Positions 1 to 64,000 of a stretch of 64,000 nt of DNA are shown here, in pieces. The stretch's first letter is position 1. The number at the start of each line of letters is the position of its first letter. Made by a program: the position numbers and the translations under genes. A model generated the notes under the pieces. It had not been told where the DNA came from. It saw only the letters and a program-made list of their open reading frames with translations, and did no database searches. This stretch comes from Antedon mediterranea (lineage: Eukaryota; Animalia; Echinodermata), in assembly GCF_964355755.1 (NCBI RefSeq), contig NC_092670.1, positions 17,842,795 to 17,906,794 of the forward strand. The letters are read 5' to 3'.

Positions 1-927
1 TGTACAACTCCCTGGACTGGTGTAGCCCTGTCTGTTGTGTGTGAATCCTGTTGTGTGCCGGTGGTGGTATGTAGGCCTACCTTATTGGTGTTTTATTTGG
101 CAGGTCATACGTGCGAGTTGAGTAGGACCTACGAAGGAGGCCTAGGCTAAGGACTAAACAATTAATAAACAAAACAACTTGGCAACACGATTTCATATTT
201 CAACAGTCTCGATCGTACATTCAGCACTGTACGTACTCGATCTTTTTCATTTTGAAACAAAATGATCATTGGTTGATTCGAAATCCGTATTTACATACCG
301 CCCGCCCCATATAGCCAAATACGGTATGATAACCTACGTCATTCTTATTGGATGTTTGCGGTCTGCAAATCGATTTCTATACGTGTTTCACAAGTCTGTA
401 TTTTCAGACAAAAATCGCGGTCGAAATAAAAACAAATAAATAAAAATAAAAAACAATACAGACTTGGGGCAAGTCTAATGTTCAGATAACTGTTTCTTTT
501 TATTGTCTTGACTCCAAATTAAATTTTATTTCCTTTGTGTGCGCACTTTTTTTCCATAAACTTAAAGATTAGAAGAAAAAGAAGTTTTTACAGAACAAAA
601 TATTATTTCCGTGCCGGAACAGGTGTGAAAAAAATAATTAATTAGGCAATTCTCACTTCAATCAACAAGAAGCCTGCGCATAGTAGACCGATATCGCCAA
701 CCCCCTGAAAACATATTTTTAAATTTTTTGTTGATTGTCTTTTATGCAGAATAGTTCACGACCAATAATTGACCAATAACAAAATTATTTACCTGAAAAA
801 AATTTAATTTATAAAGCAAAAAGAGCTTCCAGCCAATTGTTTTTGTTTAATTTAACCGTTTATTTTGTCATTTTTATATGATATAAAAGTATAATTAAGT
901 AACATTTTCTTTTCCTACGGCAGAGGT

Positions 928-976
928 GCCTAGTTTTAACAAGAGTCACCTGAGGTGACTCTTGTTAAAACTAGGC
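928..976. repeat. perfect palindrome (24-bp arms, 1-nt spacer)
   Basis: GCCTAGTTTTAACAAGAGTCACCT-G-AGGTGACTCTTGTTAAAACTAGGC, read directly. Confidence 0.95.
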
Positions 977-1554
977 CTCTGGCCTAATTTATTTCTTCAC
1001 GTTTCATGTTTTTATGGGACAATATATATTGTCACATAATATTCACTTTGACCATAAATTGGATAGAAAAAAAAAGGCAAATTTATTCAATCAGTGACTC
1101 AACAGGTCCACCCATGGTTATTTCTGTTTTTCTCTTTTTATCAAAGTGAATGTTTTGGGGTTTTTTTTCTACGGAAGTAATCTTATTTAAACTGCAAAAT
1201 TGCTTATTTTACGTCTGATTCTTTAATCCTAATTGGATGTGGATGAGAGAGGGACATGTATGCATCTTTTCATTTCACATTTTAGGCCACCCCACCCGCA
1301 CACGGTGAAGCTTTTTGTGTTTATACGATTGAACTTTTGACGACACTTCCATTTTTACTCACAATTAATACATTATTTGAAATAATATAACAATATTTTA
1401 AAGAACCGTTTTAAATATAAATCATTGATGGCAAGATCGCACATTTAACAAGTCACGTAAAGTTTTCTCTACAGTACACGTACTATTTAGATTATGAACT
1501 AATTTTAATGGTTTTGGGAGTTTTGGTATGTACTTTATACTTCTACTGTATAGT

Positions 1555-1794
1555 TGTCACGTGGTTGGGGTATTGATATTGACGAATGGTTGTATCCCAA
1601 TTGCAAATGGACGCGTGGCACGTGAACCAATCCAACTCATCAATCGCCGGCGCCCTCCTACACACGATCGCCATTTTCTGTGCAAAGAAAGAAAGAGGAA
1701 GTGATATCTGCCAAATTTATTTAGCGATTGTGTGCCTGGCCTTGTCGTACCGGGTTTTGTTTTTGAAATTTACCAAATTATCAATCATTTGACG
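1555..1794 (+). promoter_or_regulatory. ARF1 core promoter and probable non-coding exon 1
   Basis: Two CACGTG E-boxes (~1558, ~1619), CCAAT (~1627), YY1-type CGCCATTTT (~1669), CpG-rich; putative donor GT at 1795 would splice to the AG at 2626-2627 just before the ATG. Confidence 0.55.
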
Positions 1795-2579
1795 GTAAAA
1801 TATTAAGTTTAACTATCTTAGTAGGTATTATAATAAGTAGAAAATTAATTTCCAATCACTATTTTTAACCGGTGGGTGTTATAATTGCAGTGAAAAATAG
1901 AACGCTGCCCCGAAAGCAGTGATGATGATGGGTGGTGCAGGCTAGCCAGGCTAGGCCTAGTTAGTTAGTAGGCAGACGCGGGCAGTGGTGTTGGGTAAGG
2001 CGGGTTTGGATTTTGCGGTAAGATAGTGGGCGGTGAATAAATGGGCCGTTTCTGGTCCTAAGTAGGCCTAGCCTATGCCTCAACAACCTGAAGCTTATTC
2101 ATATTTTAGCCATGCTGACGTACATACAGTGAAATAATATAGATTTTGTCTAGCTAGGCCGCCCTAGTAACTTCTCTTGTTAATGTTATAGTTATGATGG
2201 AACTTGTATTGTTTGTACTGTTTTAGGCATAACCAGACCCTAGCTAAATTGCTTCTGCTATGTGCACCAACCAGTTAATTAACTTGTTTGTGGTCAAAAC
2301 CATTTTATTAATTATGTTGAGTATTTTAGATTTATAAAAAAAAAAGAAAAATAAAATGCATGCCAGCAATAACATCATGTCTAATGTTATTTAATGTTTA
2401 ATTAATTGTTTTTTATGAAATTTCTTTATTAAAAAACTGCTGAATAATAATTTACAGTTGAATACAATATGATTACAGTAACAAAATCCCATGGATGATC
2501 AAAATGACCAAAGCAATAATAATATACAATAACTCAATAAATTTGCTATTTAAGCCTTTTGTAAGATTTTTCAAATTGA

Positions 2580-6862
<4,283 letters not shown>

Positions 6863-9076
6863 GCACCAATCAAGAACTATTAACACTTAATGTAAATGAT
6901 AATGTTGTATAAATAAGCTATCGGAGCAGTCTTGTTTTAATACATTTATTCCAACTGTATTGAATTGTATGTTTTCTTTAAAGAAGCATAACTGAGAAAT
7001 TGTAACTGCAGATACAGCATTCCTATTATAAAAACACATGGAATTGTTTAGATGGTTAGGACCGAACGTTTTGTTTTTAAATTCTTTTTTTATATGTAAT
7101 ATTTCCAGACTTCCTTTCGAGTTAGCTTCCATTTACAAAATGGTTACAAAAGGTTTACAAAATTCTGGTGTGAAAGCACCACTGATATCATACGTGAGGA
7201 TGTAAACCATTGAATATAAGGTGTATAGTTGTTATTGAAATGCAGTAATCTGAAATCAACCAATGAAACTCTTGCTTTTGAGGATGTCATCCTTGCTATA
7301 AATGTAATAATTGTTTTGAAATTGACATGGTTAGAAAAAACAGCAGCAAGGGGTTCAAATATGTTGTGTTCTGTATTTATGATAGAAATGTGTTTTGATG
7401 AAGTGAAGATCTTTTTAGGATCGTTTGTTGATCTACTGTATATCAATTTGGGTTACCTACTGTAAGAAAGGAGTTTAAAGAATTAATAAACCCCTCACTC
7501 TAAGCCATTTATTATTTGCGACAGTGTATTGTCTGCAGAAATGTTAAGGCTCACGCATTGTTTTAGCGACTAGTAAATATTCCTAGCCTATAAGATGAAA
7601 ATACTCCCAGATATTTCTTCATTGTATACAATTGAAACGTTTACTAGTTTACAATAATAGTTGATGTCTATTTGTACAGTGTCCCAATAGTATCTAACCA
7701 TCATGCAAATATTCATATTTATATTGCTGTTTAAAATACAAAAATATGGTGTTTCTAATTTTGGGATTTTTTTTTTTCATTCATGCAAATTACTTGCGCA
7801 AACCTTTTCAAGATATTTGACAATTGTTAATGTTATGTGTATTGGTATAAATGACATTTTATTTGGTGATGTATCTTCTAAATTATGTGTTTTGAGATAT
7901 AAAATCAAGATTTATTCCAATTCCTGTTTAATTTTTTTAATTATATTATATTCTAAATAAATAATACAAATAACATTAGTTTGTGTTATTACATACAGAA
8001 ATAAGTATAGTACTTATTTATCCATGGTTGTAATAAGCAAAACTATAATATTGTAATTATTTTTTAAGTTTCATATTAAATTTAATCAGAAAAAAAACAG
8101 AGGTGGGAGAGGGGATGGTGTAACCATTTTATTGTTTAATGTAGAATAAAACCGATGATTTTTTCCCCATTCTCTTTTGTATAATAAATTTATGTGTGGT
8201 ATAATATGTTAAACTTTGTTAATGCTGAACCTCCCACATGTCAAGTAAAACTGTGTAGAAAAGTACTATTATCTTGTGTGTTTCTTAATTGCATTATTTT
8301 AACCTATTTATTGGTGATGTGTTGTGGGGTGATGTTCGTTAGGGGTATGGATCCAGACTAAGGGCATATCAACTACCCTTCTGATTTAATATACCCTGAA
8401 AGAAATTACATGACTGATCCAATGGGATTGCACATGAAGCGCATTCGCCCGCCTTTTGAAGCTAATAAACTGAAATTATGAACTTCTTTTTGATATTTTA
8501 TGTTGGAAAAATACTGGATCTGCCATGTATGCTGGCTGCAGTGATAAGCAGGTTTTTTTCAAGAAAGTGAAAATAGGACTGTGTATAAACACTTCATGTT
8601 TCATTGTTTGTAAATTCACGACTAAAGATAGAAATCATGTGATGTACTAGAATCTATCAAACAAACGATACAGTTTCTTTCTCTGTGAAGTTCATCCGTA
8701 TTATTTCCTGTATGACTGTTTTGCAGATTTTCGCCATGAGAATAACAATGATGTTAAATAGAATATAATTTGAAATGTTTAGCTTCAGTGGAAGATTCTG
8801 GCTGTACCTGTGGGTTATTTTTGCTTTCTTTGCCACAATGAAATTGAGAAGCTCAAAAGTAACAGAACTACATACATGACGTGTACCGTAAACTTGAATG
8901 TAAATATATTTTTTACTGTAATTTTTTATTCTGCATGGATAAAATAAGTAGGTTATTGTATCCATGATCTGTCTCTGGTAACAACGTGTTACATAATTAT
9001 ACATGCGCCCTCTGGATGATGGTGGTAGAAAAAACAAAAAAGTAGAGAGGGTTGGTTTGTTTGTTGTTTCTCTCCT

Positions 9077-9923
9077 CATGGTCAAAGAATATATATAACA
9101 AGAATGAGTAATCCGCGATTTTCCCTGTAACAGTAATATTGTCCATGTGGTAGGGCGCCGCCATAAGTGTGGATGTATCTGGGATGTATACAACTTTTTG
9201 TGACGGTTTCAATAATCAAAGGCTAGACCACCGGTAGTATTTTCATGATAAAAAATGTTATCAACTACATGCCAACATCATGTTAAATACTATTTGGATA
9301 TTTAATTGTTCGTTTTATGCAATTTATTTAGTAAAAACTGCCGTATAAACAGTTTGCTTTATCAACCGGGCGCTACGATAGCGTGACCGGGCATGTTGGT
9401 GTTTACGCGTTTTCACGTAGGATAGTTTAATAATATTCCTATATTTAACCTGTTTCTGGTAAAACAAATAAATGTTAATGACATTTAACATTTTGTCCTA
9501 TTAATAACATGTATTTTATACTAATTTATATCATAAAAACAATACTTAATTTACCGGGCGTAGAGTAGTACACGGCAATGGTAAAGAATAGGCCGTGCTG
9601 AGTAACGATTCGTGATTTTTGGTGTTGCTGTGTTAGGCCTTTTTTGTGAACTAACTTAGCATTTTAGTAAATAATTGTCTGTAAAAGTGAATGTACACTA
9701 GTTTGTTAATAAATATGTATTATAAAATAGTTTACAATTGCAAAAACTATTATCATAATTCTATTTAATGTGACATGTATAATATCTATTAAATCAAGTC
9801 TTATTTAGTATGTATACATCCGCCCTTATGAGGGCGGGCATCACTCACTGGAGCTCTCTGTTACAAATTTCTAATGCACAAATCGCGGAATACTCATTCT
9901 TGTGATATATATTCTTTGTCATG
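9077..9923. mobile_element. non-autonomous TIR element (~850 bp)
   Basis: CATGGTCAAAGAATATATATAACAAGAATGAGTAATCCGCGATTT matches the reverse complement of the right end (AAATCGCGGAATACTCATTCTTGTGATATATATTCTTTGTCATG); no TSD recognised. Confidence 0.7.
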
Positions 9924-9985
9924 GTTAGAAGAAAACATTTGCACGTGTGTTTTTAAAAGGCCAACTCTTAGGCCTAGATATAAAT

Positions 9986-12900
9986 ATGTCGAATGTGGAT
10001 AAATGCCCATATCCCTCTGTAATAGAACGTTATTTTAGACGAGGTTTTAAACTAGGTAAGCAAAGTGATAAATAATGTATGCCTCTAGCTAAACTAAGCT
10101 AGGCCGGCCCCCTAGTGTTATTATTTATTACTTGTACTCTCGGGCTGGTGTGGTGGTGGTGACCATCTTCATCTTAATCTAGGCCTATAAGTAGTAGTAG
10201 TAGTCTAGGCCTAGCTAGCATCCAGTTAGGCTAGTAAGTAGTGAAACTAGGCCTACTTACTACTGCTATTAATTATAATATAAAGGCTAGGCCTAGAGTG
10301 TAACATACAATTTATTTTTACAAAAGATGCCTTCATATAATTAAAAAATAATGTATCAGATATATATATATTAAAATTATTTGTTTGTTTTTTTAAATTA
10401 TACTAAACTATAAGTTCTAGCTAGTCGGCTATATATCAGCCCCGTACTTTTTATGTTTTTTTTGTAACAACAAAGCTTTGATCTCAGATCTGTCTTCTGA
10501 TTGCTTTACTGTTTTATTTATTTTTATTGCTGACACCAAATAAAGTAACTGATACTTTTGCGCTCTCAAAGACATTAGTAGTGAATGATGGATGGCAAAA
10601 TGTAGCACAAATTCCAGCACACTTCATGTTTTGGATCTAGCTGTAGAACCTTCGTTGTTACCATGAAATTGATGAATGGACCACAAAACACAAATCATTT
10701 TTTTTCACAGTAATTCAACTTATGCAAATATAAAGATGTGAATATGTCTCGCTAGGACCCAGAAAAGAGAGAAATTTATTTTTTATTAACAGACGTAATA
10801 ATACGGATGTTAATTAAAATATTAAGCCGATTTTCCATTAGGCGAATTTGTTCGCGCGAGTCCAACGTTTCAAAGAGAAAAAAATCGCCTACTCTCTTTC
10901 CACTACATAAGCGAATAGCTGCGACGTTCATGTTCCTCGCGTGGTTGCTGAGCATTTCGATTCGCACGAGTGCTCATGAAAGCGTCATAGCTCATTTCCT
11001 GAGCTCTGATTGGTTGCGCAATATTTCGCTTCGCAAAAAGTAGAAACAATTGGAATTAGTAAATTTCGCTGAAGCAAAAAATCAAAGGAACAAGAATTCG
11101 TCGCAGAAGGGAGTATGACAGACAGAAACTTGAATTAGCATGCGCATAGCATGACGCTTTCAATTCGCGCGAACAAATTCGCCTAGTGGAAAATCGGCTT
11201 TAGAATTGAGTAAAAGAACATATGAACCATTAAAAGATCACAGTAAGGTCACAACTTGGAAAACTATGTATCATGTCAAACAATAATATTTAGACTTAAG
11301 TTTAAAGGTTAAGTAGGGAATTGGTTTCTTCCAATGACACTCATCCAATCAATGTGATAATAATACCACCTGTATATTGCATGTCACCGTATTTATTTTT
11401 CAGATATGAAAGGTCCTGAAGAAGATTTTTGTATACTGAAGCATTCAAATAGGTATAATTAATTTATCAATAAATATTTAAATTTAGTTTTTAAAATGGT
11501 TTTTGTTTACATAATGTACTGTACTAATATACCTTCATCTCCCAATAAGCAAACATCTCAGACAATTTGGGTGTCGAGAAAACTAAGATATAGAAGTAAT
11601 ACTAGGTTTTCTAGATCTAGGAAACTAAGATATTTTCATGATAAGATTGTAGTACCAATTGTATCACAGGGGTAAGATATTTTAAGTGTAAGATTTAAAT
11701 TCAGCAAATGGAATTTGTCATTCCATACCATTCTATACATACCTGCAAACAATGGGAAGTTAAAAATAAATCTGTACTCACAAAAAACCTTTGCATCTCC
11801 CAGTAGTGTACACCAAAATAAATAGACCATCAGAAGAACATATTCATGCATATTGCAATTGTTTTTAAAAAACACTTTGATTGATTTTGCTTTTTCTCAT
11901 TAGAGTATGTCTTCTAACACTTGCACCCAGCCACCCAATTGTAAAAAATACAAAAACAGTTAAAAACGTTGATTTTCAAGTATCGTCAAAAATGAATCGT
12001 TTAGACAATAAAGTATCCGGCAAGTCAAAAAAAGTAAGTTCAAACATTTCATTTTTCAGTTTTGTTAAATATTATTCTTGCCTGTGCCCACCATTTGTTT
12101 TCTTTTTAGCTGTATGTTAATATAATAATAATATCCTGGATTTATTTAGCGCCTAATATTGTGAAACCTCTCTCATTATTACCCCAGTCATTTTTTTTGG
12201 ATCAAACCTGTATGGAAACATACTCCCATAATGCAGCTAGTAATCAGCGCAAAGTTGTGTCTTGATCTAACCGGGTTCCCATTTATACACTTGGGTGGAG
12301 AGAGGCATACGTAAGTAAAGTATCTTGCCTAAGGATACAAGCAATGCGGAGAGAATTGGATTTGAATCTCGATCTCACGATCAGTAAGGGTTAGGGTTAT
12401 GAAGGAACCCTAACCCCAAACGCCCATATGTTACCAGCTTTCGCCCACTCTACATTCCCTGTGGTCTATCCAACCTTTTCAATATTACCACCAGTGTACA
12501 CCCCCACACTACCCTCATGTATAGGTTTACTGATTGGTACTCTAGTTCCAAAATGTTCTGTCTGGACGCTGTTTATCTATGAACTTAATTGTGACATGGC
12601 TTTTGGCATGTTTTCTGTGACCTCTAAGACCTCTTTATATTCAATGATTTAACATCAATAAATTTAACATATGAATTGTTTTTATAGGCAGAAGGATGTT
12701 TTACTTTTGTTATGAACTTGATAAACATACTTTCGTCTAATGTTCTCATGTTTTCTTCCTTTTTAACAACTTGTAGTCCATACTGGTTATTTTCTAAGAA
12801 TTTTAAGAAGAGTTTTAAGAATTCACATTTTATTGAATACTGTGTCAATGACTTAACCCAACATCAGCGTTATGTTGTGTTCCTTCCTGTAATATACCAT

Positions 12901-14497
12901 TTCTATGTTTTTGTTGCAGGTGGGTCAATGTCTTAACCCAACAACAGCGTTATGTTGTGTCACTTCCTGTAATACCATTTCTATGTTTTTATTGCAGGGT
13001 GGGGAATGGCTTTAACCCAACATCAGTGTTATGTTGCGTCACTTCCTGTAATACCATTTCTATGTTTTTTTTTTGTTGCAGGGGGTGGGGGGTGGCTAAT
13101 ACCCTAACCTAACATCAGCGTTTTGTTGTTTCCCTTCCTGTAATACCATTTCTATGTTTTTTGTTGTTGCAGGGGGGGGGGGTGGCTAATACCCTAACCT
13201 AACATCAGCGTTATGTTGTTTCCCTTCCTGTAATACCATTTCTATGTTTTTTGTTGTTGCAGGGGGTGGGGGGTGGCTAATACCCTAACCTAACATCAGC
13301 GTTTTGTTGTTTCCCTTCCTGTAATACCATTTCTATGTTTTTTGTTGTTGCAGGGGGTGGGGGGTGGCTAATACCCTAACCTAACATCAGCGTTTTGTTG
13401 TTTCCCTTTCTGTAATATACCATTTCTATGTTTTTGTTGCAGGTGGGTCAGTGGCTTAACCTAACATCAGCGTTATGTTGTTTCCCTTCCTGTAATATAC
13501 CATTTCTATGTTTTTGTTGCAGGGGGGTCAATGGCTTACCTAACTTCAGCGTTATGTTGTGTCCGTTCATGTAATACCATTTCTATGTTTTTGTTGCAGG
13601 GGGGTCAATGGCTTAACCCAACATCAGCGTTATGTTGTTTCCCTTCCTGTAATATACCATTTCTATGTTTTTGTTGCAGGGGGGTCAATGGCTTAACCTA
13701 ACTTCAGCGTTATGTTGTGTCCGTTCATGTAATACCATTTCTATGTTTTTGTTGCAGGGGGGTCAATGGCTTAACCCAACATCAGCATTATGTTGCGTCA
13801 CTTGTGATGACGATTCAAACTATACAATGTATAGCTGTATACGAGGAAAGCTAGCAGAGGTCAATGAGAAACTACTCAAAACACCAAATCTTCTCAAAGA
13901 AAAGGTACAATTATATGAGGATTTGTATTTTACTGTCTTATTTATAATTCTCGCATTCTTAGCATTGTCACTATCTTAAAATTGTTACATTCTTAGCATT
14001 GTCACTTTTTTAGCATTGTCTTAGCGTTATTTTCACTGTCTTAGAATTCTCACATTCTGAGCATTATCACTATCTTAAAATTGTCACATTCTTAGCATTG
14101 TCAATTTTTTAGCATTGTCTTAGCATTATCACTGCCTTAGAATTATTAACAAAATGGTCACAGTCTTAGCCTTGTCACTGTATTAATATTGCCTTTAGTG
14201 TTGTCACTGTATTATAATAGCACATATTTCCCCTTTTTTTAGTATGACAAGGATGGTTACATTGCTATAATTCTACCAAAGATCTATGAGACAGATGAAC
14301 AAATGAAAAGTTTATTAACAGAAGAACAATATAATGAGGCCATTGTGAGTAGAGGACTGAGGACGGCCGAGGACATGCCAGTTGAACAGAAGGGAGGTAC
14401 AGAGAAGCAATTAAATGAAGCTCTTGGAAACAGGACACTGTCTGTTGAGAACACTACAGTTGAACAGAGTGGAGATACTGATCATGTTAATACATGA
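9986..14497 (+). CDS. ABITRAM: Abitram (FAM206A/Simiate), 216 aa
   Basis: Exons 9986-10055, 11404-11452, 11904-12033, 13758-13904, 14243-14497, GT-AG and in frame. [51 protein letters not shown] match family motifs. Confidence 0.9.
10825..11199. mobile_element. PIF/Harbinger-like MITE
   Basis: ~35-bp TIRs AGCCGATTTTCCA(T/C)TAGGCGAATTTGTTCGCGCGA, with TTA on both flanks. Confidence 0.85.
12122..12388 (-). mobile_element. CORE-type tRNA-derived SINE
   Basis: Minus strand has a degenerate B-box, a CCTTAGGCAAG...CTCTCTCCACCCAAGTGTATAAATGGG core and a TAGGCGCTAAATAAATCCA(TAT)n tail; a matching tail fragment lies at ~59620-59730 (+). Confidence 0.6.
12843..13803 (+). repeat. ~77-91 bp minisatellite spanning the ABITRAM intron 3/exon 4 boundary
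   Basis: 11 copies of the T-rich ...TTGCAG acceptor, each followed by a copy of the exon 4 start; the last copy continues into the unique exon. Confidence 0.95.
13950..14215. repeat. degenerate tandem repeat (TTAGCATTGTCACT core) in ABITRAM intron 4
   Basis: Repeated ATTCTTAGCATTGTCAC-like units read directly. Confidence 0.8.
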
Positions 14498-14882
14498 CAC
14501 TGTAATCATTGATATAGAGGTGGTAATGGTTTATACAGGCAATGCATATTTATGACGTAACGAACCAGTTATATCACGCATATTTTATATACCGTACTAT
14601 GATTGGTAGAAGAAGTTCAGTTGAGCATTCCAATATAATTTGTGCATTTTATATAAGTGTAATCGCTGAACGATAAGAGTAACACTATTAAAATGTAAAT
14701 ATTGACATTGATGTGTTTTATTAAGACATCTTTTTTATGCTCTGTTTGTTTACTCAATAATGTAAAAAATATGTAGTATAAAAACTCAACACACAAAATA
14801 TTCTTGAAATTGATTTTATTAGTTAAAATAAATGGCAATTAAACATTAGAGGCAATTAAACATTAGAGGCAGTTAATCATAA

Positions 14883-15046
14883 AGCTGGCTTCCCACTTGG
14901 ACGTCACGCGATGACATGCATGCGCCCAAGAATTCAAATAAGTTGACTAATCACAAGCGAGACAATACTGAATAATCCATCACGTGGTAATTGGTCAATT
15001 GTATTGGGCTTAAGTCCTTGCTTTGCGTCCTAGTGGGAACCAAGCT
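14883..15046. mobile_element. Harbinger-like MITE family (AGCTTGGTTCCCACTAG TIR)
   Basis: TIRs plus internal TTGACCAATCACAAGCGA inverted motif; related copies at ~16315-16455, ~19785-19965, ~20229-20376, ~24160-24279, ~28374-28509, 29120-29367. Confidence 0.75.
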
Positions 15047-15254
15047 TTTAAAAGAGGTAAGTTTTTAGGTATTGTACAGTATATGCAAAGGTAATTGGTA
15101 TATTTATATAAATTTTATTTATTTCTACAAGTTTTTCTAATCTGACTTTCTACTTGTCATCGTTAAAGTCGTTAAAACTATATGTTATGGTCTATCATTC
15201 GGAAAAAAACATTATATTTGCTGTACACAATGGGAATACTGCAGTAAAGCTGTA

Positions 15255-15617
15255 TTATGCGCAACCGCATTCCTCAACAATGAGACCATGTATTTGGGCT
15301 GGAACAATTTCGGAATTTTCCGTAAAGTACAAAAGTCTAAGGTCGGCATATTTACGCGCCGAACAGCAAGGAATGGGACTGTTGTTCAAAATCAATAATT
15401 GTGTGTGTCGGTTAAAACGTGAAAAGCTGACAGAACAATCGCCACTACAATAATGTGTTTTAAAGGAGCGAGGTGCTAATATCCAATCCCAGCCGATTTC
15501 TGCAAAGTCGATAACGATTGGATGACGACAACATGGCTTCCTTCCAACGTCTGGACATATTCGTTTTGGTGTTGGTCGCACTTTACGTTTTCGTAGGGCA
15601 ATATCTAGAAGTGGTCT
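15255..15617 (-). CDS. TGF-beta gene A, alternative terminal exon 3b (second mature ligand)
   Basis: Acceptor TTTATATAG|AGA in phase 0, compatible with the exon 2 donor at 17079. Encodes RPLLDI, a basic cleavage region (RKRKVRPTPKR) and a complete 9-Cys cystine knot ending CGCA-stop; 446-aa precursor. Confidence 0.8.
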   Translation of the reverse strand, partial: RPLLDIALRKRKVRPTPKRICPDVGRKPCCRHPIVIDFAEIGWDWILAPRSFKTHYCSGDCSVSFSRFNRHTQLLILNNSPIPCCSARKYADLRLLYFTENSEIVPAQIHGLIVEECGCA

Positions 15618-15672
15618 CTATATAAACAGATACAGAAATTTTTAACATTCATGTACAGTATTTAAATTTTAA

Positions 15673-18600
15673 TCAACGGCAGTTGCAAGATTCAACTATC
15701 ATATCGGCGACGTTTTGTACAACGAACCGGTCCTGATTGTCCGTGTAATATATGATAGTAAGAGGCTTAAAACTGGTTGGGGAACAACACTGGGCGAATG
15801 AAGGATCATGATTTAGGTACAGAGAACTCCCAGGCGGCATCATTGCGCTGATTGGACATTCGCCTTTACAGTAGTTAGCATTAAAGGAGGTCGGAGCTAT
15901 AACCCAGTCCCAACCAAATTTTCGGAAGTCAATTTTCAATTCCTGCATGCAGCACACACTGCTGTTGCCATGACATTTGTGTGTGCGTTTGTTGTGTGAT
16001 CGGCCATGTCGTCTTTTCTTGGTAAATTCCACAGACAACGCTGGACTCTGTGGGCAAGAAAATAAATTGATTGACAACATGGCCATTTTTTAATGAATAA
16101 AAAACAATTTTTATTGTCGCACGGTGCAGTAGCCGATCGATTCTAGGCTCGTCTAATCAGTATAAAAATGTATCTCCAGATCCCAAAAGTCCAAGCAGCC
16201 TGTTGGTGGTGTGGTCGCCGCAGGGAGGAACGTGACAAAGTAAAAGGGTGTGTCTAAGTTCAATTTATATATGAGTGCGTACATTATGCTAATGAGTAAA
16301 GGTAAATGTTGTTTATGCAGTTTTGTCTGGAGAGACTGACGTAAGCGCAACATAAGTGATTTGACCAATCACAAGCGATTATTGAACTGTCGCTTGTTAT
16401 TGGTAAACTATAGTCTACGTTTGCGCTTGCGTTGTGGCCTAGTGGGAACCAAGCTTAAATACGCATTAAAAAACTTTAAGACTGGTTCTACCAGGAGAAA
16501 TAAACAAGCTTCATAGACAGGGACAACAGGAGTGTGGAAAGCCAGTGTTTATCAATCGCCAGTACCTAAGTGATATATTTCCCTTAAAACGCTACATTCA
16601 CATCACACCGCCGACCTATTGAATAAATATTTAAGGATTTCAAATTAAGTGGTAGATATGAAATGTGAACGTGGAATGTGAACTAAAAAAGTTGATTATA
16701 GAATTAGATATATTAACTGGATTCATGAGTTATTCAATCAGCAAAAACAATCTATAGAAATTAAATCAATGCTACTCAACCAAATCATTAAACAGCAATC
16801 GATTTTCTATCGGTAAAGCATTCAGTGTCAAATCCAGGATAATGAAGTGAGGATGTTATTGTTTTACCGAAATGTAGGCCTAAACAAAATTTGACTCCAC
16901 AACCCTCCTGCATTACTAACATTTAATGTTGATTAATATTTTCCATGACACGTACACAACGACCCACAAGTCGTTCGCGGCGGCGCTCAAAGGTTGTTGT
17001 AAACATTTTGTACGCGTGCGCCGTTTCCTTTCACGATCTAGATAACTATTTAAAAAAAAGATGTAATATTATATTTACCCGTCTGTCATTTGGACCAGTA
17101 ATCACTACATTATTGTCTGCTCCGTCGGTAGCTTCTATTTCAATATACTGGTACTTGGTGTCTGTGTCCTTCATCCATTCCATCATCAATGGTTTAGCGT
17201 CAAATTGTTCCCAACTTCCGTCAGTAGTACTTAAAGAAATTGTCTTTTCTTTGTACAATTTCCTTTTTACCGGGGAGGTGGGTGTAGCGGGGATGATCAT
17301 GTACACACGAAGACTGGTCACTGTGCGTTGTACTACGTCCGCTTGGCCTGCGTACATCCACAGATTGGCCGCTGCGATGTCCTGTCCGTCCAAACCAATA
17401 TTAAAGCACACCACATTTGGAGACATCATATCATCTTTAGCTACGTAGAAAAAACGACAACTCTAAAGCTCTGTCTACACTATTAAACTTTATGTGAAAA
17501 AAATGTGATGTGTTCATATATGTACATAATGATTTCATATCACTACCATATTTGGGAATATCACTACCATATTCATATTCATAACACTTTTTTGTCAAAC
17601 CATTTCGATAGTGTAGACGGAGCTAATGATGTTATAGGTTTGCTTATAAGTTCCTTAATTACTCGTTAACGGGTTGCTTTTCGTCATAACACCAAAATAA
17701 AATGTGTTTTCAGCATCTTCGACTACGTTTCGTACAATAACGGATGAAGTTGAAATAAAATTTTACACAATTTAGCCTTTGGCTACAATGTCAATTTTCG
17801 TTTTATTGAATAAAACCTTGAATTGAAAAATCATTGACGAAACATTTTGTTTTGTCCATCCCAGGAGTGCTGGTTTTTGTTGTTTTTTTTTCAAATTGTT
17901 AGGCCTATCGTAGTTTTTGTATCAATGTACACTTTATGTTGCCAAAAACGGTTTTTTTTTCAAATAGCAGAATCATTTTGGTGCAGCTTGAAATTCCATC
18001 AATTTATTATAACCAGATATTTAGTCATAATTCTCAATTTTAGAATAAATGTACGTTCATCTCATAAATGTGGAAGGCAATGGCAGTAGAATAATTAAAA
18101 ACACTCTGATAGACAAGATTAACTTTAAGTAACTTATGTCTATCAATTATGTCTTCAATAATCAATATCGTAGTAATTATAGATTAATGAAATAAAAATT
18201 GTTCGGCGTAACAACGAAACGTGTTTGCAAAAATGTTTTTATCAAGCTTTTATTTTAATTTCATTATGCCGTCGAAAGTTCGGCCAAGGACTTACGAAAG
18301 TTGGAAAAGCTCTCGAAAAAATCCGTAAACAACAGGTAGCTGATGTGAACTACTTTAAAAAAGGATTAATAAATGTATGGATGATGTGATACCGTAAAAA
18401 CTAACGTAATCTAATCTGTTAAACGTAATCTATAACTAATTTCTAAGATTTGCTTTAACACTGTAAATGATTCTATTGATGTCTTCCTCTTTTCTCTATT
18501 GTTAATTCTTTTGAATTAAGAAAGAACAAATAATAAATATTTGAATCATACTTACGTTCCGTTGCCAATATGAGAACTCTTTGAATTGAAGCAGATCTGC

Positions 18601-19171
18601 TGGTATCGTCCATGTCGGTGTATTCGACAGGTTCGTCTGCGAACATTTCTTCGTCTTGAATCTCTGGAATTTGATGAAGGTGCTCTAAGATCGGTGGGTT
18701 GTCTGGTATCGGTCGCTTGGCGATTTTCGGTGGATGTGTCAGTCCGAGTTTATGCAGTAAAGATGACTTGATCAGTTCAATTTGCCATTTAGTTACTCGT
18801 TCATCCTCACAATTTGAACAAGTTAATGTTTCGTTAGCAGTAACTTCGATTTCCTCTTCGTACATTTCGTCGTATAAGGAGCTTTGATCGTCTGTTTCCT
18901 GTTGGTCGTCAGATGAACGATGATCTTCTGTTATGCGTTCATCTTCCGTTGCGCGTTCATCTTCCGGTGCGCGATGATCGTCCGTTTTGCGTTCACCTTC
19001 CATTGTACGTTTCTCTTCCGATGCGCGTTGAACTTCCGGTACACGTTGATCTTCCGATTGGCGTTGATTTCCCGTTGCGCGTACATCTTCCGTTGAAGTA
19101 TTGTACGTGCGTGGAGATGCCAACCGCATCGGAACGAGAGAGACGAGCAAAATAAAAATAAAGATTGACAT
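15673..19171 (-). CDS. myostatin/GDF11-like TGF-beta precursor, gene A (exon 3a isoform, 450 aa)
   Basis: Exons 19171-18556 (phase 1), 17440-17079 (phase 0), 16047-15673. Signal peptide, CxxC, IELIKSSLLHKLGL latency helix, LWMY, basic cleavage region, 9-Cys mature domain with GWDW. The phase 1/phase 0 three-exon layout matches myostatin. Confidence 0.9.
17467..17624. mobile_element. MITE with AGCTCTGTCTACACT TIRs
   Basis: Inverted ends seen; a second copy at ~43666-44085 carries ~260 bp of extra internal sequence; fragment near 40070-40115. Confidence 0.7.
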
Positions 19172-19233
19172 CTTGTTGTTTGGCGTCCTACTATAAACTT
19201 AGAGTGATGTTAAAGCTCATGTGTGTATATATC

Positions 19234-19270
19234 TTATATAACCTATGCAACCATTTATCATCGACCAATC
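19234..19270 (-). promoter_or_regulatory. gene A core promoter: TATA box plus CCAAT box
   Basis: Minus-strand TATATAA ~65 bp upstream of the ATG; CATCGACCAATC (19259-19270) is identical to gene B 23517-23528. Confidence 0.6.
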
Positions 19271-20557
19271 GAAGGAGAGTTTTGTGTTTAACTTTGTGTG
19301 GCTGTAGACATTCAGATACATTATTCATTAAAATATATCTCTAGAAATCTTCATATCTGGATCAGTTGTCAAAGTAACCAACCGTATGTAACGTGTATCA
19401 TAAAATATAGTTCGGTTCATTAGAATTGAATTTGAATGGCTATTGAAATAAGTGTCTCACCCGATAGCAGTCGTTTACCCTTTGCTTGTTGTGACCATTT
19501 CACCTTTCTCGGTCTACTTTTATGGCATAATAACTCGTTTTATATACAAAAACATCGTTTGTATTAACATTTCAAAGTAACATAAATGTTAATGTATGTG
19601 TTGTTGGACCTAATAGATTAGTCTGTATCCACCTATTTACTTGAACTTCCGTAGTTCACGTCATTCAAGTCTCCGTAATGTATATTTTCATTTGACTGTA
19701 AAAAGGACCTTTCTGGTCTGATTTTGTTACTGTTACAAGTCGTACAATCAGGTTTTGAATGCGTGTAACAAATTCTAGCTAATAGGACGCAACGCAAGGA
19801 CGTTGTACTAGTAACGTACGTTATTTGACCATTCACAAGCAAGATTTGTATACATTTTGTTTTAATAGTTTTTCATCATAAATTGGGATGTATTTTTCTA
19901 AGATAAAATTGATTGATTTAATGGTCAAATGACTTGCGTTGCGCATACTTCTTTGCGTCGCATCCGTCGCAATGTGGTGGTGGCGCGCAGTGAACTCAAG
20001 AACCAAGAACATTATACGAAAAATGAATGAAGAACTAAAAAGTGAATGCTTTGCTAGTATTTATTATTGAGACTGTGAACATTTTAATCAACTCTCTATT
20101 ATATTAACTAAGCTACTATTTTATTTTACTGAGGTATTAAAAATACCATAGTCAAAATTCTTAATATACTGGTTACAGTTTGTTTTTTTAATCAGGTAGG
20201 TTGTGAATGTATTCCGGCAAACAATAACGCTTGGTTTTCACCTTGAACGTAATGCAATAACGCAAGCGTACCGCACGCAATTTGAACAATCACAACGTGA
20301 TGGATTATCCGAGTCGCTTGTGATTGGTCAAACTATCCTGCATTGCATCTACGTCGTTCAAGAAAGAATCAAGCTTTGTCGTTTATACCTAAAATGGTGT
20401 ACATCGTCGAATCAGATCGATCCTGATCCATCGTAAGATGATTTTGATTTAAATGCGAATTTTGTATACCTTAAAATTCCAACATTGGTTTTACAATGAA
20501 AACTAAAACAAGACTATGTGAACAGCATCTATGGCAAAGCGTTTATGATCACGTATG

Positions 20558-20932
20558 TTAGACACAGCTGCAGTTATTAACAATCAGTCGTGGAATCGTA
20601 GCAGAAAGAATTTCCGCATTTTCCGTAAAAAAAAGTAATTTAAGATCACTAAATTTGCGCGCCGAACAGCAAGGAATGGGACTGTTGTTCAAAATCAATA
20701 ATTGCGTGTGTCGGTTAAAACGTGAAAAGCTGACAGAACAATCGCCACTACAATAGTGAGATTTAAAGGAGCGAGGTGCTAATACCCAATCCCAGCCGAT
20801 TTCTGCAAAGTCGATAACGATTGGATGACGACAACATGGCTTCCTTCCAGGCCCTTCTGGACACACACGTTTTGACGGTGACCGTGTCATGTGTGATTTT
20901 CGACTTGTAAGTTCAATATCTAGAAGTGGTCT
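20558..20932 (-). CDS. TGF-beta gene B, alternative terminal exon 3b (second mature ligand)
   Basis: Acceptor ATTTATAG|AGA in phase 0. Encodes RPLLDIELTSRKSHMTRSPSKR then a complete 9-Cys domain ending CSCV-stop; 378-aa precursor. Confidence 0.8.
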   Translation of the reverse strand, partial: RPLLDIELTSRKSHMTRSPSKRVCPEGPGRKPCCRHPIVIDFAEIGWDWVLAPRSFKSHYCSGDCSVSFSRFNRHTQLLILNNSPIPCCSARKFSDLKLLFFTENAEILSATIPRLIVNNCSCV

Positions 20933-21320
20933 CTATAAATATATAAAAACAATAATTCTGAAAATAGTAATGTATCTTATTATTTTGCGATATAAACGTA
21001 ACTATCTGTTGCCAACTTAATTGATACAAAGAAGAAACAAGAATCTGACGCGCGCGTACATAAAGTCAACCATTATTTATTTGAATGTTGTGTGTAACTA
21101 ACGATAACATGGACAGGTTATTAGTAGGCTTATTATGTCCCTTGATCTTAGCATTCTCGTCCTGCCCTCCCCCCCCCGTGCCATTTCTTCCCCTTTGAGC
21201 TAAATGATGGAATATAAAAAGTATTTTTATTTATTGTAGACACGTACAACATACTCGTTTTATTATTTTTATAAAGCCTAATTATTAAAGTTCACTACAA
21301 CTAGTTACATAATCAGAACA

Positions 21321-23431
21321 TCAATTACAGAGACACGATTCCACAATCATATCTGGAACCTCATCGACTACAAATCGGAAATTTTTATCCGAATAGATCA
21401 TAGTCAATGGCTTTAATTTAGTTGGTGAACAGCACCGATTAACAGCCGACTCTTTACTTAAAAACCATGACAACTCTGAAACTGACGACGTCATCACCGG
21501 GCTGATCGGACATTCGCCTTTACAGTAGTTAGCGTTAAAAGAGGTCGGAGCTATAACCCAGTCCCAACCGAATTTTTTGAAGTCAATTTTCAGTTCTTGC
21601 ATGCAGCACACACTGCTGTTGCCATGACATTTGAGCGTGCGTTTGTTGTGTGATCGGCCATGTCGACGTTGGTTGTTAAATTCCACAGACAACACGGGAC
21701 TCTGTGGGCAAGAAAACAAACAACATGGCCTTAATTTTTGCTAATCTAAATTTTTACTGAATATAGACACTTCAAAATTACACGACGCGTTGTGCGCCAA
21801 ACTCATGCTGTGACGTCGTCGCCAAAAATAAGACGAATTATAAAATACGCCTTGAAAACGCAATGAAGCTGTAAATATGCGCATGCACATTTTACGCTTG
21901 GTTTGCGCCTACAATAATAAAACATTTCGCAGGGAGGTGGAATAAGTGTTCCTAAGTTGTCATGGTTGGTTGAATATTACGTGTAAAGCCGTACAACACC
22001 AGGCCTATTTATTGAGTAGAATCTATTTGCTAATATTAAACATTGTATCAATAATAGAATAGTCTGGACAGAGAGTAGACACAAACTTTGACGTAACGCG
22101 TGCATTAAATTCTGATGAAAATGATACGGATTTTAGTACGCGCGCGTTAAAATAGTGATGAAAATGATACGCGCGTCAATGTTGTGTATTCTCATTGCGT
22201 CACTGACGATTATATATTACACTCACCCGCCTATCATTAACTGCAGTGACGATCACATCATTGCCTGAACTATCCTCAGCTTCTATTTCGATGTACTGAT
22301 AGCCGGCGCCTCTATCCTTTATCCATTCTTTCACTAAATGTTTAACGTCAAGTTTTTGCCATTCCCCATCCGTAGTACTCAGTGAGATCGTCTTTTCTAT
22401 GTACAATTTCTTTTTTTGTGGGGAGGTGGGTGTAGCGGGAATGATGTTATAAACGCTGAGACGCGTGACTGTGCGTTGGACGACCTCCGCTTCGTGCACG
22501 TAAACCCATAGATGAGCTGAAGCGATATCTTTGCCTTGTAAATCAACGTTGAAGCAAACCACGTCTGATGAGTTGATTTCTATGGGAGCTATGTGATAAG
22601 ATATAATAATGCCTATGTTATTTTTTTTACATTTTAATACAAGACTATGAAAACGATTACCAAGCAACAGAGTATTTAACAACGTCAACGACGTTGTGAT
22701 ACCTTTGATCCACAAATACCCTATTTCACAATTTGGCGTAGTCGCAGAACCTATCACAACGCCAATTTGGCTGTTACTAATTCTGAGAGAAGACGATTGT
22801 AAAATTGCCGGCAGCTCTGTTATTTTGGTCGTCGCTTAACTACTAAACAAACAGGTTTGAAAAAAAAAATTAAAAAATATATCTATAATACATGATGTGT
22901 GTGGATGGCAGCGTGAATAGGCATACTTTGACGCGCGCGTTCAAATGCTGATAATAATGAATACGCGCGCGTCTACTTTGCGTCTTTCATATGTCACTGC
23001 AGACTATATAATAACTGAAACTGATACTTACGCTCTGTTGCCATGATTAATATACGTTGTATTGATGCTGGTGCGTAAGAGTCGCTTGTATCTGGATCGT
23101 CTGCAAACATCCTTTCCTCTTGAATGTCTTGGAACTGCTGAAGGTGTTGTAACATTGGCGGATTCGTTGGAAGTGGTTTTGTAGTGAAGGTTGGTGGTTC
23201 AGTCATTCCAAGTTTTCTTAATATCGAAGCTTTAATCATTTCGATTTGTAAGTCTTTCCTTCGATCTATGTCACAATCGTCACAAGCAGTCGTGGCTGGT
23301 GTCGTTGCATTTTCATAATCAACTTCTGTAATAAGTTTTTCTTCGTCAGAACTCTCGTGTGTGTGATGCGGACATGCCATAAGCAAGGGAACGTTGATAA
23401 CAACCAGTAGAAACATACATGATGGCAGCAT
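21321..23431 (-). CDS. myostatin/GDF11-like TGF-beta precursor, gene B (exon 3a isoform, 380 aa)
   Basis: Exons 23431-23032 (phase 1), 22588-22227 (phase 0, 362 nt as in gene A), 21701-21321. Signal peptide, CDDC, IEMIKASILRKLGM, LWVY, RRHGRSHNKR, 9-Cys mature domain. Confidence 0.9.
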
Positions 23432-23496
23432 TGTATTGTATAGCAGCGGCGTCGACTTCGACCTTGACTGTATGCAGTATACCCCTTGCTGTCTAT

Positions 23497-23528
23497 TTTA
23501 TAACCCTTGTCGCACCCATCGACCAATC
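23497..23528 (-). promoter_or_regulatory. gene B core promoter: TATA box plus CCAAT box
   Basis: Minus-strand TATAAAA ~65 bp upstream of the ATG; shares the 12-mer CATCGACCAATC with gene A. Confidence 0.6.
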
Positions 23529-24739
23529 ACGAGTTTAAATCAAATCAATTAACAGTCGGTGATTCTGGGTAGAAGTAAACTTTGTAAGTAGCTCATTGCA
23601 ATGTAATTAATAACGTTTTGTAATTTAAATGATTGTTTACCTTTTCACCTTTACATGTTTCAAACATTAAGCAGCAATAGGTATGCATTTTTTCTACCAA
23701 CATGGTGGTCTTGAAAACAGCACGGGAATCGAACTAAAGAACGAGCCCGCTCACTTGATTCCGACTACGAATATGAATAACACCCTGTTCTTATAAAATG
23801 TACTTAATTAACCCATTTCTTCCAAGTATCTCCAACAACCAACATTCATCTTATTACTGTTTCCTCTCCACTACCATTAATGTCACTCACTTTCGTTTAT
23901 GGGTTGTCAAATAAAATAAACGTTTACTTCTTTTGTTTCCTTTTTCTTTCAAATAGTCTGGAAAATAATAAAATGTATAATTATAATTATATTGATTATT
24001 TTAACCATATCAAAGTAGACCTAACAAAAGACAAAACAGTAGATTACAATTGTTACCGAATGCAATACTGATTTGTAACACGGATTTGTCCGAATTGGAC
24101 CTCCAGTGATTCCCCTAGTCTTCTTTCTGTTCCACTCGCCCTGTTTGTTTGTTTTTTTTGCTTGGATTCCCACGCAACGCTGGACGCCAGACGCGACATC
24201 ATAACTGTCGCTTGTGATTGGTCAACTCACCTGCATTTGCACCGATGTCGTTGAGTTGCGTCAAAGTGGGAACCAAGCTTTAACTTTAGATACACTCGTG
24301 ATACATTAATTTATTTGAAAAGATATTACGTCTAACCTCTATGATAGAAGGATCACACGCACATTGATAGGCCTACATGTCAACTTAAATAAACCTTATG
24401 TTCTGCTACATATACAGTTAGTGTTTATTAAATTCAACTAGATAAAGTTGAAATAATATTTATCGAAATAAACTATGAACTAGAAAACCATTTGGATATG
24501 ATTGTTGGTGGTAGATCAACAATGTTTAATATATTTTTTTAGTCGCGTGCTCTCATCTCACTGTGTCGGTCGGTCTGTCGGAGGGTAAACAATAACTCAA
24601 TGTAATATATTAGGCCTACTGTACTTGTTACTCATTATTGAGTAGGCAGTCCTTGACTGGTTCAGTTGACATAATATGCATTGCCTTTGTTGAGTGAGAG
24701 AAAGCCTATATAATGATATACTGTATATAAACACATTAG

Positions 24740-24995
24740 GTATAGAACATTGATTCTAAACCGCCCGGTGATATACTGAAATTCAATGAATTAATTTGAA
24801 ACGATAAGATGAGGAAATATGTGAGAATGAGAAAAAGTCCCCCAAACTACTGAGATTTGAACCCGGACCTTCTGCTTGATATGCATATGTCCTAACCATT
24901 AGACCACTGAGGCTTTCATGGTATTGTTCAAACTCGATTGGATAGCTACTCTTTAACATTCTCAGCGTGGTACGGCGGAACAGCACTAGTCCCTC
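24740..24995 (-). mobile_element. ~250 bp repeat with internal tRNA-like segment (degenerate copy)
   Basis: Aligns with 62995-63246 and 63265-63508; tRNA-like part ~24839-24913. Confidence 0.8.
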
Positions 24996-26747
24996 AATAT
25001 ATATATTTATTTTTTCATTTTTATCTTTTAGTAATATTAATAATGAGTTAGCCTGTAAGCCAAGGTGAACCCATTATCAGGTGCTCTACTTTCGGACCAG
25101 GGGGATCTATCGATTTTCACTATAATAACAAGTAATTCTTTATCAATCCTCAACACCATTTTGGCTGGAAAATTGTTCATTCTATTATAGGGCCTTCTTT
25201 AAAAATGTTGGGAAATATTACCCAGAAACATTTCGTATGAGAATATTAAAAATGACGTCAGTCAGTGATAAGCTTTGATGACGGGCTGAATTTAACACAC
25301 GCGGAATAATATAATCACTTATCATCACTGACAAAAATCAATTAATTTGACATAATAACATCAAATACACATAACATCGGACCCGGTCGTACAGAGGTTG
25401 GATACCCGTCATGAAAGGTCACAGAAAAAACATGAATAATTAATTATATATATATACATAATATGTGACGTATACTAGTATGTTTTACGGATTACGAAGC
25501 TGTTATTGTGTAAAACGAAAAAGTGGTATGTTATGTATTTGTTGAAAAAACCATGTACTTGTATTTGTTGAAAAAAGACCTTGTTTGGGCCAAATAATAA
25601 CCATCGGTTGCCAAAGTTTTGTGTGCGAATGTTCCTTTATATCAAGCCGACGATAATCGAATAGTTAATTTGTTACTGTAGACGGCAGAAAGTTGGCCAA
25701 GAGTGGTCCGAGTTTTCGGCAGCTCATCTTGGCCATGTCTTATCGTTGCACTCATAATGAACTGTACTGTCCCACCTCTCTCTCATAACCTCATTGAACA
25801 TTAACAATATTTTTTATTCAATAGTTTGTATGAAGTAAATGCAAACAGCATACGCACTAGTATAGCTAAATATTGAAAAAAATATTGAATGCATGGATTA
25901 TTAATTTACCACAACAAATTTTTTTTAACAGTTTGCGAAGTTGTAACTTATTACAATAAAAATCACACGTTTTTATTGCGCTTACAAACTTGATCAACGG
26001 CCTCCGTTTTATTTTAAAACGAATCGAAATTTAGAGATCGTTTTAAAAGAGATAATAAAATGGTTAAATAAGAAACTTTGATTTATTTTGAAGTATAATT
26101 AATCCAAAAAAAGATCTGGGATTTTTCTCTTACTAACCTAATAATGTCAAAATCTTTACACAACACACATTTTTTTCCCTATGTAAACCATGAATACAAA
26201 TCATGTGAACTCTATTTATCGTTATATTACATCACACACCCTTTTCATCTTTAAGTAATCTGGGTTTTTTTTTAACATTCAATACAAATCAAATAGATAT
26301 ATTTATATTTCGTAATACCAAACACATTTTATCGCCACAACGTCACGATCTTTTGATGGAAATCAAATCAAAGTATTTTAGATTTATTATATTTTCTGTA
26401 CATATAACGCACCTTTATAACCACTTAAAATGATCTTCATGAACGTTCAAGGTGTATCAGTAACATATCACACACCTGTTCATCCATTATATTTGAGAAT
26501 TTGTAGGATCCAGGGGTAGCGATGATCCCCAATGAAAATATGAACTTTCTCATATATTTCATTTTTTTACAGAACATTAATAACTATGTGTAACAGAATG
26601 ATTTAACTTAGTTTAGGCCTACTGTAAACTAGCAGTCATTTGGTTCACCAGCAGAATCGCAGGACTACAACAGATACTGTGTTGATTCGCCAAGTTTCAC
26701 ACATTTCGGCAAACTACACTTTCCCAACTTCTGCAAACTTACTGCAA

Positions 26748-27362
26748 AGTTAAAAAAATGTGGGCAAACATCTGGCCCAACTTCTGCATTAAATATTTAC
26801 ACTAGCAAATTACCGATTTCTACAAGTTTGCTAGTGTAGACTGATCTACCAGTTAGAAAAATGTGGGCAAACTTCTGGCCCAACTTCTGCATTAAATATT
26901 TACACTAGCAAATTACCGATTTCTACAAGTTTGCTAGTGTAGACTGATCTACAAGTTAGAAAAATGTGGGCAAACCTCTGGCCCAACTTCTGCATTAAAT
27001 ATTTACACTAGCAAATTACCGATTTCTACAAGTTTGCTAAGTGTAGACTGATCTACAAGTTAGAAAAATGTGGGCAAACTTCTGGCCCAACTTCTGCATT
27101 AAATATTTACACTAGCAAATTACCGATTTCTACAAGTTTGCTAGTGTAGACTGATCTACCAGTTAGAAAAATGTGGGCAAACTTCTGGCCCAACTTCTGC
27201 ATTAAATATTTACACTAGCAAATTACCGATTTCTACAAGTTTGCTAGTGTAGACTGATCTACAAGTTAGAAAAATGTGGACAAAGTTCTGGCCAACTTCT
27301 TTCTGCATTAAGTCTTTACACTAGCAAATTACTGATTTCCACAAGTTTGCTAGGTGTAGACT
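26748..27362. repeat. 103-bp tandem repeat, 6 copies
   Basis: Unit starts at 26748, 26851, 26954, 27058, 27161, 27264; each unit has a TACACTAGCAAA / TTTGCTAGTGTA stem. Confidence 0.95.
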
Positions 27363-28514
27363 TATGAAAACTTGTTTTCTGCAGTTTCCGAAGTAGCAAG
27401 CTTTGGAAAACATTTTCTGACAAACTCTGAATTTGCTCTCGAGTTTGCAAACTTTTTTTTTTTTTGCAGTTTTCCAACTGTTCTACAATAGAAAACTTTA
27501 GAAACCGGAGTTTGTAAAAAATGTTTGGTGTAAAAAAGTGTGTTAATTTATGTCTAGTCTACACTTTTGTTTGTATACCCAAGTAAACTCGAATTTGTAA
27601 AGAAAAGTTTTCCAGTTTTCCTAGACCAGTTAATAAACTTTAGCAATTTTTAGCGAACTTTAGTTTTCAAAGTTTAGTGTTCAAGTGTAGCAAGGTAGAC
27701 TAGGCTAAGAAACGTGTGTTTATAATCAATTATTTGGCCACTGTCATCAATAAGGTGTAACATTTGTTGAATCAAATTTTAATTTATCATCTTTGAAAAA
27801 ATATTTATTTACCGATTAGCGATACGTAACCTTTCAAGGGTTTTTTAAAATAATGTCATACACACTGCCAATTTTCTTCCACACCTGTTTTTCCAAGTAG
27901 GTACTTATCGTAATGATTTGCACCTGGTATACAAGGTAAATTTTATTATTGAAAACACATTTACTTTATACAATTTATTTATTTTTTGTACTACTAATAA
28001 AAAAACAACTTTCTTCTAATTATTTTTTATTTGTTTATACAGATACAGAGATACAGATACAGATAACTTTATATAAAGCAAATTCATACTAAAAATATAT
28101 AATTTTTTTTATTGAATTATATTATTATTTTATTATTTCAAAGCACACAGACGAAAGTATAAAAAATCTAAAAATCAAGTAGAATGAAATACTGCACCCG
28201 TATTTGTTTAGCATTTTTTTAAAATTCTATAAATACTTTTTTTCATTTATAAAATATATAAAACAAATATGATTATTATATCATTTTACTTTTTAAAAAC
28301 GTATATCTACAACATGGACTTGCTCATTTAAAAATTTAATAAAAATAATTAATTTTATTTATTTAGTTCATTTAGCATGGTTGCCACTTGGACACAACAA
28401 CAAAACAACGCGGGCACAACACAACTGAGTTAACCAATTGCAAGAGGGGACAGATCAATGATTAATGATTGGTTGCATCCTTGCGATGCGCCCTAGCAGG
28501 AACCAAGCTTTAGT

Positions 28515-31500
28515 CTACTTGTTAATGATTTGTTCCTTTTGAAGTTGAGCTATTGTTGCATCTTCATAATCTATAACTTCTTTTAGTACTTGTTCCGTAT
28601 GTTGTCCTAGTAGTGGAGGTGCTATACATTCATTACTAGAATGTGAACTAAACTTTACCGCTGGACCTGTGGAAAAATTTACAATTGAAAATTCTAAGTT
28701 TTCATCTTCATCGTCTTACAAACACCTTAACTTTTATCAAAGAACATAATACAAAAAGGCTTGTCCATCAATTTTCTATTCAAAGCCGGATTCTATTGGA
28801 GTCCTATTTCTTATACAGAATAGAAAAGGCTTTACATAACCTTTCAAACTCAATTAAGGCATGCTATTTATTGACAAAAAAATGATGCCACCTATTGGCT
28901 CTATTCTATCCCATGCATGTTTTGGATGGACAGGAAAAAACATTTTTAAAATTCTAAATGTCTCCAATCAGTGCAACGGAAACCGACTGCAGATAATAAT
29001 TAAGTTCACTTTTTGGAAATGCTATCTCTACCTGATTTTGTCTTTTGTTTTTTTAATTTTTTATGTATTTTACTGTATTTGTATGTATCTTTGAAGCAAA
29101 ATAATGAAATGAACCCTAAAGCTTGGTTCCCACTAGGATGCAACACACAAGGAAACAGTAAGTGCAACACACAAGGAAACAGTAAGTGCAACACACAAGG
29201 AAACAGTAAGTGCAACACACAAGGAAACAGTAAGTGCAACACACAAGGAAACAGTAAGTGCAACACACAAGGAAACAGTAAGTGCAACACAAGCAAGTTG
29301 ACCAATCACAAGGAACAGTTTGGATGATCCATCGCTTGTGATTCGTCCACTCACTGGGAACTAAGCTTAAGCATCAACTGGTATTCTTAAGCATCACCTG
29401 GTATTCTTAAGCCTCACCTGGTATTCTTAAGCCTCACCTGGTATTCTTAAGCCTCACCTGGTATTCTTAAGCCTCACCTGGTATTCTTAAGCCTCACCTG
29501 GTATTCTTAAGCATCAACTGGTATTCTTAAGCCTCACCTGGTATTCTTAAGCCTCACCTGGTATTCTTAAGCCTCACCTGGTATTCTTAAGCCTCACCTG
29601 GTATTCTTAAGCCTCACCTGGTATTCTTAAGCATCAACTGGTATTCTTAAGCCTCACCTGGTATTCTTAAGCATCAACTGGTATTCTTAAGCCTCACCTG
29701 GTATTCTTAAGCCTCACCTGGTATTCTTAAGCATCAACTGGTATTCTTAAGCCTCACCTGGTATTCTTAAGCCTCACCTGGTATTCTTAAGCATCACCTG
29801 GTATTCTTAAGCCTCACCTGGTATTCTAATTTTGCCAGCAACAGGATGGTCTACCTCTTGTATCATCCCGTTGTGAATAACCTGCGGATTGCTAAACGTT
29901 TCCTGCATGGAATTGACAGGTCCGTACGGAACACCCGAACCCTCAAATGCTTCCAGCCATTCTGACATCGTCTTTTCTAAAATTCTATTCATGAAAAATA
30001 AAAACATTAACAAACCAACCCTGGGCTGTAGTAGCCACCAGAACAGTTAACTAGATCTCAATCATTTCGTTTTTCAATTAAAAATGTATTTTTTTTTTTT
30101 CATTATAATAATAAAATTAATAGTTAATTTGAAAAACTAGCAGAGTGAATAGATGATATGATTTTTAATTATTTAAACTGTGTGTGTGCTTTTTATATTC
30201 GGAATTACACAAGCTCAATTATAATTGTAGTCTATTGAGTGATACCTGTATTGTAGTGTCTATACAGGTAGGCAAATAAATAGACATATGCCTACCTTTT
30301 AGTGATAGTAGCTACTAAGGAACGTCTATTTTTAACTCTATCTTTATTACTTGTATACCTCCCATCTTTTGACAAATTCGTCATTCCTAAAATCTAAAAT
30401 AAAAAAAATAAAGTAGTTTATTCAAGAAGACTAAAGCACTGACAAAATCTTATCACTCAAACGCCCGGTAGCGTACAAGTCTGTTGAGTAGCACAAACGC
30501 AGTTTGCTTGATAATTACTGTAAGCTCATCTCTGCTCTGTCTGTCAGTCTGTCTGTCCCTCAATCAGTTTATGTGTCTTCCAGTACCACTCTTATACACA
30601 CATAATCAAACATGATGACCGAGTTGACCTTTACAACAGAAAACTGACCTTACAGACAGACGAGAATTGTTGATCATTTCCGCCACCGACCACCAAGTAG
30701 CCATCGTCTAAAGTCTTGAAAGCCTATGAAAAGATAATTACAAATAAATAAATTTGAATTAAAACAAAATCCGTAATGAACTGAATTGTATTTCTTTTAT
30801 ACGGTGGGGGTGGTGGGGGGGGGGGGAGGGGGAGGGTAGTTCAGTAGTAAACTACCTGTTCTCACACAGTGCCATTTGATGTGATATAATAATATTTAGA
30901 CACTGAAAAGGAGTAAAAAAAGATAGTTTAAGTGACTACATAGGGACAGTCACAGATGAAATGTTGTATTGTATCCATTAATCATTATCTCCTGATGATG
31001 ATGATGTCATGATTAGTTATATTGAGTGGTATCTTACTAATGCTGCCCCAGTAACAAACCTGATAGGGTACAATACTTTCGTGACCTGTTCCCCATTTGT
31101 TAGCTTCTTTTCCAGCAATCAAATAATTACTCCCAATATGGGATAATACAGCAACCTATGTACACAAAGAACATTAGTTAATAGGCTACTAAGCCTGGTT
31201 CACACTAGATATTTGGTTCATATTGAACAATCATAACCAATATAAAATGCTTAATTTGTACAACTACTCCATACAATTAGTGACCATTTTCTACAACCCA
31301 AATTAACGAATTTGCCATTCGCCATGATTTATAGAAACCAAAATTGTCAAACCCAGGTCCAAAAGGGGTCATTAATTGGAGGGTAGCATACTTACTTGAG
31401 TTGACAGTAAGTTGCAAGGGGTCATTAATTGGAGGGTAGCATACTTACTTGAGTTGACAGTAAGTTGCAAGGGGTCATTAATTGGAGGGTAGCATACTTA

Positions 31501-34500
31501 CTTGAGTTGACAGTAAGTTGCAAGGGGTCATTAATTGGAGGGTAGCATACTTACTTGAGTTGACAGTAAGTTGCAAGGGGTCATTAATTGGAGGGTAGCA
31601 TACTTACTTGAGTTGACAGTAAGTTGCAAGGGGTCATTAATTGGAGGGTAGCATACTTGAGTTGACAGTAAGTTGCAAGGGGTCATTAATTGGAGGGTAG
31701 CATACTTACTTGAGTTGACAGTAAGTTGCAGGGGGTCATTAATTGGAGGGTAGCATACTTACTTGAGTTGACAGTAAGTTGCAAGGAGTCATTAATTGGC
31801 GGGTAGCATACTTACTTGAGTTGACAGTAAGTTGCAAGGGGTCATTAATTGGAGGGTAGCATACTTACTTGAGTTGACAGTAAGTTGCAAGGGGTCATTA
31901 ATTGGAGGGTAGCATACTTACTTGAGTTGACAGTAAGTTGCAAGGGGTAATTAATTGGAGGGTAGCATACTTACTTGAGTTGACAGTAAGTTGCAATCGA
32001 TTTTCTGTCCTTTTCCTGTTTTTTGTCGTTGTAAAATGGCAGCCATTATTGCACCATGAGCATACAAGCCTGTTGCTATATCGGTCATGGCAACACCAAC
32101 TCTTACTGGTTCCCCATCCTGTAAAGAGCAACTAGCATTACGCATAACCCAAGTTTGACGGTCTATAAACTTGAGTGACAGTTTTAAGATCTGTTCACAT
32201 TAAACCTTGATTTTGGTAATAGTGTTTAAGAATTTAAAAACAGAATTGTTAAAACTAACTCATCCTGGATTCTGTACAAACCGCAATGAGATCACAAACG
32301 TAACGCAGCCCGGTAATTTCTAAGGCCGCCACCAGACCAAAATATGATATATGTAGTGTGAACATGGCTTAAACAATATTATTAAAATGTACCTCATGAC
32401 CAGTGATGCTAAGTAATCCTCCCATTGCCGCGGCAACGACATCATACCCCGCCCTCTTAGCTAGAGGCCCATCAGATCCATATCCTAATAAGCAGAAGAT
32501 AAGTAAATATCACAACTTTGGGTGAAACATGTTTTGGATTTCATCAATGTCATTAGGCATGGAATAAAATGAATTCTATTATTTATACAAAAATAGTTGA
32601 TATTGGCGATGAGTAATAGCAAAATGAACAGAGAAGATATATTATGGATAGATATATTTCCCGAGTTATTGCTAATTTGAGTCCCCATTTATTGTTAACA
32701 CTGGTAGTCGTTTTTATGCCCGGTCCCTCCTCCCTAAAGTCACAATTTATTTATCCTAGTCCCTATTTTAAGCCCAGTTCCTATGTGTTTAGCCCATAGC
32801 TTATTAGTAAGTTAAGCTCAGCCCCTATTTATTAAGCCCATGGTTTCAACGGTCTACCAGTATGAGTTTGCAATGTACCTGTGATTGAGCAGTAAATTAG
32901 TGAGGGCGCTATTTTCCTTAAATCTTCATAGCCTAGCTGCAGCTTATCTAGACCACCTGGTACAAAGTTTTCAATTAGAACATCACTTTTCTTTGCAATC
33001 TATCAACAAATAATACACAATATATAAATGTAACTCTTTATGTCCACTATTTGTTTCTTTTTATTATTGCCATTCTTTCAAACCTCAAATTATTTTCTGA
33101 AATTTACATTTTGTACCCAATATGTTGTCAGGGTTACCATGTAAACAACAGTCAAACAGAAAGCAGAAAATTCAGGTTTTTTGTTCTGAATACAGTAGGC
33201 GTGTTATATAAAACAAATAATGTAATTTGTTGAATAGAAGAATATTTTCAAGTTTATTCTTATGAAAATATTTTCAATATTAACCTCATAACCATCATTA
33301 TATGTATACTATTACATGCCATGACATCATCATTATATGTATACTATTACATGCCATGACATCATCATTATATGTATACTATTACATGCCATGACATCAT
33401 TAGTGGAGTCTGTTAGGGCTGAAATAAGGGTGTTTGGTTCAGTTTCTTCCAAAAGCACCAAATTTGGTATACAGGTTGCCCACCCTATACAAATTCAATT
33501 TTTGATGGGCGCCAAGCAAAATGACCCCTTGGGTCACCTAATTTGCATAATTTAAAATGGCGGACATTTTCGGTTAAACAGTCTATATCTCTAAAAATAC
33601 TGGTCATAGAGAGTTGATTTTTAGCCCAAAATGTTCAGAACATAAACATTCCTATTTACTCTAATGAAGTTTTTTTTGAAAAAAATGACCGGAAGTACCA
33701 GTTTTAACCTTTGACCCATATTTTAAGGCATTGCCATATCTCAGTAAATAGTTGTCACAGACAGTTTATTTAAGTGTCAAATTGTTCAGAATATATATGT
33801 TACTATTTAATTTAATGAAACATTTTATCCAAAAATGACCGGAAGTACTCAGTTTTGCCTTTGACCGTTACGATGTAATTACCAACCTTGTTACGGTTAA
33901 TATATTTTGATATCCATAAACTACTTGTCATAGAGAGTTAATTTTGGTGTCAAAATGTTCAGAACATAAACATTTCTATTTACTATAATAAAGTTTTTTC
34001 TCAAATAATGACCAGAAATACCATATTTGACCTTTGACCTGTTTTTTCATGCAAATTGCCATATCTCATTATTGGGTTGGAGTAGAAAGTTCATTTTGGT
34101 GTCAGATTGTTCAGAATATATATGTTTCTATTCTGCTTAATAGAAGACTTTTCAAAAAAATGTCAGGAAGTATAGTTATTGACTTGTTAAATACATAAAA
34201 TTTATAAATTTGTTCAGTTAATTGTATAGTTAACTGTATATTTATGATATTATTTTGCAACCCACTTTTGAGCACTTTTCGAAGATGGCTGCTTGCATGT
34301 GCAATTGAACAAAGTATACTGAACAAAGTTGAATAGATTGTCCTATTTGTAGTGAGTCTAATGTAAATGAGAAATGAGAAAATTGTATATACAAAAAATA
34401 CCCAATCTCATCTAATCGAGTACTTAAATGAAGTCTTCCACATATTTAGCAATAATGTGTAGGCCTACTGATGAAATCCAGTAAAAGTTTTGTTTTGGAA

Positions 34501-37500
34501 AGTTAGTGTTTCCGTCACTTGTGTTTGCTGTTGCATAACAATTTCATGTTGCTACATTTCTCTTTGTTGCCATAACACGAACAACCACTGAATGGGGAAA
34601 AGACACCGAAGATTTCTGTCCTCCAGACCTAAGTCATCCAAGGACCGTCCAGCTTGGTGGTTCTCAAAGATTTTCAAATTAAAAAAAAAAGAAATCGACC
34701 ATATACAGTAATCATCTAGAAGAGATTGGATGAATAGGAACAGTTTTGTTACTAATGACATGTTACGCTCTAGTATCCTCTTTTTCATATATTGCCATTT
34801 TTTCAAACTTAAAATGAACTCTGTATTGCATGTCCTTGACTATGTGAACAATGCAAATTTTATGAATGGAAATGTTGTGCAAAAATCAACAAAAAGGTTT
34901 AGCCTCATTTCTAAGAAACAATATCATACTCAAGCTCAGAACATGATGGGGCATTTCGTCTTTACGAGAACACTGAAAATATTACAATTACCATACATGT
35001 GCTTATGGTGACTGAACCAACCAGACTGTTCAAGGATTGCTAAAGAAGTTTGAATAAGCCATTATTTTCAAAATACTCGATATGAGAAAGGACACATCAT
35101 TCAATACTTGTAAAATGTACATAAAAGAAATGAAAGTAATAAAAGTAAATCTGTTCATGAGGTTAAAACAGCTCATCAATACATTATGTTACACAAGCCA
35201 AGAGTTGTTACCAATTCCAATATAACAACAATTTAACATTTACTAATCAACCAAAAATCAAGTAAAAAGGCAAAAATGAAAAAGATGATACTAAGGCGTA
35301 ATGTCATAAGTAACAAAACTGTAATACCCAAATCGTGTCCAGATGATGGCCACATTTTTTAAAATTAAAATTCGAGAATTCTGCCAAGTTTGGCGGACCA
35401 AGGATTACTTTAGGTCTGGTGGAAAAAATATATTTTTCAGTTGTGGTTCGTAATATGGCAACAGTAGTCTAGTTTTTATATTGTGCATCCCGAAAATGTC
35501 CATCCTTTTAATTAGTAGGTTATACCCCAGTTTGAAGGTCCTTTAAAGAAAGATACTCAGCGAAGCAATGCAATATAGGACAATTACCCTGAATGTAACA
35601 ACCAAACAAACACAAGTGATGGAAACACTTACTTTCCAAAACAAAACTTGAATAGATTTCATCAGTAAACATTATCGCTAAATGTGTAGAAGACTTCATT
35701 TAAGTACTCGATTAGATGATTATGTTATTATACTGTAATTTTGTATCCTAAATTATATAATTATATATTCTAGGTTATTTTTATTTTTTTAGTAATGTGT
35801 TTTGTTATGGGTCCCTACGAGACAAGTTTTTAACTTCTAGAAGGGATCCATGATAATAATGACTACCAATTACTGCTTTATCTATGTTCACTTTAATATC
35901 TTTTTTCTATTTTGTATATATTCATTCATTATTATCTAAATAAATATTATCTGAATCTGAATCTGAATGAGAATGAGATTGGGTATTTTTTGTCTATACA
36001 ATTTTCTCTCATTTGCGTTACTCTAGACTCACTACAAATAGGACTATATTCAACTTCATTCAGTATACTTCGTTCAATTGCACATGCAAGTAGCCATCTT
36101 CGACAAGTGCTCAAAAGTGGATTGCAAAATAATATAAATATACAGTTAACCTGAACAAATTTATAATTTTATGTATGTAACAGGTCAACTGTACTTCCTG
36201 ACATTTTTTGGAAAAATCTTCTATTAAACATAATAGTAACATATATATTCTGAACAATCTGACACCAAAATGAACTTTCCACGCCAACCCAATAATGAGA
36301 GTATATAGCAATTTGCCTGAAAAAAACAGGTCAAAGGTCAAATATGGTATTTCTGGTCATTATTTTAGAAAAAACTTTATTATAGTAAATAGAAATGTTT
36401 ATGTTCTGAACATTTTGACACCAACATTAACTCTCTATGACAAGTAGTTTTATGGATATCAAAATATATTAACCGTAAAAAGGTTGGTAATTACACCGTA
36501 ACGGTCAAAGGCAAAACTGAGTACTTCCGGTCATTTTTGGATAAAATGTTTCATTAAACTAAATAGTAACATATATATTCTGAACAATTTGACACTTAAA
36601 TAAACTGTCTGTGACAACTATTTACTGAGATATGGCAATGCCTTAAAATATGGGTCAAAGGTTAAAACTGGTACTTCCGGTCATTTTTTTCAAAAATACT
36701 TCATTAGAGTAAATAGGAATGTTTATGTTCTGAACATTTTGAGCTAAAAATCAACTCTCTATGACCAGTAGTTTCAGAGATATAGACTATTTAAGCGAAA
36801 GTGTCCGCCATTTAAAATTATGCAAATTAGGTGACCCAGGGGGTCATTTTGCTTGGCGCCCATCAAAAATTTAATTTGTATAGGGTGGGCAACCTGTATA
36901 CCAAATTTGATGCTTTTGGAAAAAAGTGAACCAAAATATCCCTAACAGACTCCACTACATCATTATATGTATACTATTACATGCCATGACATCATCATTA
37001 TATGTATACTATTACATGCCATGACATCATCATTATATGTATACTATTATATGCCATGACATCATCATTATATGTATACTATTACATGCCATGACATCAT
37101 CATTATATGTATACTATTACATGCCATGACATCATCATTATATGTATACTATTACATGCCATGACATCATCATTATATGTATATTATATAACACCTATAT
37201 AAATTCCTGTCATTTGATTGGACGAATGTGGGTCACATGGCGTGCAATAGTACGCACTATTCAACGATCGTTAAATAGTACTTTTTGAAACATTTTTGTG
37301 TACGAAAAAAAAACGTCTAGATGTTATATAAAACAAATAATGAATGTTTTGTATTCGTGTAATGGTACAAATAATGGCACTTGGTGAATGATGAAAGGTT
37401 ATATCAACTCGGCTTTGCCTCGTTGATATAACCTTTCATCATTCACCTCGTGCCATTATTTGTACCATTGCACTCATAAACATTCATTATTTGTATACTA

Positions 37501-39731
37501 TTACATGCCATGACATTCAATTCTTTTATATTGTTTCTAATCCAGTTAAATACATACTTCTCTTATGATATCCTTGCCTTTAGGTTGTTTTATATCAACT
37601 GCTATACTCTAAAAGCAAGAAAATAATTTTTGTTTTAAATCGATCAGTGAGTTACAGTGAGAAAGTTACATAGCCATAACATTGGCAAGGGTTCGAGGCT
37701 CACTCGGTTCTGGTGGTAGAACAAGTTTTCTTGGATAAGGACTATAAACCGTAGGTCCAGTGTACACATCTAGCTCATGTGCACTGTAAAGAACCTAGTA
37801 CATCTTTTGAGACGAGTAGAGGGTTACCCTAGTGTACTAGTAATAGTATATCACAGCCACTGCTTATAACTGGGCCCTCAGTATAAATAAATAATAACAA
37901 TTATATAGGATGTGATGTCAGTCAGACAGAGGGTAATTGTGGTGGCTGTCCTCTCTCTCGATCACCAAAAACATTTAATTGTTTCAGGATGTATATGTGG
38001 GATGTGATTTCAGTCTGAGGGCCATCTTTAACTCTCTCTCTCTCTCTCTTATAGGTTTATGATCTTTACACTCGAAACATAAACTTACTCGTTTGTTTCG
38101 ATTTACTGCCATAAAATAACAACTTTCACTTTTAACAAATGGTGGACCCCAACTTCTTGTGTCATCCCCACATCCTACACAACGAAAAAAAATTATATTT
38201 AACAGTAAATTTATTATCGAATGTGGTATCAAAGAGATAACAGTACAGAAATTTACAATATAATAACTGAATTTAACTCTGTAACTAAATACTCCACTCT
38301 AAAGTAATACAAATTTATAACTCCCAAAATGATTAGAACAAAAGAGTAAAAGAAAACTGAAAGAAGGAATATAATATTGATGGCATAGTCTATTGATATT
38401 GTAGAGGTGTAGAGTTCAAATACTAATGAACATGAAGCAATTTAATGGTTAGAAAGACCTTGTGATTTTTACCTGGTTTTTCAACTTTGATTACGTCAGC
38501 TCCCATATCTCCAAGTAACATTGTAGCGTATGGACCTGCAAGAACCCTAAGCATAGAATGTGACACTACTGCTCAGTCTGCTGTATGTAAAATGTTCAGT
38601 TATCTATACAGTATTATATAACACCTAAATAAATTCCTGTCATTTGATTGGACGATTGTGGGTCACATGGCGTGCAATAGTACGCACTATTCAACGATCG
38701 TTAAATAGTACTTTTTGAAACATTTTTGTGTACGAAAAAAAAAACGTCTCGCGGATGAAAAAAAATCTAGTACACAAATTATCCTATGATATGGCTATGT
38801 ACTGTGAAATACAACAGCGCCACCTGTCGTCTGGTCTCAGTTTCATTTGTAAACACCACCGCGAGATATGCAACAGCAGCAGATATTTGTGTACGATTTG
38901 GACATTATGTACTAATTTCATTCAAAAAGGCATTTAAATTAGCTTTAGATCGTTTTTAGGATTTTGATTAATTAATGGGGACATCCCTACAAGACGTGGA
39001 ATTGTTGGAAAAACCATAATTAGCTTAGATAAGTTCCAATTGTCTGTCGAAGTTTTGCCTTTCAGCCAAGCTAGTACTAGGCTACTAGGTCTAGCCTTAG
39101 GCCATGCTAGTATTAGGCTAGGCCTAGCCTAGGCGTTTTAGCCTTGCTAGGCCTAGGATTGTTTGGTCGTTTGTTGACATAATTAACACAAAAGTAGGTG
39201 TGTTTACGAAATCCATATAAATATAACATTTAATATAACATTATTAAAAACCAACTGTTACTGTTTTTAATCAAATGTGTGTGAATGAAATGTAGTAAGC
39301 TTTGGCTAGGGCTACCTTTTATTTGATTCAAATAACTATAATTTATTTATATGTTATATAAAACAAATAATGAATGTTTTGTATTCGTGTAATGGTACAA
39401 ATAATGGCACTTGGTGAATGATGAAAGGTTATATTTCAACTCGGCTCATTGCCTCGTTGAAATATAACCTTTCATCATTCACCTCGTGCCATTATTTGTA
39501 CCATTACACTCATAAACATTCATTATTTGTATATTCTAGTCTACTCTATACTACTACTACCAGTACTAGTCTAGCCTTTACTTGGTTGGTATAATTATTG
39601 ATTAGTTAGTTAGGCCTACTAGCTAGCCTAAAATATTAACATAATAATATTAATTAATAACAGATTGCTTACCTAGTCATATCGAGAACTCTGTAACCAC
39701 ATAATGGACGGAGGTGATTACCGGCGCTCAT
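28515..39731 (-). CDS. SUGCT: succinyl-CoA:glutarate CoA-transferase (CaiB/BaiF family III), 404 aa
   Basis: 12 exons: 39731-39673, 38546-38473, 38174-38089, 37608-37558, 32999-32879, 32484-32393, 32118-31975, 31155-31060, 30723-30649, 30393-30296, 29984-29818, 28666-28515, all GT-AG and in frame. [42 protein letters not shown] motifs. Confidence 0.92.
29120..29367. mobile_element. Harbinger-like MITE with internal 24-bp tandem expansion
   Basis: TAA on both flanks, AGCTTGGTTCCCA TIR, six copies of GCAACACACAAGGAAACAGTAAGT. Confidence 0.85.
29371..29827 (-). repeat. 20-bp minisatellite (23 copies) built on the SUGCT exon 11 donor
   Basis: Unit GCCTCACCTGGTATTCTTAA reads AGAATACCAG|GTGAGGCTTA on the minus strand. 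Confidence 0.95.
31365..31996 (-). repeat. 53-bp minisatellite (12 copies) built on the SUGCT exon 7 donor
   Basis: Each unit is the last 22 nt of exon 7 plus 31 nt of intron starting GTAAGT; one unit has a 4-bp deletion. Confidence 0.95.
33401..36957. mobile_element. Academ-type DNA transposon, non-autonomous, ~1.1 kb TIRs
   Basis: 5'-TAGTGGAGTCTGTTAGGG ... CCCTAACAGACTCCACTA-3', 3-bp TSD CAT; 33401-~34540 is inverted-repeated at ~35600-36957; no intact transposase ORF. TAG/CTA termini with a 3-4 bp TSD are Academ hallmarks. Confidence 0.8.
35720..35972 (+). mobile_element. 5'-truncated LINE 3' end inserted in the right TIR
   Basis: Absent from the left TIR; ends AATAAA..(TCTGAA)n; flanked by ATGA. 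Confidence 0.6.
37184..37495 (+). mobile_element. non-autonomous element with long 3' hairpin (Crypton-like), short copy
   Basis: Same 5' ~135 bp and 3' ~175 bp as 38614-39531; TA flanks; no TIR. Confidence 0.7.
37683..37897 (+). mobile_element. Deu-domain-like SINE, 5'-truncated
   Basis: B-box GGTTCGAGG, then GGATAAGGACTATAAACCGTAGGTCC...TAAAGAACC...GAGTAGAGGGTT resembling the Deu core, then an AATAA-rich tail. Confidence 0.55.
38614..39531 (+). mobile_element. non-autonomous element with long 3' hairpin (Crypton-like), long copy
   Basis: TTATATAACACC 5' end; 3' ~75-bp imperfect stem closed by a TCGGC..GCCTC loop; TA flanks. Confidence 0.7.
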
Positions 39732-40868
39732 GGTATTAAAAAATTATAAAATAATGTTAAATTATAAGGGTTTTTAATTAATTTTATAGCCAAGAAACTT
39801 TGTGTGTGATCATTCGAAGTTACTGAGGCATAACGTGTGCACCGCCCTCTACAATTATATACACATTTGAGATTGGACCGACCGTATACTACACGTAAAC
39901 TTTTGATGCAAAAAAATAGTGCGTTATTAATCTTAAATATAAATTAAGGCCGGTGCCTATCAATTCAAACAAGTTATTAATGTTCTATCAAGGCAATCTT
40001 TAGAATGCCTTGGTTTTTATAAAACAAATCGATTCGAAATTATTAAAGCTAGGCTACAGCCGGCCCTTGTCTCTCTCCTCCACTATCAAACTTTATGTGA
40101 CAAAAAAAATGTGATTTGTATATAGGCGCGCCTATGTTTTATATTCCGATCTTGAAAAATTCGAAATATTGAATAAGAATCTTTCTAATGTTTGTTTTAC
40201 ATACAGTATAATATAAAATTTGTCACGACCCTCGATCTGGTTATTCATGTCCAATAAAGTTTAAAAACGGATCTGAGAGCGTAATTTTGAGTTTTCATGT
40301 AGGCCTATATAGCAGCCAGCCTTTATAATATAATGGCTGGCTGCTATATAATAAGTACGAATTATTGTTTTTTTTTATTTTATTTTATAAACTGACACTT
40401 AAGGACCCTTAATAATAAAAAAATATAATTCAGAACAAAGTTAAGTATATAAAATCTCTACATTCAAAGTTAAAATCGTTAAAGAAAACTTACATTAAAT
40501 CATAGTCATTTCTATATGATTAAGTCAAAGTATAAAGATGATAAGTGAAAAGCATGCAGCTGAGATATTAATCTGGAATTAAGATAGCCAGTCCTTCTGG
40601 TTAACTATAGGCTTCTCAGAGTATATTGCAATAAATGGAAAAATGCATGGACAATTCTGAATCATCATAAAATTCATTTATTCAGGTAGAAAACACATAC
40701 TGTATATACAAAACAGCAGCCATTGGCTAATAACGTTTGTTTACAACCAATTTACATATAATATATTTAAAGTAAGACACTATCCGAATCGTCGTCTGAA
40801 ATGCACTGTAAAAAATTATTTAAAAAACAGCTGAGTTACCCTGCAGTATAAAAAAAAATAAAAAGAAG

Positions 40869-40942
<74 letters not shown>
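40869..40942 (-). tRNA. tRNA-Asn (GTT)
   Basis: GTCTCCGTGGCGCAATCGGTTAGCGCGTTCGGCTGTTAACCGAAAGGTTGGTGGTTCAAGCCCACCCGGGGACG: canonical cloverleaf with A/B boxes, followed by a T-run Pol III terminator. Confidence 0.97.
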
Positions 40943-41428
40943 ATCTGGTAATAGGCTAATGATTTTAACAACATGTAGTATGCTTCAATTTTGTTTTGTT
41001 AAATTTACTTATATTTTCCAATGTAGAAAACATAATATGTTGAAAGATAATGGTTACTGAAACTTAGCCATATTATAGTGGATTTATTGTCATAGTACAT
41101 GTATAAAATGATTTTAAAAAACACCATATTTTATCCTCTTTCGTAAATATTATTTTTTCGTAGAACGAAATGTATTTATTAATTTTTTTAATTAAATCAT
41201 ATAGGCCTAGGCCTATATCAATTAAAACATTTTAACCACCTCTCTTTATTTTTCAATCAATGGGTTATATTTTTATGGCTTAATCTATGATTTCAATTTT
41301 TTCAATAATTCATTGATATACGACGGACGGCGCGCGAGTGAATAAACACCACCACTACACAACTTAACCAGCTATATCCCCCCAGCGAACGAAAAATGTG
41401 TGATGGCCAACGCTTCGGATAAATTTCG

Positions 41429-44400
41429 ATGTCGCGTTTGGGCATGTCGGTATTTGGGGACTTTGTAAATGTCTTTTCCTCCTACATGGCGCCTGGAAAT
41501 CTAAAGTGTAACTTCATGGCAAAATCAGAGAACAAATCTACTTCAAACCAACTAGTGTCTCGTAAAAATAACGTGCGAAACAACTCATTAAATTCGGACA
41601 TGGCGAACAAGCCCAACCACCATGTTTCAGACGCGATGGGCATCAACAACAACACCGCCAGCGAACCAAAAACTCTAGGCCTAGGCCTACCAATGATGGA
41701 AGCTGGCGTTGATGGTAGGATACGCTTTGACGATGTTGCAAATTGCGGAGATGCATCAGAATCCAAATTAGATTCACAAGTGACTCATCTTAAAGGACTC
41801 CTTATGCTTCATTTAGACCTTATTCAACAGCAACAGAAAGATTTGCAACAAAAAGAAAAAGAAGTAAAAAAATTACGCGATGAAAAAGAAACGGTAATTT
41901 TTTTTTCAATGAAGTTATTACCGGGCATACTACATAGACAGGAGGGTCAGGGCCCGGGCTTTGTTTTAATGACACACACAGGCAGGCATGTTGAAAAGAT
42001 GGACAAAATGTTTATATTATCCAAATTCCATCCACCAAGTAACAGCAGGCCTAGCCTGTAGTAGTTATTGTACAAAAGATAGATCTATTTTATTATGATT
42101 GATGCCATTGTTGTTACATATAATTAATTGGTCACATTTAAAGATTCAAAATGACCCTTGCACCCATGAAGATGATGATAAGAAAGACCAAAGGCAACAA
42201 ACATTCAGCATCAAACACTTTTTTTGTTCTTGCAGTTGTTATGTCGGCTACAACGTATGGAACGCCGAATGTCTCTAGCAAGTAAAAGTGCACCAATCAA
42301 AAATAAGAATTATCCAACCACTCAAACGACTCCAGTAACGCCAATAAAAACAGAAACACTTTCAAAACGGTAGGAAAGTACTGTGTAAATAATAGAATAA
42401 TCAGTCCATAACAAGTTTTTCATGCATTGACAGGTCGCATTGATTAATAAGTAAAATTGTTTACTATATAGATACCAAATTACCAATTATTAATCTTTCT
42501 ATTTTTTAATAGTGCCCTCTAGAGTTTGATGTAATTTTCAAAATGTTGTAGCTTCCTCTATAGTTTGGCTTTCTAAAATCGTGCTATTTTATTTTACCAT
42601 AATAGTGCACTCTATAGTTTGATGTCATTTTAAAAATGTTGTAGCCCCCTCTAGAGTTTGCGCTTCAAAAATCCTGAAACACTACAGTATTTTATTTTTT
42701 AAGGTTCTATTGTGTGAGGTCTGTTATGATAATAATAAATGAGACTTAAATATAGCGCATTATTCGAATTTGGAGTTAAATTCCAGGGTGCAGATCCAGG
42801 ATTTTTTAAATGGGCATTGGAGTGCATTTTGATAATAATATTGTCTGTCAAAATAGATTTTTAAAAAAAGGACTTCTATCCGCCCCTAAATCTGAATATT
42901 TTAAAACTTTCACAGGAAGGCTACAAGTACGCCACATACATCTAAAAAAACTTTACTAGATACAATAGACACAAAAACATACAGATGTGGGTCACCTTCA
43001 AAAATAACTAAGGATGGAAGTTCAACACCTGCAAAAAGGCGATATAGACGATTTAAAAAATACAAAGAACTCGGTGAGGATAAATTCCATCGGACGAAAG
43101 TCCTGTACCCCTCTTTCAGAGATCTTAGAATTCGTGATGAGGAGGATGATGACCTTCCTGTGGATTCGGCATATGTAATAGGTATAATATGATTTATTAT
43201 TTTTTAATTGGTAAAATAAATTATATTTATTTAAGTGCCTGAACGTGGAGAGGAAGATGTAGAGAATGAATTTTAAAATAGTTGTCCTGACCAAGACTAG
43301 AACTCTCCTGTTAAGTGTTATGTTTAAAGATACTCTTCCTTTAGACCACCAATAGAGCTTTTTTGTGGATTGTATAGAAATGCAGACACAGCTACAATAA
43401 TAACCCTGAGGCTGATAAAATGGTTTATCACCAAGAAAATGTTTTTTCTGTTTGTAAAAAAACTTTTATTTAAATAGAAAAAATGTTTATTATTTGACAA
43501 GACTTTATCAATGTTTTATTTCAACAGTACCAACATGGAGAGTGTCACACCTTAATACGTCGTCAGATGATTCAAATTCCAGTGAAATAGAGGTACAGAA
43601 GTATTATAAAACAATGCTGATATTATTGTTATGTACATCAACTTAACAGTGGAGATCCACTCTAAAGCTCTGTCTACACTTTCAAACTTTGTGTGACAAA
43701 ATGTGATGTGCCCATATAGGGACACAATGATGTCATATCACTGCCATATTTACTGATATTATTTTATTGTCCATAGTAATATAAAATGGAAATACATTTG
43801 AAACTGGCATGTACTATAAAAAATAGAGTTACTGTAGTATATACAAATTCAGAAGATTACCAAAATATACAAAAATACTTTAAAAGCTAAGTGTTATATA
43901 TTTATATATACACATTAAAAGCTTTTAACATAAAATTATTAAACTATTACAAATGCAGTAGCAATTTTTTTTTTTTAAAGAAAGCATTGCACAATGATAT
44001 GTTGACTCTACAGTTTCACTGCCATACTTAGGCACATCACACCTTTTTTTGTCAAACTAGTTTGATAGTGTAGACAGACAGAGCTTTAAGGAAATCTTTC
44101 AGAAAAGTGGGGTGGGTGGCTGTTACCCCAGTGTACTTTTTCATCTCGGCCAATGTCATCGGGGACAGAAGATTGGTGACCCTTATGAGATATGACAAGT
44201 TGTTATATATTTCTAGTACATTTGAGACAGTATTTAGCATATTATACAATGCATTATGTTTATTGAATAGTCAACAAAACTTCTGCGGAAAATAATTCTT
44301 CTTTCAAAACAAAAAATGGTGTTTGCACAGCACTAGTACTATTAATAAATTGTTAATTTGTTTTCGTTTTATAGAAAACAGACGACCACACGGTAGAAAT

Positions 44401-45718
44401 GCGTCACCAAAAAATGGAAATGGATGAGAAAAAAAGAAAAAAATGGGATGTACAAAGAATTAGACAAATACGAGAACATGAACGTCTGGAGATGAAACAG
44501 TTAGAACGTGAAATTGCCCACCGAGAAGACGTTATTGAAACATTTGAACCAGATATAGATGATAGTAAGTATCATATCTTATAAATGATCGTAAGATCTG
44601 GACTTGGTGACGTAAACGTGCACATGTAGGTCGTTTCCTGTTTGGTTATCAAACTTAATTGCCAACAATTTTATAAAGAATAAATCAAAGCAATCTATCA
44701 ACAGGACAGCTCAACTTGTCAAGATAGGAACTCGTAAATGTCCTTTGATATTATGTCTGGCTGCGACAAATACCAACAATAGTATGTACATATTCTATGC
44801 TGCGCTGTGTGTGTTAAGGGGCCTGGAACTGATCGTGTCGCAGCCACAGATAAATCCTTTGATCTCCGGAGTTCAGCATCCTGTTGTTAGATTGGCTTGG
44901 TCACATTCAGTAATGTTTAAAAGACTTGCATTGGATTGTTGAGCCAGCTTTAAATTTAAATACTAAGGGAAATATCTCACTTATGTGTAATGTCAATACG
45001 GAGTCCTCACAAAATGAAATGGTTAATAGGGCAACTGACCATCATTCAGGGCAATTATTGTCACTAGGACTGTAGATTTCAATAGCATATTTTTTAATTT
45101 AAAACTTTTTTTCAGTGTTGAGAATTGAAGTGTGTGATACCATTCCAGTCTCGGCATTTGGAATGCTTGTGCCTACAATATCAGAAAGGTATGTAATCTG
45201 AAATACTTTTTAATGCAGTTTGAGTATTATCATACATTTTGTATCTAGGACTGTGATGAAATATATACTAAAAAAGAAGCCTCCTCTTTGATCTGCAGAA
45301 GAAATCTTGAAAAGAAGCCCATCTCAAAATCAAGCCCACTCGGCTCCATTTCAAGGTTTAATTTATTTAAGTTGTCTAAATGTGTTATCAAGCACCTTAA
45401 GTATCATTGGTTTTATTTGTGCGATACAAATTAATTTTTAAGTATATTACTATAAATAATAAAGACAAATTAATGAAAAAATGACAATGCTGTTGTTGCT
45501 GGATCTCAATGAAGATAGAAATAAAATATGTAAAAACTAAATAAAAACGTAAAAAAAGTGAAACTGCCAAAAAGAAATTGCGGGGCTCTAGCTCCTTTCT
45601 CATAAATAATGATATATATTTTTTTTATAGTGAATTTTCACTCCCTTGGTACACACCAGAGCCAAAAGGTGAGGACCAACAACAGAGAAGAACACGAAGT
45701 CGAGCCATCCGGAAGTAG
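41429..45718 (+). CDS. MSL1: male-specific lethal 1 homolog (coiled coil + PEHE domain), up to 426 aa
   Basis: Exons 41429-41893, 42236-42369, 42916-43181, 43528-43592, 44375-44564, 45116-45188, 45631-45718 in frame. LHLDLIQQQQ...LQRMERRM coiled coil; VPTWR...RHQKMEMDEKKRKKWD...PVSAFG...FSLPW PEHE region. The start ATG is uncertain (41486 or 41516 possible). Confidence 0.9.
44692..44894. mobile_element. ~200 bp MITE-like repeat (copy 2 of 3)
   Basis: AATCTATCAACAGGA ... TCCTGTTGTTAGATT inverted ends; homologous to 4588-4794. Confidence 0.7.
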
Positions 45719-46617
45719 TAACGACCTGTGACCTCATGACGTGGGATTCGCATTACAATGGAAGAACTCAGAAATAGGATTCTTGTGAGCTTTGTTTTAA
45801 TGAATGGGTGCTATCTGGATTGTGTTGCCACACAAATGTTTTTACACTTTACACATCAATTTACACAAGTTAATCAGTTGGTTATTCATGCATTCAACAA
45901 TGTAATATCAAGATTACAGTAAATTAATATAGTATCCAATTCCAAAATCACACTAAAAAAAAATCGTCACAAAATTGGTTTACAGGATTGAGATGAGGGC
46001 GCTATATTCAACCGGTTACACACTACATTAAAATCATCATTTTTTGCGCATAGCAGTTTAATTCTCAAGCTCTTTGTGTCTGTGGGTAGCCCAAGAGTAT
46101 AAACTGGTACCAGTATGAACTGGAACTAATTGTAGGAACTCCATTCTTGCATGAGAAATTTACCAATAAATTGAAAATGAACAATTTAATTTTAAAACGT
46201 ACGTACACCATAAACAAAAACGTACAACATTATTTTACTATCAAACATTCCATTAAAATTATTAACATTACATGTTTTTAAAATGTTTCACTTTCAAATA
46301 ACACTTTTGGCCAGAAATTACTGTCATTATTGCACACGCATTAATGTGTTCATTATGAATTACTTAAATTAAATTTTTTTATTCTCATTTTAGGCAAATT
46401 GCCAAGGATTACCACAAGTGAATTCATTCACTATCCTTCTCAAAGGTGGCAATCCCTGTGTTTTACACACACAGAGACAATCACGTGTTTACATAGTCCC
46501 AGGTATAGGATACAGAACTCCTGTCCTGCTAAGTTGGTTGTGAAATGATGCCCATTATGTGTAAAATCAATAACATCTACACTGATCCTATTACTATTGA
46601 TAATAGTTTGTCCAATG

Positions 46618-46813
46618 TAATTTAACAACAAGACACCGAGCTTGCCTTTTGAAGATATGTACTTGTAACAGTCCTTTGATCTTTTGTCTGGCTACGAAAA
46701 ATACCACAGTACTCTGCAGCGCGCAGTGTCTGTTAAGCGGCGTGGAACTGATTATGTCGCAGCCACAGATAAACACTTTGATTTATGGAGCTCAGCAGTC
46801 TGTTGTTAGGTTG
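46618..46813. mobile_element. ~200 bp MITE-like repeat (copy 3 of 3)
   Basis: Homologous to 4588-4794 and 44692-44894. Confidence 0.65.
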
Positions 46814-48808
46814 CCGTTGGTGTAAAGATTCTAAATGAAATGTATGAGAAGTAGAGCGTATTCTTTCTTATCTAACCTTTACTCTGAATATGGCCTTAAG
46901 AGGATCCAATAGATTTTATTGTATCGATTTTATTTCATTTGGATTGAATTATTAGACGATTGAGAGAAAAATTCCAAATCAATGTGATTTTCATAAAAAT
47001 GAATTTAAATAATGAAGGATGTAACCTTTATATATTTATTGTTTAAAAAAAGAGAATTTCTTGCAGGTAAATTATGACCAAATAATAAAATAAATTGTTG
47101 TAATTAAATTGTAATTAAATTAATATTATGAGGAAATTCCCTTAAAATTATTTTGTTAAAATTGAATCCTGTATCTATTATATAGAAAGTTGACTATAAT
47201 GTTGGTTTACCCAAATGAATTGTAATTTGTTTGTTTAAACTAATTTATTTTGATCAAGACTGGATGCTGAAATCCCACACTGATTAAGCCCAATTTATGC
47301 TTAATTAAGTTCTGCTTATTTAGTATGAACAGGTGACTAAGATTGTCAAAATATTCAGATGACTAGCTTGTAGGGTCAAAGTTTACCAAACGTCTCGGAA
47401 AAGGTGGCTGATTTAAAACTATATTAACACCGAGTGCAGGGCCAGTGAAAACTCTGGGTTATGTTAAATTGTTTATATTATTAAAATAGGCACGGAATCT
47501 GTTCCATTAATATACACCATACCCATTTACAGTGTTTATTACCGACGCCCCAGACTGAAATCATGGCTACATGTGAACATAGCTGTGTGTACCTCAATCT
47601 ATAACCATTATACACTGGTGGTGAATAAGAAATGAAATAAAAACAAACATGGTTAAATATTAAATAAATGATGCAAATAATACAAATTTATTATGGTATT
47701 ATAGCCAATATAAAGTATATTTTCTATTTTTGATTAAATATAATGTTAATATTTTTGGTCCTAGTAAGTGTAATGAAATTTAAATTCAGGTAAACAAATA
47801 TTAGACATAGCAGACACTACCCTCCCCCTTTATTTGTTTGGCTGGGTATGCATACCATCTAAAAGTTGCTAGAACTGTATTTATTTCTTTAATTCTTTTT
47901 TTTTTCAGTTTATCTTTTTACTTTTGTGTACTTAATTTCTACTTTATATTCAAAAGTATGTCAGTAAAATGTTTTATTTTTGTTTACCATGTTCCTTGGC
48001 ACTAAGTTCAAACAGTGTTCAATATCTCACAACACTAGTATTTTTTGTGCTCTGAATTTTGACATGACTGTAGCTTGTACTATGAATAAGTTGTACAGTG
48101 TCATTACTTTTTCCCAGACTTTGTTGAAACTAGTAAGACGCTTTATAATATAAGCTGCTTCGTTGGCTTGTATTGTTAATAAAACAATTAGACTTGCATT
48201 CCTTGTACAGTATAAATAAAGATCAGTTGATATAACATATTTGAGTAATGTTTATTCTGTGCCTAGATTTGAACTCTTAACTTTGACGAGTTAATTATCC
48301 GCACGACAAACGTCACATGCACATCATACGTTATATTGCGTGCAAAAAAAGATGATGCCATTATGACCTAAAAAAAAACAATTGTTTTTAGCGTGCTCTC
48401 TATTTTATGTCCCAAGTATATACAGTATACATAATATATACTGTATACATACTACAGTACTACATACAGTGTGTATAGGTTAAATTATGGGATTACCCAT
48501 TCACATTTTTAAGATGATTGCAGTCTCTTTATGGAAAGTATTGCACTGCCTTTAAAACCACATTTATAATACAGTATCATGACTAGGACTACAAAAGACA
48601 ATTTATAACCACATTTGATTGAAATTGCTTGGCCCTTTTATGGGTGAAAAATTTTGGTATAAATTAAGATTTCACTGCAAAGTGTACAAACCTCAAAAAC
48701 ATTGCTACCAATCGCATCCAATCGGCTTTAATATATCAACAGAATCCAAAAGCAGAAAAATATAAGTTTTGCCAAGAAGAAAGGTTAGTGCTGTGAAATA
48801 TACATATA

Positions 48809-49030
48809 TACTGTATTTATTTGAATAAATGCCCCAGGGTGTTTATTGTTCAGGATTTTTAGTTCTTTTGGGTGTAATAATATGACAACATGTATAATCA
48901 AATAAATAAATTTAATATCGAGAAGTGACAAAATACAGTAAAAAATGTATCAAAATGCTTGGTAAATTGTATATCATGTCAGCTGTTCGGGGCATTTATT
49001 CAAAACAGGGAGTTAAATAAATATGGTAGG
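48809..49030. mobile_element. pogo/Tigger-like MITE, degenerate
   Basis: TACTGTATTTATTTGAATAAATGCCCC ... GGGCATTTATTC...AATAAATATGGTA; a related copy lies at ~50394-50570. Confidence 0.55.
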
Positions 49031-49611
49031 TATTTTGAAGATGATTGCTTATTAACTTCAATAATAGATAAACTTTATATTATACAAATTTTTTTTATTG
49101 AAATCTTTTCTTTACAGTTTTTCACAAATGCAAATACTACAATACTTTCATTCAACTTCCCTAGTTTCGTAGCTGTTTAAAAAAAAGTGCTAGCATAATT
49201 TTATTTCAGTCAATTTTCTATTAATGTTGGAACGACTGATTATAGTTTAATACTTTTCAATATGGATAACAAAAAATAAGGCAAATAAGTTGAAGGATAT
49301 AACATAAGGAGACATGTGGAACTGGACCTCTAGGGCTAAATATTGAATGATGGGGTGGAGATAAATCAGTACCTGATCAACCCCCTTAATTAGAAAATCA
49401 TGGAGATACTCTATGGTTAATGGTTATACAATTACTGCAGTAATCCTATAATTCTGTGGTAATAGCAGTAAATTATATACAAATCATGCCATAGATAATA
49501 CAAATGTATAACAAGATTGTTTAAACTGATTGTTATCACAAATAAATAAATAAGATTGACAGAAAGTTGGTTTGCAACTCGTCTTTCTTTTTGGTGTGCG
49601 CATTCGTATAT

Positions 49612-50926
49612 TCATTTGTTTCCTCCAGTCTGTTGTTGGTATACTTCTATGACGTCATCATCTTCCATTTCAAGCTGGTGATATAACAACATAGAACAAT
49701 TATTTACATAAATCTAAATTACTGAAAATAATGACAATGCTGTGGAAGTGGCTGGATCTCAATGGAGATAGAAAAAAATAAAATAAGCAAAAAGCTAAAT
49801 CAAAACGATGAAGTAAAACAGCCAGAAAAAATAGCAGAGCTTTCGGCCAACACTAGCCCTTCATGAATGCAAGTGTTATTTAAATAAACTGTATATACAA
49901 TTATTTATATATATATACACAATATTAACAACCCCCAATCCCCCCCCCCCCCCCCGCTATGGGCTTGCCTATATACTTAAAGAAACTTAAGAATGGCGAC
50001 TCAATCACAATACAGTTTTTTTAACACACTAATGGTTGTGTAATTAATTGCTCACATCTTTCGCTGTTTGTTCGTCGCTAATTCGTTGTCCATCAAAGAG
50101 GAATCGCAATGTTGGTATTGGAACCCCCTAAAAGAAAAAAAAAAGAAGTTAATTCTTCAATTCTTATAGTTAATATAGTATTAGTATATTGTACAATATG
50201 CGATTCCATGGCTCAGTTCTTTAATACTTACAATTCTTGAACAATATGATTCTTTGAGTTTTTTCATTGTCGTCGTCATTTTTACTTTGAAATGTACCTC
50301 ACTGTTATCCTGTAGACATACAATATAAAAACAGCACAGCATTAAATTGAATCAGCATAAAATTATTAGAAAGACATACTTTTGAAATATCAATACTGTA
50401 TTTATTCAAATAAACACCCCAGGGTTTTTCTTTTTTTCATGTGTTTTTAGGGGTGGGTGGAAGAGTTAATTTGAGGGAGGCATTTATTCATAACGATGAA
50501 CATTATAGGAAAAGTGGGGGGGGGGGGGATATTATTCTAAACGATGTTCTTCTAAATACCGTAAATATGGTCAATTAAAAGTTTGCTTATTTTCACCTGT
50601 GATGTTACTTTAAGTGTAATGTATTCACTGTTGTTAGTGCCTGTTGTGTTGCTTGTGGTTGTCGTAGTTGTTGAGTTCTCTTCATTAGATTCAGACTGGT
50701 TTGTCTGTATGCAAATTCAAAAATAGTAGTTAACACATCAATTCACATCATGACATATCACATAGACATATTGATAATGATAATAGGCCTATTTTATTCT
50801 AATTAATTGATTAAAATGTGCTAAAATAGAATTTAGAAAGAACATTTAACAAACAATGAACAATTGTTCTAGGCCTAGGCCTAGAGGCTAGGTCTTAATA
50901 GTAATACTTCAGTTCAGTAAAATGTA

Positions 50927-50962
<36 letters not shown>

Positions 50963-51240
50963 GAGTTTTGTAGGCTAATGGTCTAGGGTCATCACTCCAG
51001 AACTGAGCCTCATCAAGACAAGAGAGACATCGTGAGGCCTCCCAATCCCATCAAACATCTGCCGCACACAACCATTCATTGATTGCACACAGTGTTTATC
51101 GTGTCACAGCATGGCCTAGCATTTATGACACAATAAGCATTTAAAGCATGCCTAAAACAAGCTGATATTTACAAACGTATTGAATTATAAGATAAAAGTA
51201 TGCGAGAGATTACCTGTGGTTCACTGGTATTGTCTGACAT
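49612..51240 (-). CDS. SUMO1: small ubiquitin-like modifier, SUMO1-type, 115 aa
   Basis: Exons 51240-51214, 50704-50597, 50309-50232, 50127-50056, 49674-49612, all phase 0. [48 protein letters not shown]. Not present in the ORF track because the exons are short. Confidence 0.93.
49715..49875 (-). mobile_element. A-rich interspersed repeat, possibly a Penelope-like end
   Basis: Homologous to ~45465-45600 and ~59240-59310; minus strand has ATGAAGGGCTAGTGTTGGCCGAAAGCT, resembling a degenerate hammerhead core. Confidence 0.45.
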
Positions 51241-53599
51241 GATGATTTGAAATAAATATTACCGGATACTATGTAGGCCTCTACCCCTAAAACAACATAA
51301 AACAAAATCCTTGGTGGTTTTTGTCTGTGTATGAATGAACTATGACCCAACATGTTGACGCAAACGATGCTGCTCAACGAAGCAGAGAATATCGCGCCAA
51401 AACATAATACGCATGCTCACTGGTTAATAAAGTTTCGAAAGCGCAACATTTATTTAGAAAATCCTGAAATTGAGCTGGAATGTAATTATTTATTTATTTT
51501 CAAACTCTATTTTATCTTTGATTATTTCGGAAATTCATTGCTCGTTTTACAAATATATAAAAATATGTAACAATACAAAAGGTAAAACGTACAAAACAGG
51601 AAGAAAACGCTAATTAGACTACACATGAGTTTCAAAGACGGGTCAATTAGGTCTGTTGTGTTGCTTGATCAGTTGTTGTTGTTGTTAGTTCCAAGTTGAT
51701 ATTATGTATGTATTGTTTTCTTGTGTTTTTCTGCCAAGAAAACAATTATCATTATATACTAATGTATGAATGACTAAATAAATCGAATCTGAATCTAAAA
51801 CATGAGTAAAAATTTAACAATTATAAACTTATTGCAAATCATCAGTTAAAATTTTTATTAAAAAGTTGAATGACTTAGGAAGGAGAGAAGGTACCGGTTG
51901 GAGCAAGAGGTCGGTGTCCGAAAGTAACCACTGCGGATCCTATGTGGTGAAGTTTATTGTAAAGAGGTTGCATGGCTGGTGATTGAAATAAATAAATACA
52001 AATAAATAGATCTGTACTATAATAATTATAGGTAACTAATATGTATTTGTTTTATCATTGATAAAATAGTGTAAGTACTTATTTATCTATGGTTTTATAG
52101 CGTAATCCGACCAACTCAGAACGAGACATTGGATGATAAATGAATGATTACAAACCAGATCAAGAGGTTGTTGCTTAGAGAAACTAGTGAATATAATCAA
52201 TGTATGGGCTTTCGAGTGGACTCCTATACACCAATTATATAAAGTGCTATTTAAATATGAAAAATGAAGATAATTAAATTACTTTGAATAGGTTATTTTG
52301 TAGTTTTAATAAAGTAATCCCTTCCGTTAAAAAGACAAGTGTTTTCTCATATAAAATTATAAAACAATTTGTCAAATTCAACCAAAGACCCATTGGCCGG
52401 TGTAAGATTTAAATCTGTCCGGTGTTTGAAAGTGTCCACTGGACAATTTTCAGCATTGAATATTGTAATACTAGCTGTTGAAAATGGCCGCAACCACCCG
52501 GGCAGCTTTCATCGATAAAAAAGTAGGACCATCGAGACATCGACATCATATTAACCCCGTAAAAACTAGGGCACTGGACGTTCACCAACTCCCGTTAGGG
52601 TAATTATAATTCCTTAGAATACCAACTTGAATCGCAAAATATCAAGTGGATTGAAATAAATATTACTATTATTATATCTGGAGACATATAGTCTAATCAA
52701 ATTAAATTGTTTGTTTTTGATTGAGTATATACAACCTGTTGTCAATTTGAAGTAAATCGACAACTTGAAAAATATATAGCCTACTGTATTATTATTTCGA
52801 GGGAATGAATATCACTAAATCATATAGGCATAGGGCCTACCTATTTCGTTATCTCGAAATATTATTTCATTCGAAATTCGAATTACTACTTCGCGAGAGA
52901 ACGAAATAATTTCCCTCGAAATTATTTCGTTCTCTCGATCATCATCATCATCATCATCATCATTCCTTGTCTCGAAGTAGTAATTCGTTTTTTATATTAT
53001 TCAGTTCTTGAAATCTTATTTTGTTCTCCCTAAATATATTCGTTCCCTCAAAATATTTTTCAGTTCTCAAAATATTATTTTGTAATATCCATAATACTGC
53101 TACTAATTTAATAATATCAACTGATAACAAAAGTTCTTTAAACAAGTAAGTTCGTCATTGTTAAAGTCAGTTCTTTTTCATTATATTTTTTTCACAGATG
53201 CCTGATTTTTGTTTTTATTTAATAAAACATTGAATTGGTTAGTCACAATATTTGCTTTGTTTCTAGAGACTTTACATTATTTATTTATTTATCTAAAATA
53301 CATTTGAAAAATATTGTTGATGCATATTACCAAAAAATATTTGTTTTTTATATTTTATATGGCAAAATAAACACCTTAATTGCGCATCATAATTATTCGT
53401 TCACTCAAGGGTATTTCGGTTTTTTGTTTTTTTCGAATATTAGGGTATTTCGTTCCCAATACAAACAGTCCAATACCGTTATACATCAAATTCATAGAAT
53501 AATGGCTTATATTGAAATGAAGCGTTTAAAACGTCTTTGCCACAATGTCTGTACATGCAGCTGAGTTTAAAAAATCGCGGTTGTATTTTTGTTTTATAT

Positions 53600-54662
53600 G
53601 GACATATAAACATAGAAACCACCAGCTAATACCAGAAATACCAACAGCTTATGTATCAATTTTTAAAATCAACACCAGCTAATTTAGAACGGTCAGCAGA
53701 TAATGTAGTAACGAAAATTGCCTCACAGCTAATGTTGAAAATATTGTATAATTTAAAAACCTGTCTACATCATGTGAAAATGCATTTCTTTACTTACCGG
53801 TAGCTATCCATCTATCCACGTCTCGTAAGTGACCAACCAACAACCACTTCTAGTAAGTAACCACCTCTATTGAACGACCACCGTCTCTGATAATCGCCCA
53901 CCATCTCTTAACGACCACACCACTCGTCAAGGACGAGCTATTTTAAAGGACCACCACCTCGGCTTCTCATAATCAACCTCATGACGGACTACCTCTCTTA
54001 ACGACCACGCCTAAAGTGTCGACCTCTCTATAAAAAAAAAACGTCCACCTCTCCACTGGGACCACTTCTCATAATCGACTACCATCCGTAACGACCACCT
54101 TTCGCAAATTACCACCTCTATTGAGGTGGTCACTTACGGGAGGTGTAGTCGGTAAAAGAAGTGGTCGTCTACGAGCGGTGGTAGTTTATGAAAAGCAGTC
54201 CCTTATGAGAGGAGGTTACCCCTTCAGGAAGTTGTCCATTGTGAGAAGCGGTCCTTTAACAGAGGTAGTCCCTTTTAAATATTAAAGGTGGTCGCTAACA
54301 AGGGTAGTTGCTTACGATCAGAGTGCTACGTTTTGAAAGCCGATCACTTACGAGAGGTGGATAGACTGACAGCTAAACTAAGTAGAGAAATACATTTGCA
54401 CATGATTTAGACATTTAGGTTTGTAAAATATATAATTATTATTTTATTAGCTGGCGATATTAACTACATCAGCTGTGAGGCAATTTTCGTTACTTCATTA
54501 CCTGTTAAGTTGTATATTAGCTAATGTTGATTTTTATTTAATAAATAACTGTTGGTGTTTCTACATTAGCTAGTTCTAGGTTTTACTACATGGGTGGATT
54601 TGACAGTTTCGACGACATTTGCTGCCGTTTTCTACACTAGCGGTTTTGAACAGGGACTAGTG
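53600..54662. mobile_element. foldback DNA element with GACCACCTCT-type subrepeat arrays
   Basis: Left and right halves are inverted about ~54120; the right end reads CACTAG on the minus strand; a further left-arm copy lies at ~57527-58290. Confidence 0.65.
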
Positions 54663-55478
54663 TAAAGGAAATGCCACAAGTTGTGTTTTTTTATTTTTTT
54701 TTATTTATTGTTTTGTGTACTAAAGTGGCAGCATAATCAGTATTTATTTTTACCAGATGTCCAGCAAGGGTAATGTCCCATAACTCAGGCCACAATTGTC
54801 AGGTCAACCTCAAAACAGCGGCTCTCGGGAGATATTAATTACCGGTAGTCGTGTTAACTGTCATCTGTTATTTGTCAGGAGAAGGGGTGCGAACTTGCCA
54901 TATCTCAAATTAAGATTACGCTTACCATGAATATGATTTCATTACAAGAATTATATACCACAGTATGTTACGTAATTTAATTCTCTTATTTTAAAAAATA
55001 ACTAAATAAATTAGTATATGATTCTAGTATAAGTATTATAAAAAATGTTTCTATTTAATATACAGGGAGCGGGGGTTGCCTCATAGCCTGAACGGTTTTA
55101 ATACGAACTTATGTACTATAATATTATTTTACGTAGATTACTATTTAATATTATTTTATTTATTTAACAACATATTTATACAGGATTATACACAATCAAG
55201 TAGAAATATACTTGTTTTGCATTGTGGTCCTGTCGACAAAAACGGATACAAATTTAAATACAATTTCAATTAATATTATAATATAATTTGAGATGAACGT
55301 ATAATATGTAATAAAGAATAACTATATGATTATATTTTATACTCCTATCTGAATGTGCTATTTATTGTGTAATAGAACGACTGAAGCGTTTACCAATAAG
55401 AGTATCTTCGAAATTTAATTTAATAAATGGCATTTCCCTCCAATAGTTTTTTTCTCTCATTTTTTGTGTACTTGCCAC

Positions 55479-55908
55479 TGTAATAAATTACCATTCCCTA
55501 ACCATGAACATTCTAGAATAAGATGTTTACATTTAAGACATCATGTATAATTAATATAATAACAATCAGGAACATTCCAGTATGCTATTAATAGAAACTG
55601 TAATCAAATAGAATAAGAAGTATAAAGAATGATATAGAAGGATAGGAACATCTTGTATATAAAGGGATGTAAAACTATTGTCATGTTGTTGGATATTAGA
55701 GGTTGGATATTAGATTGTAAAAGTTATTGTGAAGCTGTTGTTTAAAATGCTTACTGGGTTGTTGAAAGTTGAAGTTGATTGAAATTAAAGATTTGTTTTT
55801 GAGTTATTTTACAACTTTGTGAATTTGGTGTGTATACTTTTATGTCACAAGGGAGTTTCTAAAGTATTTTCAACCGCTCGGAAACATACGTAAAAGGAGT
55901 TCGTGACA
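55479..55908 (+). mobile_element. solo LTR (~430 bp)
   Basis: TGT...ACA ends, flanks GCCAC/TCCAC (4/5 TSD), internal TATAAAAG (~55657) and ATTAAA (~55784). Confidence 0.6.
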
Positions 55909-56133
55909 TCCACTTAAGGCACAAAGTTTAAATTATAGGCCTACACCTGACAAAACTGTTTGCTCTTTCTTCTAATCGGCAATTGGTTAAAACAAATGTA
56001 GCAAGAAGCTGATTGGCTCAATGTTTGTTCAAAACCTCCTACATTTAAAAAATCATTCACTTTGCTTGCAAAGTTCCAATCACGGTGTTGTTCGTTACAA
56101 TCTGCCTTCTTTCTATTTTTACTTATTATCATT

Positions 56134-59100
56134 ATGGCCGATCATGAGTTTGATGCCTTGAGAAACTATCTACAAAACAACGTTTATCCTGTAAATTATT
56201 CTGAAATATTAAAACGAAGTTTGCGACGGAAAGCCAAGAACTTTACAATTCTTCGTGATATCTTGTATTACAAACAACATTCTGGTAGATTGTTGCGTGT
56301 ATTGTTACCGAAAGAAAAAAACGAAGTGTTAAACAGTATCCATAAGCAGGCACATGGTGGTCACTTGGGTGTCAACAAAACGTAAGTTTAAAGTTTGTCA
56401 ATTAAATAATATTTAAGCTTCGATAAGTTTCTGGGTGACTTTAAAACTGTTTATATGTTTGGCCAGGTGGAATGCCATCCTGAGATGAGTATTAGTAATT
56501 AGTACAGCATTGTTTTTAAATGATTTTATACGTAATTTTACTTTCTGTGGACCACAGAATTCGAAACAAATGATTAAATGAATGAATTAAATGAATAATA
56601 ACTAATACTTATCAATTGAAAAATGTATAATGACCGTGTACATTATGAAGTTAGTATTTTATATATAGATTCAAACATATTTTTATACCTCCATGAATGA
56701 AAAATATGTTAAGTCGATAATAATTTCTACTCAATATATTATCGCAATTAATTGTATAAATATATTGAAGTTGAACATAAAATATCACATGTAAAAAATA
56801 CAAAACATATATTGGCATTCAATAATTAATCAAAAATGTTCCGAATATGAGCACTGTTTCAATAATTTGACAGATTATTATTATATAATTTACACAGTGC
56901 TACACAACGCATATATCTTTAGTTCAAAATTAAGATATCTCTTTTAATAAAGATAGATTATTTCAATTGAAAACTAAGATGTCTTACTTTTTAAAAGAAA
57001 TATCTATGTTAATAGATATTTTTTTGTAGGCTTATTACACCTCGAAAAACCAAGAAGAATACAGTACAACTAGCTCTATCTATAATAGTAATGTTTTAGT
57101 TTTATAACAGTTCATATACGGTACTCTACACGTGCCCACTGCATAACTAACACAGAAAAAAATCCACTTGTGATATTCCGAATGGGACAAGAATCTTCCA
57201 TTCTAAATATCTTGGTAAGTAAGTAATATAGAGATATCCCTCATGAGAGATATCTTAGTTTTAAATAGTGATACAAATACTTCCCGAATGAAAACTTATT
57301 CAGGTCTTGGTATAATAAATATGTTCAATATTAGTTGCTCATTCATAATGCAAAAAGCCATATCAGTATTAACTTTCGTTCATTTAAAATGTATACTTAT
57401 GAAAGAAAACACAATTTGACAAAAAAAAAGGTAAGGAAGAAGACTTTTATTATGTAACTTTAAAGTGGATTATTACATTTTTTTTAGGGAATACTTCTTT
57501 AAAAAAAACGCATTTTCAATAACAAAACTAGTTTCCAATCCCCCGGTAATGGAGTAAAACCACCTGCAGCTTATGTAATGAAAAAAATTAACACCATGTA
57601 GAACGATCAACAACGAATGTAGGAACGAAAATTGCATCCCAGCTAATGTAGGACTATCGCCAGCTAATGTAGAAAATATATATTTTACAAACCTAAATGT
57701 CTAAATCATGTGCAAATGCATCTGTTTACTTAGCTATCCATCTATCCACGTCTCGTAACCGACCAACTTTCTAAAACGACCACACATCGTAAGCAACCAA
57801 CTCTTTTAAGGGACCGTTTCTCATAATCGACTTCCTCTCTCGTAACGACAACTTTTTTGGGTGACCACCTCTATTAAACGGCCATCGTCTCTGTTAAGGG
57901 ATCGCTTCCCATAATCGACCAACTATTGTAAGTGATCACATCCTCTCATTATGGACCGCTTCTCATAATCGACCACCTCTCGTAGTAAGCGACCACCTCT
58001 CTTAACAACCACAACTCTCGTAAGCGACCGCTTTTTATTTTCGACCGCCTCTCGTAAGTGATGATCTCTTTTAGAAGACCACCATATCTCTAAATGGACC
58101 GCTTCTCATAATATACCAACTCTTGTATAAATCACCTCTCTTAAGTGACCACTTCTAATAAACGACCTCTCTGTTAGGAGACCGCTTCTCATAATCGATC
58201 ACATATCGTAAGCGACCACCTCCCTTATCGACCACATCTTTCGTAAGTGACCACCTATTTTAAAGGACCACTACCTCTCGCAATCTACCATTGTGGCTCA
58301 CTAAAAAGTACCCGGTTTCCTTAATAGGGTGTCCTCTACATTTTAAAAATAAATAAATTTAACCAGTATGTAGTGTTAAAACGTATATATTTCCCCTTGT
58401 TTATTTTTTTAAAAAAGTGGCGATTTTTATATCTACTCTGTCGCACATTCACCAAGCGTACACAATAATTCTAGTAGGACAATTAATTATTTATACTTTT
58501 CAAGTTAGTTTTTTATTGCCTGAGTGAATTATTACCAGATTGAGGGCGTAGTTATTTTGTATGGGAGGCTGCACTCAATTTGAAGTTTATATGGGGGTAT
58601 TTAGAATGTAAACACGGTACAATCAGGGAGATGTAAATCTCCCTGGTACAATGTGACACGGAATCATCACGGACTGATGGACATTTTTCATAGAAGGTAT
58701 CTTTTCCCTTTTCAATATTCATTTATCATTGTCAAATAAAAAAACTAGAAACATAGATAAATATTAAAAGTTAATTAATCAGTTGTGCCCAGTGCTTGCC
58801 TTAAACGAAAAGTTAAAATATATGGAACGCCAAACTGTAATGTTATTATAATGCATTGATGAGAATGGTGATGTGAACTGCGGTAATAAATAATAAATAA
58901 TATTAAAAAACAAAATAAAATTAAAATATTTAAAGAATCCATAATACAGTTTTAAGGTCAATAGTAAACCTACAAAGAGATTGAATATCATCAATACAAT
59001 AAACACTTTTTTTTTTTTTTAACAGTTGGAAAAAGATACGCGAAAGGTATTATTGGAAGGGGTCATTTGATGGTGTTCGTAATTTTATAGCCGCCTGTGA

Positions 59101-61954
59101 TCAGTGCCAACGGAAAGAAGTTTTAAAAAAAGCAAAAGTGCCACTTCAACCTATACCCGTAACAGATACTGCTTTCAGACAGATCGGTATGGATATTGTT
59201 GGGCCTTTGGTAAAGACAGAAAATGGTAAGGTATCTCATGACAAATTACTGAAAAACAAAAATGCTGTGACTGGATAAAAAAGCTAAATCAAAACGTAAA
59301 AGTAAAAAGCAAGAAGACATGAATGAAATACGTTCAGAAAACTTTGTAATTCATTCTTCAGGGCCTAAAATTACAGTTAATAATTAGTTCTGTTCGGCCT
59401 TTATTGTAATAGGGCTGAACTTAAATTTATTATTGTAAAGGCACAAGCGCAATTTCTGTGAGGTTTCTTGAAATTGTTAACTAAACTAAAATTATGACAG
59501 TTCTCTTTTTTACACTGTCAACAAAAACTAGATTTACCAAGAATCAGATGCTCTTATTATTGTCACCGGATTTACATCGATTATGGCTATACTGTAATAA
59601 TCTTTATTTCTGCCTGTTTTAATTTGATCCAAACCATGACTGGGGTAATACTGTTCAGCGCATAGAGGTTTTACAACATTAGGCGCTATGTAAATCCACG
59701 ATATTATTATTGTTCTTGTTCTTATTATATTTATTGATATTAATATTGTTATTATTATTGTTATTTCATTCGTACAGTTCGGGTGTTGTACATCTCATCA
59801 TGACATTTTGACACTACTATTATTACGGCTTATTATATTATTATTTGCTGTGTTTCAGGTAATCGGTACTTACTTGTATTTACGGAGTACCTTACCAAAT
59901 GGGTGGAAGCTGATGCAATTCCAGATAAATCTGCTAAAACAGTGCTGAGATCTTTTATTGATTTTGTCTGCAGACATGGAACACCTTCTATATTGATTAC
60001 AGACCAGGGTAGAGAGTTTTGTAATGAGCTGAATGACAGCTTCTGTAAGCTGATTGGGGTAGACCACAGAGTTGCCTCACCATACCATCCTCAAACAGGC
60101 GGGCAAACGGAGCGCTTTAACAGAACACTTTGCACAATGCTTATGACGTTGACCAACGCAGACCAAAATGACTGGGATATACAACTCCCATACGTGTTGT
60201 TTGCCTACAGAACATCCGAGCACAAGTCTACGAAATGTGACCCATTCTCATTAGTTTACGGTAGAAAGGCTGTGTTGCCTGTAGAATTACGTATTCCCAT
60301 CGTTTCGTCTAATAAAGATGACATATCCGGAACTGTTCCTTTAAAAATAAGAGTGGACGCTTTTTTGAAACTCAAAGATTCAAGGAGAAAGGCATCAGAA
60401 AATATCAAAAAAGCACAGAAAAAGCAAAAACATTATCATGATGCTGGTGTTAAAAGCAACACGTACTATGCAGGAGATCAAGTGCTCTTGCAGAATTCCA
60501 GAAATTTGTCAAGAAAGGGAGGCAAACTTAATGCTCGATGGACTGGTCCATATATTATAGAAAAAGTCCTCACTCACAATACATATCGACTAAAAGGAAG
60601 AAGGGCTATTGTTAACGGAAACAAGATCAGACATTACAAGTCCGATAAAACAACCTCTTTGAACTGTCCATCATCAAGCACTAAACAGAAATGTAATACC
60701 AATGATAAGCATCTCCCTCCAAAGAAACGAAAGCGAACGCCAGACATCCCACCTGAAGTAACGCACCATGATAACATACCTACATCCAAGAATGGTGATA
60801 TCACACCGGATGATCACATTATTAACATACCTACATCCAAGAATGTTGATGATAACGATAACAGACCTACATCCAAAAATTATGATATCACACCGGATGA
60901 TCACATTAACATACCTACATCCAAGAACGATGATATCACACTGGATAATCACGATAACATACCTACATTAGACAATGATAATGTCACACCGGATGATGAC
61001 CATGACAACAGTAGGCCTGTATCTGATAGTGATGTGGTATACCTCAACACGAAAACTTCAAGAAAGTTATTCTTTCCTGTCGATGCCAATTGGCAGCTTG
61101 AAAAGGCAGCACCATTTGGTATCAATGTCAAAAATTTTCACAAAACTCACTTAAAATGTGAAATGGACAAGGCAGCCAGGCCTACTAAAGTTGTTAATAT
61201 GAGAGGGGACGGCAACTGTCTTTTTAGGGCTTTGAGTTATATTCTCTTTGGTGTCCAGAACTACCATGTAGTTGTACGGGATTACATACTAAACTATATG
61301 TCCATGAACAAAAACCTATTTGAAAAAATTGAATCCAGATCATTTGAACGATACGTGGAAGACACGAGAATGGGGGAATATGGGACATGGGGTTCGGACA
61401 TCGAAATCATGGCATTTGCGACCATGTCAAATACGAATGTTTATGTTTACAGTAAATATGGAAGAAGGAAAGGGCTTCCACATTATGAATGGTTGAAATA
61501 TGCACCAATAAGTAATCAGTTTGGTGATTTAGTATCTGAAAGAAACATCTACCTATCAAACGTATGTGCACACTTTGAGCCTGTCCTGGATGTAGACAAG
61601 AAAGCTTATGATGCTGAATTAAAATACACTCGTACACCATACGCACCAATCAAAAACCACCTTGCACGGAAATACTGGGATATTGTATCCGATGTGACCC
61701 TCAATGCTGCTCTGGTAGATAATTACGAAGATGAAGCGGTAATGCGTTCCGAAGGCATTATGGACGTTATATACGTATCTGAATTCACGGACACACATTA
61801 TGACATTGAAGCAGTCAACCATCTAAAAGATGATATCGATCCAAATATATTCAATTTGCTTTGTGACATGGAACATTTCCCGGAAAGGATTCATCAGAGC
61901 AACAATGAAGTACCTGGACAATTATATGTTGATTCATACAACGTCACTCTTTAA
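56134..61954 (+). CDS. Ginger1/GIN-type DDE integrase-transposase with C-terminal OTU protease, 847 aa, two introns
   Basis: Exons 56134-56381, 59026-59225, 59859-61954 join in frame. HHCC finger (IHKQAHGGHLG...CDQC), DDE (GMDIVGP, ITDQG, QTERFN), YHPQT, WTGPY, OTU motifs GDGNCLFRALS, WGSDIE, HF. No gag, protease or RT. Confidence 0.88.
57527..58290 (+). mobile_element. single arm of the foldback family inside Ginger intron 1
   Basis: AGCTAATGTAG repeats and GCTATCCATCTATCCACGTCTCGTAA shared with 53700-53830, followed by a GACCACCTCT array. Confidence 0.65.
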
Positions 61955-62592
61955 CTGTAGGCCTACCTATGACCGGTAATCTCAACATACACAGAAGCAT
62001 TAAATGGTGAAAAGGGTATTTGTTTACCTTATAGAGGTAAGTTTCGTTAATGCTTTGATTTTTTACAGGTGCTTCCGTCAAGAGGAGATTGTCGGCTTTG
62101 TCTGAAACTCATCGACGAAGAAATACCAATTGCATTTGTCGGACCAGAAAGAAGAACATAGATTCACCACAGCGGCTAATTAAAGCGTCACCATCTTTCA
62201 TTGAATCAACAGAAGACGAATATCTGAGCATAAGTACGTCAAAGGCTCAAGGGGTCTAATGGCAGATAACAACAGATCAAATACAGTGTGTCCAGTGTAA
62301 ACATGCAATGATGTGTCATGCGCCCTGCTTTGATCGCTACAAGGATTAAAAAATTAATTAAAAAGCAGATTGTATAAAAGAATAACGCGACTAAAGGTCC
62401 GGTAAGGTAAAAGTACGTGAATTAGATTGTAAATAGTGTTTATTTTTATTGTATTTTTATGTTTAAAAAACTTTTTCATATTTACAACTCATATGATTCT
62501 GTTTCATAATGTTATGCAATTTTCTTCTATAATATGTTTTCTTTGGTCAAAGGGGCACATACAAACGTGCAACCTACCCTCGCTATGATCAT

Positions 62593-62650
62593 CAACCTTG
62601 ACGTGGTAGCGAGGCTTGCGTGCTTCCAATGTATTGGTAGCCAGACCAAT
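62593..62650 (+). mobile_element. short fragment resembling an RTE-LINE 5' end
   Basis: CCTTGACGTGGTAGCGAGGCTTGCGTG..CAATG resembles recalled RTE/BovB 5' ends; not verified. Confidence 0.3.
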
Positions 62651-62994
62651 GATGATCAATAACAAAGTAAAATAAATACAAACACACTTACTGAAACAAG
62701 TTTTAATAGCAATAAATAAATAAATAAATAAATATTTTTCTGTAACTATTGTTCATTATCATTACACTATTATTATTTTATCCTGTTAATATAAGTAATG
62801 ATCAATGATATATAATTTATGTTTACAAAACTCGTTCATATTTACAACTCATTCTGACAAGACAACAACATTTAATATTTTTGTAATTCACAATTCATAC
62901 ATTTATTTGTAATGTATTCATGAATTTGCTTTTCCTTCATCCAATCTACATAGTAGATGGATGAAGCTATTGTTCTAACCACGTGACTATGTAG

Positions 62995-63507
62995 CATAGA
63001 ACATTAATTCTAAACCGCCCGGTAATATACTGAAATTTAATTAATTAATTTGAAACGATAAAGATGAGGAAATCTGTGAGAATGAGTTAAAGTCGCCCCA
63101 ACCGAGACTCGAACTCGGACCGCCTGCTTGATATGCAGATGTCCTAACCGTTAGACCACTGGGGCTTTCACGGTATTGTTCGAACTCGATTGGATAGCGA
63201 CTCTTTAACATTCTCGGCGTGGTACGGCGGAACAGCACTAGTCCTCAGTTGTAAACACAACAGGCATAGAAATAAATTCCAAACCGCCCGGTGATACACT
63301 GAAAATGATTTAATTAATTTTTGAAACGATAAAGATGAGGAAATCTGAGAGAATGAGAAAAAGTCGCCCCAACCGAGGCTCGAACTCGGACCGTCGGCTT
63401 GATATGCAGTTGCCCTAACCATTAGACCACTAGGGCTTTCATGGTATTGTTCTTTAACTCGACCGGATAACGACCCTTTAACATTCTCGGCGTGGTACGG
63501 TTGGAAC

Positions 63508-63508
<1 letters not shown>
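62995..63508 (-). mobile_element. two tandem copies of the tRNA-like-containing repeat
   Basis: 271-bp period; cloverleaves at 63094-63165 and 63365-63436. Confidence 0.85.
63094..63165 (-). pseudogene. tRNA-like cloverleaf with ATC anticodon (Asp-type), probably a pseudo-tRNA
   Basis: GCCCCAG TG GTCT AACGGTTA GGAC A TCTGC ATATCAA GCAGG CGGT CCGAG TTCGAGT CTCGG TTGGGGC G; all four stems pair. Confidence 0.7.
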
Positions 63509-63510
<2 letters not shown>

Positions 63511-63600
<90 letters not shown>

Positions 63601-63613
63601 ATTTGTTATATTT

Positions 63614-63680
<67 letters not shown>
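63511..63680. repeat. (AT)n microsatellite, two blocks
   Basis: Read directly. Confidence 0.98.
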
Positions 63681-63686
<6 letters not shown>

Positions 63687-63759
63687 GTATTTGTTATATT
63701 TACAATAATGTACACTTGTTACTGAACTATGGAGAATTTTTTTTTTCCGAAATAAAAGA

Positions 63760-64000
63760 AGAATGAATGAATGAATTTATTTTCAATCTTTCTACATAAC
63801 AACAAATATATAGTATAACAGGGGAGTAGCGGAAAAGCAAAAGTAAAGTAAATTTGAACCAGCCAAACATGTATGAAACATTATCCAGTAAGCACATTTT
63901 ATAAGAAGCTTTTGTTTATTAAAATGGGTTTCTCTGAAATTCCAGAAGTTTATTAAACATTGAAAATAACACAATCGCCTTTAAACAAAATGCTGTTCAA
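63760..64000 (-). mobile_element. probable LINE 3' end running off the window
   Basis: Minus-strand AATAAA followed by an (ATTC)n tail. Confidence 0.4.

Follow-up and report, generated by a model that had tools for sequence, protein, structure and literature searches.

New TGF-beta ligands usually arise by duplication of the entire gene, so that a prodomain and its ligand evolve together. Genes of the myostatin/GDF8-GDF11 subfamily have three exons, with the ligand in exon 3, and in vertebrate MSTN the introns lie in phases 1 and 0; the subfamily signals through ActRII and ALK4/5/7 to Smad2/3 from a latent complex that is opened by tolloid. Exchange of protein parts by splicing is known elsewhere: the calcitonin/CGRP gene makes two related secreted signals by joining a common N-terminal precursor region to one or the other terminal exon, and in the Drosophila Baboon isoforms exon choice exchanges the whole binding domain in activin-branch signalling. 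In sheep, a cryptic intron inside myostatin exon 3 gives rise to MSV, which carries a novel 65-aa tail and antagonises the canonical product (PMC3846833). Panda, Lefty and inhibin-alpha are antagonists of ACVRII, and in an echinoderm agonist or antagonist behaviour depends on single residues at the equivalents of BMP2 S88 in the knuckle and L51 in the wrist (PMC11239237).

Two minus-strand genes of the feather star Antedon mediterranea, here called A and B, depart from these systems. As in myostatin/GDF8-GDF11, the introns are in phases 1 and 0, the prodomain groups with myostatins, the ligands carry the nine-Cys knot, the 3b exons find their best PDB matches in this subfamily, and so does the 3a precursor in its fold. 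Unlike those genes, each has two complete alternative ligand exons (3a and 3b), and both ligands sit on long branches; 3a is without the wrist His-Thr motif and has an activin-like N-terminal spacing, and the 3b knuckle residue is basic. One precursor N-part with alternative terminal exons is also the arrangement of calcitonin/CGRP, but the latter yields short GPCR peptide hormones, whereas the crinoid products would be growth factors that form disulfide-linked dimers, and it is the alternative exon that would complete the fold of their prodomain. The Baboon switch, unlike that of the crinoid ligands, is on the receptor side and uses internal exons. Sheep MSV is similar in that the mature domain is swapped by splicing behind a common myostatin prodomain, but in place of a novel tail the crinoid genes have another cystine-knot ligand behind an acceptor of its own (PMC3846833). 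With Panda, Lefty and inhibin-alpha, the likeness is that 3a and 3b differ at both the knuckle and wrist positions; unlike those antagonists, which are separate genes, 3a and 3b are without the knuckle Pro and both retain the dimerising Cys pair (PMC11239237). A preliminary description of the locus knew of no described example, and none was found among TGF-beta genes in the literature searched.

Layout and annotation of the two genes

The window (the whole 64-kb stretch of DNA analysed) contains both genes, and every coordinate of the preliminary description, together with its layout of two ligand exons per gene, holds (Table 1). In both genes intron 1 is in phase 1 and the GT donor of exon 2 in phase 0. 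Likewise borne out is the phase-0 start, AG acceptor, open frame, nine-Cys knot and own stop of each terminal exon (4/4), as is the strong divergence claimed for the two types, with 3a and 3b being only 31–36% identical. All four terminal exons match Pfam TGF_beta (E 1.5e-25 to 2.7e-21), and PF00688 and PF00019 are present in all six isoforms of Antedon A and B and of Anneissia. A tblastn search with nine proteins found no other TGF-beta or prodomain exon in the window, the sole extra match being 24 aa long (E 0.98); 3b therefore has no prodomain of its own there, as had been proposed.

Table 1. Positions of the exons and predicted hairpins of genes A and B in the window
Feature	Position	Strand	Remarks
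Gene B exon 1	23032..23431	-	signal peptide and prodomain N-part; phase-1 donor; joined to exon 2 in run X1 contig 7
Gene B exon 2	22227..22588	-	prodomain arm; phase-0 GT donor common to 3a and 3b
Gene B exon 3a	21321..21701	-	RefSeq isoform X1 (P0004); final strand of the prodomain, RHGR site, ligand with nine Cys and a divergent wrist
Gene B exon 3b	20558..20932	-	RefSeq isoform X2 (P0002); final strand of the prodomain, dibasic KR in place of RxxR, myostatin-type ligand with nine Cys
Gene A exon 1	18556..19171	-	signal peptide, acidic/charged insert of ~70 aa, prodomain N-part
Gene A exon 2	17079..17440	-	phase-0 GT donor
Gene A exon 3a	15673..16047	-	RefSeq isoform X1 (P0005)
Gene A spacer, A3a stop to A3b acceptor	15618..15672	-	55 nt; bridged by run X1 contig 2
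Gene A exon 3b	15255..15617	-	RKVR site; RefSeq isoform X2 (P0001)
Predicted RNA hairpin over gene B 3a acceptor	21657..21730	-	stem between an intronic arm and exon 3a, with CAG paired in the inner stem; z -1.5, 14/200 shuffles as good
Predicted RNA hairpin over gene A 3a acceptor	16002..16084	-	inverted-repeat pair I20; z -4.96, 0/200 shuffles

The four models spliced in silico are identical to the RefSeq 'GDF8-like isoform X1/X2' proteins of A. mediterranea, such X-isoforms being computed models. In Anneissia japonica, which belongs to another family, isoforms X1 and X2 have a common prefix of 256 aa and part at the same junction. Identity between Antedon and Anneissia is 70% for 3b, 65–67% for 3a and 55–57% for the prodomain, and all nine Cys are retained in the six exons of the three genes. 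As the Antedon orthologue of the Anneissia gene, the mature domains point to B, the prodomain slightly to A. Word-indexed protein searches and an HMMER search found no further crinoid members; among 190 proteins, a common prefix of at least 100 aa with a different ligand was seen only in the three crinoid pairs, although clustering at 50% identity would hide such pairs.

Modelling suggests that either exon completes a normal precursor, since the beta-strand predicted to close the prodomain arm comes from whichever of the two is used. AlphaFold gave complete precursors for both gene B isoforms (pLDDT 81.9 and 81.7), with strand 257–262 supplied by exon 3, and the best Foldseek match of the 3a precursor model is pro-myostatin. 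Of the basic cleavage sites noted in the preliminary description, those of A3a and B3a (RHGR, as also in Anneissia 3a) and of A3b (RKVR) conform to the canonical RxxR, but B3b is only dibasic; with Anneissia 3b likewise limited to a dibasic site (KR or RK in these two), RxxR is present in 1/3 3b exons.

Character and origin of the two ligands

Purifying selection acts on both ligand exons, as judged from dN/dS between A and B (3a, 0.24, CI 0.13–0.41; 3b, 0.37, CI 0.24–0.61), the value for 3b being the check that had been proposed earlier. A3b and B3b have identical runs of 64, 50 and 47 nt, which point to gene conversion; the A/B comparison is therefore blurred and the two genes are not independent. 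All exons are indeed intact, which had been put forward as an argument against a dead duplicate, but the conversion-like runs in 3b weaken that argument, and the independent test is the second crinoid family.

On its residues, 3b is a myostatin-type ligand with a conserved wrist (the type I site) and a basic residue at the type II knuckle. Wrist identity among the 3b copies is 20–22 of 22 positions, compared with 6–11 of 24–25 among the 3a copies. The C+4 position is F in 3b and A, P and A in the three 3a exons, and is A or P in 7/151 other matches; the knuckle position is R, K and K in 3b, with R or K in 9/149 others. The wrist of 3a is degenerate and fast-changing, with Ala or Pro at the position through which type I binding is disabled in other ligands. 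Receptor use by the two ligands is predicted to differ; the contrast is blurred by the knuckle of 3a, which has Thr in Antedon but Lys in Anneissia. The roles of these positions are taken from PMC11239237 and PMC5336696.

The label 'myostatin-like' given to these genes fits the prodomain and 3b, but 3a reads as a mixture of activin and myostatin features. In a quick tree of 33 rows, the prodomain groups with myostatins (SH-aLRT 83, unstarred) and not with activins (97). The phylogeny of the domains that had been called for is divided: the free maximum-likelihood tree places 3a among activins (98/90; FastTree likewise) and 3b beside a four-row maverick-like clade, yet constraints to myostatins are not rejected. 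Forcing 3b with myostatins gave lnL +9.34 (p-AU 0.74), and forcing 3a and 3b together, or both with myostatins, gave lnL +2.55 (p-AU 0.57) and +0.25 (p-AU 0.50) over the free tree. Since the constrained trees are as good or better, we do not follow the free tree in assigning 3a to activins.

These data bear on where 3a came from. Intron 2 of a myostatin gene may have taken up 3a, until then the ligand exon of an activin gene, in which case splicing would furnish one prodomain with either an activin-type ligand or a myostatin-type one. Such a capture would account for the free tree, for the best PDB matches of both 3a exons, which are inhibin beta chains (marginally above GDF11; those of 3b are GDF11/GDF8), for the C-x6-CC spacing of 3/3 3a exons (19/24 activin-clade and 2/114 myostatin-clade rows) and for the absence from all three of the Pro after CC, a myostatin trait. 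It has to contend with the higher likelihood of the constrained trees and with the W-x-W spacing of myostatins, which all six exons have and in place of which 20/24 activin-clade rows have W-x-x-W. Moreover, B3a aligns without gaps to GDF11 over 101 residues, whereas activins need gaps, and 3a and 3b begin at the same codon position and in the same phase. Cross-validated profiles, trained on unequal sets (24 vs 114), put 3a 7–15 bits myostatin-ward, at the myostatin edge and outside the held-out activin range, and 3b 17–30 bits myostatin-ward. The activin/inhibin-beta combination of W-x-x-W, long wrist and activin-type prodomain is not that of 3a, with its W-x-W, its gaps and a prodomain outside the activin clade; nor is the myostatin trait of a single terminal ligand exon that of these genes, which have two each. 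We regard capture as doubtful and lean towards an origin of the pair by tandem duplication of exon 3 of a myostatin gene in an ancestor of both feather-star families.

Probable choice between the ligand exons

We consider it likely that the single exon 2 donor is spliced to either ligand exon, so that one gene with one prodomain yields two different TGF-beta-family ligands. Use of the proximal acceptor would give isoform 3a, and 3b would then be part of the 3' UTR, as is almost certain for gene A, or lie past its end; skipping of that acceptor, possibly aided by the predicted hairpin that would mask it, would give isoform 3b. On our reading of the residues, 3b would be the signalling product of this switch and 3a a weak or antagonistic one.

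Read contigs from two runs were compared with the genes: X1, which we guess to be RNA and which also covers part of gene A intron 2, and X2, which is DNA-like and may be source data of the assembly. In X1 contig 7, gene B intron 1 is spliced out and the contig stops 2 letters past the exon 2 donor; exactly the first 2 letters are common to 3a and 3b, and we infer that the contig ends at a fork, as two exon 2–exon 3 junctions would cause. No exon 2–3a or exon 2–3b joint is present among the 15 of 176 joints listed, all 15 of which link non-exonic positions in a table dominated by repeat–repeat joints. Run X1 contig 2 is continuous from A3a through the spacer into A3b, and X2 contigs are gap-free across E1-E2-3a, 3a-3b and B3b-A1. 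The end of X1 contig 2 at 15590 was rejected as junction evidence, lying one base off a simple merge with the exon 2–3b path. X1 has no cover in 2 of 30 bins, 19255–19571 and 21791–22107, the second in gene B intron 2.

The 55-nt gene A spacer is without AATAAA or ATTAAA and is crossed by the contig running from 3a to 3b, so gene A seems to have alternative 3' splice sites on one transcript end rather than two independent last exons. The earlier proposal that last-exon choice switches the ligand thus keeps its core, one prodomain with either ligand (RefSeq pairs in three genes of two families, purifying selection and the fork-shaped contig end), but for gene A its mechanism would rather be 3' splice-site choice. 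The 10 dimer types and heterodimers it derived from four chains of two genes are arithmetic only.

The 3a acceptor is predicted to be paired at 0.97 or above in both genes, a degree approached (at least 0.9) by 3% of 90 background YAG sites. Pairing is likewise predicted for 6/7 nt of the B3b acceptor. Inverted-repeat scans found no docking/selector pairing common to both genes besides this local hairpin. Taken by itself, the hairpin of gene B has little strength (z -1.5), and genes A and B are not independent.

Two other accounts were weighed. Only one isoform may matter, exon 2 being spliced to 3a with 3b a 3' UTR that is reached by rare leaky splicing and kept in frame by conversion, or the reverse, with 3a mostly skipped. 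The listed joints, the contig continuous from A3a into A3b, the conversion-like runs and the lack of RxxR in 2/3 3b exons would all suit this account; however, conversion between A and B cannot yield identities to Anneissia that exceed those of the prodomain, nine Cys are intact in every exon, and a UTR is not expected to retain frame and protein in two families, and we think it improbable. Assignment of 3b to another transcription unit, by way of unseen upstream exons, read-through of B into A exons or assembly collapse of separate genes, strikes us as very improbable. It draws on the window spanning just 64 kb and on X2 as a possible source of the assembly, but it is opposed by the want of another prodomain exon in the window, the shortness of the gene A spacer, the recurrence of the layout in both paralogues and in the annotation of a second family, and the bridging of gene A 3a-3b by contigs of two studies (X1 contig 2 and X2 contig 9).

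Meaning for ligand evolution and feather-star biology

Under the likely reading of one donor and two ligand exons, two ligands with only about a third of their residues in common appear to depend on a single promoter and a single prodomain. A tentative extension is that a cystine-knot exon switch with a hairpin-gated acceptor lets one gene produce both an agonist and its antagonist, or else one ligand of myostatin type and one of activin type; the prodomain would favour heterodimers of 3a with 3b, in which one type I site is good and the other crippled, and the whole arrangement would have been retained in the feather-star families and later duplicated in one piece. The locus offers a natural domain-swap experiment on prodomain control of folding, dimer partner and latency, and on the ways in which agonist/antagonist pairs can arise within one gene. 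Because the isoforms are already in RefSeq, as unremarked X1/X2 models, annotated genomes can be screened for the same pattern. Feather stars regenerate arms. In brittle star regeneration, Gdf8 is reported to be repressed (PMC11310086). An isoform switch at the present locus would escape gene-level counts.

Organization of the two genes and their database isoforms

The two genes lie in tandem on the minus strand, gene B upstream of gene A, and the exon layout proposed in the preliminary description is borne out for both. Intron 1 is in phase 1 and the exon 2 donor in phase 0. Each of the four terminal exons (3a and 3b of both genes) is preceded by an AG acceptor, keeps its frame open, encodes nine cysteines and has a stop codon; coordinates and Pfam matches are listed in the table. 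Within one gene, 3a and 3b are 33–36% identical. A tblastn search of the whole window with nine proteins returned the eight exons of A and B plus one 24-aa match (E 0.98). Since no further exon was found, 3b lacks a separate prodomain inside the 64 kb, as had been claimed. The low-complexity insert in exon 1 of gene A leaves the frame intact and has short repeats such as EDERATEDERIT; no such insert is present in gene B or in Anneissia.

Features of the window (window positions)
Feature	Position	Strand	Match or description
Gene B exon 1	23431-23032	(-)	
Gene B exon 2	22588-22227	(-)	Pfam TGFb_propeptide
Gene B exon 3a	21701-21321	(-)	Pfam TGF_beta
Gene B exon 3b	20932-20558	(-)	Pfam TGF_beta
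Gene A exon 1	19171-18556	(-)	
Insert in gene A exon 1	19100-18880	(-)	charged, low-complexity, ~70 aa, after signal peptide
Gene A exon 2	17440-17079	(-)	Pfam TGFb_propeptide
Gene A exon 3a	16047-15673	(-)	Pfam TGF_beta
Gene A exon 3b	15617-15255	(-)	Pfam TGF_beta
High-copy short repeats	14940-15048, 16340-16460, 17460-17620, 19800-19840, 20280-20335, 24200-24285		
ADP-ribosylation factor gene, first coding exon	2580-3029	(+)	Pfam Arf, E 5e-17
Exon with MSL1 dimerisation domain	41423-42061	(+)	E 2.5e-6
Mobile-element ORF	59804-61954, with 56002-56385	(+)	integrase core, weak SH3, OTU-like protease domain; resembles a Ginger-type or LTR-derived integrase element

The spliced models are identical, letter for letter, to the database proteins P0005 (A, 3a, X1), P0001 (A, 3b, X2), P0004 (B, 3a, X1) and P0002 (B, 3b, X2), labelled 'growth/differentiation factor 8-like isoform X2/X1 [Antedon mediterranea]', so that the public annotation already has both isoforms for both genes. 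Anneissia japonica is the label of a third isoform pair (XP_033103220.1 and XP_033103221.1), whose members have their first 256 residues in common and then split at the same junction into 3a and 3b domains. Antedon and Anneissia belong to separate families within Comatulida. Since Anneissia was compared at the protein level, we infer its exon order.

Transcript evidence and proposed acceptor choice

Five sequencing runs contain the stretch, none on record as RNA; of these, X1 (43% of words) is the one guessed to come from RNA. Contigs were examined for two of the five, X1 and X2 (not the isoform labels). X2 contigs extend without gaps across exons 1, 2 and 3a of gene B, from B3a to B3b, from B3b to exon 1 of gene A and from A3a to A3b. 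This speaks against misassembly, with the reservation that the assembly may itself have been built from X2. Introns and spacers contain short repeats in high copy number, some of them with inverted ends, which dominate the depth and the joints of X1 and X2.

In X1 contig 7, 23032 is followed directly by 22588, so that intron 1 of gene B, which X2 contig 15 crosses uninterrupted, is missing. Contig 7 ends two letters past the exon 2 donor, in letters not matching the intron. Exons 3a and 3b have exactly their first two letters in common, so a graph holding both junctions would end the contig there; we infer that its end may mark the fork into the exon 2–3a and exon 2–3b junctions. No exon 2–exon 3 boundary is found among the joints listed (15 of 176). 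Also covered by X1 contigs are B3a and B3b, each with its 3' flank, and sites within the B spacer; contig 2 leads from the interior of A3a past the stop codon and across the 55-nt spacer into A3b. Part of gene A intron 2 is covered as well, so X1 includes DNA or unspliced RNA.

The A spacer contains no AATAAA or ATTAAA; the B spacer contains four. In gene A, both isoforms would probably have one 3' end and differ in acceptor choice, with 3b forming the 3' UTR of the 3a message, and the B3a message may also have its own 3' end. When six acceptors were folded, a common fold was obtained for the 3a acceptors only, with an outer stem via an intronic arm kept in A and B and an inner stem pairing the acceptor CAG itself (gene A, -37.5 kcal/mol, z -4.96, 0/200 shuffles; gene B, -26.4 kcal/mol, z -1.5, 14/200; the other four, z -0.1 to -0.5). 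At either 3a acceptor, the seven bases have a predicted pairing probability of at least 0.97, compared with 3% of 90 sampled background YAG sites that reach at least 0.9; the B3b acceptor is also predicted to be paired, at six of seven bases. As the two copies are not independent of each other and show no covariation, the predicted hairpin is a lead, not a result, and its action as a splice switch is a prediction.

Constraint on the ligand exons and their origin

Between paralogues A and B, dN/dS is 0.37 for 3b (95% bootstrap 0.24–0.61), 0.24 for 3a (0.13–0.41) and 0.21–0.22 for the prodomain, a comparison blurred by low dS (0.40 in 3b and 0.80 in 3a vs 1.2–1.7 in the prodomain) and by identical stretches of 64, 50 and 47 nt in 3b, as expected from gene conversion. 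The near-identity of A and B is patchy (15303-15622 vs 20606-20937, 15835-16066 vs 21489-21720) and affects 3a in its 5' part only and 3b in its core (84–91% of nucleotides vs 71% in exon 2), consistent with ligand-exon homogenisation by gene conversion. The cross-family comparison is unaffected by this blurring: identity to Anneissia is 70% for 3b and 65–67% for 3a vs 55–57% over the 215 residues at the end of the prodomain. The two exons thus behave like protein-coding sequence under constraint.

In a tree of 33 rows picked from the matches, the prodomain falls with the myostatins and not within the activin clade (support 83). For the mature domains (48 rows picked from 160, 105 columns; no TGF-beta, BMP, Nodal or Lefty rows identified among the matches or added), clades were named by tree position, the activin side holding two clusters named inhibin-beta and two labelled GDF8-like. 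The free tree places 3a among activins (98/90) and 3b next to a small clade of maverick-like rows; the branches of 3a and 3b are long. This position of 3a, like its activin-like C-x6-CC spacing, would fit a captured activin exon, an origin that we consider rather unlikely: likelihood rises by 2.55 over the free tree when 3a and 3b are held together (p-AU 0.57) and by 0.25 when both are held with myostatins, the W-x-W spacing of 3a is myostatin-like, and B3a aligns to GDF11 without gaps. Holding 3b with myostatins gains 9.34. Since constrained searches beat the free one, the tree does not settle the origin of 3a and 3b. By cross-validated profiles, on which held-out myostatins score -66 to -11 bits and held-out activins -3 to +50, 3b lies well inside the myostatins and 3a at their edge, at -7 to -15 bits. 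From these sequence comparisons, exon duplication is a reasonably probable source of the pair.

Hemichordates have several divergent 'GDF8/11-like' genes (P0016, P0018, P0025, P0060, P0124). Some proteins labelled GDF8-like sit in the activin clade (P0124 of Ptychodera, P0086 of Lingula), so such labels are unreliable for orthology.

Predicted ligands and comparison with known systems

AlphaFold2 (57-row alignments) models the two B isoforms as complete precursors, with mean pLDDT values of 81.9 and 81.7, in each of which the exon 3-encoded strand 257–262 completes the prodomain arm; the best structure match of the 3a model is human pro-myostatin. Wrist-block pLDDT is 58–62 in 3a vs 70–80 in 3b. 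The wrist hardly varies between the three copies of 3b (20–22 of 22 identical) and is nearly unconstrained among 3a copies (6–11 of 24–25), which have lost the His-Thr/Ser motif present in 108 of 151 other matches. Position 4 after the CxGxC cysteine is Phe in 3b, as in GDF8, and Ala, Pro, Ala in the 3a copies (Ala/Pro in 7 of 151 others). The knuckle column reads Arg/Lys/Lys in 3b (9 of 149 others; Ser/Thr in 91) and Thr/Thr/Lys in 3a, Lys being that of Anneissia.

These columns presumably match the BMP2 positions. Type I receptor specificity is reported to reside in the wrist (PMC5336696), a Pro or Ala in place of BMP2 L51 to characterise ligands without type I receptor binding, and a Ser/Thr equivalent to S88 to characterise ACVRII agonists (PMC11239237). 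We predict that 3a and 3b differ in receptor use, 3a being the likelier weak or blocking ligand; the Lys of Anneissia 3a and the basic 3b knuckle allow other outcomes. Each exon had been credited with its own basic cleavage site: RxxR occurs in all three 3a exons and in A3b, and is missing from the other 3b exons, so that 3b processing appears less sure than that of 3a.

The splicing logic itself is already known, calcitonin/CGRP and Drosophila Baboon being analogues of alternative exon choice. In full-text searches of mostly open-access literature, judged largely from the result listings, we found neither a gene of the TGF-beta family that offers two complete ligand exons as alternatives nor an account of this crinoid locus. 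The nearest comparable case found was the sheep myostatin splice variant MSV, in which a cryptic intron replaces the ligand by a 65-aa non-knot tail antagonising myostatin (PMC3846833). The swapping of whole dimeric growth-factor domains by splicing appears undescribed, though it has been annotated automatically. We are fairly confident that the layout is real and conserved and that each gene probably expresses two ligands, for which an agonist/antagonist split between 3b and 3a, and heterodimers, are predicted.
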